Below, piece by piece: positions 1 to 64,000 of a stretch of 64,000 bases of DNA (positions within the stretch are counted from its first letter, which is position 1; the number at the start of each line of letters is the position of its first letter). A program made the translations under genes and the position numbers. This stretch comes from a virus: positions 32,001 through 96,000 of the IMG/VR virus record IMGVR_UViG_3300032287_003559; one strand, written 5' to 3'. The notes beneath the pieces were generated by a model, which ran no database searches, had not been told where the DNA came from, and was given only the letters and a program-made list of their open reading frames with translations.

Positions 1-1
1 A

Positions 2-802
2 AGAAAACTGGGAGCACCAGTCTTGGAAATTAATGTAGCTGATGAGCAAATTGAAGATTTAGTTGATGATGCTATACAGTTTTTTCAAGAGCGTCATTTT
101 GATGGCGTATATCCAACATTTTTCAAATATCAATTTACTCAAGATGATGTTGATAGAGGTAGAGCAAGGGGAGCAAATTCTAGCGTAGGAATTGTAACTA
201 CTAATGTTACTGCAAATGTTGCAGGAATAACAACTACTTTTAAATATGAGGAAAATAGCAATTATTTGCAAGTTCCTCCAGGAGTCATAGGTGTAAATAA
301 AATATTCCAATATGATGGATCTAACACTATTACACATAACATGTTCAGTGTTAAGTATCAGTTATTCTTGAATGATATTTATTATTGGGGAACTACTGAG
401 CTTTTGTCTTATGCAATGGTAAAAACATACTTAGAAGATTTGGATTTTCTACTCAACACGCAGAAGCAGATTCGTTTCAATAAAAGACAAGATAGACTTT
501 ATCTTGATATTGATTGGGGAGCCGTAAATGTAGGAAGCTACGTTATAATTGATTGTTATTCGGTGTTGGATCCAAATGATTATAGTCGGGTTTGGAATGA
601 TTCATTTATTAAACCATACTTAACATCATTGATAAAAAAACAATGGGGACAGAATATGATGAAATTTACTGGTGTTAAACTTCCAGGTGGCGTTGAACTT
701 AATGGTCGTCAAATGTATGATGATGCCCAAAGAGAACTTGATATTTTAATGGAAAAAATGTCGAATACTTATGAACTTCCACCTCTAGACATGGTTGGTT
801 AA
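2..802 (+). CDS. gp13: Neck protein gp13 (5'-truncated by window)
   Basis: Frame is open from position 2 (RKLGAPVLEINVADEQ). C-terminal KQWGQNMMKFTGVKLPGGVELNG...ELPPLDMVG is typical of gp13. Precedes gp14-gp15. Confidence 0.92.
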   Translation, partial: RKLGAPVLEINVADEQIEDLVDDAIQFFQERHFDGVYPTFFKYQFTQDDVDRGRARGANSSVGIVTTNVTANVAGITTTFKYEENSNYLQVPPGVIGVNKIFQYDGSNTITHNMFSVKYQLFLNDIYYWGTTELLSYAMVKTYLEDLDFLLNTQKQIRFNKRQDRLYLDIDWGAVNVGSYVIIDCYSVLDPNDYSRVWNDSFIKPYLTSLIKKQWGQNMMKFTGVKLPGGVELNGRQMYDDAQRELDILMEKMSNTYELPPLDMVG

Positions 803-806
803 TTAA

Positions 807-2222
807 ATGCTTAATCCATTTTTTCTTCAAGGTTCTGAATCAGAGAGAAATCTTATTCAAGATTTGGTCAATGAACAATTGAGAATGTATGGAATTGAAG
901 TTTATTATTTGCCAAGAAAGTATATTACACAAAAAACTGTTATAAAAGAAGTTATAGAATCTTCGTTTGAAGATGCTTATCCAATAGAAGCTTATCTAGT
1001 AAGTTATGAGGGATATGGAGATAATCCAACTATTCTTTCAAAATTTGGAATTCAAGCACTTAATGAATTAACTTTAACCATATCAAGAGAGAGATTTGAA
1101 ACATATATTTCTCCTCTTATGAAAAATGAACAAAATATTCGATTATCTACTAGACCGAAAGAAGGAGATTTAATTTATTTTCCTCTTGGAGATCGTTTGT
1201 TTGAAATAAAATATGTCGAACATGAACAACCATTCTATCAAATTAATGGAAATACTAGTTATGATTTACGATGCGAATTATTCAGATATGAAGACGAAGT
1301 AATTGATACCGGAATATCTGAGATTGATAATTATATTGGTGGAACTGGTACAGGCGATGTAGATTATGAAACTAATGTTTACGCATCGATTCAAACATTA
1401 ACTCTTGTTGGGACTGCATCGACTGCATCTGCAATAACTACATTGGTTAACAATGGTATAAGATTCTTTACTGTTACTAATAGGGGTGGTGGATACTCTT
1501 ATCCACCAAGAGTTGCAATTTCTTCTGCACCAACGGGCGGTATGACTGGTGTAGGATCAGCAACAATGATTGGTGGTATTGTTGTTTGCGACAGGAATGT
1601 TAATCCCAATTTAAAATCAGTTCAATCTGTGGAAGTTATAAACCCAGGATATGGATACACTATTGCACCTAAAGTTGCATTTTTTGGTGATGGTGTTGGA
1701 GCGGCGGCGACAGCAACAATTGGTAGTGGAATCGTAGGAGTAATAACGGTTACAAACGGAGGATCTGGATATACATCTCCACCGCCAATCACATTTGTGG
1801 GGATTTCGACTGTTTCTGCTGCTGCCACAGCAGTAGTAAGCTCCGCCGGAACTATTACGCAAATAAGAATAACGAATGCTGGTCTTGGATATTCACAGGC
1901 ACCAACAATTATAATAGGAAATCCTTCAACAACTTCCAGTGGAGATTATATTTTTAATGAAATAATAACAGGATCAATAAGCAACACTACAGCAAGAGTT
2001 AGATCGTGGAATTCTGTGACTAATAAACTTGAAATTTCAAATGTATCTGGAGAATTTGCAATTTCAGAATCTATTATTGGATCAGATTCTGGCGCTTCGC
2101 ATGTATTAAGAGTAGTTGATTCAACCCCAGTCAATGATGGATTTTCAGATAATAAAAATATAGAAACAGAAGCAGATTCAATCATAGATTTTAGTGAGAT
2201 AAATCCGTTCGGAATGCCGTAG
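807..2222 (+). CDS. gp14: Neck protein gp14 with inserted Gly/Thr-rich repeat domain
   Basis: MLNPFFLQGS start, RPKEGDLIYFP and EIKYVEHEQPFYQ motifs, C-terminal DFSEINPFG; synteny. Confidence 0.9.
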   Translation: MLNPFFLQGSESERNLIQDLVNEQLRMYGIEVYYLPRKYITQKTVIKEVIESSFEDAYPIEAYLVSYEGYGDNPTILSKFGIQALNELTLTISRERFETYISPLMKNEQNIRLSTRPKEGDLIYFPLGDRLFEIKYVEHEQPFYQINGNTSYDLRCELFRYEDEVIDTGISEIDNYIGGTGTGDVDYETNVYASIQTLTLVGTASTASAITTLVNNGIRFFTVTNRGGGYSYPPRVAISSAPTGGMTGVGSATMIGGIVVCDRNVNPNLKSVQSVEVINPGYGYTIAPKVAFFGDGVGAAATATIGSGIVGVITVTNGGSGYTSPPPITFVGISTVSAAATAVVSSAGTITQIRITNAGLGYSQAPTIIIGNPSTTSSGDYIFNEIITGSISNTTARVRSWNSVTNKLEISNVSGEFAISESIIGSDSGASHVLRVVDSTPVNDGFSDNKNIETEADSIIDFSEINPFGMP

Positions 2223-2230
2223 TATAAATA
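2223..2230 (+). promoter_or_regulatory. T4-type late promoter TATAAATA
   Basis: Exact consensus, intergenic, upstream of gp15; gp55 sigma factor is encoded in the window. Confidence 0.75.
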
Positions 2231-2270
2231 TATTTTATTATGATCAAATACTAGTAAAAAATTTATAGCA

Positions 2271-3272
2271 ATGTTTGAATATTTTTATAACGAAATCTTA
2301 AGAAAAACCGTAATTGCTTTTGGTTCTTTATTTAATGGTATAGAAATAAAGCATACGAATACATCAGATAATGTTGTTAGTGTTATAAAAGTTCCACTTG
2401 CGTATGGACCAACACAAAAGTTTTTGGCTAGACTTGAGCAATCTGCAGATCTTAGTCAAAAAACTCAAATAACTTTACCAAGAATGTCATTTGAGTTTAC
2501 TGGATTGACTTATGATGCAACAAGAAAAGTCACAACAACTCAAACATTTACTGTAAAAGATTCCACTGACGGCACAGAAACGAAGAAAGTTTTTATGCCT
2601 GTTCCATATAATATGCAATTTGAATTAAGCATTATGTCAAAACTTAATGATGATTGCCTTCAAATAGTTGAGCAAATTTTACCTTATTTTCAACCAGCTT
2701 ATTCTTTAACAGTTGAACTATTAGACAACATTAATGAAAAAAGGGATATTCCAATAGTTTTAGAAAATATAACTATGCAGGATGACTATGAGGGCAATTT
2801 TACTACTAGAAGAGTTTTAATTTACACTCTAAGATTTACAGCAAAAACATATTTGTTTGGACCTGTTGCCTCTGCAACGAAGGATGTTATCAAAAGAGCT
2901 TCTATTGGATATATTTCGGGCGGAACTACTTCCTCTCCAAAAAGAGAAGTTGTATATGCTTCCGAACCTAGAGCAATTAAGAACTATACCGGAATTGTTG
3001 TTGCAAACATCACTAAAGATATTGGAACGTCAGATACACTAATTTCAGTAAATAATGCAAGTCAAATTAGTGCAAATAGTTACATTGAGATTGAGGGTGA
3101 AGAAATTTACATTAAATCAAAATCTGGAAATGTTCTTACAGTTGAAAGAGGTAGAGATGGGACAAATATTATCTCGCATATTTCTGGAGCAGAAGTCAAA
3201 TCAATCACTACTGCAGACAATCTTCTAATTGAAGAAGGTGACGATTTTGGATTTAGTGGATCAATCGTATAA
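2271..3272 (+). CDS. gp15: Tail sheath stabilizer/terminator gp15
   Basis: YFYNEILRKTVIAFGSLFN, VPLAYGP.QKF, LPRMSFE, QIVEQILPYFQP motifs. Confidence 0.92.
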   Translation: MFEYFYNEILRKTVIAFGSLFNGIEIKHTNTSDNVVSVIKVPLAYGPTQKFLARLEQSADLSQKTQITLPRMSFEFTGLTYDATRKVTTTQTFTVKDSTDGTETKKVFMPVPYNMQFELSIMSKLNDDCLQIVEQILPYFQPAYSLTVELLDNINEKRDIPIVLENITMQDDYEGNFTTRRVLIYTLRFTAKTYLFGPVASATKDVIKRASIGYISGGTTSSPKREVVYASEPRAIKNYTGIVVANITKDIGTSDTLISVNNASQISANSYIEIEGEEIYIKSKSGNVLTVERGRDGTNIISHISGAEVKSITTADNLLIEEGDDFGFSGSIV

Positions 3273-3281
3273 AAAATTAAC

Positions 3282-3731
3282 ATGAAAATGACAAAAAAAT
3301 TTGATGATTTGAATGATGCATTTAATATTGCGGGAGAAATAATTTCTACTGATTCGGAAACTAATATTGAAAAAATAGAAAATAAAGTAGAAAATATTGC
3401 AAACATATCTGAAGATATTAAAAAAGATTATGATTATACTAGAGGTAATCTCTATTCTTTAATAGAAAAGGGGCAAGAAGCAATCAATGGAATTTTGGAA
3501 CTAGCACAAGAAAGTGAAATGCCTCGTGCTTATGAAGTCGCTGGACAACTTATAAAAAATGTTGCAGATATTGCAGATAAATTGATGGATCTTCAAAAGA
3601 AACTCAAAGATATTGATGAAAATACCTCAAATAAAGGACCAACGACAGTTAACAATGCTTTATTTGTTGGATCCACCGCAGAGCTAGCGAAACTTTTAAA
3701 GCAACAGTCTCAAGACACAAAAAATCAATAA
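3282..3731 (+). CDS. gp16: Terminase small subunit gp16
   Basis: DYDYTRGNLY, PRAYEVAGQLIK, NNALFVGSTAEL motifs; synteny. Confidence 0.9.
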   Translation: MKMTKKFDDLNDAFNIAGEIISTDSETNIEKIENKVENIANISEDIKKDYDYTRGNLYSLIEKGQEAINGILELAQESEMPRAYEVAGQLIKNVADIADKLMDLQKKLKDIDENTSNKGPTTVNNALFVGSTAELAKLLKQQSQDTKNQ

Positions 3732-3756
3732 ATATAAAAAGATTCAGAGTATATAA

Positions 3757-5433
3757 ATGCAAAGGTTTAAACCACATAAAACGGTTGAGCAAATAGCAAA
3801 AAAACATCGTTTAGACGTTGCATTTATACAAAAGCAACTTGATATTGGAGAGCCTATAGAACACGAGCATACTAATGACCATGCTCTTGCAAGAGATATT
3901 GCTCTTCAACATTTGGATGAAATTCCAGACTATTATACTCGTCTTAAAAAAATGGAAGCATCTGCAAAGAAAGAACATAAAAAATTTAAAGATGTAAAAG
4001 AATCTCACGAAGAACAAAGATATTGTCCATTATGTGATAAAAGAGAAACTAGATCGGAGTGTAGTTATGGGGAAAAAGCATGGGATAAGGTATCCGTAAA
4101 AGATGAAGAATATTCAATGGTTCGCTCAGAATTAAAAACTATGGCGGATGCTATTAAGAGATTGGAAATGAAAGTTGGAAAAGGTGAAGGAAATTTAGAA
4201 GCATGGGTACAATCAAAAATCACTAAAGCAGCAGATTATATCGATACTGCAGCAGACTATGTTACAAACGAAGAAATAGAAGAGTCATGCTGGAAGGGAT
4301 ATAAGCAGATAGGAATGAAGAAAAAAGGAAAAAAAACTGTACCAAATTGCGTACCAGAAGAAACTAAATTGGTAGAAAAGATTATTGCTGAGATTATTGA
4401 GGAATCAAAATCGGGAGATTCTTCTCTGCACGATTGGTTCACCAAAAGTAAATCATCGGATGGAAAACCAGGGTGGGTTCAATTAGGTGGAAAATATGCA
4501 GGAAAACCATGTGCAAAACAACCGGGACAAACAACAAAACCAAAATGCGGTAGTTCCAAAATGTCTGCAGAAATGTCCCCAGAAGAGGAAGAAAGAGCTG
4601 CAAGAAGAAAAAGAAAGGAAGATCCAAATCCAGAGAGATCTGGTAAAGCAAGAAATGTTGCAACCGAAGAATACGTCGATGAGGATGCATGTAAAGAAAA
4701 AGTAAAATCGAGATATAAAATTTGGCCAAGTGCATATGCATCTGGAGCACTTGTAAAGTGCCGTAAAGTTGGATCTAAAAATTGGGGCAATAAGTCAAAG
4801 TCTAAAAATGAAGACGTTACTATTGAAGATTTGAATGGTAACACATTTGCAGAAGTTATTGATGTTATTAAACCAGATCCAATTAAAGGTTTTAAATCCC
4901 AGATAGAAGAAGCAACAAGACTTCAATCTGAAACTGGAAATATCATTGCGGTTGTTTTAAGTTGGAGGGGAAAAACATATTCAATTAGAATGTTTTTCCC
5001 ACAAGTATCAATTCCATCAAAAAAAGAAGTAACCTCAGAAATACAAAAAATATACCCAGGATCTATTGTTTTGCAATTCAATGTTTCATCAATTCAAGCG
5101 GGAATGCCGCTCATTCAAGTAGTAAATTCTAAATCAAAAAATTATCTTTTAAACAACAAAACAATTGGTGAAGAAACTATAGAAGAAGTTGCTGCATGGC
5201 AGCGTAAGGAAGGAAAAAACCAAAGTGGTGGACTTAATGAAAAGGGAAGAAAATCTTACGAAAGAGAAAATCCGGGAAGTGACCTTAAAGCGCCAAGCAA
5301 AAAAGTAGGAAATCCGCGTAGAGCATCATTCTGCGCCAGAATGAGGGGAATGAAAAACAAATTGACTTCAGCAAAAACTGCAAATGATCCAAATTCAAGA
5401 ATTAATAAATCACTTAGAGCCTGGAATTGTTAA
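3757..5433 (+). CDS. Hypothetical multi-module basic protein, probable internal virion polyprotein
   Basis: 558-aa ORF after AATAAATA late promoter; small Lys/Cys-rich modules separated by acidic EE linkers. Confidence 0.75.
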   Translation: MQRFKPHKTVEQIAKKHRLDVAFIQKQLDIGEPIEHEHTNDHALARDIALQHLDEIPDYYTRLKKMEASAKKEHKKFKDVKESHEEQRYCPLCDKRETRSECSYGEKAWDKVSVKDEEYSMVRSELKTMADAIKRLEMKVGKGEGNLEAWVQSKITKAADYIDTAADYVTNEEIEESCWKGYKQIGMKKKGKKTVPNCVPEETKLVEKIIAEIIEESKSGDSSLHDWFTKSKSSDGKPGWVQLGGKYAGKPCAKQPGQTTKPKCGSSKMSAEMSPEEEERAARRKRKEDPNPERSGKARNVATEEYVDEDACKEKVKSRYKIWPSAYASGALVKCRKVGSKNWGNKSKSKNEDVTIEDLNGNTFAEVIDVIKPDPIKGFKSQIEEATRLQSETGNIIAVVLSWRGKTYSIRMFFPQVSIPSKKEVTSEIQKIYPGSIVLQFNVSSIQAGMPLIQVVNSKSKNYLLNNKTIGEETIEEVAAWQRKEGKNQSGGLNEKGRKSYERENPGSDLKAPSKKVGNPRRASFCARMRGMKNKLTSAKTANDPNSRINKSLRAWNC

Positions 5434-5450
5434 TATAAGAGAAATTTATT

Positions 5451-7100
5451 ATGGCCGATGATATTTACTTAGGTAATCCTAATCTAAAAAAAGCAAATAC
5501 TGCTATAGAATTTACTCAAGATCAAATTCTTGAGTTTGTAAAATGTAAAAATGATCCAGTTTATTTTGCAAAAAATTATGTGAAGATTGTCACATTGGAT
5601 CATGGTCTTATGCCTTTTGAAATGTACCCATTTCAAGAAAAATTGGTTAATAACTTTCATAAGCATAGGTTTAATATTTGCAAGATGCCGCGCCAGACCG
5701 GAAAGTCAACTACTGTGGTATCTTTTCTTTTACACTATGCAGTTTTTAACGATAATGTAAATATTGGTATTCTTGCAAACAAAGCAGCTACTGCTAGAGA
5801 ATTATTAGATAGACTTCAAACAGCTTATGAGAATCTTCCCAAATGGATGCAGCAAGGAATCATCTCTTGGAACAAAGGATCTTTGGAACTGGAAAATGGA
5901 AGTAAAATCTTGGCTGCTTCTACTTCTGCTTCTGCGGTTAGGGGCATGTCTTTCAATATCCTATTTTTGGACGAATTTGCGTTCGTTCCGAATCACATTG
6001 CAGATTCGTTCTTTGCTTCTGTTTATCCTACAATTACTTCGGGCAAAAACACAAAAGTAATCATTGTTTCTACACCGCACGGTATGAATCATTTTTACCG
6101 AATGTGGCATGATGCTGAAAAAGGAAAAAACGAATATGTCTTTACAGATGTTCATTGGAGTGAAGTTCCGGGAAGAGATGAACAATGGAAGGCACAAACC
6201 ATTGCAAATACTTCAGAGCAACAATTTAAAGTAGAATTTGAGTGCGAATTTCTTGGATCTGTTGATACTTTGATTGCCCCATCAAAACTTAGAAGCCTTG
6301 TCTATGACCATCCTAAGACTCGTAGCGCGGGTTTAGATGTTTATTTGGATCCGGTAGATCAACATGATTATTTAATTACTGTAGACGTTGCTAGGGGTGT
6401 TGGAAATGATTATTCGGCATTTACTGTTGTAGATATAACTCAATTTCCTCATAGAGTTGTTGCAAAATATAGAAATAATGAAATAAAACCGATGCTTTTT
6501 CCAAGCATAATTCATGAGACAGCAATTGCTTATAATGATGCATATATTCTCTGTGAAGTAAATGATGTTGGAGATCAAGTAGCAAGTATTCTCCAGTATG
6601 ACTTAGAGTATAATAATCTTCTTATGTGCTCTATGAGAGGAAGAGCTGGTCAAATTGTTGGGCAAGGATTTAGTGGAAAGAAAACACAACTTGGAGTTAA
6701 GATGTCCAAAACTGTAAAAAAAGTTGGATGTCTTAATCTCAAGACTATGATAGAAGAAAATAAATTATATTTGAACGATTATGAAATAATTAGTGAACTT
6801 ACAACTTTTATTCAGAAGCACAATTCATTTGAAGCTGAAGAGGGATGTAATGACGATTTGGCAATGTGTTTGGTAATTTATGCATGGTTAGTTGCTCAAG
6901 ATTATTTTAAAGAGTTAACTGATCAAGATGTAAGAAAACGTCTTTATGAAGAGCAAAAAAATCAAATAGAACAGGATATGTCCCCATTTGGATTCATATC
7001 AGATGGATTAGATGAAGAAAGTTTTGTAGATGTTGATGGAGATAGGTGGCATCTTGATGAGTATGGTGATATGGCTCATATGTGGAATTATATGACGTAA
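5451..7100 (+). CDS. gp17: Terminase large subunit gp17
   Basis: YLGNPNLK start, Walker A PRQTGKST, Walker B LFLDEFAF, nuclease motifs DVARG and DDLAM. Confidence 0.97.
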   Translation: MADDIYLGNPNLKKANTAIEFTQDQILEFVKCKNDPVYFAKNYVKIVTLDHGLMPFEMYPFQEKLVNNFHKHRFNICKMPRQTGKSTTVVSFLLHYAVFNDNVNIGILANKAATARELLDRLQTAYENLPKWMQQGIISWNKGSLELENGSKILAASTSASAVRGMSFNILFLDEFAFVPNHIADSFFASVYPTITSGKNTKVIIVSTPHGMNHFYRMWHDAEKGKNEYVFTDVHWSEVPGRDEQWKAQTIANTSEQQFKVEFECEFLGSVDTLIAPSKLRSLVYDHPKTRSAGLDVYLDPVDQHDYLITVDVARGVGNDYSAFTVVDITQFPHRVVAKYRNNEIKPMLFPSIIHETAIAYNDAYILCEVNDVGDQVASILQYDLEYNNLLMCSMRGRAGQIVGQGFSGKKTQLGVKMSKTVKKVGCLNLKTMIEENKLYLNDYEIISELTTFIQKHNSFEAEEGCNDDLAMCLVIYAWLVAQDYFKELTDQDVRKRLYEEQKNQIEQDMSPFGFISDGLDEESFVDVDGDRWHLDEYGDMAHMWNYMT

Positions 7101-7330
7101 TGGAATTAGATAAACAAATAAAACTTGGACATTTATTGCTCACCGATAGAAAATGTAGAGTTTGTGGCGAAATAAAGAATCTAACAGATGACTTTTATAG
7201 GACTAGAAAAAACCGAGGACCAGTTGCATCATCTTATTCTTATGAATGTAAAGATTGTACAGTAAAGAGGGTGATAGAAGCGAGAAGAAATAAGCCATAT
7301 CAAAGTGACTGGGAATACCCAAATTGGTAA
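7100..7330 (+). CDS. Small Zn-finger protein (CxxC...CxxC)
   Basis: KCRVCGEIK...YECKDC; ATG overlaps the gp17 stop (TAATG). Confidence 0.7.
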   Translation: MELDKQIKLGHLLLTDRKCRVCGEIKNLTDDFYRTRKNRGPVASSYSYECKDCTVKRVIEARRNKPYQSDWEYPNW

Positions 7331-7412
7331 GTAGTTCACCACACATTTCCCCACCGTAAAGTAATTTTTTAATAAATATTTTCAGATAAACTGAGACTTT
7401 ACGGAGAAAAAC

Positions 7413-9611
7413 ATGGCGACTCCTCAATTATCTCCAGGCGTACTCGTCAGAGAGGTTGATCTAACAGTAGGAAGAGCTGATAATGTTTTAAATAACATTG
7501 GAGCAATTGCAGGTCCTTTCCCAATTGGACCCGTAGATTTTCCAATTGATATTGCAACCGAACAAGATTTAATCAATACTTTCGGCAAACCAATTTCATC
7601 AGACACACAATACGAATATTGGATGAGTGCATCCTCCTACCTTTCATATGGAGGGGTTCTAAAAGTTGTTAGAACTGATGGAGCAACTTTAAATAACGCC
7701 AATGCGGGTGTTGGTATTGGTACTACAGCTAGTGCTAAAATCAAAAATTATGATGATTACCTATCCAATTGGTCTGAAGCAACTAATTTCACTTATGCAG
7801 CAAAAAATCCAGGAACATGGGCAAACGGATTAAAAGTTTGCTTTATCGATAACTATGCTGACCAAACTATTGGTATTGCATCAACTAACCCAGGAAACCT
7901 AGGCGCTGCTATTGGACTTGGAGTTACTGCAACTCTTACAAACGTGGTCCTCTCAGGTGCAGGGTCAACATCGTTGTTTAATGGATATCTTAAAGGAATT
8001 ATTACTGGGGTTACTACAGATACTGTAGCAGGAAATAGTTCGATTGATGTTCATGTCATTTCTAGAGTTTCTTCTGCTGGAACAGAGACCTTCATCAATT
8101 ATGCTCAAGGAACTACTTCAGCATCATTCACAACTGCAAGTACAATTAGATTTATAAACACAACTGGAATTGCTACTGGAGCATCTGCAGCAACTGGAGT
8201 AACTCCATCATCAGTTGTTGACTGGTATGATCAACAAACTTTAGGTCTTACAAATAGCACAATTTTCTGGAAATCGATAGCACCAAAACCAACATCTAAT
8301 CAATATTCTATTGATAGATCTGGCGAAAACGATGCTATGCATATTGCCGTGGTTGATGACTTAGGAACAATCACAGGAAGCCAAGGAGCCTTAATTGAAA
8401 AGCACGTAGGCATTTCAAAGGCTCTTGATGCAGTGTCTTCGGTCAATTCCCCACAGAAAATATGGTATAAGCAGTATCTTGCAGATTTTTCAACACAAAT
8501 CTGGGCTGGGGTCAATCCATCATCTGGTGCGGATTCTTTCTGGGGAACTTCACCAAGAGCAATTGGATTCTCTACTTTCTTTACTCCATATACTACAGCA
8601 CAAGGTCTCTGGGGACAAAACGCACAAGGAATCAAATTCAGTGCAATTGGAAATAAAACTTATAACTTAAGTGGTGGAACCAACTACTCAGCTGCTGGCG
8701 GATATGCAGCCACTCTCGGAGATTTACAAAACTCATACAATCTTTTCTCAAATAAAGATAATATCCAAGTTGATTACTTGATCATGGGTCCTGGTTTGAC
8801 CAACAAATCAGATTCACAAGCAAAGGCAGGTTATCTAATATCTCTTGCTGATGGAAGAAAGGATTGTATGGCGGTTATTGGACCACATAGAGCGGATTTG
8901 ATTGGTGTTACAAACAATGTAACCCAAACAACTAACTTAATTAACTACTTTAGCCCCCTTTCCTCCTCATCATATGCAGTATTTGATAGTGGATATAAGT
9001 ACACTTATGATAGATTTAATAATAGATTCGTATATATTCCTTGCAATGCTGATGTTGCAGGTCTAATGTGCCGTACAAACATTGTTGCATATCCATGGTT
9101 CTCCCCTGCTGGACAGCAAAGAGGAGTTTTAAACAATGTTGTAAAACTTGCATATAATCCATCCAAAGCACAAAGAGATCAACTCTATCCATTAAGAATC
9201 AATTCGATTGTTACACAACCAGGAGTTGGGACACTTCTCTTTGGAGACAAAACTGCAATTGGTTATGCATCAGCTTTTGATCGTATTAATGTTCGCCGCC
9301 TGTTCCTTACGGTAGAGCAAGCGTTGCAAAAAGCAGCACAAGCTCAACTCTTTGAACTCAATGACGAACTAACAAGAGCAAACTTCAGAAACATTGTTGA
9401 ACCATACCTCCGTGATATTCAAGCAAAGAGAGGTCTTTATGGTTTCCTTGTTGTTTGCGATACTTCAAATAACACTCCAGATGTTATTGATAACAATGAA
9501 TTTAGAGCTGATATCTACCTGAAACCATCCAAGTCTATCAACTACGTCACTCTGACCTTTGTGGCCACCAGAACTGGTGTAAGTTTTGAAGAAGTTGCTG
9601 GTACAGTTTGA
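7413..9611 (+). CDS. gp18: Tail sheath protein gp18
   Basis: LSPGVLVREVDLT start, WFSPAG..RG, FDRINVRRLF, C-terminal FVATRTGVSFEE. Confidence 0.97.
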   Translation: MATPQLSPGVLVREVDLTVGRADNVLNNIGAIAGPFPIGPVDFPIDIATEQDLINTFGKPISSDTQYEYWMSASSYLSYGGVLKVVRTDGATLNNANAGVGIGTTASAKIKNYDDYLSNWSEATNFTYAAKNPGTWANGLKVCFIDNYADQTIGIASTNPGNLGAAIGLGVTATLTNVVLSGAGSTSLFNGYLKGIITGVTTDTVAGNSSIDVHVISRVSSAGTETFINYAQGTTSASFTTASTIRFINTTGIATGASAATGVTPSSVVDWYDQQTLGLTNSTIFWKSIAPKPTSNQYSIDRSGENDAMHIAVVDDLGTITGSQGALIEKHVGISKALDAVSSVNSPQKIWYKQYLADFSTQIWAGVNPSSGADSFWGTSPRAIGFSTFFTPYTTAQGLWGQNAQGIKFSAIGNKTYNLSGGTNYSAAGGYAATLGDLQNSYNLFSNKDNIQVDYLIMGPGLTNKSDSQAKAGYLISLADGRKDCMAVIGPHRADLIGVTNNVTQTTNLINYFSPLSSSSYAVFDSGYKYTYDRFNNRFVYIPCNADVAGLMCRTNIVAYPWFSPAGQQRGVLNNVVKLAYNPSKAQRDQLYPLRINSIVTQPGVGTLLFGDKTAIGYASAFDRINVRRLFLTVEQALQKAAQAQLFELNDELTRANFRNIVEPYLRDIQAKRGLYGFLVVCDTSNNTPDVIDNNEFRADIYLKPSKSINYVTLTFVATRTGVSFEEVAGTV

Positions 9612-9645
9612 TTTTTAATTAAACCAAAAAAGGAGGAACTAAAAA

Positions 9646-10212
9646 ATGGCACATTCTATTCAGGATTTTAAATCAGCACTTGTTGGGGGCGGTGCCCGCC
9701 CCAATCTATTCCAAGTTGAAATTCCAGCACCACCAGCAGGAGTAAATTTAACTTCGAATTTCCCAATTCTTTGCAAAACTGCCGCACTGCCTGCATCAAA
9801 CATTGCTTCAATTGATATTCCTTTTAGAGGGAGAATCTTTAAGGTTGCAGGTGATCGTACATTTGATACTTGGACAATTACTGTTATCAATGATCAAGAC
9901 TTTACAATTAGAAAAGCATTTGAAACTTGGATGCAATCTATTGGACAGTATGGAGATGCTAGTGGTTTTACTGATCCATCCGATTATATGGTAGATGCAT
10001 TTGTTAAGCAGTTTAAGAGAGGTGCTTCCGCTACTGGAACTGGAGTTGCTACTGGAACCGGATTAGAAGTCGCTGCAACATATCAATTTTACAGCATTTT
10101 CCCAACCAATATTTCTGCAATTGATCTTTCATATGATACCTCAGATACAATTGAGGAATTTACTGTTGAATTCCAAGTTCAGTACTGGACACCTGCCGAA
10201 AATAAAGGCTAA
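9646..10212 (+). CDS. gp19: Tail tube protein gp19
   Basis: GGARPNLF, FRGR..KVAGDRTFDTW, IEEFTVEFQVQYW; strong AGGAGG RBS. Confidence 0.96.
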   Translation: MAHSIQDFKSALVGGGARPNLFQVEIPAPPAGVNLTSNFPILCKTAALPASNIASIDIPFRGRIFKVAGDRTFDTWTITVINDQDFTIRKAFETWMQSIGQYGDASGFTDPSDYMVDAFVKQFKRGASATGTGVATGTGLEVAATYQFYSIFPTNISAIDLSYDTSDTIEEFTVEFQVQYWTPAENKG

Positions 10213-10248
10213 TAAATAGTCTAAAGATAAAGACTAAAAAAATAAATT

Positions 10249-11964
10249 ATGGCAAAATTATTTGGATTCTCTATTGAGGATACTGAAAACCAATCACCCA
10301 CTGCTTTGTCTCCAGTCCCACCTAATAGTGAGGACTCGGCTGACTACTATCTAAGCAGTGGGTTTTTTGGTTCTTACGTAGATATTGAGGGAGTTTATAG
10401 AACAGAATTTGATCTAATTAAAAGATATAGGGAGATGGCACTTCACCCAGAATGTGATAGTGCAATTGAAGATATTGTAAACGAAGCAATAGTAAGTGAT
10501 ACTAACGATAGTCCTGTAGAAATTGAACTTTCAAATCTTAATGCTAGTGACGGTATTAAAAAGAAAATCAGAGAAGAATTTAAATATATTTTAGAACTTT
10601 TAGATTTTGATAAAAAATCCCACGAAATTTATAGAAATTGGTATATTGATGGAAGACTTTATTATCATAAAGTAATTGATTTAAAAAACCCAGAGGCAGG
10701 TATTCAAGAACTGCGATATATTGATGCAATGAAAATGCGTTATGTGAGACAAGCAAAGAAAAAGGAAGGTAATAGATATACATTCACGAACAGGAATATT
10801 GATAATCCAATGGATTTTGAGTTTCCTGAAATTGAAGAATATTTTGTATACAATCCAAAAATGACTTATCCGACAGGAACCCCTGCTCCAGGAGCTCTTG
10901 GAGGTTCTAGTCAAGGAATCAAAATGTCTAGGGATTCTATTACATATTGCACTTCGGGTCTTGTAGATAGAAATAAAGGATCAACTCTTTCATATCTTCA
11001 TAAAGCAATTAAGTCTCTCAATCAACTTCGCATGATTGAAGATAGTCTTGTTATCTATAGACTATCTCGCGCTCCAGAAAGAAGAATTTTTTATATTGAT
11101 GTAGGCAATCTTCCTAAAGTAAAAGCAGAACAATATCTTCGTGATGTAATGATGCGTTATAGAAACAAACTTGTTTATGATGCAAGTACTGGAGAAATTC
11201 GCGATGATAAAAAATTCATGGCTATGCTTGAAGATTTTTGGCTCCCTCGTAGAGAAGGTGGTCGCGGAACAGAAATTTCCACTCTTCCCGGAGGACAAAA
11301 TCTTGGAGAAATTACTGATATTGAATACTTTAAGAAAAAACTCTATCGCTCTCTAAATGTTCCACCATCAAGAATGGACGGCGAAGGTGGTTTTAATCTC
11401 GGTCGTTCTTCAGAGATTCTTCGCGATGAAGTAAAATTTAGCAAATTTGTTGCTAGACTAAGAAAGAGATTTTCTGCAATGTTTAGCGATATGCTAAAAA
11501 CTCAACTAATTCTGAAAAATATTATTACACCAGAAGATTGGAATGTTATGGATGAGCACATCCAATACGACTTTTTATATGATAATCATTTTGCGGAACT
11601 TAAGGATGCAGAACTATTAAATGAAAGACTTAACATGGTACAGGTTGCCGAACCGTATGTAGGGAAATATTTTTCACAAGATTATGTGAGACGTAAGATT
11701 CTTCGTCAAACTGATATTGAAATTATTGAGCAGGATAATTTAATCAAAAAAGAAATTAAAGATGGTGTTATTCCTGATCCAAATATTCCTATCGATCCTA
11801 CAACAGGAATGCCAATTCAACCAGGAATGGGTATGGATTTAGGACAACCAGTAGTAGAACCAAATCTTGATGGGGCAGCAGACGCTGGATCTACAAAAGT
11901 AGATGGAAAAGCAGTTGAAATGAATACAAATATTGTAAAAATGCCCAAGGGTGGTGAGATATAA
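10249..11964 (+). CDS. gp20: Portal protein gp20
   Basis: YRLSRAPERRIFYIDVGNLPK and EDFWLPRREGGRGTEI signatures. Confidence 0.98.
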   Translation: MAKLFGFSIEDTENQSPTALSPVPPNSEDSADYYLSSGFFGSYVDIEGVYRTEFDLIKRYREMALHPECDSAIEDIVNEAIVSDTNDSPVEIELSNLNASDGIKKKIREEFKYILELLDFDKKSHEIYRNWYIDGRLYYHKVIDLKNPEAGIQELRYIDAMKMRYVRQAKKKEGNRYTFTNRNIDNPMDFEFPEIEEYFVYNPKMTYPTGTPAPGALGGSSQGIKMSRDSITYCTSGLVDRNKGSTLSYLHKAIKSLNQLRMIEDSLVIYRLSRAPERRIFYIDVGNLPKVKAEQYLRDVMMRYRNKLVYDASTGEIRDDKKFMAMLEDFWLPRREGGRGTEISTLPGGQNLGEITDIEYFKKKLYRSLNVPPSRMDGEGGFNLGRSSEILRDEVKFSKFVARLRKRFSAMFSDMLKTQLILKNIITPEDWNVMDEHIQYDFLYDNHFAELKDAELLNERLNMVQVAEPYVGKYFSQDYVRRKILRQTDIEIIEQDNLIKKEIKDGVIPDPNIPIDPTTGMPIQPGMGMDLGQPVVEPNLDGAADAGSTKVDGKAVEMNTNIVKMPKGGEI

Positions 11965-11967
11965 ATA
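11960..11967 (+). promoter_or_regulatory. T4-type late promoter TATAAATA
   Basis: Exact consensus at the gp20 stop. Confidence 0.7.
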
Positions 11968-11994
11968 TACACAGTTACAAATTAATGCATAAAA

Positions 11995-12183
11995 ATGGAT
12001 GATTTACTGGATATGATTCTCGCGGACGAATCTCCCTCACAAATTAGTGATCAAATTAAAGATTTACTTTTTGCAAAATCTGCAGAAAGAATAGATTCTT
12101 TGCGTCCTTCTGTAGCAAATTCTATGTTTGGTCAAGATGAACTAAGTAATGATGAAGGAGAATATGGAGCAGAAGAAAACTGA
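11995..12183 (+). CDS. Small acidic protein (possible prohead core protein)
   Basis: 62-aa ORF directly after the portal gene, where T4-like phages carry small core proteins. Confidence 0.65.
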   Translation: MDDLLDMILADESPSQISDQIKDLLFAKSAERIDSLRPSVANSMFGQDELSNDEGEYGAEEN

Positions 12184-12195
12184 GAGTGATGAATA

Positions 12196-13071
12196 ATGGC
12201 AGGTCTGTCGGACTTTTTTAAACTTATTGAAGAAGAAAAAAAGAAACAGGATAAAGAACTATATTCTCTTCTTGGTGAAGAATTTTCCACGGATAAATTT
12301 ATTGATACTCTGATTTCATCTGCAAAAAAAGAGGTAAAAAAAGAAAAAATTATTGAAAAGAAAATAGAAAAAATATTTAATGATATCCTAATAGATGAAA
12401 AAGATTCTACAGAATCAAAAATAGTTGAAGAAAATATAGAAGAAATAATAGAAGAAGAACTTTTTGAAGAGACTGTTGAGGATCCTTTGATTGAAAAATC
12501 TTTGGGTCTTCTTTCAGAACCATCTAATATTAAACAACAAAACGATCCATTGACTCCAATAGATCAAAAATTTGCAACTCTTGAAGATTTACAGAATCAC
12601 TATAAGATTTTTATTTCTCGTATTCAACAACAACTTTCTACTCTTGGGGGAAGTGGTGAGACTCGTTTAGAATTTTTAGATGATGTTGATAGAAATTCAG
12701 TAAAGGTAAATAATAAATTTCTAAGATATAATTCAAATACTGGGAAATGGAAAGGTTCTGACGCTGGAGAAGGTCCATTTATATCTTCAACAACTTATGT
12801 AACTACATCATCTTATACAATTCTTGAAGGTGATTATTACATAGGAGTTAATTATGCCGGAGCGGTTACAATCACTCTTCCAAATGGAGTGATTCAAGGA
12901 ACAACATACATTGTAAAGGATGAACTTGGGGAAGCTTCCAAGGGAACAAATAGATATATAACAATACTTCCATCTGGATCTGATTTGATTGATGGTAGAG
13001 ATAGAGCAATTCTTGCTTTTGATTATGGTTCACTTACTTTTGTTTATAGAAACGGTTGGAGGGTAGTTTAA
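12196..13071 (+). CDS. Hypothetical virion protein: acidic N-terminus, C-terminal fibre-like beta domain
   Basis: 291-aa ORF; C-terminal YYIGVN..AVTITLP...YIVKDE...IDG...GW pattern resembles tail-fibre repeat units. Confidence 0.65.
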   Translation: MAGLSDFFKLIEEEKKKQDKELYSLLGEEFSTDKFIDTLISSAKKEVKKEKIIEKKIEKIFNDILIDEKDSTESKIVEENIEEIIEEELFEETVEDPLIEKSLGLLSEPSNIKQQNDPLTPIDQKFATLEDLQNHYKIFISRIQQQLSTLGGSGETRLEFLDDVDRNSVKVNNKFLRYNSNTGKWKGSDAGEGPFISSTTYVTTSSYTILEGDYYIGVNYAGAVTITLPNGVIQGTTYIVKDELGEASKGTNRYITILPSGSDLIDGRDRAILAFDYGSLTFVYRNGWRVV

Positions 13072-14291
13072 TGTCTCATTTATATCAACCAAGTTTAGAC
13101 CAACACGATGCATTTGGTCGTTTAAGAATTTCAAGTCCACTTACACTTTTTGATTCATCGCATAGATATAGGGATAATAATTTATGGACTAGTTTAGTTG
13201 TAGGAACTGGTTCTACTGTTGGATTTGTAACGACACAAGGATTAGTGCAGATTGGTATTGGAACTACTGCAGGATGTTCTGTTATCAGAGAAACAACAAA
13301 GGTATTTTCATATCAACCAGGAAAATCTCTGGAAGTTATGAATACTTTTGTAATGAATGCACCAAAACAAAATCTAATGCAAAGAGTTGGATATTTTGGA
13401 GCAGATAATGGAATATATTTTGAGGTTGATGGAAATACTGTAAATTTTGTTGAAAGAAGCATTGTATCTGGAATGATGTCTGAAAGCAGAGTTCCACAAT
13501 CACAATGGTTATATGATAAAATGGATGGAACTGGTCCTTCTGGACTTGTACTTGATACATCTCAAGCACAAATCTTCTGGATGGATATTGAGTGGTTAGG
13601 AGTCGGAACAGTAAGAGTTGGTTTCGTAATTGATGGACAATTCATTCACTGCCATTCGTTTCACCACGCAAATAGAATTCAATCAACATATATTACAACT
13701 GGTTCATTGCCTCTAAGATATGAGATTGCAAATACTGGAATTACAACAAGTTCAAGCACACTTAAACAGATTTGTTCCACGGTAATTTCAGAAGGTGGTT
13801 ATGAACTTCGCGGATTGCAACAGGCAGTAGGAACTGCAGTTACATCACCAGTCAATTTACCATTACCTGCCGGAACTTATTATCCAATAATATCACTTAG
13901 ACTTAGGACAACACCAAATCGTCTAGATGCAATTGTAATTTTGACGGCAATTTCAATGTTGGGTATCACAAATAATGCAAATTATAATTGGCAGGTGAGA
14001 GCAAGTTGCATTACGTCTGGGGGAACTTGGAATATTGCAGGTATAGATTCTGCTGTAGAATATAAAATTGACGGAGGAACAGTTAGTGGTGGTAGAGTTT
14101 TAGCAAGTGGATATTTCAATTCTTCACAGCAAGCGTCAGTTCCAGTAGATATTCTTAAGGAAGCATTATTTTCTTTCCAATTGGAAAGAGATGGTTTAAC
14201 TTCAACTCCATATGAGACGGCACTAGTTTGCTCTGCAAGTGTGAATGCCGACATTCTTGCTTCTATGGATTGGGAAGAAATTAGTAGGTAA
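13071..14291 (+). CDS. Hypothetical virion structural protein (beta-rich)
   Basis: ATG overlaps the upstream stop; DAFGRLR, YQPGKS, WLGVGTVRVG motifs; in the head module. Confidence 0.7.
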   Translation: MSHLYQPSLDQHDAFGRLRISSPLTLFDSSHRYRDNNLWTSLVVGTGSTVGFVTTQGLVQIGIGTTAGCSVIRETTKVFSYQPGKSLEVMNTFVMNAPKQNLMQRVGYFGADNGIYFEVDGNTVNFVERSIVSGMMSESRVPQSQWLYDKMDGTGPSGLVLDTSQAQIFWMDIEWLGVGTVRVGFVIDGQFIHCHSFHHANRIQSTYITTGSLPLRYEIANTGITTSSSTLKQICSTVISEGGYELRGLQQAVGTAVTSPVNLPLPAGTYYPIISLRLRTTPNRLDAIVILTAISMLGITNNANYNWQVRASCITSGGTWNIAGIDSAVEYKIDGGTVSGGRVLASGYFNSSQQASVPVDILKEALFSFQLERDGLTSTPYETALVCSASVNADILASMDWEEISR

Positions 14292-14301
14292 TCTCATATT
14301 T

Positions 14302-14309
14302 TATAAATA
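14302..14309 (+). promoter_or_regulatory. T4-type late promoter TATAAATA
   Basis: Exact consensus, intergenic. Confidence 0.7.
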
Positions 14310-14333
14310 ACTAATAAATGTATTATAAGAATA

Positions 14334-14888
14334 ATGACGCATAGACCAGTTGGGGCTGGGTCCTCATTCACATTTACTGCAGGAACTGCATCAACTTCAT
14401 CTACATTTTCAGTTCAATCTGATACTTTAAGAGTTGTTGCTGTTGGTAACGCTGCACATGTTGCAATTGCAGCAAGTCCAACTGCATCAACAACTGATTA
14501 TTATATTCCCTCCGGAACTGCAATAACTCTTGCATTGACTAAAGCATCTAATAGAGTTGTCGGTGTTACTACAGGAACATCAACGATTCTTACCTTTGCA
14601 GAGGGAACTCAGGCACCTTTCGGTGTTGGTGATTATATTAGTTTAACTGCAAATGCACAGTCATATTATAACTTTACTCACCAACAAGTTACGTCAGTAG
14701 ATACTACTTCTGGCATAAATGGATTTTTCCAAGGGAGAATTGTTGTAAGTTATGATTCAAGTGGAATTGTAACTTCCTTCTCTTCTCCAAATGCAACAGC
14801 AGTTATTTCTCAAAGAATTTCTGCTTATGGCGCAACTGGAGATGGATCACTTTATTATCAGCAAGTACAAATTACCAACCAAGCATGA
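14334..14888 (+). CDS. Hypothetical virion structural protein
   Basis: 184-aa Thr/Ser/Ala-rich ORF, late promoter upstream, coupled to gp21. Confidence 0.7.
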   Translation: MTHRPVGAGSSFTFTAGTASTSSTFSVQSDTLRVVAVGNAAHVAIAASPTASTTDYYIPSGTAITLALTKASNRVVGVTTGTSTILTFAEGTQAPFGVGDYISLTANAQSYYNFTHQQVTSVDTTSGINGFFQGRIVVSYDSSGIVTSFSSPNATAVISQRISAYGATGDGSLYYQQVQITNQA

Positions 14889-15538
14889 TGAAACTTATCA
14901 CAGAAGAAATAGAATCAGTAGAAGTTATTTCTGAAAATGTAAACGGTAAAAAGACTCTGTATATTCAAGGACCTTTCCTTCAGACTGAGCAACCAAATAG
15001 AAATAACAGAATATATCGTCTTCCAGTAATGGAAAGAGAAGTTAAAAGATATACTGAACAGTATGTAAATAAGGGACGTGCTCTTGGCGAACTTGGTCAT
15101 CCAGATGGACCAACTGTAAATCTTGATAGAGTTTCTCATAAGATCGTTTCACTTCATCGTGAAGGAAATAACTTCATTGGAAAAGCGCAGATTCTTTCCA
15201 CTCCTATGGGAAAGATTGCAGAATCTCTCCTTAAGGAAGGCGTAACTTTGGGAGTTTCTTCTCGTGGAATTGGATCTCTAAAACCAACTCGTGAAGGATA
15301 TAACGAAGTAGGCGAAGATTTTATGCTTGCAACTGCTGCTGATATTGTCGCTGATCCTTCTGCACCTGATGCTTTTGTTCAAGGAATTATGGAAGGAAAG
15401 GAGTGGGTATGGGATGGTGGGGTTTTGAGGGAGAAAGAAGCAGAAAACACTAGACGCAGAATAAACACTCTTGTTGATGAAGGAATTCTTGAAGAGTATA
15501 AAATATCATTATTCAATGAGTTTTTAAATTCATTGTAA
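14885..15538 (+). CDS. gp21: Prohead protease gp21
   Basis: MKLITE start, ALGELGHP, GVSSRG.GS, DIVADPSAPDAFV. Confidence 0.97.
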   Translation: MMKLITEEIESVEVISENVNGKKTLYIQGPFLQTEQPNRNNRIYRLPVMEREVKRYTEQYVNKGRALGELGHPDGPTVNLDRVSHKIVSLHREGNNFIGKAQILSTPMGKIAESLLKEGVTLGVSSRGIGSLKPTREGYNEVGEDFMLATAADIVADPSAPDAFVQGIMEGKEWVWDGGVLREKEAENTRRRINTLVDEGILEEYKISLFNEFLNSL

Positions 15539-15548
15539 TTTATTAATT

Positions 15549-15556
15549 TATAAATA
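15549..15556 (+). promoter_or_regulatory. T4-type late promoter TATAAATA
   Basis: Exact consensus upstream of gp22-gp23. Confidence 0.75.
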
Positions 15557-15593
15557 AATATAGATTAAATTAGAGGTTAATCGGAGAGTTCAA

Positions 15594-16748
15594 ATGTCTC
15601 GTGGAGATTTACAAGAAATGGAAGTAGGCACAAAGCAATCCAGAACCGCCGTAAATGCAAATGCAAAGGCGGGAGCACCAATGCCAAAACTAGATGCAGG
15701 TGCTGTTGCAGGTCAAACTGGAGATTGGGAAGATCTTGGTGGACCAGATCCTTCAAACTACCGCCCAGATGATGATTCAGCAAAACTTAAAACCCCTGGA
15801 GCAACTCTTAAGCAAGTAAGAGATGTTGTCAATAAGGGCGCTAAGGCTGCAGAACCGATGAAGGGTTTGAATAAAGAAGATACTGAATATGATGAAGATG
15901 AAGAACTCTTAGAAGAAATTGACGAAGAAGACGAAGATCTAGTAGAAGCAAAGAAAGAGAAGAAGGAAAAGGAAGAAGAGGATGAAGAAGATGAGGATGA
16001 AGAAGAAGATGAAGATATGAAGGAAGAGTATAGCATTGAAGAAGATGTCAATGCTCTCTTAGGAGGCGAAGAACTTTCTGAGCAATTCAAGGAGAAAGCA
16101 AAGACAATTTTTGAAGCTGCTTTAAAATCAAAAGTTACTGAAATTAAAGAAGCACTTGAAGTTCAGTATGAAGAGAGACTTTCTGAAGAAATTGAGGAAG
16201 TTAAAGAAGAACTTAAGAATCGTGTAGATTCATATCTAGAATATGTTTCTGACGAGTGGTTTGCTGAGAATACTCTCGTTATCGAGAAAGGACTCAAAAC
16301 CGAAATGACTGAATCATTCCTAACTGGAATGAAGCAACTTTTTGAAGAGCATTATGTAACAATCCCTGAAGATAAATATGATGTACTTGAGAGTATGGTA
16401 GAAAAACTTGATGAAATGGAGACAAAACTCAACGAGCAAATTGAGAAGAATATCTCCCTTAACAAGCGTCTCGCAGAGTCGGTTGCTGATGGGATTTTAG
16501 ATCAAGTTTCTGAGGGACTAGCTCTTACTCAGAAAGACAAGCTCGCTTCACTTGCCGAAAGTGTTGAGTTTGAAAGTGAAGAAGAATATCGTGAGAAACT
16601 GGAGACCTTGAAGGAGGCATACTTCTCAAGATCTGCATCTCCATCCGCTAAAACTGAAACCCTTTCAGAGGGAGTAAGCGTTGCACATGAGTCCGTCTCA
16701 AATTCAATGGCTACTTATCTGAAAACTCTTTCAGCATTCAGCAAATAA
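15594..16748 (+). CDS. gp22: Prohead core scaffold protein gp22
   Basis: Highly acidic coiled coil with LSEQFKEKAKTIFEAA and VDSYLEYV..EW; between gp21 and gp23. Confidence 0.93.
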   Translation: MSRGDLQEMEVGTKQSRTAVNANAKAGAPMPKLDAGAVAGQTGDWEDLGGPDPSNYRPDDDSAKLKTPGATLKQVRDVVNKGAKAAEPMKGLNKEDTEYDEDEELLEEIDEEDEDLVEAKKEKKEKEEEDEEDEDEEEDEDMKEEYSIEEDVNALLGGEELSEQFKEKAKTIFEAALKSKVTEIKEALEVQYEERLSEEIEEVKEELKNRVDSYLEYVSDEWFAENTLVIEKGLKTEMTESFLTGMKQLFEEHYVTIPEDKYDVLESMVEKLDEMETKLNEQIEKNISLNKRLAESVADGILDQVSEGLALTQKDKLASLAESVEFESEEEYREKLETLKEAYFSRSASPSAKTETLSEGVSVAHESVSNSMATYLKTLSAFSK

Positions 16749-16803
16749 TTGAATTTAATATAATTCAAACCCCAAACAAACACACTAGAAAAGGTAAACG
16801 CAA

Positions 16804-18234
16804 ATGTTCCAATCAGAGCATCTGCAGGAAAAGTGGGCACCACTCCTCAACTATGAGGGTCTTGATCCAATCAAAGATTCCCATCGTAGAGCAGTAACCG
16901 CTGTCCTGTTAGAAAACCAAGAAAAATTCCTTCGTGAGCAATCAGCTTTCGAAATGTCAGGTTCATTCCTGTCAGAAGCACCAACCAACTCAGCTAATGC
17001 TGTTGGTGGTTCTGGTGGTTTCGGTGGCGGTGCAACTGCTGCTGGTCCTACCGCAGGTTTCGACCCTGTTCTAATCTCACTAATCCGCCGTTCAATGCCT
17101 AACCTGGTCGCTTATGACCTGGCTGGCGTTCAACCAATGAGTGGTCCTACTGGACTCATCTTCGCAATGCGTTCACGTTATACCAACCAGAGTGGTACTG
17201 AAGCATTCTACAACGAAGTAGACTCTTCATTCTCTGGTCAAGACGCTGGATTCAACATTGCTGGTTTTGGTAGCACAAACGCTGGTCTTGGTACAACTGG
17301 ACCACAAAGAGGCACCAACCCATCAGTTCTTAACCCAGTTGGTGGTGGTGGCGATCAAGTAGCATACAACGTTGGACAAGGCATGCCAACGGGTGATGCA
17401 GAACAACTTGACGGTACTACTGGTGACGCATTCAACCAGATGGCTTTCTCGATCGAGAAAGTCACCGTTACTGCAAAGTCACGCGCTCTGAAAGCTGAGT
17501 ACTCACTTGAGCTCGCTCAAGACCTCAAGGCAATCCACGGTCTGAATGCTGAAGCGGAATTAGCAAACATTCTCTCAACTGAGATTCTTGCTGAAATCAA
17601 CCGCGAAGTCATCAGAACCATCTATAAGGTTGCTGAACAGGGTGCTGTACAGAACGTTGCAACCCCAGGTATCTTCGACCTCGACGTTGACTCCAACGGT
17701 CGTTGGTCAGTTGAGAAGTTCAAGGGTCTTCTGTTCCAAATTGAGAGAGATGCTAACGCTATCGCTCAGAGAACTCGTCGTGGAAAGGGTAACATCATCA
17801 TGTGCTCTGCTGACGTTGCTTCAGCACTGACCATGGCTGGTGTTCTCGACTACACCCCTGCACTCAACGCTAACCTGAATGTCGATGATACCGGCAACAC
17901 CTTTGCTGGTACTCTGATGGGCAAGTTCCGCGTCTATATTGACCCATATTCGGCTAACTTGACCTCAGCTAACGCTGCACCAGGTAACCAGTATTATGTC
18001 GTAGGTTATAAGGGTTCTTCCCCTTATGATGCAGGTCTCTTCTACTGCCCATATGTTCCTCTCCAAATGGTACGTGCCGTTGGTGAGAACAGCTTCCAGC
18101 CCAAGATTGGCTTTAAGACCCGTTATGGTCTTGTTTCCAACCCATTCGCTGAAGGCACCACTCAGGGTCTTGGTAGACTACAGGTTGACTCCAACCGTTA
18201 CTACAGACGTGTTGCAGTTAAAAACCTCATGTGA
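16804..18234 (+). CDS. gp23: Major capsid protein gp23
   Basis: DPVLISLIRRSMPNL, GVQPMSGPTGLIFAMR, SRALKAEYSLELAQDLKAIHG, QPKIGFKTRYG. Confidence 0.99.
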   Translation: MFQSEHLQEKWAPLLNYEGLDPIKDSHRRAVTAVLLENQEKFLREQSAFEMSGSFLSEAPTNSANAVGGSGGFGGGATAAGPTAGFDPVLISLIRRSMPNLVAYDLAGVQPMSGPTGLIFAMRSRYTNQSGTEAFYNEVDSSFSGQDAGFNIAGFGSTNAGLGTTGPQRGTNPSVLNPVGGGGDQVAYNVGQGMPTGDAEQLDGTTGDAFNQMAFSIEKVTVTAKSRALKAEYSLELAQDLKAIHGLNAEAELANILSTEILAEINREVIRTIYKVAEQGAVQNVATPGIFDLDVDSNGRWSVEKFKGLLFQIERDANAIAQRTRRGKGNIIMCSADVASALTMAGVLDYTPALNANLNVDDTGNTFAGTLMGKFRVYIDPYSANLTSANAAPGNQYYVVGYKGSSPYDAGLFYCPYVPLQMVRAVGENSFQPKIGFKTRYGLVSNPFAEGTTQGLGRLQVDSNRYYRRVAVKNLM

Positions 18235-18253
18235 GTCTTTCTCACAATTTTTC

Positions 18254-18280
18254 AAAGGTGCCGAAAGGCACCTTTTTTTT
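18254..18280 (+). terminator. Intrinsic terminator after gp23
   Basis: AAAGGTGCC-GAAA-GGCACCTTT followed by a T-tract. Confidence 0.9.
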
Positions 18281-18301
18281 ATCTAAATATTTAAAAAAAC
18301 A

Positions 18302-18847
18302 ATGGCAACTCAGATTGAAAATAGAAATTTTCTATCCCCTACAGGATTTAAATTTACTTTAAAAAGAAGTCCAAAAGTTGCATTTTTTTGTAATGAAGCA
18401 AACATACCCGAATTAAATCTTGGAATTGCTCTTCAACCGACATATTTGAAAGATATCGACATTCCAGGAGATAAAATTGTTTTTGGTGATTTAAATTTAA
18501 GATTTTTGGTTGACGAAAATCTTGAAAATTATATGGAAATTCAAAATTGGATTCGTGGATTAGGGTATCCAGAAAATCTACAGCAGTTTGCAGATTTAGA
18601 AAATCAAGGATTGATTCAAGGGAATTATGCCAAAGATAGGCAGAACATATATTCTGACGGCACCCTTCAGATCTTAACAAGCAGTTCTATTCCAAATTTT
18701 CAAGTCGTTTTTAAAGATTTGTTTCCTTATTCGTTAGGAACTCTTACCTTTGATGCAACATCTACGGATATTGCATACTTTACGGCAGATGTAAGTTTCA
18801 AGTATACTATCTACAGTATAACTGATCTTAGTGGAAATAATTTATGA
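18302..18847 (+). CDS. gp3: Tail tube terminator gp3
   Basis: NRNFLSPTGFKF, FLVDENLENYMEI.NW, FKDLFP.SL motifs; gp23-gp3-uvsY synteny. Confidence 0.9.
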   Translation: MATQIENRNFLSPTGFKFTLKRSPKVAFFCNEANIPELNLGIALQPTYLKDIDIPGDKIVFGDLNLRFLVDENLENYMEIQNWIRGLGYPENLQQFADLENQGLIQGNYAKDRQNIYSDGTLQILTSSSIPNFQVVFKDLFPYSLGTLTFDATSTDIAYFTADVSFKYTIYSITDLSGNNL

Positions 18848-19281
18848 GTATTGATTTAGCAACTATTCAAGAGATGTGGGAGAAAGATTCAAAAATAGAT
18901 CCAGATAATCTTCATACAGAATCTTTAAACATACCAACTCTTCATGCGAAATATTTTGATTTATATAATACAATAAATCTATTGAAGAAAAAAGCAGAAC
19001 AACAAAGAAAAAGAATTCGTCATGAAAGATATGAATATTTTACAGGAAAGGCAGATCCAGAAATTTATTTAGAAAATCCATTTCCCAAAAAGATAAGAGA
19101 TAAAGAAACGCTTCAAGGATATTTGGATTCTGACGAAAAATTATCTCAAGTATCTCTTAAAATTGAGTACTATGAAACTCTCCTAAATTATATTGAGAGT
19201 ATTCTTAAGGTTATTCAAAATAGAACTTACCAAATTAAGAATGCTATTGAATTTATAAAATTCCAGGCAGGTTATGGTTGA
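18844..19281 (+). CDS. uvsY: Recombination mediator UvsY
   Basis: LHAKY...NRTYQIKNAIEFIKFQAG C-terminus. Confidence 0.92.
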   Translation: MSIDLATIQEMWEKDSKIDPDNLHTESLNIPTLHAKYFDLYNTINLLKKKAEQQRKRIRHERYEYFTGKADPEIYLENPFPKKIRDKETLQGYLDSDEKLSQVSLKIEYYETLLNYIESILKVIQNRTYQIKNAIEFIKFQAGYG

Positions 19282-20755
19282 TACGACGAATTTGATTATA
19301 AGCAAGTCTAATGAAGTTTTTTTAAAGATAAGAACAGAACCTCATATAGAGTATGAATTAAGAGATCATTTTAAGTTTGAAGTTCCTGGGGCTAAATTTA
19401 TGCCCCAGTATAGAAACAAATACTGGAATGGTGAGATACATTTATATGATATTAGATCCAAGCAGATTTATGTTGGTCTTTTAGATAGACTAGTAAGTTT
19501 TTGTGAGCAATATGGATATTCATACAAATTTGAAACCAATAAATTCTATGGGCAACCCTTTGAAGTAAATGAAGATATATCATTTGAGGGTGTTAGAGAT
19601 TACATGCACTCTATTTGCTCACATTCTCCTCGACAGTATCAAATAGAGGGTGTATATGATGCATTGAGACACAATAGGAAACTATTGATAAGTCCCACTG
19701 CATCAGGAAAATCTTTGATGATTTATTCTCTCGTAAGATATTACGTAGATAAAGGTCAAAAAATTCTTTTAGTTGTTCCAACGACATCTCTCGTAGAACA
19801 GATGTATAAGGATTTTCTAGACTATGGTTGGGATGCTGAATCATATTGCCACCGTATCTATTCTGGAAGAGAAAAAACAAATGAACATTCTGTTACGATT
19901 ACTACGTGGCAATCAGTATATAAACTAGAACGTTCATTTTTTGAAGATTACAATGTGATTATAGGAGATGAAGCTCATTTGTTCAAGAGCAAATCTCTAG
20001 TTGAAATTATGACTAAACTTCATCATGCAAAGTATAGATTTGGTTTTACCGGAACTTTAGATGGAACTCAAACACATAAATGGGTTCTTGAAGGGTTATT
20101 TGGACCATCATATAAAGTTACAAGAACTGATGAATTAATGCAACAAGGACATCTATCTCAGTTGGATATTCGATGCCTTGTGCTTAAGCATCCTCCTCAA
20201 AAATTTGAAACCTATGAGGATGAAATACAATATCTTATTTCTCATGAGCAAAGAAATAAATTTATAACCAATCTTACTTTAGATTTGAAAGGAAATACTC
20301 TTGTTCTTTTCTCCAGAGTAGAAGCGCATGGAGCAGTTTTATATGAAAAGATAAATACTAACAAGCGAGATGATCGTAAAGTATTTTTTGTTCATGGCGG
20401 TGTCGACACCGAAGAAAGAGAGTTGGTTAGAGAAATTACAGAAAGAGAAAATAATGCAATTATTGTAGCTTCTTATGGAACTTTTTCTACCGGAATTAAT
20501 ATTAAAAATCTACATAATGTAATATTTTCTTCTCCTAGCAAATCAAGAGTTAGGAATTTACAATCAATTGGAAGAGTGCTAAGAAAAGGTAAAAATAAAA
20601 CAAAAGCAGTACTTTATGATATTGCAGATGATTGCACATACAACTCAAGAAAAAATTATACTTTAAATCATCTCATTGAAAGAATAAAAATCTATAATGA
20701 AGAAAATTTTAATTATGAAATAATAACTATACAACTTAAGAAAAATGGGAATTGA
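19274..20755 (+). CDS. uvsW: SF2 helicase UvsW
   Basis: SPTASGKS, DEAH, GFTGT, LQSIGRVLR motifs. Confidence 0.96.
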   Translation: MVDTTNLIISKSNEVFLKIRTEPHIEYELRDHFKFEVPGAKFMPQYRNKYWNGEIHLYDIRSKQIYVGLLDRLVSFCEQYGYSYKFETNKFYGQPFEVNEDISFEGVRDYMHSICSHSPRQYQIEGVYDALRHNRKLLISPTASGKSLMIYSLVRYYVDKGQKILLVVPTTSLVEQMYKDFLDYGWDAESYCHRIYSGREKTNEHSVTITTWQSVYKLERSFFEDYNVIIGDEAHLFKSKSLVEIMTKLHHAKYRFGFTGTLDGTQTHKWVLEGLFGPSYKVTRTDELMQQGHLSQLDIRCLVLKHPPQKFETYEDEIQYLISHEQRNKFITNLTLDLKGNTLVLFSRVEAHGAVLYEKINTNKRDDRKVFFVHGGVDTEERELVREITERENNAIIVASYGTFSTGINIKNLHNVIFSSPSKSRVRNLQSIGRVLRKGKNKTKAVLYDIADDCTYNSRKNYTLNHLIERIKIYNEENFNYEIITIQLKKNGN

Positions 20756-21140
20756 AGAAGACTTTTATGCTACAGTCAAATTAAAAACAGGTGAAGAAAT
20801 ATTCTGCAAGATCGCTGCATCAGAAGAAGAAGATAGGACAATGTTAATTATTTCCAATCCTATTGTTCTAGTAGAGGTTAAGAGTAGGAGTGGAATGATT
20901 GGATATAAAATTGAACCATGGATCAAAACTTCTACAGAAGATATGTTTATTATTAATCTTGAAGATGTTCTGACTTTATCTGAATCATCAGATATAGAAA
21001 TGATTATTATGTATCAAAATTATATTCGTCAATCAAATAAAGAAAAAACAAATCAAGCAAAACTAACAAGAAAGATGGGATACATCTCAAATGTTAATGA
21101 TGCTAAAGAGATCTTAGAGAAACTTTATAAGAATAGCTAA
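20745..21140 (+). CDS. Conserved hypothetical protein (Sm-like fold candidate)
   Basis: VKLKTGEEI...NP...PW pattern; between uvsW and gp55. Confidence 0.7.
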   Translation: MGIEEDFYATVKLKTGEEIFCKIAASEEEDRTMLIISNPIVLVEVKSRSGMIGYKIEPWIKTSTEDMFIINLEDVLTLSESSDIEMIIMYQNYIRQSNKEKTNQAKLTRKMGYISNVNDAKEILEKLYKNS

Positions 21141-21169
21141 ACCTAATCTTATCAACCTCAACAAAGGTA

Positions 21170-21198
21170 ATTGTACAGGTATTTGAATACCTTGTCAA
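21170..21198 (-). promoter_or_regulatory. Antisense sigma70-like promoter
   Basis: Minus strand reads TTGACA-AGGTATTCAAATACCTG(17nt)-TACAAT. Confidence 0.6.
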
Positions 21199-21220
21199 CT
21201 ATTTGTATAGATGTTATAAT
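21192..21220 (+). promoter_or_regulatory. Sigma70-like promoter for gp55
   Basis: TTGTCA-17nt-TATAAT. Confidence 0.7.
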
Positions 21221-21245
21221 CCATACATAATAATGATAAAAACTT

Positions 21246-21743
21246 ATGATAACCACAGCAGTCATGACCAAGAGAAAGAGGTCAGAGCATTACGTCAATA
21301 ACAAAGAGTTTCTTGCAGCTCTAATTAAGTACCGCGAAGACAAGGAAATTGCAGAAATCCAAGGGAAACCAAAACCTCCTATTCCTCGCTACATTGGGGA
21401 GTGCTTCCTGAAGATCGCAAATCATCTTTCCTTCAAGCCAAACTTCGTGAACTATATGTTCAAGGAAGATATGATTTCTGATGGTATTGAAAATTGTGTC
21501 CAGTATATTCATAATTTCAATCCCGAGAAGTCACAAAATCCTTTTGCATACTTTACTCAGATTATTCACTATGCTTTTCTTCGTCGTATTCAAAGAGAAA
21601 AGCGTCAATTAGAAATCAAAAATAAAATTCTTGAGCGTTCTGGATACTCTGAAGTGTTTGGAGACGACAACACGGTTGACGGAAGCAATTATTCCGATTA
21701 CAATAGCATCAAGGACAACGTTCATTCAAAACTTCGTTACTGA
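21246..21743 (+). CDS. gp55: Late-transcription sigma factor gp55
   Basis: HYVNNKEF, MISDGIENC, NPFAYFTQI..AFLRRI. Confidence 0.96.
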   Translation: MITTAVMTKRKRSEHYVNNKEFLAALIKYREDKEIAEIQGKPKPPIPRYIGECFLKIANHLSFKPNFVNYMFKEDMISDGIENCVQYIHNFNPEKSQNPFAYFTQIIHYAFLRRIQREKRQLEIKNKILERSGYSEVFGDDNTVDGSNYSDYNSIKDNVHSKLRY

Positions 21744-22777
21744 TGCGTATCGCTATCATCACAGACACTCACTATGGTGCTAGAAAAGGTTCAAAACTTT
21801 TTCATGATTATTTTGAACTTTTCTACAAGAATGTGTTTTTCCCGACGCTGGAACAGTACGGGATTGATACAGTCATTCATATGGGCGATGCTTTTGATAG
21901 TCGTAAGTCAATTGATTATCAAAGTTTAGAGTGGGCTAAAAGAGTTGTATTTGAACCTCTTAAAAATTATCAGGTTCATATGATTGTTGGTAATCACGAC
22001 AGTTATTATAAGAACACAAATAATACAAATTCTCCACAACTTCTTCTGAAAGATTATCCAAATATTCAAACTTATTCCGATCCGAGTGAGATCAGAGTTG
22101 GAAATCTTGATATTCTTCTTCTACCCTGGATTTGTTCGGAAAATGAAGAAAAGACTCTTAAGATGATTAAAAAGACCAAGGCAAAAGTTGCTATGGGACA
22201 TCTAGAACTTCAAGGATTCCGTGTAAATAGTCAGATTATTATGGAACATGGACTTGAAGCAAATATTTTTAAAGACTTCTCTAGGGTATTTTCTGGTCAT
22301 TACCACACTCGTTCTAATAATGGAAATGTATTCTATCTTGGAAATCCTTACCAGATGTTTTGGACTGACGTAAATGATACTCGGGGATTTACAATTTTCG
22401 ATACAGAAACATTAGAACATATTGCTATAGATAATCCTTATAGAATGTTTTATAATATTTACTATGAGGATACTAACTATCAAACATTTGATACTCGTGA
22501 GTATGAAAATAAAATAGTGAAAGTAGTTGTTCGTAAAAAGTCAGATACTAAAAAATTTGAAAAGTTTATTGATAAACTCTATTCTTCCAATATCGCAGAA
22601 CTTAAGATTATTGAAAACTTCGATATTCAAGAACCAGAAGATTTTGAAGCATTTGAAAGTGAAGATACTATTTCGATCTTGAATAGATATATTCAGGAGG
22701 CAGAAATTAATCTTGATAAATCTACCATTCAGAAAATGATGCAAGAAATTTATCAGGAGGCTTGTGAATTGGTTTAA
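21743..22777 (+). CDS. gp47: Recombination endonuclease subunit gp47 (Mre11/SbcD-like)
   Basis: DTH, GD.FD, GNHD, SGHYH metallophosphoesterase motifs. Confidence 0.95.
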   Translation: MRIAIITDTHYGARKGSKLFHDYFELFYKNVFFPTLEQYGIDTVIHMGDAFDSRKSIDYQSLEWAKRVVFEPLKNYQVHMIVGNHDSYYKNTNNTNSPQLLLKDYPNIQTYSDPSEIRVGNLDILLLPWICSENEEKTLKMIKKTKAKVAMGHLELQGFRVNSQIIMEHGLEANIFKDFSRVFSGHYHTRSNNGNVFYLGNPYQMFWTDVNDTRGFTIFDTETLEHIAIDNPYRMFYNIYYEDTNYQTFDTREYENKIVKVVVRKKSDTKKFEKFIDKLYSSNIAELKIIENFDIQEPEDFEAFESEDTISILNRYIQEAEINLDKSTIQKMMQEIYQEACELV

Positions 22778-23052
22778 TGTTTATTTTAACAATTAATGGT
22801 AGAGAAACAGAAGGTGCATATTCAGTAATTGATGATGAGGGAGAGCATATCTTATATCTCTTTGAAGAAGAGGACGATGCTGTAAGATATGCTATGATGT
22901 TAGAAGAAGATGGATACCCTGAAATGCATGTAATTGAAATTGAAGATGATGTGATGATAAAAACATGTGAACTTCATGGATATCAATACACTCTTATTAC
23001 TCCAAATGATATTGTAATTCCACCAAATAACTCTAGTTATGATTTTATTTAA
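22777..23052 (+). CDS. Conserved hypothetical protein
   Basis: 91-aa ORF coupled between gp47 and gp46 (LFEEEDDAVRY...DIVIPP). Confidence 0.75.
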   Translation: MFILTINGRETEGAYSVIDDEGEHILYLFEEEDDAVRYAMMLEEDGYPEMHVIEIEDDVMIKTCELHGYQYTLITPNDIVIPPNNSSYDFI

Positions 23053-24751
23053 GACTATTCGTTGGAAAAATTTTCTTTCTACCGGCAATCAATATACTGA
23101 AGTTGACTTTACAAAAAATAAAACTAATTTGATCGTTGGTACGAATGGTGCAGGTAAGAGTACTGTTCTTGATGCTCTGACCTTTTCTTTGTTTGGAAAA
23201 CCATTTCGTAAAATTAATAAACCTCAACTTATCAATTCCGTAAATGAAAAGGATTGTAAAGTTGAGGTTGAGTTTTCTGTTGGAAAAACAGAATGGAAGA
23301 TCGTGCGCGGAATTAAACCTGCCTTGTTTGAAGTATGGAGAAATAATTCTATTCTGGACCAATCTGCTGCTGCATTGGACCAACAGAAATGGTTGGAACA
23401 AAACGTTCTGAAAATGAACTATAAGTCTTTTACTCAGATTGTTATTTTGGGTTCTAGTACTTTCGTTCCTTTCATGCAACTTTCTGCTGCTAATCGTCGC
23501 GAAGTGATTGAGGACTTGCTTGACATTAAAATTTTCTCTTCTATGAATGTGGTTATCAAAGAGAAAATTCGTCAGGCAAAGGAAGAGATTAAAGTTCTGG
23601 ATCTTAAGAAACAATCTCTTGCAGAAAAACTTAAGATGCAAGAAGAGTTTATTGAAGAGTTAGAGAACAGAGGAAAAGAAAGTATTGATAACAATAATCG
23701 GAAAATTTCCGATTTGGATAAAGAAATTCAACAACATATGGATGAAAATACTTCTCTGGAAGAACCTCTTTATGAGTATATCCGAGAGCAAGATAAGTTA
23801 GTTGGATATGCAGATAAGCTTCGTAAGTTGGGAAATCTGAAAGGTAAAATATCTCAAAAAGTATCGACTATTACTAAAGAGCATAAATTCTTCACAGAAA
23901 ATACGGTTTGTCCTACCTGCACTCAAGAGATTGATGAGACCTTTAGAATAAATAGAATTACCGACGCTCAAAATAAAGCAAAGGAGTTGCAATCTGGTTA
24001 TAAAGAACTAGAGGAGGCAATTAAAGAGGAAGAAGAGCGAGAGCGTCAATTCACCGCTCTATCGAAGGAGATTTCTAAATTAACGAATGGCATTTCTCAA
24101 AACAATATTAAGATTAACGGACTACGGAGACAAATCCGAAATCTTGAAAATGAAATTCAAACTCTTACCGAGAACCTTGCAAACCGAAATTCTGAACATG
24201 AGAAGTTAGAATCCTTCAAAGACAATCTAAAAACTACATACGACGAACTCGCTTCTAAAAAAGACCTAATCAACTACTACGATTTTTCGTATAGTTTGCT
24301 CAAAGACGGTGGAGTAAAATCCAAAATCATTAAGAAGTATCTACCGCTGATAAATCAGCAAGTAAATCGTTATCTTCAGATGATGGATTTCTATATTAAC
24401 TTCACACTTGATGAGGAATTTAACGAAACCGTCCAGTCTCCTATTCACGAAGATTTCTCCTATGCTTCCTTTAGTGAAGGAGAAAAAATGAGGATTGACC
24501 TTGCACTACTCTTTACTTGGAGAGAGGTTGCAAGATTTAAGAACTCCGTAAATACAAATCTTCTGATTATGGATGAGGTATTTGATTCATCTCTGGATGG
24601 ATTTGGAACAGAAGAGTTTCTTAAGATTATTCGTTATGTAATTAAAGACGCAAACATTTTTGTTATCTCTCACAAAACTGGTCTTGAGGACAAATTTGAA
24701 AGTGTCACAAAGTTTGAGAAAGTCAAAGGTTTTTCTCGTATGGTGGTCTGA
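23039..24751 (+). CDS. gp46: Recombination ATPase subunit gp46 (Rad50/SbcC-like)
   Basis: GTNGAGKST, CPTC hook, FSEGEK signature, LIMDEVFDSSLD. Confidence 0.96.
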   Translation: MILFKTIRWKNFLSTGNQYTEVDFTKNKTNLIVGTNGAGKSTVLDALTFSLFGKPFRKINKPQLINSVNEKDCKVEVEFSVGKTEWKIVRGIKPALFEVWRNNSILDQSAAALDQQKWLEQNVLKMNYKSFTQIVILGSSTFVPFMQLSAANRREVIEDLLDIKIFSSMNVVIKEKIRQAKEEIKVLDLKKQSLAEKLKMQEEFIEELENRGKESIDNNNRKISDLDKEIQQHMDENTSLEEPLYEYIREQDKLVGYADKLRKLGNLKGKISQKVSTITKEHKFFTENTVCPTCTQEIDETFRINRITDAQNKAKELQSGYKELEEAIKEEEERERQFTALSKEISKLTNGISQNNIKINGLRRQIRNLENEIQTLTENLANRNSEHEKLESFKDNLKTTYDELASKKDLINYYDFSYSLLKDGGVKSKIIKKYLPLINQQVNRYLQMMDFYINFTLDEEFNETVQSPIHEDFSYASFSEGEKMRIDLALLFTWREVARFKNSVNTNLLIMDEVFDSSLDGFGTEEFLKIIRYVIKDANIFVISHKTGLEDKFESVTKFEKVKGFSRMVV

Positions 24752-24765
24752 ACCACTCAAGAACA

Positions 24766-24987
24766 ATGCAAGTCCCAAACTGGAAGCACCATTCCAAGAA
24801 AGAACAGAAACGAAAACTTAAACCGCAAGCACTGAGGCAAGCAAAAGCACGACTAGCCCAGTTCAAAAAGCGTCACATGGGTCGCCCACAAGGCGACCTT
24901 TCGTTTTATGATGGTCTCATACGAAACAAATCCAATGGCTGTCAATCACGAAATCAAGTCTCAACTCGCCAAGTTGCTTGCGACTGA
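24766..24987 (+). CDS. Small basic hypothetical protein
   Basis: PNWKHHSKKEQKRKLKPQALRQAK; the 3' part overlaps a hairpin and the next gene, so the functional end is uncertain. Confidence 0.55.
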   Translation: MQVPNWKHHSKKEQKRKLKPQALRQAKARLAQFKKRHMGRPQGDLSFYDGLIRNKSNGCQSRNQVSTRQVACD

Positions 24988-27124
24988 AGACCTTGTAGTA
25001 GAGCACAAGAAGGTTGAGACTGCCTGCTTTAACGTTCATACGAGGGTTTTGACTCTTCCGATGTGGGAGCGTGCTTCTGGGACCGTCTACGACCTTCTGG
25101 TGGGGCATGAGGTTGGACATGCACTCTTTACCCCCGATGAGGATTGGACTGAAACTGTAAAGGTTCCTCCGCAGTTTGTGAATGTGGTTGAGGATGCTCG
25201 CATTGAGAAACTGATGAAGCGTAAGTATGCTGGACTTGCTAAAACTTTCTTCTCTGGTTATAAAGAACTGAACGAAGAAGATTTCTTTCAACTTGAAGAT
25301 GAAGATGTTTCCAAGTTTAATCTTGCTGACAGGGCAAACCTTTATTTTAAGGTAGGTAATTTTCTTTCTCTTGAGTTTACTGCTAAAGAGAAGGAGATTA
25401 TTGACCTGATTGCAGTTTCTGAAAGTTTTGCAGACGTTCTGATTGCTGCAGAAGAACTTTACAAGTATTGTAAGAAAGAAAAGGAACAAGAAAAGGTTGA
25501 TGAGATTGAAACTCAACAACCTCAAGGTTCTGCAACTTCTCCTACTGAGAATCAATCGGATGAAGGTGAAGGTGATAGTGAAGAAGAAGGTAAAGCAAAT
25601 AAACCCGATACAAATGGTGAGTTGGATGAAAACAAATCTTCCGATAGTAGTCAGCAATCTACTTCTTCTAATGTGAGTGTAGATGAAGAACCTGAAATCA
25701 AGACTGTAGATAATCTTGAGGATAAAATCCGTGAGCTTGTAAGTAAAGATGGATATGAGAATGTCTATGTTGAAGTTCCGAAAGTAAATCTGGAAACGAT
25801 TATCGGCAAGAACTCTGAGATTCATAAAGAGATTACTGGTGCTTTTAATCAGCAACAGAACTCTTACAATGAGTGTAACAACACCACTTCAGTTGATTTG
25901 TTTAAAGAAGCAGATACTTCTTTCCGTCAGTTTAAAGTTTCCGCTCAAAAGGAAGTGAACTATCTGGTGAAAGAGTTTGAGTGCCGTAAGTCTGCGGATT
26001 CTTATGCTCGTGCATCTACTGCTCGCACTGGAGTTCTTGATACTGCTCGTCTTCATTCTTACAAGTTCAGTGAGGATTTGTTTAAGAAAGTGACTGTGCT
26101 TCCTGATGGTAAAAATCATGGACTGATTTTCATTCTGGATTGGTCGGGTTCTATGGCTAATGTTCTTCTGGATACTTGCAAGCAACTCTTTAATCTGATT
26201 TGGTTCTGTAAGAAAGTTTCTATTCCTTTTGAGGTTTATGCTTTCACAAATGAATGGCGACGTAACGCATATGATTATGAAACTGGGAAACATGTTGCAG
26301 CAGACCGTACCTCTCACTATGAAAAGAAAGAAGGTGTGTTTTGTATTGATGAAGACTTTGCCTTGATGAATATTCTCACCAGCAAGGTTTCTGGTAACGA
26401 ACTGGAAAAGCAACTGATGAATATTTGGCGTCTTGCTGTGTATTTTGGAGATACTTATCACACTCCTTATACTTGTCCTTCTCGTCTATATTTGTCTGGA
26501 ACTCCTCTAAATGAAAGTTTGGTTGCTCTGCATCAAATTCTTCCCAAGTTTCAAAGTGAGAATAAACTGCAGAAGGTTCAGTGCGTGATTCTGACTGATG
26601 GTGAAGCAAACGTTCTTCCTTATCATAAAGAAGTGAAGCGTGCTTGGGAAAAACAACCTTATCTTGGAGTTCATGGTATTGGTTCCAATTCTTTTCTGCG
26701 AGATAGGAAACTTGGAACTACCTATAAACTGGATGGTGTTTATCAGGGATATCATAAGTTCACTGATGTGATGCTTCTCAATCTTCGTGATAAGTTTCCT
26801 TTTACAAACTTCATTGGTATTCGGGTTCTTTCCAGCCGTGACGCATATCGCTTCATTAGTCTCTATCATTCTGCTTCTGATGAAGACTATAAGCAGTACA
26901 TTAAAATTCAGGATGATTGGAAGAAACTGAAGAGTTTCACGATTACCAAATCTGGATATCACGCTTACTTTGGTCTTTCTTCCTCTGCTCTGTCTCAAGA
27001 TGCTGAGTTTGATGTTTCAGAATCTGCAACAAAAGCACAAATCAAATCTGCTTTTGTGAAGTCTCTGAAGACTAAGAAACTTAACAAAAAGGTTCTTGGT
27101 GAGTTCATTTCTCTTGTTGCATAA
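24935..27124 (+). CDS. Metallopeptidase-like plus VWA domain protein (CobT-like partner of CobS)
   Basis: HEVGH (HExxH), NVVEDARIE, acidic linker, MIDAS DWSGS, GTPL, LTDGE. Confidence 0.85.
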   Translation: MAVNHEIKSQLAKLLATEDLVVEHKKVETACFNVHTRVLTLPMWERASGTVYDLLVGHEVGHALFTPDEDWTETVKVPPQFVNVVEDARIEKLMKRKYAGLAKTFFSGYKELNEEDFFQLEDEDVSKFNLADRANLYFKVGNFLSLEFTAKEKEIIDLIAVSESFADVLIAAEELYKYCKKEKEQEKVDEIETQQPQGSATSPTENQSDEGEGDSEEEGKANKPDTNGELDENKSSDSSQQSTSSNVSVDEEPEIKTVDNLEDKIRELVSKDGYENVYVEVPKVNLETIIGKNSEIHKEITGAFNQQQNSYNECNNTTSVDLFKEADTSFRQFKVSAQKEVNYLVKEFECRKSADSYARASTARTGVLDTARLHSYKFSEDLFKKVTVLPDGKNHGLIFILDWSGSMANVLLDTCKQLFNLIWFCKKVSIPFEVYAFTNEWRRNAYDYETGKHVAADRTSHYEKKEGVFCIDEDFALMNILTSKVSGNELEKQLMNIWRLAVYFGDTYHTPYTCPSRLYLSGTPLNESLVALHQILPKFQSENKLQKVQCVILTDGEANVLPYHKEVKRAWEKQPYLGVHGIGSNSFLRDRKLGTTYKLDGVYQGYHKFTDVMLLNLRDKFPFTNFIGIRVLSSRDAYRFISLYHSASDEDYKQYIKIQDDWKKLKSFTITKSGYHAYFGLSSSALSQDAEFDVSESATKAQIKSAFVKSLKTKKLNKKVLGEFISLVA

Positions 27125-27151
27125 ATACCTAAAAAGTATTTCTGCGTAAAA

Positions 27152-28000
27152 ATGAGAACCTATCAAGAATTTGTTTCTGAAATGACCTATGGTAGAGGTC
27201 GTGGACCAATCGGTAGAGCAGATAGGAACAGTGGTAGAAATCGTTATCTGGGGTCTCCTACACCAGAACAGGAAAGAGAAAACAAATCTGCAGCAGATAA
27301 AGCTGCTGCAGATGCTGTTGCAAAATTAAGAAGAGCAAGAGCAAGAGAAATGAAGGAAGAGGTAGAACTTGATGAAGGTATGACGATGAAGGACTTTAAG
27401 GCAAATCGTCAGAAGAATAAAAGAAGAGCTGCTTCTGCCGATGCTGTGAAGAGAGGTCATGTAGGTAAGGAATGGTATAACAGCGGTAGAAAGTATTCTC
27501 CAGATGAAGCAAAGAGAATGCGTTCAAAACTGGATGATGAAGAAAGACGTACAAGACATCGTAGTGCTGTAGAACCTGATAATGAGAGTGATGATAACTT
27601 CTCTGCAGACAAGACGAAGAATCCAAAGAAACTCCGTAAGCAAAAAGCGATGGGAGAACTTGGTGAAGCATTAGATAAAAAATTCGATTCTATGAGAAGT
27701 CGTGGTGGAAGAAGTGCTCCTCCAGAAGAGCGTTCTGTTGGTGGCGAAATGAATAGAAAAAGTAAGGATTATTGGGCGGATACTTTAGGTAAGAATAGAG
27801 ATAGAGGAAAGGGTAGTAAAGCAAAAAGAAGAGCTGCGGCACTTGGGGAGGATAACGTTCAGGAGTTATTCATTACAAGAAAATCTCCAGAACAAAAAGC
27901 AGATGAGGCAAGAAAGAAAAAAGTAGCAACACTCATTCGTTTAATGCAACACGCAAAAGACCCTGCTGCTGATGTTGCTAAGTCCAAAAAGGAAGGTTGA
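27152..28000 (+). CDS. Basic modular protein with capsid-targeting-like N-terminus (putative internal head protein)
   Basis: Starts MRTYQEFVSE (T4 internal-protein CTS is MKTYQEFIAE); ATAAATA late promoter at 27121. Confidence 0.75.
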   Translation: MRTYQEFVSEMTYGRGRGPIGRADRNSGRNRYLGSPTPEQERENKSAADKAAADAVAKLRRARAREMKEEVELDEGMTMKDFKANRQKNKRRAASADAVKRGHVGKEWYNSGRKYSPDEAKRMRSKLDDEERRTRHRSAVEPDNESDDNFSADKTKNPKKLRKQKAMGELGEALDKKFDSMRSRGGRSAPPEERSVGGEMNRKSKDYWADTLGKNRDRGKGSKAKRRAAALGEDNVQELFITRKSPEQKADEARKKKVATLIRLMQHAKDPAADVAKSKKEG

Positions 28001-28026
28001 TGGACCAGTTGCTGAACTGACTACTC

Positions 28027-28049
28027 GGGGTCTCTAGGACCCCTTTTTT
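28027..28049 (+). terminator. Intrinsic terminator
   Basis: GGGGTC...GACCCC hairpin plus T6. Confidence 0.75.
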
Positions 28050-28087
28050 GTCCTATAATAACTTCAGTGAAACAAACCACTCACATC

Positions 28088-29215
28088 ATGACTCGCACTA
28101 AAATGACTGACGACCAAATCCTTGAGGACCTCAAAAATACTTTTGGAAAAGAATTCACTGCTGCCGATGTTCGCGGATACTGTGCTGCTAAAAGCATCTC
28201 CTATCAAACTGTTACTAAGCGACTGGAGCAGTTTAAAGTTGGTCGTGGTAAGTGGAATCTGGAAGTGACTCAAAAGAAAGTGGAAGAAATCGAACGTTCC
28301 TTTAATTCCGTTGCTGTTCTTCCTGAAGTACATCAAAACCTCATTCCTGATAAAGATGATACCTTCGTCAAGTTTGGTAACTTTAACGATATTAAAAAGA
28401 TTATTCAGTCCCGTCTCTTTTATCCTACGTTCATTACGGGTCTTTCGGGTAACGGTAAAACGTTCAGTGTGGAGCAAGCGTGTGCTCAGCTTAAGCGTGA
28501 ACTCATTCGTGTAAATATTACGATTGAGACTGATGAGGATGATTTGATTGGTGGTTTTCGTCTTGTGAACGGTGAGACTGCCTGGCACAATGGTCCTGTG
28601 ATTGAGGCACTTGAGCGTGGTGCGATTCTGCTTCTGGACGAGATTGACCTTGCTTCCAATAAGATTCTTTGCCTCCAGTCTGTTCTTGAGGGTAAAGGTG
28701 TCTTCCTCAAGAAGATTGGTCGTTTTGTAAAACCTGCCGCTGGATTCAACGTGATTGCTACTGCAAACACGAAGGGTAAGGGTTCTGATGACGGACGCTT
28801 TATTGGTACTAACGTTCTCAATGAGGCATTCTTGGAACGCTTCCCTGTGACCTTCGAACAGTCTTATCCTGCTCCTGCAGTAGAGCAGAAGATTCTGGAA
28901 TGTATTGCTCTGGACCTAGGTGTGGAAGACCGCGACTTCTGTAAGCGTCTGGTTGACTGGGGTGATATCATCCGTAAGACCTTCTACGATGGTGGTATTG
29001 AGGAAATCATCAGCACCCGCCGACTGGTTCATATCATCCGTGCTTACAGCATCTTTGGTGATAAAGCTAAAGCGATTCAAGTTTGTGTGAATCGTTTTGA
29101 TGATGAAACTAAGCAAGCATTCTTGGAACTGTATGATAAAGTTGATGTTGACTTTGTGATGCCTAGTAATGAGATGCAGGTTGAGGGTCTTCTTGACGAA
29201 CAACCTCAATCTTGA
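28088..29215 (+). CDS. cobS: CobS/MoxR-like AAA+ ATPase
   Basis: GLSGNGKT, LLLDEID, TANTKGKG, NEAFLERF, STRRL motifs. Confidence 0.9.
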   Translation: MTRTKMTDDQILEDLKNTFGKEFTAADVRGYCAAKSISYQTVTKRLEQFKVGRGKWNLEVTQKKVEEIERSFNSVAVLPEVHQNLIPDKDDTFVKFGNFNDIKKIIQSRLFYPTFITGLSGNGKTFSVEQACAQLKRELIRVNITIETDEDDLIGGFRLVNGETAWHNGPVIEALERGAILLLDEIDLASNKILCLQSVLEGKGVFLKKIGRFVKPAAGFNVIATANTKGKGSDDGRFIGTNVLNEAFLERFPVTFEQSYPAPAVEQKILECIALDLGVEDRDFCKRLVDWGDIIRKTFYDGGIEEIISTRRLVHIIRAYSIFGDKAKAIQVCVNRFDDETKQAFLELYDKVDVDFVMPSNEMQVEGLLDEQPQS

Positions 29216-29221
29216 TAGAAT
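29193..29221 (+). promoter_or_regulatory. Sigma70-like promoter
   Basis: TTGACG-17nt-TAGAAT. Confidence 0.55.
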
Positions 29222-29260
29222 ATAAGGAGGTAAATGTGCCTCCTCTTTTGTCCTTTTACT

Positions 29261-29707
29261 ATGAAAATTATGCCCGAAAACTTTGAGAGCACTTATAAAG
29301 ATTCTATTGCTAACTATTGGTGTGATGATGGAATTAGTTTCACTGGAAATCCTAACTACGCTCCCGATACTATTACCTTTAATTTGAATATGCCCGAAGA
29401 TACAAACAAAAACGGTTTCTGGAAATATGAGGAAGATAAAACTCTGAAGCAAGTCGAAGAGTATCTTGTTAGTACATACAAATCCCACTATACTTCCGAA
29501 CAGTCTAAAACTCAAACTCTTGATTTGATTGAAAGTATTGGTGACGCTGAACCATTTACTCGCTCAAATGCTATCAAATATCTTTCTCGTTTTGGGAAAA
29601 AGAATGGTAAATCCAAACAAGATATTCTAAAAGCAATTCATTATTGCATTCTTCTTTATCATTTTGCTGGTCTTCACAAGAACAAATCTGACCAATATAA
29701 CTACTGA
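29261..29707 (+). CDS. DUF3310-like conserved phage protein
   Basis: SHY...NAIKYLSRFGKK.G....DILKAIHY; start uncertain (29234, 29261 or 29270). Confidence 0.75.
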   Translation: MKIMPENFESTYKDSIANYWCDDGISFTGNPNYAPDTITFNLNMPEDTNKNGFWKYEEDKTLKQVEEYLVSTYKSHYTSEQSKTQTLDLIESIGDAEPFTRSNAIKYLSRFGKKNGKSKQDILKAIHYCILLYHFAGLHKNKSDQYNY

Positions 29708-29712
29708 TTATT

Positions 29713-30378
29713 ATGAAACTCTCTGATAAAACCCTTACGCTTCTTAAGAATTTTTCTTCTATCAACCAGTCTATTCTTTTTAAAGAAGGAAACTCTCTTC
29801 GTACTATTTCTGTAATGAAGAATATTCTCGCTGAAGCAACAATTGAAGAAGAACTTCCTAAAGACTTTGGTATCTATGATCTTAATCAGTTTCTGAATGG
29901 TCTAAATCTTCATCAGAATGCTGAACTTGATTTTGAGAACGATAATTATGTTGTTATCCGCGAAGGAAAGTCTCGCTCAAAGTATTTCTTTGCAGATCCT
30001 AATGTAATTGTTACTCCTCCGGATAAAAATATTTCTCTTCCATCCGAAGATGTTTGTTTCATTCTTGATACCAAAGAACTTGATAAACTACTCAAGGCTG
30101 CTGGTGTATATCAACTTCCAGATCTTTCTGTGGTTGGTGAAGCAGGTGTAGTGAAACTAGTTGTTCGTGATAAGAAAAACGATACATCTAATGATTTTTC
30201 TATTGTTGTTGGGGAGACTGATGAAGTCTTTACTTTCAACTTCAAAGTGGAAAATATCAAAATTCTTCCTGGTTCCTATGAAGTTGTGATTTCATCTAAA
30301 CTTTTGTCGCGATTTAAGAATACTGGATATGATGTGCAGTATTATATTGCTCTAGAGCCTGATTCAACATTCGGATGA
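29713..30378 (+). CDS. gp45: Sliding clamp gp45
   Basis: MKLS..TL..LKNFSSINQSI, FGIYDLNQFL, YYIALE.DS. Confidence 0.95.
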   Translation: MKLSDKTLTLLKNFSSINQSILFKEGNSLRTISVMKNILAEATIEEELPKDFGIYDLNQFLNGLNLHQNAELDFENDNYVVIREGKSRSKYFFADPNVIVTPPDKNISLPSEDVCFILDTKELDKLLKAAGVYQLPDLSVVGEAGVVKLVVRDKKNDTSNDFSIVVGETDEVFTFNFKVENIKILPGSYEVVISSKLLSRFKNTGYDVQYYIALEPDSTFG

Positions 30379-30884
30379 ATATCTTTGTAACAAGTGAATA
30401 TCCTGCAGAGAGTGCTATCTGTCTTCCCGACAAGCACATTGTCAAAATGCCTTTAGAATGTTGCCAAATGCTTTCTATTGTATCATCTAAATGGTATCAC
30501 AACTACGGACCTCTTCTTAAGGCAGACAATACTCCCTACAGTACAGAGAAGGGTGCCTTTCGCAACCATCCTTGTACAAAATGGGCAGCAGAGAGTATTC
30601 ATAATGCCTACTGGCTGATTAAGCATGGTCTTAATCTTTGTGATGAATATACTCTACGTTATGGTAAGGTTCATTCCTGTTACAAGACACTCGTAGATGC
30701 CTTTTATTTGTTTCCCCGTGGTAAAATTAATAAGGTAGAAAACTTTGTTCGTGCTATGCCTGATGAGTATAAACTTGACACAAGCATTGACACTTTTACT
30801 GCTTACAAGATGTATATCGCATCCAAACCTTGGGTTGCATCTAATTATCTTCGTATGCCAGAACGAAAACCTGAATGGATTTGA
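30375..30884 (+). CDS. Pyrimidine-dimer DNA glycosylase-like protein
   Basis: MNIF...DKHIVKMPLE..QMLS, NHPCTKW, EYTLRYGKVH, AMPD motifs. Confidence 0.7.
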   Translation: MNIFVTSEYPAESAICLPDKHIVKMPLECCQMLSIVSSKWYHNYGPLLKADNTPYSTEKGAFRNHPCTKWAAESIHNAYWLIKHGLNLCDEYTLRYGKVHSCYKTLVDAFYLFPRGKINKVENFVRAMPDEYKLDTSIDTFTAYKMYIASKPWVASNYLRMPERKPEWI

Positions 30885-30886
30885 TT

Positions 30887-31831
30887 ATGACAAGTGAATT
30901 TCTTTATGTGGAAAAGTACCGTCCTCAAGTGATTGAGGATTGTATTCTTCCCGATGATACTAAAAAAACTTTTAAGGAGTTTGTGGAGAAGGGTGAGATC
31001 CCAAATCTACTTCTTGCAGGACCTCCTGGTATTGGTAAAACTACAATCGCAAAAGCATTATGTAATGAATTGGGGGCAGACTATTATGTCATCAACGGAT
31101 CCGACGAAGGACGTTTCTTGGATACTGTACGGAACCAAGCGAAGAACTTCGCTTCGACCGTTTCACTTACGGGATCTTCTAAACACAAAGTTATCATCAT
31201 CGACGAAGCTGATAACACAGGCAACGACGTACAACTCTTACTACGGGCAAATATTGAGGCATTTTATAACAACTGCCGATTCATCTTTACCTGCAACTAT
31301 AAGAATAAGATTATTGAACCTCTGCACTCCCGTTGTGCCGTCATTGACTTCACAATCAAAGGCAAACAAAAGCAGCAACTTGCAGGAGCATTCTTCAAAC
31401 GTCTCCAAACAATCTTGGATCAGGAAAGGATTGAATATGACCAAAAAGTTCTTGCGGAATTGGTATCTAAGCACTTCCCAGACTTCCGCAGAGTCCTTAA
31501 TGAATGTCAAAGATATTCAACTGGAGGAAAGATCGACACTGGCATTCTTGCATCTTTCTCAGACATCTCAGTAAATGAACTCATCAAGAATCTCAAAGAG
31601 AAAAACTTCACCGAAGTACGCAAGTGGGTGGTCTCCAACTTGGACAACGATGCTACTAGTTTACTTCGTAGGGTGTATGACTCCTGTTATGATTGCCTTT
31701 CACCCCAATCTATCCCTGCTGCCGTTCTTGTTATTGCTAAGTATCAATACCAATGTGCGTTCGTGGCTGATCAGGAAATTAACCTCCTAGCAGCATTGAC
31801 TGAACTGATGTGTGAGTGTGAATTCAAATGA
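30887..31831 (+). CDS. gp44: Clamp loader large subunit gp44
   Basis: VEKYRP, GPPGIGKTT, IIDEAD, PLHSRC, FPDFRR. Confidence 0.96.
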   Translation: MTSEFLYVEKYRPQVIEDCILPDDTKKTFKEFVEKGEIPNLLLAGPPGIGKTTIAKALCNELGADYYVINGSDEGRFLDTVRNQAKNFASTVSLTGSSKHKVIIIDEADNTGNDVQLLLRANIEAFYNNCRFIFTCNYKNKIIEPLHSRCAVIDFTIKGKQKQQLAGAFFKRLQTILDQERIEYDQKVLAELVSKHFPDFRRVLNECQRYSTGGKIDTGILASFSDISVNELIKNLKEKNFTEVRKWVVSNLDNDATSLLRRVYDSCYDCLSPQSIPAAVLVIAKYQYQCAFVADQEINLLAALTELMCECEFK

Positions 31832-32700
31832 AATCTCTTAAGACACCGTTGCGCTATCCTGGAGGCAAGTCCCGTGCTTGCGTCAAAATGGATCCATACT
31901 TCCCAGATCTCCGTAACTATGATGAGTTTCGTGAACCATTCTTGGGTGGTGGTTCTGTTGCTATTCACGTTACAAAGAAATATCCTTTTCTTAAGATTTG
32001 GGTAAATGATCTATATGAACCTCTGGTGAACTTCTGGCAACAACTCCAGATGTTTGGTCCTGAACTTAAGGATCATCTTCTACATTTTAAGAGTGCTTGC
32101 CCTGATCCTTTGTCTGCACGGGGATTGTTTGATATTTCAAAAACTATTCTGGAAGATCCTAATACTGGGGATTTTGAAAGAGCGGTAAGATTTTATATTG
32201 TAAATAAGTGTTCTTTTAGTGGTCTGACTGCAAGTTCTTCTTTCTCACCTCAGGCATCTAATTCTAACTTTAGTGTTCGTGGAATTGAAAAACTCCCCGA
32301 GTATGCTAAGTTAATTGAAAAGTGGCGTATAACTAATTACTCTTACGATTACTTGATGGATGGAGACAAGAGTGCTTTTATGTATCTCGATCCTCCCTAT
32401 GATATTAAGGATAATCTCTATGGGAACAAGGGATCAATGCATAAAGGATTTGATCACGATAAGTTTGCTGCCGATTGTGATTCCAACAATATGGATATGT
32501 TGGTGAGTTATAATTCTGACCAACTGGTAAAGGATAGGTTTAAGAATTGGAACGCTGCTGAGTTTGATCTCACTTATACGATGCGTTCTGTTGGTGAATA
32601 TATGCGAGAGCAAAGACAACGTAAAGAACTGCTGCTGTTTAATTATGGAATTGAAGGACTGGTTAAACTCGATCAATCAGACAAAACAGAATCTAATTGA
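31828..32700 (+). CDS. dam: DNA adenine methyltransferase (Dam/D12 class)
   Basis: LRYPGGKS, EPFLGGGSV, YLDPPY motifs. Confidence 0.92.
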   Translation: MKSLKTPLRYPGGKSRACVKMDPYFPDLRNYDEFREPFLGGGSVAIHVTKKYPFLKIWVNDLYEPLVNFWQQLQMFGPELKDHLLHFKSACPDPLSARGLFDISKTILEDPNTGDFERAVRFYIVNKCSFSGLTASSSFSPQASNSNFSVRGIEKLPEYAKLIEKWRITNYSYDYLMDGDKSAFMYLDPPYDIKDNLYGNKGSMHKGFDHDKFAADCDSNNMDMLVSYNSDQLVKDRFKNWNAAEFDLTYTMRSVGEYMREQRQRKELLLFNYGIEGLVKLDQSDKTESN

Positions 32701-33025
32701 TGAGAATCCATCAGTAGAGAAGGAATACGCACCATATATTATCAATCGCTGTCTCTCTGGGCATATTGATTGCATTATGTTTGCGAATGAAATGAATATC
32801 AGTCATCATTTAGATAAAGATATGCAATATTCATTTTATCTAAATATTCTTAGGAAACGGAAGAGATTTTCTCCGTGGCTCCGTAAGGATAAAGTTGCAG
32901 ACTTAGAATGTATTAAACGTTATTATGGATATAGTAATGAAAAGGCATCCCAAGCTCTGAAAATCCTAACAAAGGAACAAATAAATTTTATTAAAAAACG
33001 ACTTGAAATTGGAGGAAAAAAATGA
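32645..33025 (+). CDS. gp62: Clamp loader small subunit gp62
   Basis: ELKDWLNSIN, Y.PYIINRCLS, RKRKRFSPW, YYGYSNEKA. Confidence 0.92.
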   Translation: MELKDWLNSINQTKQNLIDENPSVEKEYAPYIINRCLSGHIDCIMFANEMNISHHLDKDMQYSFYLNILRKRKRFSPWLRKDKVADLECIKRYYGYSNEKASQALKILTKEQINFIKKRLEIGGKK

Positions 33026-33468
33026 CTACTGCGCATCAAACAGTAGAACCCGAAGTCCATTGGTCTCAGGACAAAATGGTAGAGGTTATTCTTAATGAAC
33101 CAGATGACTTTCTGAAAGTCCGTGAAACTTTAACCCGTATTGGAGTAGCATCCCGTAAGGAGAAAAAGCTCTATCAATCTTGCCATATTCTTCATAAGCA
33201 AGGTAGATATTATATCGTCCATTTCAAGGAGTTGTTTGCTCTGGATGGTAAACATGCAAATCTTACGATCAATGATGTACAGCGCCGCAATCGTATTGCT
33301 CGCTTACTTGCTGATTGGGGTCTTATTACGGTAGTAAAACCAGACTCTGTTGCTGATATTGCTCCACTGAATCAGATTAAGGTTCTCTCTTATAAGGATA
33401 AGGGAGACTGGGTTCTAGAACAAAAATATAATATTGGTAAGAAAGGTAAGACTCAGGAAGATGTTTAA
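33022..33468 (+). CDS. regA: Translational repressor RegA
   Basis: DDFLKVRETLTRIG, LYQSCHILHKQGRYYIVHFKELF.LDG. Confidence 0.97.
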   Translation: MTTAHQTVEPEVHWSQDKMVEVILNEPDDFLKVRETLTRIGVASRKEKKLYQSCHILHKQGRYYIVHFKELFALDGKHANLTINDVQRRNRIARLLADWGLITVVKPDSVADIAPLNQIKVLSYKDKGDWVLEQKYNIGKKGKTQEDV

Positions 33469-33547
33469 TGCAATTTGCTTATTTCTTTTAGTTATTGCTG
33501 CATATTCAAATTTATATTTAAATTTAAAATCAACTCGAAGACGATAA
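33461..33547 (+). CDS. Possible 28-aa membrane peptide
   Basis: MFNAICLFLLVIAAYSNLYLNLKSTRRR; overlaps the regA end, GGAAG upstream. Confidence 0.35.
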   Translation: MFNAICLFLLVIAAYSNLYLNLKSTRRR

Positions 33548-33595
33548 ATAAGTATGAGACCTTTCGTGCGGTCTCTACAAAAGTCGGAACACCCT

Positions 33596-33631
33596 AAAAA
33601 GAGGTTCGGTTTTTACCGTTCCTCTTTTTTT
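33596..33631 (+). terminator. Intrinsic terminator
   Basis: AAAAAGAGG...CCTCTTTTT interrupted hairpin plus T-tract. Confidence 0.65.
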
Positions 33632-33747
33632 CGTTTCTTGTATAATTAGTAATGATGAGGTGAGGTTCTTTGAATCCCTCATTCGCTAAAGCGGAGTCTT
33701 CGGATCCGTAATGTTAAACAAACACTCGCTTTTTAAGGAGAACTAAA

Positions 33748-34188
33748 ATGTACTCGACAATTGCAAAGTATAACACTGGAAATATTGAAAAATTTCTAAA
33801 TGACGTAGAAAAGCATTTTATTGGTGGTGATGAATGGTTACACCGTTTTGGAACAACCCACGAATCTTCAGTAAATTATCCCCCATATAATCTAGTTAAA
33901 GAAAGCAGCACAAACTTTAGACTAGAAATCGCACTTGCTGGTTACAAGAGAGAAGATATTGAAGTATCTTCTGAGTGGAATAAACTTTTTGTGGAAGCAA
34001 AGAAAGTAGATGACTCTGTTGATGAATATGTTCATCACGGACTTGCAAAGAGAGCATTTACTCGCACTTGGACACTTTCTGACGACGTAGTTGTTGGTGA
34101 TGTTTCTTTTGAGGATGGATTGCTCACCATCAAACTAAATAGAGTTATTCCAGAACATCAAAAGAGAAAAGTATATGAAATCATTTGA
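33748..34188 (+). CDS. hsp20: Small heat-shock protein Hsp20 (IbpA-like)
   Basis: NYPPYN, LEIALAGY, HGLAKRAFTR, FEDGLLTI, IPEHQK; AAGGAG RBS. Confidence 0.95.
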   Translation: MYSTIAKYNTGNIEKFLNDVEKHFIGGDEWLHRFGTTHESSVNYPPYNLVKESSTNFRLEIALAGYKREDIEVSSEWNKLFVEAKKVDDSVDEYVHHGLAKRAFTRTWTLSDDVVVGDVSFEDGLLTIKLNRVIPEHQKRKVYEII

Positions 34189-34330
34189 TGAATTTAAAAC
34201 AATCGCCTATAAAGGAGCAGTCCCGCATACTGTTTATTCTGGCGAAAAGGAAAAGCGCATTCCAAAAGGAAAAGCAGTTCGCATAAGAAGCCATTCGAGT
34301 GCTGGTGGTGATGGTGACGGTGGAGAATAA
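34175..34330 (+). CDS. 51-aa hypothetical protein with CTS-like start (not in ORF track)
   Basis: MKSFDEFKTIAYKGAVPH...AGGDGDGGE; overlaps the hsp20 end. Confidence 0.5.
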   Translation: MKSFDEFKTIAYKGAVPHTVYSGEKEKRIPKGKAVRIRSHSSAGGDGDGGE

Positions 34331-34379
34331 ATAAAGACGACTATCGTCGGCGTAAGAGGAGCACCTGGTCAAAACCAGG

Positions 34380-34408
34380 TTGACTCCTCCTTTTTTTCTT
34401 GGTATAAT
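34380..34408 (+). promoter_or_regulatory. Sigma70-like promoter overlapping a terminator hairpin
   Basis: TTGACT-17nt-TATAAT. Confidence 0.7.
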
Positions 34409-34429
34409 ATCAGAAGGTATATAGAAGTT

Positions 34430-34807
34430 ATGACTATTAAATTAATGTTACTTAAATCTGGAGAAGATTTAATTGCGGATGTTTCTGAAATGGTTATTGG
34501 TGAAAACGAAAATACTAGAGTAGTTGGATATTATTTGACTAAACCTTGTTTGATTAGGATGAGAAACCCTAGTTTGGTTGAAAATTCCGAAACAAATAAA
34601 AAAACTGGATTTGAGGTCTCTCTTTGTCCTTGGATACCGCTTTCATCTGATGAAAAAATTCCAGTTCCGGCAGATTGGTTGGTAACTCTAGTAGAACCAA
34701 CAGCTAAGCTAAAAGAAATGTATATTGAGGATGTTTTGAACTATGGAAAAGAAAATGATAAAAATAATAGCACTGATGAACAATCAGATATTAATCAGTC
34801 AGATTGA
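34430..34807 (+). CDS. Conserved hypothetical protein (Sm-like candidate)
   Basis: IKLMLLKSGEDLIA...PWIPL...VEP; between hsp20 and gp43. Confidence 0.75.
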   Translation: MTIKLMLLKSGEDLIADVSEMVIGENENTRVVGYYLTKPCLIRMRNPSLVENSETNKKTGFEVSLCPWIPLSSDEKIPVPADWLVTLVEPTAKLKEMYIEDVLNYGKENDKNNSTDEQSDINQSD

Positions 34808-35024
34808 AGAAGTTGGTGCTGATATTGGAGAGCCTGATTGTAAATTAATTAATCCTTTCATGGTTAATGATAATCCAATCTCAAGTCAACAAAAAACTTT
34901 AGAACCATTTCTTGTTGGATATACAAAACAGGATACATTTATGATAAGTTCTGACAAGATTCTTACTCTTGCAGATCCAACGCCAACACTTCTTGAAAAA
35001 TACGAGGACCTAATTAAAGAATGA
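34743..35024 (+). CDS. Conserved hypothetical protein
   Basis: DIGEPDCKLINP...SDKILTLADP; coupled to gp43. Confidence 0.75.
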   Translation: MEKKMIKIIALMNNQILISQIEEVGADIGEPDCKLINPFMVNDNPISSQQKTLEPFLVGYTKQDTFMISSDKILTLADPTPTLLEKYEDLIKE

Positions 35025-37522
35025 GTCTACGCTTCTACACTAATGTTCAGTTGATTGGAAACCAGTTTTTGGTACGTGGGGTTGAAAATGGAAAAAGATT
35101 TGAAACTAGAGACGAGTTCTTCCCAACTCTCTTTGTAAAAACTAAAAAAGAATCAAAATATAAAACATTAAGTGGAGAATCTGTCGAAGCTGTAAAACCA
35201 GGAACAGTCAGAGATTGTCGTGAATTTTATAGTAAGTATGAAAATGTAGATGGATTTGAAATTTACGGAAACGATCGATACATCTATCAATACATTTCTG
35301 AAAAATATCCAGAAGATGAAATTAAGTTTGATATTAATAAGATCAAACTCATAACTCTGGATATCGAAGTTGCCTCGGAAGAAGGATTTCCTGATGTTGA
35401 ATCTTGCTCCGAAGAAATCCTTGCTATCACAATTCAAGACTACACAACTAAAAAAATTATTAGTTGGGGCGTCAAACCATTCAAAAATACGCGCAGTGAT
35501 GTAACATATCACTATTGCCCTTCAGAATACGAACTTTTAAATCATTTTATTAATTATTGGATGTCTGATGTTCCAGATGTAGTTACTGGATGGAATATTC
35601 AGATGTATGATATTCCCTATATTTGCAAACGTCTTAATAGAGTTCTTGGTGAAAAACTAATGAAACGTTTTTCTAACTGGGGACTCGTTACTGAAGGTGA
35701 AGTTTTTATTAATGGACGTAAGCACACTACTTTTGATGTAGGTGGATTAACTCAACTTGATTATTTGGACCTTTATAAGAAATTTACTTACAAAGCTCAG
35801 GAATCATACCGTCTTGATTATATTGCCGAAGTTGAATTAGGGCAGAAAAAACTAGACCACTCTGAGTTTGATACTTTCAAAGATTTCTATAGTAAAGGAT
35901 GGCAGAAGTTTATTGAATACAACATTGTTGACGTAGAACTTGTTGACCGTCTGGAAGACAAGATGAAACTGATCGAACTTGCTTTGACTATGGCTTATGA
36001 CGCTAAAGTCAATTATGCTGATGTATTTTATCAAGTTCGTATGTGGGATAATATTATTTACAATTATCTCAAGAAGCGTGATATTGTTATTCCACCAAGA
36101 AACAGGTCTCAAAAGAATGAAAAGTATGCTGGTGCCTATGTAAAAGAACCAAAACCAGGCAAATATGATTGGGTTGTGAACTTTGACTTGAACTCTCTGT
36201 ATCCACACTTGATTATGCAATATAATATCTCTCCAGAAACTCTTCTGGAAGAGAAGCATCCTACTGTGAATGTAGATAAAATTCTAAATCAATCTATTAG
36301 TTTTGAGATGTATAAGGATTATGCTGTCTGTGCAAATGGTGCAATGTTCCGCAAAGATGTTCGCGGATTTCTTCCTGAACTGATGGAGAAAATGTATCAG
36401 GACCGTGTAATCTTCAAAAAGAAGATGATTGAGGCAAAGAAGCAGTATGAAAAAACTAAATCTAAAGAACTGGAGAAAGAAATCGCTAGGTGTAATAATA
36501 TCCAGATGGCAAAGAAAATTTCACTTAACTCTGCTTATGGGGCCATTGGAAATCAGTACTTTCGTTACTATAAACTTGAGAATGCGGAAGCCATTACTCT
36601 TAGTGGACAGGTTTCAATCCGATGGATTGAAAGTAAGATGAACGCTTATCTAAATAAACTTCTTAAAACTGAGGATGTTGATTATGTTATTGCTTCTGAT
36701 ACTGATTCCATTTATCTCAATATGGGTCCTGTGGTTGAAACTATATTCAAGGGAAGAGAGAAAACTACTCAAAGCATTGTCTCGTTCCTTGATAAGGTCT
36801 CTAGTATGGAACTTGAAAAATATATTGAAAGTTCTTACCAAGAATTGGCGAACTATGTGAATGCATATGATCAAAAGATGCAGATGAAGCGTGAGAATAT
36901 TGCTGATCGCGGAATCTGGACTGCTAAGAAGCGTTATATCCTAAATGTTTGGGATAGTGAAGGTGTTCGTTATGAAGAACCTAAACTGAAGATGATGGGG
37001 ATTGAAGCAGTTAAATCTTCTACTCCAGCTCCTTGTCGTAAGATGATCAAGGATGCCCTAAAATTGATGATGAGTGGAACTGAAGATGAAGTAATTGATT
37101 TTATCGAGAATGCTCGCAAAGAGTTTAAGAAACTTCCGCCCGAACAGATTTCATTCCCTCGTTCAGCATCTGATGTTCAAAAGTATTCTTCTTCATCTAT
37201 GATTTATGAAAAGGGTACTCCAATTCATATTCGTGGGGCACTTCTCTTTAATCATTACATTAAACAAAATAAACTAACTAATAAGTATTCTCTCATACAA
37301 AATGGAGAAAAGATTAAGTTCATTTATCTCAAGAAGCCCAATAGTATTCATGAGAATATTATTTCATTTATTCAAGAGTTTCCTAAAGAACTTAATCTTG
37401 ACAGATACATTGATTATGACTTACAATTTGAAAAAGCGTTTCTAGAACCTCTCAAAATCATTCTTGATTCTATTGGGTGGAATGTAGAAAAAACTGTAAA
37501 CCTTGAATCATTTTTTACTTAA
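35021..37522 (+). CDS. gp43: Family B DNA polymerase gp43
   Basis: Exonuclease DIE; [24 protein letters not shown] motifs; uninterrupted. Confidence 0.98.
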
Positions 37523-38526
37523 TGGACTTCCTTAAAGATATTGTAAAAGAAATTGGTGGTGAATATACACAACTTGCCGCAGAGATTGATGAAACTGAAC
37601 GTTATGTTGATACAGGTTCGTACATTTTTAATGCACTGGTTTCAGGTAGCATATTTGGCGGTGTATCTGGCAATAAGATTACTGCTATTGCTGGAGAGTC
37701 TTCTACTGGAAAGACTTTCTTCTCTCTCGCCGTTGTTAAGAATTTTCTTGATACCCATCCCAATGGGTATTGTCTCTATTTTGATACTGAAGCTGCTATT
37801 ACCAAATCACTCTTAGAAAGTCGAGGAGTTGATACTTCTCGTTTGGTTGTTGTAAATGTAGTGACTGTTGAAGAGTTTCGTGGAAAGGCACTTAAGGCAG
37901 TAGATCTCTACATGAAAAAACCTGAAGGAGAGCGCAATCCTTGCATGTTTGTGCTAGACTCTCTGGGTATGCTTTCAACGAGTAAAGAGATTAATGATGC
38001 GCTAAATGATAAAGAAGTGCGTGATATGACCAAATCACAACTGATTAAAGGTGCATTCCGTATGCTTACTTTGAAACTTGGTCAAGCAAATATTCCAATG
38101 ATCGTTACTAATCACACCTATGATGTTATCGGAGCTTACGTACCAACTAAGGAAATGGGTGGAGGTAGCGGACTCAAGTACGCAGCGTCTACGATCATTT
38201 ATCTCAGCAAAAAGAAAGAAAAGGATGGAACAGAAGTGGTCGGAAATATTATCAAGGCTAAGACTGCTAAATCGCGTTTGAGTAAGGAAAATAAAGACGT
38301 TGAGGTTCGTTTGTATTATGATGAGCGTGGTCTTGATCGATACTATGGTCTACTTGAACTTGGAGAACTTGGTGGACTTTGGAAAAATGTAGCAGGTCGT
38401 TATGAAATGGATGGGAAGAAAATCTACGCAAAACAAATTCTTGCAAATCCTGAAGAGTACTTTACTGAAGAAGTAATGAATAAACTTGATGAAATTGCTA
38501 AAGATGAATTTAGTTATGGTACATGA
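37522..38526 (+). CDS. uvsX: RecA-like recombinase UvsX
   Basis: [27 protein letters not shown] motifs. Confidence 0.95.
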
Positions 38527-39089
38527 AAAACATCAAAATTATTAAAACTAATATTGATGTTTCTAAAATTCAAAAACAACTAGAAAAGCATCCAGAAGAT
38601 TGGGGATCGCAAAAAGGACTTAAAAATGTAGAACTTAAAGATCCACATACTCATATAACATCAGTAGATGTCCTTCAACTTGTTATGGGGGGAATAGAAT
38701 CCCAAGGGCAACAAGTTGGGGACACTCAAATTTGTATTAAAACTCCCGCATATAAAAATCACACTGAGGTAAGAAAATTTCTAAAAAAAAATTTTTACAC
38801 ATTTGATCGTTGTGGATTTTTAGCACTTCCAATAGATGAAATTGTTGGTGCTCATATTGATGAAGGAGTATATTATTTGACCAGAGATAGGTATCATCTT
38901 TCTATTCAAGGTAGATATCAGTACTTTGTTGGAAATGAAACTGCTATAATAGAACCTGGAACACTATTTTGGTTTAATAATAAAATGCCTCACGGCACAG
39001 TAAATATTGGAGATGAAGTTAGAATTACTTTTGTATTCGATGTTCCACATTCTCCAAGTAACCCACAGCATAAGATAAGTGATGGATAA
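38523..39089 (+). CDS. Asp/Asn beta-hydroxylase-like 2OG-Fe(II) oxygenase
   Basis: HID (HxD), [20 protein letters not shown]. Confidence 0.8.
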
Positions 39090-40458
39090 AGTTGAGTTTT
39101 TGATTTTAAGGAATTTGCTTTATAATGAAGATTATATTAGAAAAGTAATACCTTTTCTTAAATCTGAATATTTTGAAGATCAAAATCAAAAGATCGTTTT
39201 TGAAGAAATATTAGATTTTATTTCGGAATATAATCAACCAGCAACCAAAGAAGTTCTTTGTATTGAAGTAGAAAAACGCAAAGATATTAATGATACATCC
39301 TTTAAAGAAATTCTTCAATTAATTTCTTGTTTAGATGATGTTCCAACAGAGTTTAATTGGTTAGTTTCCACTACGGAAAAGTGGTGTCGTGATAGAGCAA
39401 TTTATCTTGCTCTAATGGAATCTATTTACATTGCTGACGGTAAAGATGAAAAGAAAAATAGAGATAGTATTCCTTCTATTCTTTCTGATGCTCTTGCTGT
39501 AAGTTTTGATAATCATGTTGGTCATGATTACTTGCAGGATTACGAACAAAGATACGAATCATATCACAAAAAGGAGGATAAAATTGAATTTGATCTTGAA
39601 TACTTTAACAAAATTACCAAAGGCGGTCTCCCTAACAAAACTCTTAATATCGCTCTTGCTGGTACGGGCGTCGGGAAGTCTCTATTCATGTGCCATGTTG
39701 CTAGCTCCGTCTTGCTCCAAGGACGGAACGTTTTGTACATTACGCTGGAAATGGCAGAAGAGCGCATTGCTGAAAGAATTGATGCGAATCTCTTGAATGT
39801 TCCAATCCAGGACATTGTGGATCTTCCAAAACAAATGTTTGAAAGTAAGATCACAAATCTTGCTAAAAAAACTCAAGGTACTCTTATAATTAAAGAATAT
39901 CCAACGGCATCAGCACATGCAGGTCATTTTAAGTCACTTCTTAATGAACTTGCACTTAAGAAGTCATTTAGACCTGATATTATTTTTATTGATTACCTTA
40001 ATATTTGTTCTTCCAGCAGGTATAAAGGAAACAGCAATATCAATTCTTATACATTTGTCAAAGCAATTGCTGAGGAACTTAGGGGACTCGCCGTTGAGTT
40101 TAATGTCCCGATTGTCTCCGCTACTCAGACCACTCGTTCAGGTTATGGTAGTTCTGATGTTGAACTTACTGATACTTCTGAATCCTTTGGTCTCCCTGCT
40201 ACTGCTGACCTTATGTTTGCCCTTATTAGTACAGAAGAGTTGGAGGGGTTGGGACAGATATTAGTAAAACAACTTAAGAATCGTTATAATGACCCTACCA
40301 TTCATAAGCGTTTTGTGATTGGTATTGACCGTGCTAAAATGCGTCTTTATGATTGCGAACAATCAGCACAGCAAGATATACTTGACTCTGGAAAAGAAGA
40401 GGAGTATGATTATGAAGAAAAGAAACCTAAAAAATCATTTGAGGGATTTAAGTTTTGA
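39082..40458 (+). CDS. gp41: Replicative helicase gp41
   Basis: AGTGVGKS, YITLEMAEE, IDYLNI, SATQTTR, QLKNRY. Confidence 0.97.
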   Translation: MDKVEFLILRNLLYNEDYIRKVIPFLKSEYFEDQNQKIVFEEILDFISEYNQPATKEVLCIEVEKRKDINDTSFKEILQLISCLDDVPTEFNWLVSTTEKWCRDRAIYLALMESIYIADGKDEKKNRDSIPSILSDALAVSFDNHVGHDYLQDYEQRYESYHKKEDKIEFDLEYFNKITKGGLPNKTLNIALAGTGVGKSLFMCHVASSVLLQGRNVLYITLEMAEERIAERIDANLLNVPIQDIVDLPKQMFESKITNLAKKTQGTLIIKEYPTASAHAGHFKSLLNELALKKSFRPDIIFIDYLNICSSSRYKGNSNINSYTFVKAIAEELRGLAVEFNVPIVSATQTTRSGYGSSDVELTDTSESFGLPATADLMFALISTEELEGLGQILVKQLKNRYNDPTIHKRFVIGIDRAKMRLYDCEQSAQQDILDSGKEEEYDYEEKKPKKSFEGFKF

Positions 40459-40505
40459 TTAATATTGAAAAACAAACCCTTTCTAACGGATATACTAAAT
40501 TTACT

Positions 40506-40925
40506 ATGACTGATAATAAAGTAATCGATACAAACAAATATATTGAATTTGTTCGTCAAACTACAAGTCCTGCTAGTAGTGATTTTGCTCAACTTCTTGC
40601 TCGTATGACTGAACTTGAAGCATCTAATGATGCCGATGTTCCTCGTCTTCTTACTGCTGCACTTGGTATGAGTGCCGAGGCGGGTGAGTTTACTGAAGTT
40701 GTTAAAAAGATTTTCCTTCAGGGTAAACCTTATAATGAAGAAAATGTTTTTCACTTGAAGCGTGAACTTGGAGATATCTGTTGGTATCTTTCTCAAGCAT
40801 TTATGGCTCTTGATACTAACTTCGAAGAGATTCTTAAAATGAACTATGAGAAGTTGAGTGCTCGTTATCCTGAGGGAACTTTTGATGTTTATCGTTCTGA
40901 AAACCGTGTGGAGGGAGACCTATGA
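40506..40925 (+). CDS. mazG: MazG-family NTP pyrophosphohydrolase
   Basis: EAGEFTEVVKK, ELGDICWY, KLSARYP. Confidence 0.9.
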   Translation: MTDNKVIDTNKYIEFVRQTTSPASSDFAQLLARMTELEASNDADVPRLLTAALGMSAEAGEFTEVVKKIFLQGKPYNEENVFHLKRELGDICWYLSQAFMALDTNFEEILKMNYEKLSARYPEGTFDVYRSENRVEGDL

Positions 40926-41107
40926 CTAAAGAAAAGCAAGTAACAATCAAAATGGATGCTCGCGCCGCTGCAGCAGTTCGTCAAGTTCTATTTGATTCTC
41001 AAAAAGGATATACTTATAATGAAGTAAGTGTTCCTCCTCGTATTGCTGATATTCGTGGAGTTATTCAACAACTTGATGATAGTATTGGTGCTGTTCTTGG
41101 TATTTGA
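40922..41107 (+). CDS. Hypothetical protein
   Basis: 61-aa ORF coupled to mazG (ATGA), followed by a terminator. Confidence 0.7.
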   Translation: MTKEKQVTIKMDARAAAAVRQVLFDSQKGYTYNEVSVPPRIADIRGVIQQLDDSIGAVLGI

Positions 41108-41111
41108 TTGT

Positions 41112-41136
41112 GACCTCCTTCGGGAGGTCTTTTTTT
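41112..41136 (+). terminator. Intrinsic terminator (UUCG loop)
   Basis: GACCTCC-TTCG-GGAGGTC plus T7. Confidence 0.92.
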
Positions 41137-41143
41137 ATAAATA
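41136..41143 (+). promoter_or_regulatory. T4-type late promoter TATAAATA
   Basis: Exact consensus directly after the terminator. Confidence 0.75.
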
Positions 41144-41164
41144 ACTAAAAAAGTATTTCTAACC

Positions 41165-42085
41165 ATGGAAGGCAAGCACATAAAAGATTTGATGGAAGCA
41201 TATTTGCAAATGTATGCTCCTAAAGAAGAAATTGAAGAAGGCAAATCTTCCAGACCACGCTATCCTGGTGGTAGAGGTGTATTAGACCAGGAAAGAAGAG
41301 ATGAAAAGAGAGAAGCATCTGCCGAAAACATGCGCGGTCATACTGCAGGTGCTGGTACAGTAACAAAAAATCCAAAGAAACTCCGTAAGCAAAAGGCTAT
41401 GGGAGAACTTGGCGAAGCAGTAAAGGGTGCTGACCCAGAAATGAGAAAGGCAGCATCTGCAGAAAGAAGAGCGGGTGATAAACCTCTTTCTAAAAAAGTT
41501 GGTGATGCACACGCTGCTAATATGGCAAGAAAGATTAGATTTTCTGATAAAGTTACCAAAGCAAAGGGTCATATTCCTGGATATGCTTATGCTGAAGAAG
41601 TAGATATCTTTGATGTTGTCCTTGAGTTCCTCCAAGTAGAAGGTATTGCAGATACTCTAGAAGAAGCAGCATGGGTAATGGCAAATCTTATTGATGAAGA
41701 GATTGTTTCTGATATTCTTGATGAAGCATCATACTCTGCAAAAGCAGCAAGAGCAGGTAAGGATATTGGTAAACCTGGTAAAGCATTTGCAAAGATTGCT
41801 GCTTCTGCCGCTAAGCGTTATGGATCTAAAGAGCGTGGTGAAAAGGTAGCAGGTGCAGTTCTTGCAAAACTTCGTAAGGAAGAAATAGAACTACTTGACG
41901 AGGTATTAGATACTCCTGAAAAAGCAAATGAATATGCCAAGAAGAATGTAAAATCTATGCTTGGTGCTTTCGCTAAAGGTGTTGTGAATAAAGATATGAG
42001 TCAAATGAAAACTATTAAGAAAAGAACTGAAGGTGCAAAGATGGCAAAAAGAAAGGCAGAAAGAAAGGCAGCAGAAGAAAACTAA
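41165..42085 (+). CDS. Basic modular protein (putative internal head polyprotein)
   Basis: Late promoter; K/R/A-rich modules separated by IEE, LGE, LDE; shares a 19-aa module with 27152..28000. Confidence 0.75.
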   Translation: MEGKHIKDLMEAYLQMYAPKEEIEEGKSSRPRYPGGRGVLDQERRDEKREASAENMRGHTAGAGTVTKNPKKLRKQKAMGELGEAVKGADPEMRKAASAERRAGDKPLSKKVGDAHAANMARKIRFSDKVTKAKGHIPGYAYAEEVDIFDVVLEFLQVEGIADTLEEAAWVMANLIDEEIVSDILDEASYSAKAARAGKDIGKPGKAFAKIAASAAKRYGSKERGEKVAGAVLAKLRKEEIELLDEVLDTPEKANEYAKKNVKSMLGAFAKGVVNKDMSQMKTIKKRTEGAKMAKRKAERKAAEEN

Positions 42086-42112
42086 ATAACCACGGAAGGT
42101 TGCTCCAACCCC

Positions 42113-42141
42113 TTGACTTTTTAGTTGGGGGGTTTTATAAT
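42113..42141 (+). promoter_or_regulatory. Sigma70-like promoter for tRNA-Ala
   Basis: TTGACT-17nt-TATAAT, 10 nt before the tRNA. Confidence 0.7.
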
Positions 42142-42151
42142 ATCTGTACTC

Positions 42152-42224
42152 GGGGAATTAGCTCATTTGGTAGAGCACTGCCTTTGCACGGCAGGGGTGA
42201 CCGGTTCGAGTCCGGTATTCTCCA
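42152..42224 (+). tRNA. tRNA-Ala(TGC)
   Basis: GGGGAAT/ATTCTCC acceptor with G3:U70; CTGCC-TT-TGC-AC-GGCAG arm; GTTCGAG T-loop. Confidence 0.95.
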
Positions 42225-42254
42225 CTTCTAAATACTTAAAAAAGTATTGTATAA

Positions 42255-43262
42255 ATGGCGGTTTTATCGGGAAAAACTACAGCAGGTGAAAGTGCCTTTG
42301 ATAAGTATATAAAAAATAATCCAAAATGGAAAGATTTGGATTTATTAGTTGAAGAAAAAATGGAGGCAGTTTTTTATAAAGAAAATAAAAAAGATATCCA
42401 TAGTATGCTTTCATCTGGAACAAAACTTGAACTAGTTTCAAATCAACAAATTTCAATAGGAAATTTAAAATTAGCTCATGTAAAAGTTGGTACTAAAAGA
42501 GGTTATGTTCCTATCAATAAAATTAGAAAACCAACAAAAACAAATGTTTTGGCTGCAGAAGAGGCAGCCATGAGAGATTTGAATAATCTTATCCAAAAAC
42601 TTGTTACCCAAATTGGACCTATTAAAATATGCACGCCTGTTGGAACTTATGAAGGTATAACGGGAGTCCGGAATATTACCGAAAAAGTTCTTGGTAGAGA
42701 AGCAAAAGCAGACTTTGCTTTAGTCGCAAATGGTAAAGATAAAATATTCATTTCCCATAAAAAAAGTGGAGGTCCTGCAGCATATCAACAATATGGTGGA
42801 GTTTCTCCAAAGTCTGGATCACAATCTAAACCAACATTAATATATGATAATAAAGAGGTGCAAGATTTTTTGATGAAAGTTACCTCTTATATTGAGAATG
42901 ATAAGTTAGTTCATCCAGTGTATTCTTCTGTACTAAGTGATCAATTGATTAATCAATCTGTTTTTGGTCCTTCGTATGGAGGAAATTTTGGAATAGATAA
43001 TGTTCAATGTATCGGACAAGGGGATCCAATTCTTAAACCAAAAAGAAATGAAGAATCTTGTTTTACTTTAGATTTTTCAGATCATGTTTCTTGGAATGGG
43101 GATACTTCTTATTTTAAAACAGGTCAATATAAAGCTGTTTTTGCTGCTACTTTTAGAGCCGGAAGAGGATTTGATGTTGGTGGGATAAGATATAATGGAG
43201 CTAGAGTCGCTATTTATCCAATAGCCTTGGTTCAGAATAGAAGTGGCGCTAAAGAGATTTAA
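42255..43262 (+). CDS. Hypothetical protein, putative PD-(D/E)XK-type nuclease
   Basis: 335 aa; E...KADFAL...IFISHKK resembles a restriction-endonuclease-fold core. Confidence 0.55.
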   Translation: MAVLSGKTTAGESAFDKYIKNNPKWKDLDLLVEEKMEAVFYKENKKDIHSMLSSGTKLELVSNQQISIGNLKLAHVKVGTKRGYVPINKIRKPTKTNVLAAEEAAMRDLNNLIQKLVTQIGPIKICTPVGTYEGITGVRNITEKVLGREAKADFALVANGKDKIFISHKKSGGPAAYQQYGGVSPKSGSQSKPTLIYDNKEVQDFLMKVTSYIENDKLVHPVYSSVLSDQLINQSVFGPSYGGNFGIDNVQCIGQGDPILKPKRNEESCFTLDFSDHVSWNGDTSYFKTGQYKAVFAATFRAGRGFDVGGIRYNGARVAIYPIALVQNRSGAKEI

Positions 43263-43288
43263 TAAATATAAGTATATCAACACAAAAT

Positions 43289-44563
43289 ATGAAAAGTTTC
43301 CTTAATTTTCTAACTGAAGCAAAAGAATCGCAGGCAGCAATGCAAGCGAAAAAACTTGGATATACTGGAGACGGTCATGGCGGATGGTTAGATCGTTCCG
43401 GTAAACTTGTTGCAAGAACAGATAAAGGAAAACTTAAGTATATTGATGGACGCCAACCAAAAGGCGCAGAACAACCCGCAGGACAAGCACCTACAGGAGC
43501 AGCAGCATCCTCTCCCCAACCAACTGCAGCAGCACAAGCACCTGCACCACAACCTCAAGCAGCGCCAGGACAAGCACCAGAAGAGCAACCTGCAGAAGAA
43601 CTCCCACCACTTACTGTTGTCTTTGGTCGATTCAATCCACCAACAGTAGGACACGAAAAACTTCTCAAGTCCGCAAAGAGAATTTCTGCTGGTGGAGATA
43701 TTAAGATATATCCTTCAAGAACTCAAGATCCAAAGAAGAATCCTTTAGATCCAAATTCTAAAGTTTCATACATGAAAAAAATGTTCCCTGAGTTTGAGGA
43801 GAACATTATTAATGATGATGATATGAAAACAATTTTCGATGTTCTTGTAAATGCTAATGAAGATGGATATACAAATGTAAATATTGTAGTTGGTTCAGAT
43901 CGTCAAGCAGAATTCGAAAACCTAGCACAAAAGTATAATGGAGATCTTTATACCTTTGACCAGATCCGCGTAATCTCTGCTGGAGTAAGAGATGCTGATG
44001 CTGAAGGTGTTGAAGGAATGTCAGCATCTAAGATGAGACAGGCAGTGATGGATGATGACTTTAAATCATTCCGCAGAGGAACTCCAAAAACACTTGATGA
44101 TGGAGAAACTCAAGCACTTTTCAATGCTGTTCGTCAAGGAATGAATGTTAAGAAATCAAAAGTCAAGAAAGAATCATACTCTTTATGGGAGATTGCTCCA
44201 AAGTATGATATGAGAAATCTTCGTGAGAATTATGTAAGAGGAAAAATATTTAATATTGGTGATAAGGTCGAGAACTTAAATACTGGATTGGTTGGTGAAG
44301 TAATGCGTAGAGGAACTAATCATTTAATTTGTGTAACTGAAGAGGGTTATATGTTTAAGTCTTGGATTAAAGATGTGATGGAAGCATACCAAGAAAAAAA
44401 AGTCGATTCTATTCAAAGAGTTTCTGGAAAACCTAATACTTTGGTTGGAACTGAAGGATTCAGAAAACTTGCGATGAAGATGGCTTCCACAAAAAGGATT
44501 ACTAATTTTAATGTTGAGCAATTCATAAATAAGTATAAGGCAAAGAAAGTAAGTACTTATTAA
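43289..44563 (+). CDS. Cytidylyltransferase-like (HIGH-superfamily) nucleotidyltransferase
   Basis: FGRFNPPTVGHEKL, VVGSDR, MSASKMR; CTS-like start MKSFLNFLTEA; P/A/Q-rich linker. Confidence 0.85.
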   Translation: MKSFLNFLTEAKESQAAMQAKKLGYTGDGHGGWLDRSGKLVARTDKGKLKYIDGRQPKGAEQPAGQAPTGAAASSPQPTAAAQAPAPQPQAAPGQAPEEQPAEELPPLTVVFGRFNPPTVGHEKLLKSAKRISAGGDIKIYPSRTQDPKKNPLDPNSKVSYMKKMFPEFEENIINDDDMKTIFDVLVNANEDGYTNVNIVVGSDRQAEFENLAQKYNGDLYTFDQIRVISAGVRDADAEGVEGMSASKMRQAVMDDDFKSFRRGTPKTLDDGETQALFNAVRQGMNVKKSKVKKESYSLWEIAPKYDMRNLRENYVRGKIFNIGDKVENLNTGLVGEVMRRGTNHLICVTEEGYMFKSWIKDVMEAYQEKKVDSIQRVSGKPNTLVGTEGFRKLAMKMASTKRITNFNVEQFINKYKAKKVSTY

Positions 44564-44564
44564 G

Positions 44565-46070
44565 ATGTCAATCAATCCACTGAACGATATATCAAAAATT
44601 TATTTGGAAAGTGTTTCTAAGTCTTCTTATCTTGAAACTGATATGAAGAAGAGACAATCTGAAAACGAGAAAGCTATTGCTGATATGAAAAAAACAGCCG
44701 CATACAAAAGTATGGCGGCTGCTGCGGCAAAGAAATTTGATGAAGGATTGGATCCTGTAGGAAAGGAAGATTCTGATGTTGATAATGATGGTAAGAAAAA
44801 TACAAAATCAGACAAATATCTTTTAAATCGCAGAAAGCAAATCAATAAAGCAATTGAAACGCAAGAAGAAGCAAAAAGATGGTGGGATGATGATGGTGAT
44901 GGAAAGGGGTGGGAAAAGGGAGAAGTTTCTGGTAAGTTTAAGAAAAATAAAAAAGTGACTAAAGAAGGATTTTCAAATTGGAGACAAGATCTTTCTGAAG
45001 TAATGACTGATACTGAATTTGGTAAAAAAATAAAAGAGAAAAAAATTAAAAATAAAATTAAAATTAACCCTTCAATATCAGAAACAGTTGAAAATCTTGG
45101 TGGTACTCTGATAGAAATGGTTGAAATTGATGAAGTAGAATTTGTTGTTGAAAGTGTTTATGATGAACTTTTGGAGGAGGGATATGATGAGGATGATATT
45201 GAAGAAGCAATTGAGTATGCTTTAACCGAAGCGACAGTTACTTATGGACATGATACTGATAAACCTCATCAAAAGAAAAGTGGTGCAGGTCATCTAGTTA
45301 AAGCAGTCGGTAGACTTGCAAGACAAAAACTTGCAAGTAAAGTTAGTGGTGCTAAAAAAGCAGCTGCTGGTGCAGTTGCAAAAGGAGCAAGAAAGGTTGC
45401 TAAAGGTGCATTAGGTGTTGCTCGCAAAATGGAAGGTGGCGATAAAAAACCAAGCACAGCACATACTAAGACAAGAACTGCATCAACCTATCGTGGTGCT
45501 GGTGTGGGGCAAAAAGAAAAAGTAAGTAGTGGTTCTTATACTGGACCTGCTAAAAAGAAAGCAGAACCAGTTGCTGATCCTTGGGAAGGAAGTGCAGTAA
45601 CTCCAACAAAGGCAAAGGCAAAAACTAAAAAAGCAGCAGCACCAAAAGCAAAGGCACCTGCAGCAGCTGCTCCAAAGAGAAAGAGAAAGTCTAAGTTAGA
45701 TTCTCTGCTTGCTGATATTAGAAGTGAGCAAGTTCATATTGATGAAAAAACTTTGACTGCCGCAGAAACAAAGGAAAAGGAAAGAATTGTAAAGTCAATG
45801 AAGGATAAAGCGGCAGATTTTGAAAAAAGATATCCTGGTCGCGGAAAAGAAGTTATGTATGCTACTGCCACTAAAATGGCAAAGAAAATGGCAGAACAGG
45901 CAATGGAACTGCAACCAAAAACGCAACAAACCGGCAGTCCACAGCAGGATGCAAAAACAAGATCTGCTGCACAAAAAGCCAAGCAAACTGCAATAAGTAT
46001 TAAACAAAAAGAACTTCAAGCACTTAGATCAACCCCAGCAGGAACTCCTGTTTCTGGATTTGGTGGTTGA
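44565..46070 (+). CDS. Modular basic/acidic protein (putative internal head polyprotein)
   Basis: 501 aa; modules such as LDPVGKEDSDVDNDG, RWWDDDGDGKGWE, KEVMYATATKMAK and a K/A-rich segment, separated by acidic xxE sites. Confidence 0.7.
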   Translation: MSINPLNDISKIYLESVSKSSYLETDMKKRQSENEKAIADMKKTAAYKSMAAAAAKKFDEGLDPVGKEDSDVDNDGKKNTKSDKYLLNRRKQINKAIETQEEAKRWWDDDGDGKGWEKGEVSGKFKKNKKVTKEGFSNWRQDLSEVMTDTEFGKKIKEKKIKNKIKINPSISETVENLGGTLIEMVEIDEVEFVVESVYDELLEEGYDEDDIEEAIEYALTEATVTYGHDTDKPHQKKSGAGHLVKAVGRLARQKLASKVSGAKKAAAGAVAKGARKVAKGALGVARKMEGGDKKPSTAHTKTRTASTYRGAGVGQKEKVSSGSYTGPAKKKAEPVADPWEGSAVTPTKAKAKTKKAAAPKAKAPAAAAPKRKRKSKLDSLLADIRSEQVHIDEKTLTAAETKEKERIVKSMKDKAADFEKRYPGRGKEVMYATATKMAKKMAEQAMELQPKTQQTGSPQQDAKTRSAAQKAKQTAISIKQKELQALRSTPAGTPVSGFGG

Positions 46071-46112
46071 ATTAATAAATAGGTTAGGATAAATCTTAAC
46101 AAGGAGGTTATT

Positions 46113-46301
46113 ATGTTAACTAGCACGCTATTATTAACGATCGTTAAAGGAATTAGTGTAGCAAACGTTCAACTTATTCTTGGTATTCTTCTTGCTATTT
46201 CGGAAGTTCTTGGTGCTGATCCAAGAGTAAAATCAAATGGAATCGTTTCATTTATTCTACTTCAAGCACAAAATTTCTTAAAGGCAAAAAAAGGAGAGTG
46301 A
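46113..46301 (+). CDS. Small membrane protein (possible holin)
   Basis: 62 aa, hydrophobic with basic tail; AAGGAGG RBS, AATAAATA upstream, terminator downstream. Confidence 0.65.
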   Translation: MLTSTLLLTIVKGISVANVQLILGILLAISEVLGADPRVKSNGIVSFILLQAQNFLKAKKGE

Positions 46302-46325
46302 ATTAAGACAAAATAAAATAATTAT

Positions 46326-46356
46326 AAACAGAGGCTGGTATCAGTCTCTGTTTTTT
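46326..46356 (+). terminator. Intrinsic terminator
   Basis: AAACAGAGGCTG...CAGTCTCTGTTT hairpin plus T-tract. Confidence 0.8.
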
Positions 46357-46363
46357 ATAAATA
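46356..46363 (+). promoter_or_regulatory. T4-type late promoter TATAAATA
   Basis: Exact consensus. Confidence 0.7.
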
Positions 46364-46397
46364 TTTCTACGAATTAAAATTAGTAAAGGTAAAAAGA

Positions 46398-47174
46398 ATG
46401 GCACTCTGGGGCATCTCAACAACCACTGAAACAGCAGCAAATAATTATGCGCTTCCAAAGCACATGTCTGAAAATGATAGAAATAATACTCCTTGGAATT
46501 GCTTTGCAGACGTTCGTGGGTGGATTTATAGAAGATATCATTCTAGCGAACAATCTGGTCTTTCAACCGATTACTATGATGAAGTAATTGTTCCAGTTGT
46601 TGGACTGAACACTGGAAATGATTCTCCAGGAAATGGTGCAAATAATACTGGTATTGGAAGTGCAACTCCTGTCGCAGTATTCTTCGAAGATCCAAATAGA
46701 TCTTCAAGAATTTCCGTAGGTGGAGGAGCAACTTCTGGATTCTCTACAACTGGAACTGCATATGTTCATGTTGTATGGAATGAAAATGTTTATTGTAGTG
46801 CTGGAGCAACTGTTTTACTTGGACAGTTTAACGCTGCTGGTGTTTCAATAGGTACAACTGTTGCGACTGCTGCTTCAGTAGCACCAAACTGTGCAGTTTC
46901 TGCATATGCTAATGATGCTGGTTATCTTCTTTATAATAATTTTAATGGACAAATTTCAAACCGAGTAGCATTTGCATTTACTGCATCTGGTGCTGGAATT
47001 GGTACAGTGTTTAGAATTGTTCTTACTCCTGGAGTTGTAGGTACAATTACAGATTTCTCTGGTGGTGGAACGGCAAATAAATCCTTCCCCGCTGATATTT
47101 TGAGAAATGTTGGTGGCGCAGGGACAACTGGATCTGTAGGCATTGGAACAACTACTCTAACAATTACTGCTTGA
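46398..47174 (+). CDS. Hypothetical virion structural protein
   Basis: MALWG start, G/A/T/S-rich beta protein, late promoter. Confidence 0.7.
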   Translation: MALWGISTTTETAANNYALPKHMSENDRNNTPWNCFADVRGWIYRRYHSSEQSGLSTDYYDEVIVPVVGLNTGNDSPGNGANNTGIGSATPVAVFFEDPNRSSRISVGGGATSGFSTTGTAYVHVVWNENVYCSAGATVLLGQFNAAGVSIGTTVATAASVAPNCAVSAYANDAGYLLYNNFNGQISNRVAFAFTASGAGIGTVFRIVLTPGVVGTITDFSGGGTANKSFPADILRNVGGAGTTGSVGIGTTTLTITA

Positions 47175-47180
47175 TATTAA

Positions 47181-47573
47181 ATGATTTTTAATGAATTGAA
47201 TGAAGATAATTTTTTATTATTTGCTATTAAAAATTATGAAAATCCTCAGGCTGTAACCAGAGAAGATTTTGAAAAAGATCTTAATCATTTTAAATATATC
47301 AAAAGACTCTTAAAAAGATATAAGAATACTGGTGAGCTAAAAACTCACCTTCTTCTTAATCATTTTATTGTTCTTTATAATATCTTTGGTGAAGCAACAA
47401 CACCAATGCTATTTTTTAAAATTGAAAAAGATCTTTGGTCTTCAATGAAAAGTTTTATTATTTTTCTAGGTAGACTACCAGAATATCCAAAATCTACAAT
47501 TCATGATATTAAAGTTGATTTTAATTGTTTAGAAGAACTTTACAAAATCTACAATGGATCGCAAGAAAATTGA
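47181..47573 (+). CDS. Conserved T4-like hypothetical protein
   Basis: FAIKNYENP, FKYIKRLL, LLNHFIVLYNIFG. Confidence 0.8.
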   Translation: MIFNELNEDNFLLFAIKNYENPQAVTREDFEKDLNHFKYIKRLLKRYKNTGELKTHLLLNHFIVLYNIFGEATTPMLFFKIEKDLWSSMKSFIIFLGRLPEYPKSTIHDIKVDFNCLEELYKIYNGSQEN

Positions 47574-47757
47574 CTGGATTATTTCACTAATAAGAGAAGA
47601 AATGGTAACTTCTTCGCCAACAAATAATGTTGGTTCTGGAAAAATTGCAGGAACTCCTCAAGCAGATCCTGGAAATCCTCCAGTGTTTGGAAAGAGGAAG
47701 AAAAATATATATCTCGGAATTGGTTCTCGTAAAAAGTGGATGAAACCAAAAAACTAA
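47554..47757 (+). CDS. Hypothetical protein
   Basis: 67 aa; IREEM...PTNNVGSGKIAG...PPV, basic tail. Confidence 0.7.
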   Translation: MDRKKIDWIISLIREEMVTSSPTNNVGSGKIAGTPQADPGNPPVFGKRKKNIYLGIGSRKKWMKPKN

Positions 47758-47820
47758 ATAATTTTAATACTACTTGGGGTATTTGTTTCGTAGTAAAGAA
47801 ATAATATCTTTAATTAGAAA

Positions 47821-48252
47821 ATGTTCAATCAGAATACTACGGCAGATACCAAAATAGCTGTTTTAGAAGAAAGGCTTTCGTCATACGAACTTATGATGAA
47901 AAAAATAGACGAGGCCATTCAAATAATGGGTAAGACGAGTCAAAATATTAGCAAAATGCTTGCTGTTCATGAAGAAAGAATAGAACAGTGTGGTAAAGCT
48001 GATGATTTACTTACTAAAATGATCTATGAGATGAAAGAAGAAGGTGAAGAGCATTGTAGTAAAGTTTCTAATAGAATTGATAAGATAGAAGCTGATATAA
48101 AAGAAATTGTTAAATTTAGATGGATGGTTGCTGGTAGTGGAATTGTAGTCGCCATTATTATTACAACAGTTACAACCCTTGCTTCTGGATGGTGGGACCC
48201 AATGCAAAATGAAATGCATCACCAACCTAGTCAGCAACAAGTAACCAAATAA
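47821..48252 (+). CDS. Coiled-coil protein with C-terminal transmembrane helix
   Basis: MLAVHEERIE, KFRWMVAG plus a hydrophobic segment. Confidence 0.75.
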   Translation: MFNQNTTADTKIAVLEERLSSYELMMKKIDEAIQIMGKTSQNISKMLAVHEERIEQCGKADDLLTKMIYEMKEEGEEHCSKVSNRIDKIEADIKEIVKFRWMVAGSGIVVAIIITTVTTLASGWWDPMQNEMHHQPSQQQVTK

Positions 48253-48422
48253 ATAATAGAGTGTTGGCATAAGATGCCAATGAAAACTAAAAACAAAACG
48301 ACTCTCTATTCGCTTCAAAAGATTACAAATTCGGTTGTGAAATGGACTGGATTCATGACTGCTTTGTATCTTGACAAGACGCGATAATCTGGTATAGTAG
48401 ATGAACCTGGTATAACTTCATT

Positions 48423-49391
48423 ATGGATTTCGTTGATGTAAAGTACATCAATTTGCTTTCTTCGCGTTTTCAGAAATTTAAGAAAGTAAAACATAATCTC
48501 TACAATTTTCGCTGTCCAATTTGCGGAGACTCGCAGAAGAATAAAAATAAAGCAAGGGGATATCTTTATCAAGTAAAAAACAATACTAACTTTAAATGCC
48601 ATAATTGTGGACTTAATATATCTTTCAATAATTTTTTAAAGCAACTTGATCCAACAATCTATAAACAATATTCTTTTGAAAAATTTAAGGAAGGTAATAC
48701 TGGTAAAAACTTTACAGTACAGGAACCAGTATTTAAATTCGAAGCACCAAAGTTTAAACCTAAGTTAGAATTGCCTAAAGCATCATCAAATCCTAACGCA
48801 AAATTATATCTTGAAAATAGAAAATTAAATCCGGATAAATTCTATTACGCAGATAAATTTAAATCTTGGACCAATTCTATAAAAGAGGTCTTCGATGATA
48901 TTTCTAAAGATGAACCTAGGATTATTATTCCTTTGTTCTATCAAAATATTCTTATTGGATTTCAGGGCAGAGCACTAGGACCCAGTAAGATTAAATACAT
49001 TACTGTAATGCTTAACGATGACGCACCAAAAATCTACGGTCTTGATGAAATACAAAAAAGTGAAACTGTATACATCACAGAAGGTCCATTTGATTCAACC
49101 TTCATTCCAAACTCAATTGCTCTTTGCGGAGCTGATGGTGATGTTAGTAGGTGGGGTATTAACAATCCTGTGTGGATATATGATAACGAACCACGTAATA
49201 CAGAAATCCTATCAAGAATTTCCCGTATTATCGAAACTGGACAAAAAGTTGTTATCTGGCCTTCAACAATAAAGGAAAAGGACATTAATGAAATGGTATT
49301 GTCTGGACTGGATGTTCAGTCTGTGATAGAATTAAATACTTATTCTGGATTAGAAGCAAAACTTAAATTTACTACCTGGAAGAAAATATGA
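48423..49391 (+). CDS. gp61: DNA primase gp61
   Basis: Zn ribbon CPICGDS...CHNC, GFQGRAL, TOPRIM TEGPFDS, DNEPRN, KDIN. Confidence 0.96.
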   Translation: MDFVDVKYINLLSSRFQKFKKVKHNLYNFRCPICGDSQKNKNKARGYLYQVKNNTNFKCHNCGLNISFNNFLKQLDPTIYKQYSFEKFKEGNTGKNFTVQEPVFKFEAPKFKPKLELPKASSNPNAKLYLENRKLNPDKFYYADKFKSWTNSIKEVFDDISKDEPRIIIPLFYQNILIGFQGRALGPSKIKYITVMLNDDAPKIYGLDEIQKSETVYITEGPFDSTFIPNSIALCGADGDVSRWGINNPVWIYDNEPRNTEILSRISRIIETGQKVVIWPSTIKEKDINEMVLSGLDVQSVIELNTYSGLEAKLKFTTWKKI

Positions 49392-51685
49392 GCAACGGTA
49401 CAAAGGTTAAAAAGCGTGATGGTCGAATTGAATCTCTTGACCTAGACAAAATGCACTTGATGGTTGAAGAGGCGTGCAAGGGTCTTGCAGGAGTCTCTGC
49501 TAGTCAAGTTGAGATGACTTCTGGTATTCAATTCTATAACGGGATTACGACAGCAGAAATTCAAGAAATTTTGATTCGTTCTGCTAGTGATTTGATTGAT
49601 CTAGATCATCCAAATTATCAGTATGTTGCTGCTCGTCTACTTCTTTTTGCTGTTCGTAAGCAACTTTATGGAAAAATGAAAGAACTTCCTACGCTTGAAC
49701 AGCACATTTATGTGTGTGTTAATAAAGAAGTTTATGATAATGATATCTTCAGCAAATACTCAAAAGAGGAAATTGATAAAGCTGATTCTTATATCGATCA
49801 TGACCGTGACTATCTGTTTACTTATGCAGGTCTACGTCAAGTAGTTGATAAGTATCTTGTGCAAGACAGAAGTGGCGGCGGCGTATATGAAACTCCCCAA
49901 TTCATGTATATGATGATTGCTCTGACTATTTTTGCAGAGTATCCAAAAGAAACTAGAATGTCATATGTAAAGAGGTATTATGACGCAATCTCAAAGCACA
50001 AAATCAACATTCCCACACCTATCATGGCGGGAGTGCGAACTCCACTTCGACAATTCGCTAGCTGTGTTCTTGTTGATGTTGATGACACCCTCGATTCTAT
50101 CTTTAGTAGCGATATGGCTATTGGCAGATATGTTGCACAAAGAGCGGGAATCGGTATCAACGCAGGTAGAATCCGTGGTATCAACAGTAAAATTAGAGGT
50201 GGAGAAGTTCAGCACACAGGTGTTGTCCCATTCCTCAAAAAGTTTGAAGCAACTGTCCGATGCTGCACTCAAAATGGCATACGTGGTGGATCAGCAACTG
50301 TCCACTTCCCAATCTGGCACCAAGAAATAGAAGACATTCTAGTTCTTAAGAATAACAAGGGAACCGAAGATAATCGTGTCCGTAAACTTGATTATTCCAT
50401 TCAAATTAGTAAGTTGTTTTATGAAAGGTTTATTAAAGATGAAGAGATTACTCTCTTCAGTCCCCACGACGTACCTGGACTTTATGATTCTTTCGGAACA
50501 GATCGTTTTGACAGTCTCTATGTTTCGTATGAAGAAGATTCGTCCATTCCGAAAAAAACTATCAAGGCACAGGAACTTATTCTTAACCTCCTTAAAGAGC
50601 GTGCGGAAACAGGTCGTATCTATATTATGAATATTGACCACTGCAATTCTCATTCATCTTTTAAGGACAAAGTTAATATGAGTAATCTCTGCCAAGAAAT
50701 TACTCTTCCGACTGATCCCATTCACCATATTGATGATGATATGGGTGAAATTGCTCTCTGCATTTTATCTGCAATTAATGTTGGTAAAGTAAAGTCTGAT
50801 GAAGAACTTGAAGAACTTTGCGACCTTTCTGTTCGTGGTCTGGATGAGTTGATCGATTATCAGAAATACCCCGTAAAAGCAGCTGAGATCGCCACTAAAG
50901 CACGTCGTTCTCTTGGTGTAGGGTTTATTGGGTTGGCTCACTATTTGGCGAAACTTGGTTTTAAATACGAATCTCAGGAAGCATGGGATGCAGTTCATGG
51001 ACTTTCAGAGTCTTTCCAGTATTACCTTCTGAAAGCATCTAATCAACTTGCTAAAGAAAAGGGATACTGCGAATATTTTGGACGTACTAAGTATGCTGAT
51101 GGTATTCTTCCTATCGATACTTATAAGCAAGATGTAGACGAAATTTCTTCTATTGAATACCAACATGACTGGGAATCTCTTAGAGCATCTATTCTCGAAT
51201 ATGGACTTCGACATTCAACGTTGTCCGCACAGATGCCATCGGAGAGCAGTTCCGTTGTGTCAAATGCAACAAATGGGATCGAACCACCACGCGGTTTCCT
51301 GTCCATTAAAAAATCCAAGAAAGGACCACTTAAGCAAATTGTTCCACAGTACCACACACTTAAGAACAATTATACGCTTCTTTGGGATATGTCTGGGAAC
51401 ACTGGGTATATTAATATTGTTGCAGTTATGCAAAAGTTCTTTGATCAAGCAATTTCTGGAAACTGGTCATATAACCCAGAGCATTATGAAAATAATGAAG
51501 TTCCTGTTTCAGTAATGGCAAATGATTTTCTGACTACATACAAGTACGGGTGGAAGACTTCCTATTATCAAAATACCTATGATATTAAAACCGATGAGGT
51601 GGTGGAAGAAAAACCCAATCTTCAAGATTTAATTAATGAGTTAAGTACAGTAGAGGAGGGAGAGTGTGAATCCTGTGCAGTTTAA
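49388..51685 (+). CDS. nrdA: Class Ia ribonucleotide reductase alpha subunit
   Basis: ATP cone, PTPIMAG, QFASC, SNLCQEI, C-terminal CESC. Confidence 0.98.
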   Translation: MSNGTKVKKRDGRIESLDLDKMHLMVEEACKGLAGVSASQVEMTSGIQFYNGITTAEIQEILIRSASDLIDLDHPNYQYVAARLLLFAVRKQLYGKMKELPTLEQHIYVCVNKEVYDNDIFSKYSKEEIDKADSYIDHDRDYLFTYAGLRQVVDKYLVQDRSGGGVYETPQFMYMMIALTIFAEYPKETRMSYVKRYYDAISKHKINIPTPIMAGVRTPLRQFASCVLVDVDDTLDSIFSSDMAIGRYVAQRAGIGINAGRIRGINSKIRGGEVQHTGVVPFLKKFEATVRCCTQNGIRGGSATVHFPIWHQEIEDILVLKNNKGTEDNRVRKLDYSIQISKLFYERFIKDEEITLFSPHDVPGLYDSFGTDRFDSLYVSYEEDSSIPKKTIKAQELILNLLKERAETGRIYIMNIDHCNSHSSFKDKVNMSNLCQEITLPTDPIHHIDDDMGEIALCILSAINVGKVKSDEELEELCDLSVRGLDELIDYQKYPVKAAEIATKARRSLGVGFIGLAHYLAKLGFKYESQEAWDAVHGLSESFQYYLLKASNQLAKEKGYCEYFGRTKYADGILPIDTYKQDVDEISSIEYQHDWESLRASILEYGLRHSTLSAQMPSESSSVVSNATNGIEPPRGFLSIKKSKKGPLKQIVPQYHTLKNNYTLLWDMSGNTGYINIVAVMQKFFDQAISGNWSYNPEHYENNEVPVSVMANDFLTTYKYGWKTSYYQNTYDIKTDEVVEEKPNLQDLINELSTVEEGECESCAV

Positions 51686-52853
51686 AATTTCTTCAACAGA
51701 AGAATCTAGAAATATTAAAGGAATGACCGTTTTTAATACTGAAAAAGTTGATACCAAAAAGCAACCAATGTTTTTTGGTAAACCTCTTGGAGTTCAGAGA
51801 TATGATTCATACAAATATCCAATCTTTGACAAACTGACTACTCAACAACTTGGATACTTCTGGAGACCCGAAGAGGTTTCTCTCCAGAAGGATCGTGGTG
51901 ATTATCAAACACTGCGTCCTGAGCAGAAGCACATTTATACTTCAAATCTGAAGTATCAGATCATGCTTGATTCTGTTCAGGGTCGTGGTCCTGGTATGGC
52001 TTTTATTCCATACTGCTCACTTCCCGAACTTGAGGCATGTATGGAGGTATGGGGATTTATGGAGATGATCCATAGTCGTTCATATACCTACATCATTAAG
52101 AATATCTATTCAGACCCTTCTGAGGTGTTTGATACTATTATTGGCGATGAACGTATTCTGGAACGTGCTAAGAGCGTTACAGAGTCTTATGATGACTTCA
52201 TTCAATCGGCACAATTTTATGGAACTTCCGATCAATGGAAGCATCAACTTGAAGGAGTCACATACGCAAAGGAATCACTCAATGACGTTAAAAGAAAACT
52301 CTATAGAGCAGTCGCAAACGTTAATATTCTTGAAGGTATTCGCTTCTACGTTAGTTTTGCTTGCAGTTTCGCCTTTGGTGAACTTAAGCTTATGGAAGGA
52401 TCAGCTAAGATCATCTCTCTTATCGCAAGAGACGAAAACCAACACCTAGCACTTACTCAGAACATTCTGAATAAGTGGAGGGAAGGTGATGATCCTGAAA
52501 TGAAACAGATTGCTAAGGAAGAAGAAGAGTGGGTTTATAAGATGTTCGATCGTGCTGTAAACGAAGAAAAGAAATGGGCAGATTATCTGTTCAAAGATGG
52601 AAGCATGATTGGATTGAATGATAAACTCCTTCAGCAATATGTTGAGTGGATTGCAAATCGTAGACTGAAAGCAATCGGTCTCAAACCACAATATGACATT
52701 TCAGCAAACAATAATCCACTTCCTTGGACACAGCACTGGATTTCTTCCAAAGGTCTTCAGGTTGCTCCCCAGGAAACAGAGGTAGAATCTTATGTTGTAG
52801 GGGGAATTAAGCAAGATGTTACCAAAAATACTTTCGCAGGATTCCAATTATGA
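51666..52853 (+). CDS. nrdB: Class Ia ribonucleotide reductase beta subunit
   Basis: FWRPEE, EMIHSRSY, EGIRFYVSF, RDENQH, VAPQETE; GTG start. Confidence 0.98.
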   Translation: MNPVQFKISSTEESRNIKGMTVFNTEKVDTKKQPMFFGKPLGVQRYDSYKYPIFDKLTTQQLGYFWRPEEVSLQKDRGDYQTLRPEQKHIYTSNLKYQIMLDSVQGRGPGMAFIPYCSLPELEACMEVWGFMEMIHSRSYTYIIKNIYSDPSEVFDTIIGDERILERAKSVTESYDDFIQSAQFYGTSDQWKHQLEGVTYAKESLNDVKRKLYRAVANVNILEGIRFYVSFACSFAFGELKLMEGSAKIISLIARDENQHLALTQNILNKWREGDDPEMKQIAKEEEEWVYKMFDRAVNEEKKWADYLFKDGSMIGLNDKLLQQYVEWIANRRLKAIGLKPQYDISANNNPLPWTQHWISSKGLQVAPQETEVESYVVGGIKQDVTKNTFAGFQL

Positions 52854-52977
52854 TGAATGGTGCGAACAGGAAATCCTGAATGCATACAAAGAAGCAGCAG
52901 AATGTGATGAGTTTATGTTTGGAGATTATAACTATTGTGAAGAATGGTTAGGTAAAACTAGTAATGATGTTGCATAG
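52816..52977 (+). CDS. 53-aa acidic hypothetical protein (not in ORF track)
   Basis: MLPKILSQDSNYDEWCEQEILNAYKEAAECDEF...; fills the gap between nrdB and the terminator. Confidence 0.5.
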   Translation: MLPKILSQDSNYDEWCEQEILNAYKEAAECDEFMFGDYNYCEEWLGKTSNDVA

Positions 52978-52979
52978 AT

Positions 52980-53004
52980 AGGGGAGGTTATCTCCTCTTT
53001 TTTT
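52980..53004 (+). terminator. Intrinsic terminator
   Basis: AGGGGA...TCCTCT hairpin plus T-tract. Confidence 0.65.
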
Positions 53005-53160
53005 ATGGTACACATTACAGACATTTACGAACTAAAAGCAAGACTTGATGGTCTTAAGCACCAACTTGAGAATGAAAATTTGCCTTGGCATGAGAAACAA
53101 CTAGCTCATAAATATCTGAACAAGGCAATGGATTATGTGAATGAGTTGCAGTTATATTAA
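53005..53160 (+). CDS. 51-aa hypothetical protein (not in ORF track)
   Basis: MVHITDIYELKARLDGLKHQL...AHKYLNKAMDYVNELQLY. Confidence 0.55.
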   Translation: MVHITDIYELKARLDGLKHQLENENLPWHEKQLAHKYLNKAMDYVNELQLY

Positions 53161-53578
53161 TCCCTGGTATTATGGTAACAAGTCTTTTGAATCTGAAGAT
53201 ATAGAAGATTATTATGGGTTTGTTTATTTGATCGAGAATAAACTAAATGGTAGAAAATATATCGGAAGAAAATATTTTTGGCAGTTTAGAACTCCAAAAG
53301 GTAAAAAAAGAAAAGTAAAATCTGAATCTAATTGGAAGGATTACTATGGGTCTTGTCCGGAACTTAAAGAAGACATTGACAAATTTGGCAGAGAAAATTT
53401 TAGTAGAACTATCTTATCATTACATAAAACAAAGGGCAAAACAAACTTTGAGGAGACCAGACGACTCTTCAACCACAATGTTCTCACAGAATCCCTTGAC
53501 GGTGGAGTCCCAGCGTTCTACAATAGCAACATCCTCAACAGGTACTTCCGAAAAGATTATTATGGAAACAACGACTGA
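53141..53578 (+). CDS. GIY-YIG-family endonuclease-like protein
   Basis: GFVYLIEN..NGRKYIGRK, YYGS, FYNSNI. Confidence 0.8.
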   Translation: MSCSYINPWYYGNKSFESEDIEDYYGFVYLIENKLNGRKYIGRKYFWQFRTPKGKKRKVKSESNWKDYYGSCPELKEDIDKFGRENFSRTILSLHKTKGKTNFEETRRLFNHNVLTESLDGGVPAFYNSNILNRYFRKDYYGNND

Positions 53579-53735
53579 AGATATTGTTGCGCATGTGAGG
53601 AACTGGTCTCTTGACCGTGCTGCAGATATGACTATTCATAAAGAGGATGCTCGTGCAATTCTTGCAGAATTTTATGAATGGATTGAGCCTGAAGGTGATG
53701 AACTTGAAATTGTTTCTCTAGAACCGGAAGATTGA
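53562..53735 (+). CDS. Hypothetical protein
   Basis: METTTEDIVAHVRNWSLDR...EFYEWIEP; 3' part of track ORF 53346..53735. Confidence 0.6.
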   Translation: METTTEDIVAHVRNWSLDRAADMTIHKEDARAILAEFYEWIEPEGDELEIVSLEPED

Positions 53736-53760
53736 CAAATTCTAAATAAAAACTTATTAT
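53732..53760 (+). promoter_or_regulatory. Sigma70-like promoter with embedded CTAAATA late-like element
   Basis: TTGACA-17nt-TATTAT. Confidence 0.55.
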
Positions 53761-53890
53761 GTAAAAATCCCTGTTATGAGCAGGGTTTTTTATTATGAGA
53801 CTTTGATAGTGATTTAGAGCCGTGGGGATTGCCCTCTGAGAGGGGGGAAGTGCGCTTTCCTTATACGGATGTAGAGTTCAATTAAACTTA

Positions 53891-54517
53891 ATGCAAAACT
53901 TCTTTACTGTAGCCCTCTTGCCTCTTCTGGCAACGGTTACAACCACAACGGCAACACTGCCATCATCTGCTATTTCTCCTTCATATTCTATTATTAAGGA
54001 GTTTGAGTCAGAGAAGACAGCAATCCGCGAGGTTGCTCCCGAAAAGCCAAAAGAGAAAAGGCTAATTTGTAAAGGGTGTAATGAACATGAAAATGTTACC
54101 CTGGCTTATTTTCAGGACATTGGAATTAAAGACAGAAACGCCCTTGCTACCATCATGGGTAATATTCGTCAGGAATCAACTTTTGTTCCTAACATTTGTG
54201 AAGGTGGTAGTAGAACCAGTTACTATAGCTGCGGTCGCGGTTATGGTCTGATTCAATGGACATCTGCCGATAGGTATTATGGATTGGGTGATTTTGCTAG
54301 AAAAGTTGGTGGAAATCCATCATCTATTCGAACGCAACTTGGTTATCTAACAACTGAGGTTCAATGGCAACGAATTGTAGATAGAATGAAAGTTCCTGGT
54401 AAATCTATCAATCGTTACATGGACTATGCGTATAGTTGGATTGGTTGGGGGCATCATGGTGCCCGTACATCTTATGCCTATGATTATGCTTCCCGACTGA
54501 TTCCGGTAGAAGTTTGA
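53891..54517 (+). CDS. Phage tail-type lysozyme with signal-peptide-like N-terminus
   Basis: IMGNIRQES and GYGLIQWT...R motifs; hydrophobic N-terminus. Confidence 0.8.
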   Translation: MQNFFTVALLPLLATVTTTTATLPSSAISPSYSIIKEFESEKTAIREVAPEKPKEKRLICKGCNEHENVTLAYFQDIGIKDRNALATIMGNIRQESTFVPNICEGGSRTSYYSCGRGYGLIQWTSADRYYGLGDFARKVGGNPSSIRTQLGYLTTEVQWQRIVDRMKVPGKSINRYMDYAYSWIGWGHHGARTSYAYDYASRLIPVEV

Positions 54518-54536
54518 TACAATAGAATAATAAATA

Positions 54537-54562
54537 GAGGGAGTCGTATGACTCCTTTTTTT
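54537..54562 (+). terminator. Intrinsic terminator
   Basis: GGAGTC-GTAT-GACTCC plus T7. Confidence 0.8.
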
Positions 54563-54982
54563 ATGCTTAATTTCAACTTCGGAAACAAGAGACCTGATAA
54601 GAAGCAAATCGTCCTTGTAAGCGTCGTATTAAGCACGATAGTAGCAACTCTCTCCCAATGCACTGGAGCGCCCTCAGAGCGCCTCTGGGACCTCTTAGAC
54701 GAGGTTCAGAGGAGGTTCTTCCCCCAGACCATAATTAACGATGTTCTCCTTAAAGATCCTGGAGTTGTTAAAAGAAGAGCGAAAAGAGATGTTGATCAAG
54801 CTATATGGGATTATGAACGCTTGACTGGATATTCAAATGAGCCTAGAATACCTTTGCCGAGGTTGATAGAGAAATCTCCAGAAGCTTCTAAGTGTTATAC
54901 TGAAGAGTGTAAAAAACTTGGAGGAGAAATGAGACTTTGCTCTCCATGGCTTGACGATTGCGTTAAAGAACCTGTACAATAG
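54563..54982 (+). CDS. Hypothetical membrane-anchored protein
   Basis: N-terminal hydrophobic helix; C-terminal CYTEEC...MRLCSPW..DC. Confidence 0.7.
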   Translation: MLNFNFGNKRPDKKQIVLVSVVLSTIVATLSQCTGAPSERLWDLLDEVQRRFFPQTIINDVLLKDPGVVKRRAKRDVDQAIWDYERLTGYSNEPRIPLPRLIEKSPEASKCYTEECKKLGGEMRLCSPWLDDCVKEPVQ

Positions 54983-54989
54983 AAACATC

Positions 54990-55071
54990 GGGTAGGTGTC
55001 CGAGTGGTTAATGGAGGCGGACTGTAAATCCGCTGGCTCTGCCTACGGGGGTTCAAATCCCTCCCTGCCCA
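54990..55071 (+). tRNA. tRNA-Tyr(GTA)
   Basis: GCGGA-CT-GTA-AA-TCCGC arm, long variable arm, GTTCAAA T-loop. Confidence 0.95.
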
Positions 55072-55073
55072 CC

Positions 55074-55102
55074 TTGACGATCTGATTCTTAAGTGGTATG
55101 AT
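55074..55102 (+). promoter_or_regulatory. Sigma70-like promoter
   Basis: TTGACG-17nt-TATGAT. Confidence 0.6.
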
Positions 55103-55187
55103 TGTCTTATGAGCGGTGAGGGTCCAAACCTCACATAAGTCTCACCCCTCCTATGCCTCTCAACGATGCACAAACCAGGAGGGCTCT

Positions 55188-55261
55188 GTTTCGGTAGCTC
55201 AGTTGGATAGAGCATCTGCCTTCTAAGCAGTTGGTCACAGGTTCAAGTCCTGTCCGAAACG
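55188..55261 (+). tRNA. tRNA-Arg(TCT)
   Basis: GTTTCGG/CCGAAAC acceptor; CTGC-CT-TCT-AA-GCAG. Confidence 0.93.
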
Positions 55262-55288
55262 CTTGGAGTCTTTGATTCCATATATAAA

Positions 55289-55444
55289 AGCGATAGAGGG
55301 TAAGTCCCTGTTATATCCTTATGAGGTATATCACACTTACTCCATCAAATCGTAGGAAGTGCAAACCCTCTCGCTGGTCATAGTATTCTGTGTCTAGATG
55401 AAGGGAAAGGTGATTCTGTCCGCACATAGAAATCCCTCCTACCA
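55289..55444 (+). ncRNA. Unassigned structured RNA candidate in tRNA cluster
   Basis: Several complementary segments, no ORF, ends in CCA just before tRNA-Leu. Confidence 0.4.
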
Positions 55445-55446
55445 TA

Positions 55447-55529
55447 GCTCTAGTGGTGGAACGGTAGACACAGCGGACTTAGAATCCGCCGCCTTAAAAA
55501 GCGTGGAAGTTCAAATCTTCTCTGGAGCA
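55447..55529 (+). tRNA. tRNA-Leu(TAG)
   Basis: GCGGA-CT-TAG-AA-TCCGC arm, long variable arm. Confidence 0.93.
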
Positions 55530-55530
55530 C

Positions 55531-55559
55531 TTGACAATCAAACTTAAATAGTTTATGAT
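55531..55559 (+). promoter_or_regulatory. Sigma70-like promoter
   Basis: TTGACA-17nt-TATGAT upstream of tRNA-Gly. Confidence 0.7.
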
Positions 55560-55568
55560 TGTCTTATT

Positions 55569-55640
55569 GCGAAAGTAACTCAACGGTAGAGTCCCTGCCT
55601 TCCAAGCAGGTTGTTGCGAGTTCGAATCTCGTCTTTCGCT
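55569..55640 (+). tRNA. tRNA-Gly(TCC)
   Basis: GCGAAAG/CTTTCGC acceptor, U73; CCTGC-CT-TCC-AA-GCAGG. Confidence 0.95.
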
Positions 55641-55663
55641 CTTGGAGTTTATCTCCACAAATT

Positions 55664-55735
55664 CCGTTGGTAGTCTAGTGGTCAGGACAGGCAGACAATG
55701 CACTTGGAGTTCGGGTTCGATTCCCGACCAGCGGC
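55664..55735 (+). ncRNA. tRNA-like RNA lacking a canonical anticodon arm
   Basis: Acceptor CCGTTGG/CCAGCGG, D arm GTCT/GGAC, T arm TCGGG-TTCGATT-CCCGA intact; anticodon segment cannot form a 5-bp stem with 7-nt loop. Confidence 0.75.
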
Positions 55736-55753
55736 CAGCAAATTTCTTTTCTT

Positions 55754-55933
55754 ATGGAAGTTGAAGTTAATTCTATTAATATCGCAAGACTTCTAAGTGA
55801 ATTAGAAGGTTGCTACATCTTCACCAAATATATGGGGTTTGAAGATGATATGAACACTCTTGATGAAATGAAGAAAAGATATTATAAACTTTACTTCAAA
55901 CTCTATAAGGAAGAAAAAAGTAATCCCCTGTAG
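55754..55933 (+). CDS. 59-aa hypothetical protein (not in ORF track)
   Basis: MEVEVNSINIARLLSELEG...KRYYKLYFKL; stop lies inside the tRNA-Asn 5' end. Confidence 0.6.
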   Translation: MEVEVNSINIARLLSELEGCYIFTKYMGFEDDMNTLDEMKKRYYKLYFKLYKEEKSNPL

Positions 55934-55996
55934 TTCAGTCGGTAGAACGGAGGACTGTTAATCCTTATGTCCCTGGTTCGAGTCCAGGCGGGGGAG
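55924..55996 (+). tRNA. tRNA-Asn(GTT)
   Basis: TCCCCTG/CGGGGGA acceptor, G73; GAGGA-CT-GTT-AA-TCCTT. Confidence 0.95.
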
Positions 55997-56079
55997 TTGG
56001 AAGGACTGGAAATGTCTGGGTCTTCCATTACTAAAACCTAGAGTTTTTCTAGGTCAGGGGGATGGCCATCCCCTGTTTC

Positions 56080-56152
56080 GGGCGATTAGCTCAGCGGTAG
56101 CAGCGTCTGCTTTACACGCAGAATGTCGGGGGTTCGAATCCCTCATCGCCCA
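56080..56152 (+). tRNA. tRNA-Val(TAC)
   Basis: GGGCGAT/ATCGCCC acceptor; TCTGC-TT-TAC-AC-GCAGA. Confidence 0.92.
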
Positions 56153-56180
56153 CTTGCATAAATACTTGAAAAAAAGTATA

Positions 56181-56615
56181 ATGGAAAAACTGTATAAATT
56201 ACTCAGTGATGCACAGTCATCACTTTTTGTTTTATTCCATAAAACTTGGGCATTTCATTGGAATGTTGTAGGTTCAGATTTCACACAACTTCACCAACTC
56301 TTTGGTGGTCAGTATGAAACTATGTTTGAAGAGATTGACCGTCTCTCAGAGCATATGAGATATTTGAATGTAAAACCATTGAGTTCTCTCTCAAGAATGC
56401 TTGAGGTAACTCAAATTAAAGAGGCTGCAAGTTCTACAACAGCAAATAATATGCTTTCAGAACTTCTTGAGAATAATGAAAAGTTTTGTGAAATAATGAC
56501 CGAAATTTCTGAAGAAGCAGAAGCGCAAAAGCAATATGCAACTGCCAATCTATCTCAAGATTTAATGGAATCTCACGGCAAATTTATCTGGCAATTAAGA
56601 GCACATTTACAATGA
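56181..56615 (+). CDS. dps: Dps/ferritin-like protein
   Basis: FHWNVVG..F..LH.LF..QY, IDRLSE, HGKFIWQL motifs. Confidence 0.9.
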   Translation: MEKLYKLLSDAQSSLFVLFHKTWAFHWNVVGSDFTQLHQLFGGQYETMFEEIDRLSEHMRYLNVKPLSSLSRMLEVTQIKEAASSTTANNMLSELLENNEKFCEIMTEISEEAEAQKQYATANLSQDLMESHGKFIWQLRAHLQ

Positions 56616-56630
56616 ATAGGATGAAAAGCA

Positions 56631-56882
56631 ATGTTATCAATAAGATGCAAAGATTGTAATAGAGAATTAACAGGACATCATTCAAAAACAGTAAGTTGTG
56701 GTTGTCCTAATATGGCAACAATTCGTGGAGATAAGATTTCAGCACTTGACTTATCTCGCATTGTTATGCTAAACTCCTTAAAAGAAAATCAAAAAACAAA
56801 TGTGTTAACCTCTCAAGATATTGCTTGGCAGGAAGCACGTCGTCAGCGTAAAGTTAGACGACTTGATTTTGAAGTCCGCTGA
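56631..56882 (+). CDS. Zn-ribbon hypothetical protein
   Basis: IRCKDC...SCGCPN. Confidence 0.7.
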   Translation: MLSIRCKDCNRELTGHHSKTVSCGCPNMATIRGDKISALDLSRIVMLNSLKENQKTNVLTSQDIAWQEARRQRKVRRLDFEVR

Positions 56883-56893
56883 GGACTTATATT

Positions 56894-56978
56894 GGAAAGG
56901 TGGTCGAGTGGTTGAAGGCTCCAGTCTTGAAAACTGGCGATGTGAAAGCATCCGTGGGTTCGAATCCCACCCTTTCCG
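56894..56978 (+). tRNA. tRNA-Ser(TGA)
   Basis: GGAAAGG/CCTTTCC acceptor, G73; CCAGT-CT-TGA-AA-ACTGG; long variable arm. Confidence 0.96.
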
Positions 56979-57082
56979 TTACAGATTTAACAATTTCTTC
57001 AGTAGTGTTACAGAACGAACACAAATTGTTGACGATGAAAATTTTGTGAATAGTATATAGTAGTACTATCACTTAAAAACTT

Positions 57083-57238
57083 ATGGACCAACACACCTAT
57101 AATAACTGGGTCCGTATTAAAGAGACTTTTGAGAAGTCTGGTAATACAGATAACATGTTTTATAAAAGGGCGTGTGAAATCATAAGAACAAAAAGAGATC
57201 CTCTGGCAAGTTTTTTGGAGATGAAAAATGACACCTGA
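57083..57238 (+). CDS. 51-aa hypothetical protein (not in ORF track)
   Basis: MDQHTYNNWVRIKETFEKSGNTDNMFYKRAC...DPL. Confidence 0.6.
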   Translation: MDQHTYNNWVRIKETFEKSGNTDNMFYKRACEIIRTKRDPLASFLEMKNDT

Positions 57239-57386
57239 AGAAGTTCAATCTATGATTGATGAGTCTGTTGCGAAGGCAATTGACAAACACAATAAAACTG
57301 CTACAATAATCTCAGCAACAATCGGATCGATTTTGCTTTTCTTCTATGCTCATGGTGTTATTGCTATTATAGATAGAGTACGATGA
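57228..57386 (+). CDS. 52-aa membrane protein (not in ORF track)
   Basis: MTPEEVQSMIDE...KHN plus C-terminal TM helix; overlaps neighbours. Confidence 0.6.
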   Translation: MTPEEVQSMIDESVAKAIDKHNKTATIISATIGSILLFFYAHGVIAIIDRVR

Positions 57387-57505
57387 GACATTTTGTGTAT
57401 GTTATCCTGAATAATCAACTAGCATTGTTTATTATTGGATGCCTCTTGACAATCGCACCTGCTATCGGTATAATGGTAGTACATTCATCAAAGGATGAAG
57501 ATTAA
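57383..57505 (+). CDS. 40-aa membrane peptide (not in ORF track)
   Basis: ATGA-coupled; MRHFVYVILNNQLALFIIGCLLTIAPAIGIMVVH. Confidence 0.5.
   Translation: MRHFVYVILNNQLALFIIGCLLTIAPAIGIMVVHSSKDED
57446..57474 (+). promoter_or_regulatory. Perfect sigma70 consensus promoter
   Basis: TTGACA-17nt-TATAAT. Confidence 0.8.
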
Positions 57506-57509
57506 ATCT

Positions 57510-57517
57510 TATAAATA
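57510..57517 (+). promoter_or_regulatory. T4-type late promoter TATAAATA
   Basis: Exact consensus upstream of the HNH gene. Confidence 0.7.
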
Positions 57518-57541
57518 GATTTGAACTTTATTTGAAGAATA

Positions 57542-57868
57542 ATGCCAGCAAAAAACCCAAAAGAATACGCTTCGAAGCACTATCAGCAAAATAAATCTTT
57601 ATATGCTGAAAGAAGTAAAGTTGCTAGACTTAGGGTTAAAGAATGGTATAATGAACTTATGAATGATAAGTTCTGTGAAAAATGTGGTGAATCTGATACT
57701 ATTGTATTAGAATGGCATCACATAGATCCATCTAAAAAGGATATGAGCATTGCTGATATGCTTTCGAGAAGAGGAAAACAAACTATCTTAGAAGAGATAG
57801 ATAAGTGTATGTGTCTTTGTGCTAATTGTCACAGAAGATTGCATCATCAAATACGCAACGGGGTGTAG
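57542..57868 (+). CDS. HNH endonuclease (Zn-finger type)
   Basis: CEKCG...LEWHHIDP...KCMCLCANCHRRLH. Confidence 0.88.
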   Translation: MPAKNPKEYASKHYQQNKSLYAERSKVARLRVKEWYNELMNDKFCEKCGESDTIVLEWHHIDPSKKDMSIADMLSRRGKQTILEEIDKCMCLCANCHRRLHHQIRNGV

Positions 57869-57933
57869 CTCAGCTTGGATAGAGCGCCGCTTTTGGGAAG
57901 CGGAAGTCGCAGATTCGAATTCTGTCACCCCGA
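57859..57933 (+). tRNA. tRNA-Pro(TGG)
   Basis: CGGGGTG/CACCCCG acceptor; CCGCT-TT-TGG-GA-AGCGG. Confidence 0.94.
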
Positions 57934-57950
57934 CTCATAAAACTCACTTT

Positions 57951-58181
57951 ATGAAAATGAATCAAGAAATTAACGAACTTACGACATTTACAATTGAAGA
58001 GTTTCAGAATGATTTCGATAACCTTATGAATAGAGTAGAAGGTGGAGAATCGTTCATCATATCAAGTGAGCACGGAAATGCAGTGATTGTACCATACAAC
58101 GAAGTGGTGCAGGTATTTCAAGAATCTGGTGTGAGTGATGAGATCATACGAATACACACCGATCACGAAGAAGGTTCTTGA
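57951..58181 (+). CDS. Hypothetical protein with Phd/YefM-like N-terminal fold
   Basis: FTIEEFQNDFDNLMNRVEGGESFIISSEHGNAVIVP pattern. Confidence 0.65.
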   Translation: MKMNQEINELTTFTIEEFQNDFDNLMNRVEGGESFIISSEHGNAVIVPYNEVVQVFQESGVSDEIIRIHTDHEEGS

Positions 58182-58206
58182 CAAAGAGTTCCAGGTCCTC
58201 TACACT
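58178..58206 (+). promoter_or_regulatory. Sigma70-like promoter
   Basis: TTGACA-17nt-TACACT upstream of the tRNA pair. Confidence 0.65.
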
Positions 58207-58220
58207 AGATCTGGTCTTAT

Positions 58221-58292
58221 GGGACTGTCGCCTATGGGTTAAGGCCCACTGCTTATAACGGTGTGAACTGAGTTCAAGTCTCAGCAGTCCTA
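58221..58292 (+). tRNA. tRNA-Ile(TAT)
   Basis: GGGACTG/CAGTCCT acceptor, A73; CACTG-CT-TAT-AA-CGGTG; CTGAG-TTCAAGT-CTCAG. Confidence 0.88.
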
Positions 58293-58296
58293 CTTT

Positions 58297-58369
58297 GCAG
58301 GTTTAGCTCTCTGGCGAAAGCACCGAACTCATAATTCGGCTAAGGTGGGTTCGATCCCCACAACCTGCA
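58297..58369 (+). tRNA. tRNA with CAT anticodon (elongator Met, or lysidine Ile2)
   Basis: GCAGGTT/AACCTGC acceptor; CCGAA-CT-CAT-AA-TTCGG; lacks the initiator GGG/CCC anticodon stem. Confidence 0.88.
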
Positions 58370-58394
58370 CTGGACACTTACCAAAGCGTCCTAC

Positions 58395-58423
58395 TTGACT
58401 TTCAAACATCACTTCTCTATAAT
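58395..58423 (+). promoter_or_regulatory. Sigma70-like promoter
   Basis: TTGACT-17nt-TATAAT. Confidence 0.75.
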
Positions 58424-58445
58424 ACAAAGGTCAACAATCAAAACA

Positions 58446-58661
58446 ATGACTCTCACTGCTAAATTCAAGAAAGACGTTCAAACCCTTCGTGGTGCTGCTA
58501 ACGGCGATTTCTACCTTGATGTAAAGAATCCGAAACTCTACAAAAAGGTTCGTCGTTACTATGAGCAAGAAGGTGTAGTGTTTTCTGGTGATCCTTTGGA
58601 TGATTATGAAATGCTTATGGAATATGTCGCTGCTGATCTTGAGTCTGTTGAGGTTGCATGA
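58446..58661 (+). CDS. Conserved hypothetical protein
   Basis: KFKKD..TL..AANG...LDVKNPKLYKKVRRYYE..GV.F.GD..DDY. Confidence 0.75.
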   Translation: MTLTAKFKKDVQTLRGAANGDFYLDVKNPKLYKKVRRYYEQEGVVFSGDPLDDYEMLMEYVAADLESVEVA

Positions 58662-58927
58662 ACGATCTAGATCTGAATTCGGTAAAGTCAACCAAGACTA
58701 TTATCATTCATGAACGATTTCCTTATCGCTTTGTGCAAAAAGGACATATTGAACTAAACGGCAATCCTGATTTTCGCTTACAAAAAGTGAATGAGTATAC
58801 TAAAAAATACTCTGATATTTATTTGTTTGATAATGGAGATCAAATGCTTCTTGCGATTGAAGATCCCGAATATTCTAAATGGTTAGATCCAGATCGTGTT
58901 CCTTGTTATGTAAAAGATGATGATTAA
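58658..58927 (+). CDS. Conserved hypothetical protein
   Basis: ERFPYRFVQ.G....NGNPDFRLQK...IEDPEYSKWLDP..VPCY; ATGA-coupled. Confidence 0.75.
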   Translation: MNDLDLNSVKSTKTIIIHERFPYRFVQKGHIELNGNPDFRLQKVNEYTKKYSDIYLFDNGDQMLLAIEDPEYSKWLDPDRVPCYVKDDD

Positions 58928-58929
58928 AT

Positions 58930-59330
58930 AGTCTCGGTATGACTTAAAACTAGCCCTGGTCGGGAGCAAACCCCTTATGTCTAAAACAAGTATCTTACGA
59001 TATCTTGGAAACTTTCTCCTTATGATTGGATATCAAACCATGTTATGGGGAGATTTTAAATATGGTTTATTGATAAAAGTTATTGGGGGATTACTCACAG
59101 TACCTTTTGCAATCAAACTTAAACTCTGGGATGTATTATTTTTATGTGCATTCTTTGGGTTTAGTGAGTTTTCAAAACTCATTCAACTTTTCTCAGTTAG
59201 TTAAAACTGAGTGGTGGAGTCAATATGACCCTAGCTAGGTTTCTTGCTTCCTTAAAGAGCAAGTGGTGCGGATGGGACTCTCTCCCGCCTGGTTTCCAAT
59301 TTCCAGTTAAAGAATTGGTGGCGAGCCTGA
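58930..59330 (+). ncRNA. manA-like RNA motif, interrupted by an ORF
   Basis: 5' GTCTCGG..TGAC...GCCCTGGTCGGGA and 3' GGTTTCTTGCTTCC..AAAGAGCAAGTGGTGCGGATGGG...TGGCGAGCCTG recognised from memory as manA-type. Context (after tRNAs, before nucleotide-sugar genes) fits. Not confirmed by a covariance search. Confidence 0.7.
58977..59204 (+). CDS. 75-aa membrane protein nested in the manA-like RNA
   Basis: About three hydrophobic segments; clean ATG...TAA. Confidence 0.65.
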   Translation: MSKTSILRYLGNFLLMIGYQTMLWGDFKYGLLIKVIGGLLTVPFAIKLKLWDVLFLCAFFGFSEFSKLIQLFSVS

Positions 59331-59336
59331 GTTACA

Positions 59337-59365
59337 AAGAGAGGTTGCATAAACCTCTCTTTTTT
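59337..59365 (+). terminator. Intrinsic terminator after the manA-like RNA
   Basis: AAGAGAGGTT...AACCTCTCTT hairpin plus T-tract; overlaps TTGCAT-17nt-TATAAT (59345-59373). Confidence 0.8.
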
Positions 59366-59403
59366 AGTATAATGAAAAAATATATTAATAGTAAAAATAA
59401 AAA

Positions 59404-60222
59404 ATGACTTTATCTCTTTATGGTGGAAGTGGATTTGTTGGAGGTAACTTCAAAAAACTATATTCTGATTATGTGGAGATGCAGAGGGATGAAAGAAAGC
59501 CAAAAACAAAAGATATTTTGTATTTCATTTCAACAGTAGATAACTATAATGTTCACGACAAAATTACACTTGACGTAGACACTAATCTAAAAATTCTCTG
59601 TGAAGTTCTGGATTATTGTAGATCAGAAGATATAACTTTTAATTTTATTAGTTCTTGGTTTGTATATGGCAAAACTCCATACATGCCTGCTAGTGAAGAG
59701 AGTCCATGCTTTCCCACAGGATTTTATTCTATTACAAAAAAATGTGCAGAAGATCTTTTAATTTCTTTTTGCAATACCTATAATGTAAAATATCGTATAA
59801 TGAGATTATGTAATGTTTTGGGTTCTGGTGATCAAAAAGCATCTAGAAAAAAGAATGCAATTACTTGGATGATCGATCAACTTAAGATAGATCATGACAT
59901 TTCTCTATACGACGGAGGATCAAATTGTAGAGATGTGATGCATGTTCAAGATGTTTGTAGGGCAATTAAACTCATTTGCGATAAAGGAAAAACAAACGAA
60001 ATTTATAATGTAGGGTCTGGAAAACCAACTACAATAGGAGAGATTATTTCTTTATCTAAGCATTATCTCAATTCTAAATCTAAAATCAATTATATTGATC
60101 CTCCAGAATTTCATAATAATGTTCAAACAAAAAATTTCTGGATGGACACCAAAAAACTAAAATCCCTTGGATTTGAACCAAAACTTTCTTTAGAATTTAT
60201 CATCAAAGATCTATGTCTGTAA
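59404..60222 (+). CDS. NAD-dependent epimerase/dehydratase (extended SDR)
   Basis: GGSGFVG, FISSWFVYG, YSITK (YxxxK), RDVMHVQD. Confidence 0.9.
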   Translation: MTLSLYGGSGFVGGNFKKLYSDYVEMQRDERKPKTKDILYFISTVDNYNVHDKITLDVDTNLKILCEVLDYCRSEDITFNFISSWFVYGKTPYMPASEESPCFPTGFYSITKKCAEDLLISFCNTYNVKYRIMRLCNVLGSGDQKASRKKNAITWMIDQLKIDHDISLYDGGSNCRDVMHVQDVCRAIKLICDKGKTNEIYNVGSGKPTTIGEIISLSKHYLNSKSKINYIDPPEFHNNVQTKNFWMDTKKLKSLGFEPKLSLEFIIKDLCL

Positions 60223-61529
60223 CTGAAAAAGTATCTAATTTCATTACTTCATTGCAGGAAGATGGAGAAAAATTATTTCCATATCTAGCAAATGAGAGAT
60301 GGAAACGTGGAAATAATGTTTACTATTCTGGTCCATATTGGGACCAAAAAGAAGTGTCTGCTGCAATTACGACGCTTCTAGAAGGTAAATGGCTTCCTGC
60401 AGGAGAAGAAGTAAATAAATTTGAACGACAGTTTTCTAAGAAGTTTGGATTTGATTATTCTGTAATGGTGAACTCTGGTAGTTCAGCCAATCTTGTAATG
60501 ATTTCTGCACTCAAAAAATATTTTGAGTGGAAGGATGGAGATGAAATTATTGTTTGTGTCTGTGGATTTCCAACTACAATTAATCCAATTATTCAGAATA
60601 ACTTAAAACCAGTTTTTGTTGATATAAGTTATGATGATTTAAACTGGAATCTTTCACAAATTAAAGAAAAGATTACAACTAGAACTCGCGCAGTATTCTC
60701 CTCACCAGTTCTTGGAAATCCTTATGATTATGATGCACTTCTTGATATCTGCAATCGTTATAACATTAAGTTGATTGCTGATAATTGCGATAGTCTTGGA
60801 AGTAAGTGGAAAGGTGAATATCTTACAGAACATGCTGTAGCTGCATCTTGTTCTTTTTATCCCGCACATCATATCTCTACAATTGAAGGTGGTATGGTAT
60901 CGTCTAATATTAAAGAAATTGTAGATATTGCCCGTAGTTTTGCCTGGTGGGGTAGGGATTGTTATTGCGTTGGACCACAAAATCTTCTTGAGTGTGGAGT
61001 TTGTGGTAAAAGATTTGACCACTGGCTAGATGGATATGATAAAGTTGTTGATCATAAGTATGTCTTTGGTAATATTGGATATAACTTGAAACCAGCAGAT
61101 CTTCAGGGGTCAATTGGACTTGTACAACTTGAAAAGTTTGATGAGGTCCATCAAAAACGTCGTCATAATAAAGAACGAATTCATAAAATTTTTGAGAATA
61201 TTCCTTTTTGTAGGGTCATTTCTGAAAGATCCGATGCAGAAACTAGTTGGTTTGGTGTTCCTATTGTTTTTGAGTATGATAAACCTGGATTAGTCAAATG
61301 GTTAGAAAATCATAAAATTCAAACACGTAATTATTTTGCTGGAAATATTTTAATGCATCCTGCATATAAACATATTGAACCAGCAAGTAATTATCCAAAT
61401 GCTTCTAAAGTTCTAGATAATGTATTCTTTGTCGGATGTTCTCCAACTATTACAGATGAAATGATTGATTATATCGAAGAAGTTGTAGAAGAATATAAGA
61501 AATCAAATATCCTACATCATCCAGTATAA
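60213..61529 (+). CDS. rfbH: RfbH/DdhC-like NDP-4-keto-6-deoxysugar 3-dehydratase (DegT family)
   Basis: NSGSSANL, DNCDSLGS, SFYPAHHIST.EGG (His at the PLP-Lys position), WGRDCYC, DHKY, GYNLK. Confidence 0.82.
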   Translation: MSVTEKVSNFITSLQEDGEKLFPYLANERWKRGNNVYYSGPYWDQKEVSAAITTLLEGKWLPAGEEVNKFERQFSKKFGFDYSVMVNSGSSANLVMISALKKYFEWKDGDEIIVCVCGFPTTINPIIQNNLKPVFVDISYDDLNWNLSQIKEKITTRTRAVFSSPVLGNPYDYDALLDICNRYNIKLIADNCDSLGSKWKGEYLTEHAVAASCSFYPAHHISTIEGGMVSSNIKEIVDIARSFAWWGRDCYCVGPQNLLECGVCGKRFDHWLDGYDKVVDHKYVFGNIGYNLKPADLQGSIGLVQLEKFDEVHQKRRHNKERIHKIFENIPFCRVISERSDAETSWFGVPIVFEYDKPGLVKWLENHKIQTRNYFAGNILMHPAYKHIEPASNYPNASKVLDNVFFVGCSPTITDEMIDYIEEVVEEYKKSNILHHPV

Positions 61530-61535
61530 GAATAC

Positions 61536-61564
61536 TTGCAAAAAAATATTTCCTTTAGTATAAT
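61536..61564 (+). promoter_or_regulatory. Sigma70-like promoter for gmd
   Basis: TTGCAA-17nt-TATAAT. Confidence 0.55.
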
Positions 61565-61584
61565 AAAATAAACGATATTGCCAT

Positions 61585-62586
61585 ATGAAGGTTGCTTTAA
61601 TTACTGGAATAACAGGGCAAGATGGATCTTATCTTGCCGAACTCCTTTTGGAAAAAGGATATGAAGTTCATGGTATCATTCGCCGTGCATCTCAGATCAA
61701 TACTCAAAGAATTGATCATTTGTATCAAAATATTAAATTACATTACGGAGATTTAACAGATTCGACTAATATAGTTCGAGTTATTCAAAAAGTTCAACCA
61801 GATGAAATTTATAACCTTGGTGCTCAGAGTCATGTCAAAGTATCCTTTGAGATGCCTGAATACACTGCTGATGTGGATGCTTTGGGAACTCTTCGTATTC
61901 TTGAAGCAGTTCGTCTTTTGGGCATGGAAAAGAATGTTCGTATTTATCAAGCTTCTACAAGCGAACTTTACGGTCTTGTTCAAGAAATTCCTCAAAGGGA
62001 AACTACTCCTTTTTATCCTCGCTCTCCCTATGGTGTAGCAAAGATTTATGGTTATTGGATTACAAAAAATTATCGCGAATCCTATGGAATGTTTGCTTGT
62101 ACGGGCATTCTCTTTAATCACGAGTCTCCTCGTCGTGGTGAGACCTTTGTTACACGTAAAATTGTTAAAGGATTGAAAGCAATATCCGAAGGAAAACAAG
62201 ATATATTATGTCTTGGTAACTTGAATGCAAAACGTGATTGGGGACATGCTAGAGATTTTGTTGAAGCAATGTGGATGATGCTCCAACAAGATGAACCGGA
62301 TGATTATGTGGTTGCTACAGGTAAGCAATACTCGGTGCGTGAGTTTGTTGAAACAGCAGCACCATATTTTGGAATGGAAATTGTATGGGAAGGTAAGGGA
62401 CTTAATGAAGTTGGAATTGACAAACTTACTGGAAAACCCGTTATCAAAGTTGATCCTAAATATTTTCGACCTGCTGAAGTAGAGACCTTATTAGGTGATG
62501 CCACAAAGGCAAAACAAAAATTAGGGTGGGAACCTAAAATTTCATTTGAACAATTAGTTGAGGATATGTGCATCAATGACAATTGA
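61585..62586 (+). CDS. gmd: GDP-mannose 4,6-dehydratase
   Basis: [61 protein letters not shown]. Confidence 0.98.
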
Positions 62587-63826
62587 TATGTTTCATAAAA
62601 TAGAAAAATGTAGAGTTTGTGGAAATACTCATCTAGAATTAGTCTTAGATTTAGGAAATCAATACGTCTCTGGAATTTTTCCCAAGAAAGTGGACTATGA
62701 GTTGTACAACGGACCACTAAAACTTGTTAAATGTAACGAAATGAATGGTGGATGTGGTCATGTTCAATTAGAACATACCTTCGATCTTCCGACCATGTAC
62801 GGTGAGGAATATGGGTATCGTTCTGGTTTGAATTCAAGTATGGTGAAGCATCTTCAAGAAAAGCATCAAAAGATTGTAAATTTTTATGATTTGAAAGAAA
62901 ACGATATTGTAATTGATATTGCTGGAAACGATGGAACATTTCTTGGATTCTTTTCAGAAAAACTGAGACTTGTTAGCATTGATCCGACTTCTAAAAAGTT
63001 CTCAAAGTATTTCAAAGAACACGTAGATTATATTGCTGATTTCTTTACTGAAGAAACTTTTAGAAAACATTTTGGTAATCAAAAAGCAAAATTAGTAACA
63101 TCTTTTTCGATGTTCTATGATTTGGAAGATCCGTGCCAGTTTGCTAAAGAAGTAAATTCCGTTCTAGATCCTGAAGAAGGTATTTGGGTTTTGGAACAAA
63201 GTTATATGCCTGAAATGCTTCGCGTCAATTCTTTTGATACTGTATGCCATGAGCATCTTTCTTATTATGGAATGAGGCAGATCAAATATATTATGGATAA
63301 AGCAAATCTTAAAATTATTTCTTATGAATTTAATGATGTAAATGGCGGTAGCATTTCTTTGGTGGTTTCTAATAAAGATAGTAAGTATGAAGAATGTACT
63401 GAAATGTTGAGTGAAATTATTAAAGAAGAACTTGATCTTAAATTAGATACTATTGAACCATGGCAAAAATTCCAACTAAGAATTGAAGAATGTAAAAAAA
63501 GTTTCTGGAAAATTATTGAAGAGTGTAAAAAAGAAGGATTAAAAATCTGTGCTCTTGGAGCTAGTACCAAAGGAAATATAACACTTCAAACTTGGAAAAT
63601 TACTTCAGATGATATTGAAGTAATTGGTGATGTAAACCCAGATAAAGACGGATCATTTACTCCTGGAACTTGGATTCCAATTAAAAGCGAGGATGCTGTT
63701 ATAGACACTTATGATGTGTTTGTTATTCTCCCCTGGCACTTTAGAGAATTTTTTATGACTAGTGAAAAATTTAAAGGTAAGAAATTACTCTTCCCACTTC
63801 CAACTGCTGAAATTGTAACTGTTTAA
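62576..63826 (+). CDS. NDP-sugar C-methyltransferase-like protein
   Basis: N-terminal CRVCG Zn domain, [30 protein letters not shown]...FPLP. Confidence 0.85.
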
Positions 63827-63828
63827 TT

Positions 63829-64000
63829 ATGGAAAAAACTTCTAAAATTTTTGTCGCAGGACATAGAGGACTTGTTGGTTCTGCTATTTTAAGAACTCTC
63901 ATTGAAAGGGGTTATAGTAATATAATAACTGCAACCAGACAAGAAGTTGATTTACTTAATCAATCTCAAGTTGAGAAATTCTTTGAAAGAGAAAGACCAG
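63829..64000 (+). CDS. fcl: GDP-L-fucose synthase (3'-truncated by window)
   Basis: MEKTSKIFVAGHRGLVGSAI...DLLNQSQVEKFFERERP. Confidence 0.9.
   Translation, partial: MEKTSKIFVAGHRGLVGSAILRTLIERGYSNIITATRQEVDLLNQSQVEKFFERERP

Follow-up and report, generated by a model that had tools for sequence, protein, structure and literature searches.

A chain of small RNA modules lies in the genome of a T4-like Synechococcus-type cyanophage (cyanomyovirus), whose gp43 DNA polymerase is 84% identical to its counterpart in Synechococcus phage S-SM2. The 64-kb stretch of this genome that was analysed is referred to below as the window. The features of the locus are as follows.

58395-58423, + strand: predicted sigma70-type promoter, TTGACT-17-TATAAT (11 of 12 consensus matches), just after tRNA-Met
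58658-58927, + strand: 89-aa ORF (phrog_481/phrog_19056); members of these families also immediately precede the RNA chain in other phages
58931-58975, + strand: B-type module, composed of a mini-hairpin (GUC-UCGGUAU-GAC), an A-rich tail, CCC-UGGUCG and the linker GGGAGCAAACCCC
58977-59204, + strand: hydrophobic 75-aa ORF (phrog_2318), between the B-type module and unit 1
59185-59214, + strand: unit 1, with S1 AACU (59185-59188)/AGUU (59199-59202), UUU (59189-59191), S2 CUCAGU (59192-59197)/ACUGAG (59206-59211) and UGG (59212-59214)
59216-59231, + strand: linker hairpin 1, GGA-GUCA-AUA-UGAC-CC, after single-stranded UGGUG; 96.6% paired, with little variation
59235-59332, + strand: match to full-length wcaG RNA, RF01761 (Rfam score 103.2 bits, gathering cut-off 42, with all 98 model positions covered)
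59237-59266, + strand: unit 2, with S1 AGG (59237-59239)/CCU (59250-59252), UUU, S2 CUUGCU(U) from 59243/(G)AGCAAG to 59263 and UGG (59264-59266)
59271-59288, + strand: linker hairpin 2 (P2), of the same GGA-stem-CC form as linker hairpin 1
59289-59321, + strand: unit 3, with S1 CUGG (59289-59292)/CCAG (59303-59306), UUU, S2 CCAAUU(U) from 59296/(G)AAUUGG to 59318 and UGG (59319-59321)
59336-59365, + strand: predicted intrinsic terminator with an 11-bp stem, loop GCAUA and six U
59345-59373, + strand: predicted sigma70-type promoter over the terminator, with its -35 (TTGCAT) in the terminator loop, a 17-nt spacer and its -10 (TATAAT) just after the T-run
59404-60222, + strand: downstream gene of the NAD-dependent epimerase/GDP-mannose dehydratase family (WcaG-like)
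60213-61529: DegT-family aminotransferase, after the WcaG-like gene

The module design consists of S1, an invariant UUU, S2, a single U, S1', an A-rich loop and S2', followed by single-stranded UGGYG and a linker hairpin of the GGA-stem-CC form. A preliminary description of this DNA had proposed three units with the layout S1-TTT-S2-T-S1'-A-rich-S2'-TGG, and this layout is exact to the base in the sequence. The small hairpins said to link the units were likewise seen, at 59216-59231 and 59271-59288. An MFE fold of 59180-59372 recovered both linkers together with all three S2 hairpins and the terminator, at -61.4 kcal/mol (z = -3.1), a value equalled or bettered by none of 200 shuffles. Given that a pattern scan of both strands of the window for UUU, a 6-bp hairpin and UGGYG returned the three units as the only sites, the layout is beyond what chance would produce. 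Tandem Repeats Finder, applied to 58000-60500, found nothing; the units have their layout in common and not their sequence.

Identity with wcaG RNA and the pairing of the stems

Units 2 and 3 and the hairpin between them can be identified, from sequence and with near certainty, as the wcaG RNA, a motif catalogued by Weinberg et al. 2010, Genome Biol 11:R31 (PMC2864571). The E-value of the Rfam match is 1e-18, and the parts of the model fall on unit 2 (P1), linker hairpin 2 (P2), unit 3 (P3 and the pseudoknot) and the tail UGGCGAGCCUGA. The published elements present here are P1, P2, P3, the P3 pseudoknot, which the 2010 seed alignment annotates as CYRG before P3 with CYNG in the P3 loop (SS_cons_1), and the two conserved UGGYG motifs noted in the supplement of that survey (PMC2864571). 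The published setting, in T4-like cyanophages and marine metagenomes and upstream of exopolysaccharide/nucleotide-sugar or high-light genes (PMC2864571), also matches the present one, in which the carrier is a T-even-like cyanophage and a WcaG-like gene lies downstream. A search with RF01761 showed this to be the only wcaG RNA copy in the 175-kb virus record. A second, weak Rfam match at 59155-59226 (26 bits) was rejected as a further wcaG RNA because its apparent P1, a palindrome within the coding part of the 75-aa ORF, is absent from relatives; the match is read as unit 1 plus a chance hairpin. The locus differs from the published motif, which comprises two hairpin units with one annotated pseudoknot, in that a third unit precedes, a B-type module lies further upstream with the 75-aa ORF intervening, and unit 2 (P1) appears to make a short pseudoknot as well. 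Unit 1 is an extra upstream copy of the wcaG building block, outside the catalogued motif.

Since Megablast against isolate phages aligned no more than 10% of 58600-60300, homologues were drawn from IMG/VR by pattern. This search gave 119 loci, about one-third of which were GC-rich chance matches and were removed; the covariation set for the wcaG part (units 2 and 3) comprised 58 relatives. The earlier claim of internal covariation had been made by comparing paralogous units of one sequence, and the homologues bear it out for every S2 stem; among the S1 stems it holds in unit 3, less strongly in unit 2 and not in unit 1. Pairing in the S2 stems of units 1-3 is 96-100%, and each stem has 4-6 compensatory pairs. 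In the 58 sequences P1 is 96% paired and P3 99%, with compensatory changes at 6 of the 7 pairs in each, and P2 is 95% paired and mostly invariant; S2 of unit 1 is 100% paired, with 4 of its 6 pairs compensatory. The conserved nucleotides sit in loops and junctions (UUU, AAA and UGGYG), and none of the 58 relatives departs from UGGUG at 59264 or UGGCG at 59319.

An H-type pseudoknot had been proposed for all three units, and here the units differ. In unit 3 the S1 stem is 99.1% paired in the 58 sequences, with 3 of 4 pairs compensatory; at one pair UA occurs in 39, CG in 11 and AU in 7 sequences, and at another GC in 43, UA in 7 and AU in 6. On this pattern of substitution, unit 3 almost certainly folds as a pseudoknot. 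The S1 stem of unit 2 is shorter (3 bp) and 77.6% paired, with 2 of its 3 pairs compensatory in the same set. It alternates between GAG/CUC (16 of 16) and AGG/CCU (12 of 14), and exact matches were found in 33 of 57 sequences, compared with 16.4 ± 2.9 after permutation and with none of 2000 permutations reaching the observed value. A 3-bp pseudoknot that is absent from the 2010 seed alignment is thus probable for unit 2. By contrast, S1 of unit 1 (AACU/AGUU) is paired in only 43% of cases across relatives, and pairing of at least 3 bp is kept in 3 of the 13 closest relatives of this unit, where ~33% would be expected. Formation of the unit 1 pseudoknot in the present phage is therefore doubtful. 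The unit retains its hairpin and UGGUG, but coding sequence of a small ORF has come to occupy its first stem, the end of the 75-aa ORF (Gln-Leu-Phe-Ser-Val-Ser-stop) being the 5' half of unit 1. First-position modules that do not overlap an ORF keep the S1 pseudoknot in 7 of 11 cases.

The preQ1-I and SAM-II riboswitch aptamers and the telomerase RNA pseudoknot are compact H-type pseudoknots in which loop 1 is U-rich and loop 3 A-rich. The modules described here have the same strand order (S1-L1-S2-L2-S1'-L3-S2') within ~30 nt, with an L1 of 3 nt (UUU), an L2 of 1 nt and an A-rich L3, and, as in those three RNAs, the L1 UUU is parallel to the purine-rich 3' strand of S2. Base triples, with UUU in the deep groove of S2 and the A-rich loop in the shallow groove of S1, may be proposed because UUU and AAA are conserved, and would be geometrically reasonable. 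In sequence the modules do not resemble these RNAs, and Rfam gave no match to their families; the wcaG modules also differ from them in being chained, with UGGYG after each.

Variable chains of modules and their small ORFs

The preliminary description had inferred a repeated, modular design, and this extends to the relatives, which bear chains of 2-6 modules with a spacing of 50-57 nt. Chains of two, three, four, five and six modules were found in 25, 24, 27, 5 and 1, respectively, of 84 distinct loci. The B type is a fourth module in the chain and of a different kind from units 1-3. Among its 97 distinct copies, the stem is GUC/GAC in 69 and GAC/GUC in 28, and the second loop position and the base 4 nt ahead of UGG covary (C-G in 79, U-A in 17, other in 1). 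As just this one loop-to-tail pair covaries cleanly, a regular helix was rejected for the B module. In some relatives the B module adjoins unit 2 directly, whereas here the 75-aa ORF intervenes; the linker GGGAGCAAACCCC contains GGAG, 10 nt ahead of the ATG of that ORF.

The ORFs upstream of the chain in relatives fall into at least five unrelated families, of which the phrog_2318 family accounts for 21 of 54. Some modules are found between or ahead of other small ORFs, distant from the terminator. The genes downstream are mostly nucleotide-sugar enzymes of different families (at least 34 of the 57 relatives); 16 encode GDP-mannose dehydratases/epimerases and 12 are cytidylyltransferase-like, and the remainder include NTP transferases and glycosyltransferases.

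A predicted promoter within the terminator

A canonical terminator follows the last UGGCG by 8-26 nt in 56 loci. In about one-quarter of loci there is no terminator within 60 nt, and in some of these the chain continues straight into the next ORF. At the present locus the predicted terminator carries a second element, the predicted promoter at 59345-59373. This promoter-in-terminator pattern was observed in 45 of 58 loci, compared with 5.3% of random windows, and its strict form in 35 of 58 compared with 0.6%. The promoter hexamers are fixed across loci while the terminator stem covaries, and the same combined design occurs at other places in this genome. TTGCAT fits the -35 consensus, which is that of E. 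coli, at 3 of 6 positions, and the promoter was missed by a promoter scan for this reason. The only other consensus promoter nearby is that at 58395, which is likely to be the start of the transcription unit that ends in the RNA chain.

A covarying antiterminator was not found: the energy of duplexes between chain and terminator was -8.99 kcal/mol for cognate pairs and -8.95 ± 0.16 kcal/mol for permuted pairs, with no difference in any of four comparisons. Given the promoter within the terminator and the lack of a co-evolving antiterminator, the RNA looks like the 3' end of an upstream operon and not like a classical 5'-UTR riboswitch. The published reading of wcaG is that of a 5'-UTR cis-regulator or riboswitch (PMC2864571), and the terminator with its promoter here suggests instead that the RNA ends the upstream transcript.

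Candidate roles of the chain

In the preferred reading, to which a probability of about one in two is assigned, the chain would form the final portion of a small operon transcript running from the promoter at 58395 to the terminator at 59336-59365, and the WcaG-like gene would be transcribed from its own promoter built into that terminator. The chain would then be a platform built of RNA modules, placed between the cistrons of the upstream transcript and at its 3' end, where several UGGYG copies on rigid pseudoknots may be shown to a trans-acting partner (protein or RNA) and/or the upstream transcript may be stabilised. It would not be a terminator switch operated by a ligand. The two parts of the preferred reading differ in strength: placement at the 3' end is quite probable, and the platform or stabiliser function is put forward tentatively. 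A module resistant to nucleases had been suggested earlier, and a 3'-terminal location in a transcription unit would be compatible with such a protective role. The coherent function of the downstream genes, combined with unrelated upstream ORFs, is the classic signature of a regulator acting in cis on the downstream gene and runs against the preferred reading, which explains the downstream coherence solely by synteny with a sugar-gene island. Also against it are the roughly one-quarter of loci without a terminator within 60 nt, the 3/6 fit of the -35 and the result for tRNA 3' ends, the one concrete partner candidate examined, whose complementarity stayed within chance.

The principal alternative is the published proposal of a classical cis-acting riboswitch or attenuator, in which tandem pseudoknot aptamers would bind a metabolite, for example a nucleotide sugar, and thereby set read-through at 59336-59365 into the sugar-nucleotide genes. 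Tandem aptamers occur in other riboswitches, and conserved nucleotides confined to loops and junctions, as found here, are typical of aptamers. The terminator lies at a fixed short distance in the 56 loci, and the preponderance of nucleotide-sugar enzymes downstream confirms the association reported previously (PMC2864571). Nevertheless, the chain has no cognate complementarity to either strand of the terminator, so a covarying antiterminator is missing, and a conserved predicted promoter for the downstream gene itself lies inside the terminator. Neither a module number ranging from 2 to 6 nor the modules that lie between or before other small ORFs, far from a terminator, fit this proposal well, and the open literature searched gives no ligand for wcaG since 2010. 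The riboswitch proposal is consequently regarded as possible and rather unlikely. A parallel among RNAs of such phages is the glnA RNA/Downstream-peptide motif, which also consists of small, pseudoknotted tandem modules in marine cyanobacteria and T4-like phages; it was discovered in the same 2010 survey (PMC2864571), and wcaG, manA and glnA are listed together in one phage (PMC9964418). The glnA RNA has another consensus, binds glutamine and precedes nitrogen genes, whereas the wcaG modules are followed by a terminator carrying a promoter. The open literature yielded nothing usable on later wcaG work or on cyanophage transcript-end maps.

A second alternative is binding of tRNA 3' ends, which would also be a candidate for the trans-acting partner of the preferred reading. 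Pairing between UGGN and NCCA is the principle of the T-box, and the single-stranded UGGYG tails might pair in this way with the NCCA ends of (uncharged) tRNAs, as a T-box-like element or a sponge, which would link the chain to the neighbouring phage tRNA island of 12 genes that lies ~600 nt before it. The B tail UGGUCGGG has 8-nt complementarity to the end of the phage tRNA-Pro and the unit 1 tail UGGUGGAG has 8-nt complementarity to tRNA-Ala, for which the genome-wide chance per TGG site is 0.0136. When the tails were shuffled with their composition preserved and compared with 178 distinct cyanophage tRNA ends, however, each 8-nt match had P ~0.1, and the most conserved tails, UGGUGCGG of unit 2 and UGGCGAG of unit 3, matched over 6 nt only (P ~0.5-0.6). 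In addition, each tail is partly paired within the linker hairpin. As the complementarity does not rise above the composition-preserving null, binding of tRNA ends is retained at low odds. Like a T-box leader, the chain has a conserved single-stranded UGGY beside a structured element, with an intrinsic terminator following and tRNA genes close by; it differs in having no specifier loop, T-box sequence or antiterminator alternative.

Similarly improbable is a processive antiterminator of the put or EAR type, in which the nascent pseudoknots would bind RNA polymerase and render it resistant to the downstream terminator without any alternative pairing. EAR/epsC acts as a processive antiterminator in a polysaccharide operon, and here the chain stands directly upstream of a terminator and polysaccharide-type genes; the missing covarying antiterminator would also fit a mechanism that acts on the polymerase. 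Set against this, the chain resembles neither put nor EAR in sequence or structure, Rfam returned wcaG only, read-through is less necessary for a downstream gene with its own promoter, and the modules before small ORFs that lack terminators would be left unexplained.

The reading that the stretch is not an RNA element at all, being either protein-coding or made of chance inverted repeats, is already refuted by the covariation at the level of sequence: the 60-aa ORF at 59225-59407 starts with ATG, with GGAG 6 nt ahead, and spans units 2 and 3, but it was rejected as a gene, with no Pfam match, since it would cross the terminator and promoter, its ATG lies in the loop of linker hairpin 1, where many relatives have AUUAGACCC, AAAACGACCC or AAUCUGACCC instead, and dozens of compensatory base-pair changes as well as the Rfam E-value speak against this reading.

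The wcaG RNA has been an orphan riboswitch candidate since 2010 and is carried by very abundant marine viruses. As a rediscovery of this RNA, the core finding alone adds little. Of specialist interest are that the wcaG motif forms part of a longer and variable series of modules, that its first hairpin seems to make a pseudoknot like its second, and that the terminator after the chain holds the predicted promoter of the supposedly regulated gene, without a co-evolving antiterminator. If this last point is true, ligand hunts guided by the sugar genes downstream have followed the wrong model, and the search should shift to partners that bind UGGYG. A more far-reaching and speculative version of the preferred reading would make wcaG the tail of a variable chain of 2-6 independent A- and B-type pseudoknot modules and not the riboswitch of its namesake gene. 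Located at the 3' end of, or between the cistrons of, small early operons by the phage tRNA island, such chains, with a single-stranded UGGYG on each module, might serve T4-like cyanophages during takeover as a multivalent decoy or docking RNA for a common trans-acting partner, either a protein of host or phage origin or tRNAs through their CCA ends.

The three units and the wcaG RNA

Reading of the sequence from 58700 to 59900 reproduced, base for base, the three tandem H-type pseudoknot candidates (units 1-3) of the preliminary description, together with the small hairpins that it had placed between them. Each unit comprises a pseudoknot stem formed between a 5' strand and the hairpin loop (S1) and a hairpin stem (S2). 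In all three units, UUU (L1) lies directly 3' of S1, and UGG lies directly 3' of the second S2 strand.

Features of the three units (stems by sequence reading)
59185-59188 / 59199-59202, +, unit 1 S1, AACU/AGUU
59192-59197 / 59206-59211, +, unit 1 S2, CUCAGU/ACUGAG
59237-59239 / 59250-59252, +, unit 2 S1, AGG/CCU
from 59243 / to 59263, +, unit 2 S2, CUUGCU/AGCAAG
59289-59292 / 59303-59306, +, unit 3 S1, CUGG/CCAG
from 59296 / to 59318, +, unit 3 S2, CCAAUU/AAUUGG
59216-59231 and 59271-59288, +, linker hairpins of common design GGA-stem-CC

When both strands of the 64-kb window were scanned, units 1-3 were the sole sites combining UUU, a 6-bp hairpin and UGGYG. The MFE fold of 59180-59372 recovered all S2 hairpins, both linkers and the terminator (z = -3.1). 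Tandem Repeats Finder detected no repeat over the three units because they are alike in layout, not in sequence.

The segment 59235-59332, comprising units 2 and 3 and the intervening hairpin, matches the Rfam model of the wcaG RNA (RF01761) over its full length and scores 103.2 bits (cut-off, 42 bits). The feature is a correct reading of an already known RNA, present once in the 175-kb virus record. This record, which encodes a tail sheath, NrdA, a 12-tRNA island and a gp43 polymerase 84% identical to that of Synechococcus phage S-SM2, is a T4-like cyanomyovirus. In its original description, the wcaG RNA, found in marine metagenomes and T4-like cyanophages upstream of exopolysaccharide or high-light genes, was considered likely to regulate in cis and put forward as a potential riboswitch (Weinberg et al. 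2010; PMC2864571). In the pseudoknot line of that seed alignment (SS_cons_1), CYRG just 5' of UUUC in the second hairpin unit pairs with CYNG in the loop of that hairpin, and the first hairpin unit bears no pseudoknot annotation (PMC2864571). The annotated pairing is exactly S1 of unit 3. No later experimental work on the wcaG RNA was found in the open literature searched; two phage genome papers list just its Rfam match. A palindrome at 59155-59180 (+), UGAGUUUU C AAAACUCA, lies within the coding sequence of a 75-residue ORF and contributes to a weak second wcaG match of 26 bits; it is absent from relatives and therefore probably due to chance.

Covariation of the pseudoknot stems

A pattern scan of IMG/VR returned 119 loci, of which ~84 distinct ones were genuine. 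Relatives were aligned over units 2 and 3 (A1, 58 sequences) and over unit 1 (A2, 21 sequences). In an alignment-free test, the exact reverse complement of the 3-mer 5' of UUU was sought in the unit's own loop.

Pairing in A1 and A2; pairing and permutation figures for units 2 and 3 are inflated by kinship of the sequences
Unit 1 S2 (A2): 100% paired, compensatory at 4/6 pairs
Unit 1 S1 (A2): 43% paired
Unit 2 S2 (A1): 96% paired, compensatory at 6/7 pairs
Unit 2 S1 (A1): 77.6% paired, compensatory at 2/3 pairs; alignment-free 33/57 (permutations, 16.4 ± 2.9)
Unit 3 S2 (A1): 99% paired, compensatory at 6/7 pairs
Unit 3 S1 (A1): 99.1% paired, compensatory at 3/4 pairs; alignment-free 40/41 (permutations, 18.2 ± 2.2)

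Despite this inflation, the switches between pair types in units 2 and 3 are real. Pair types in S1 of unit 3 were UA 39, CG 11, AU 7 and GC 43, UA 7, AU 6 (A1); in unit 2 the alignment-free test found GAG partnered by CUC in 16/16 cases and AGG by CCU in 12/14. The proposal that pairing is kept while stem sequences change thus holds for every S2 and for S1 of unit 3, more weakly for S1 of unit 2, and fails for S1 of unit 1. The pseudoknot of unit 3 is solid and was already known. Unit 2 probably forms a short one, lacking annotation in the literature; as far as we found, support for a pseudoknot in this first wcaG hairpin unit goes beyond the 2010 paper. Putative base triples would fit the unit geometry, with L1 running parallel to the purine-rich 3' strand of S2 and the A-rich loop L3 lying across the shallow groove of S1.

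Among 13 distinct relatives starting ..AACU UUU, just 3 retain at least 3 bp of unit 1 S1 (control, ~33%), and the window alone has the 4-bp form. Here, AACUUUUC.. provides the codons for the last residues (Gln-Leu-Phe..) of the 75-residue ORF (58977-59204; phrog_2318), and the 5' strand is fixed by this coding role while the loop drifts. Where the ORF does not overlap the first-position module, S1 is kept in 7/11 cases with differing sequences (AAG/CUU, GCG/CGU, AGAG/CUCU and GGG/CCU). Unit 1 thus retains its hairpin and UGGUG, and in this lineage its pseudoknot is at best accidental. Coding overlap as the cause of this loss is, to the extent of our search, likewise new relative to the 2010 paper.

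Modular chains and the B module

In 84 distinct loci, UGGYG-type motifs recur every 50-57 nt, giving chains of two (25 loci), three (24), four (27), five (5) or six (1) modules. A second module type, B, consists of a mini-hairpin, GUC-(A/U)YGGNNN-GAC, an A-rich tail, UGGU(C/G)G and a linker. Its 97 distinct copies in related phages have GUC/GAC (69) or GAC/GUC (28) stems, and they show one clean long-range covariation, between position 2 of the loop and the base lying 4 nt upstream of UGG (C-G 79, U-A 17, other 1). The window has one copy, which has no Rfam match:

58931-58975, +, B module, GUC-UCGGUAU-GAC ... CCC-UGGUCG-GGAGCAAACCCC

It is flanked by the stop of an 89-residue ORF (phrog_481) upstream and the ATG of the 75-residue ORF downstream, whose sole Shine-Dalgarno-like GGAG sits in the B-module linker GGGAGCAAACCCC. 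Given that the B module adjoins unit 2 directly in relatives without this ORF, the order along the window chain is the B module, the ORF, whose end lies in unit 1, then unit 2 and unit 3. Overlapping matches offset by 100 nt are already present in the 2010 seed, as are B-type sequences placed in the alignment as variants of P1, the unit 2 hairpin (PMC2864571); seen as modules, the chain thus adds to what was published and does not contradict it. At seven loci (L018, L037, L050, L057, L058, L082 and L088), a fourth or fifth UUU-hairpin module 3' of unit 3 replaces the terminator, with tail UGGUGG.. then ..CCGUGUGGUUGGUU...

Terminator, embedded promoter and possible role

The published association with downstream gene types is confirmed in 57 loci. 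Downstream ORFs encode GDP-mannose dehydratase/epimerase (16/57, including 59404-60222 of the window), cytidylyltransferase-like proteins (12/57), further NTP transferases, a mannose-6-phosphate isomerase, glycosyltransferases, a carbamoyltransferase, some 2OG-Fe(II) oxygenases and CpeT. The ORFs upstream come from five or more mutually unrelated families, all without known function. This distribution speaks for an element that regulates the downstream gene, but the results for the terminator and its promoter point the other way.

In 56 loci, the last UGGCG is followed 8-26 nt later by a canonical intrinsic terminator with a stem of 8-14 bp and six or more U. Its stem covaries freely, the loop retains TTGCAT or TTGACA, and TATAAT lies directly past the T-run, exactly 17 nt after the loop motif. 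The pattern TTGNNN-N16-18-TANNNT fits 45/58 loci compared with 5.3% of random windows from the same loci (strict form, 35/58 compared with 0.6%). An automated scan did not call this promoter in the window because TTGCAT matches TTGACA at only 3/6 positions.

Promoter elements
59345-59350, +, -35, in the terminator loop
59368-59373, +, -10, 30 nt upstream of ATG
58395-58423, +, nearest upstream consensus promoter, TTGACT-17-TATAAT, right after tRNA-Met

Complementarity of terminator strands to their own chain was not above that to chains of other loci, and hence no co-evolving antiterminator was seen. Neither this absence nor the embedded promoter was, as far as we could establish, in the 2010 paper.

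UUU is invariant in the conserved modules, which also have A-rich loops and single-stranded UGGYG in common, and the chain ends in a promoter-carrying terminator. With a probability of roughly 0.4, the modules would serve as a platform offering UGGYG to a trans-acting partner and/or stabilise the upstream RNA. On the simplest reading of the sequence, a small operon would run from the promoter at 58395 through small ORFs, the B module, the 75-residue ORF and units 1-3 to the terminator at 59365, the sugar genes being served by a separate promoter; wcaG would then belong to the upstream transcript, as RNA at its 3' end and between its cistrons. The riboswitch/attenuator model is kept alive by the downstream association, but is doubtful given the lack of a co-evolving antiterminator between chain and terminator and the promoter within the terminator at those 45/58 loci. 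Pairing of UGGYG with tRNA CCA ends is improbable: the B tail has an 8-nt match to phage tRNA-Pro and the unit 1 tail one to tRNA-Ala (genome-wide chance per TGG site, 0.0136), but composition-preserving shuffles against 178 cyanophage tRNA ends give P ~0.1 for these, and P ~0.5-0.6 for the two core wcaG tails, which match just 6 nt. An antiterminator directed at the polymerase has similarly little likelihood.

Intrinsic terminators that have TTGACT within or next to the hairpin, with TATAAT 17 nt further on, also occur at 34364-34408 (+) and at genome position 128768, outside the window, which points to overlapping terminator/promoter cassettes as a general feature of this phage's design. A promoter-like TTGCAT-17-TATAAT (56154-56182, +) follows tRNA-Val; this and the one after tRNA-Met start at, or at most ~25 nt past, the tRNA 3' ends, and TTGAC or TTGGA comes after several more tRNAs. 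ARAGORN placed a tRNA-His (anticodon ATG) at 55664-55736 (+), where no match to the Rfam tRNA model reached the gathering score; this tRNA may be unusual or degenerate. Within the tRNA island, between tRNA-Tyr and tRNA-Arg, an abiF RNA (RF03085) matches at 55147-55183 (+) with 47.6 bits (cut-off, 37); abiF, wcaG and manA are likewise reported to co-occur in cyanophage S-CREM1 (PMC9964418).
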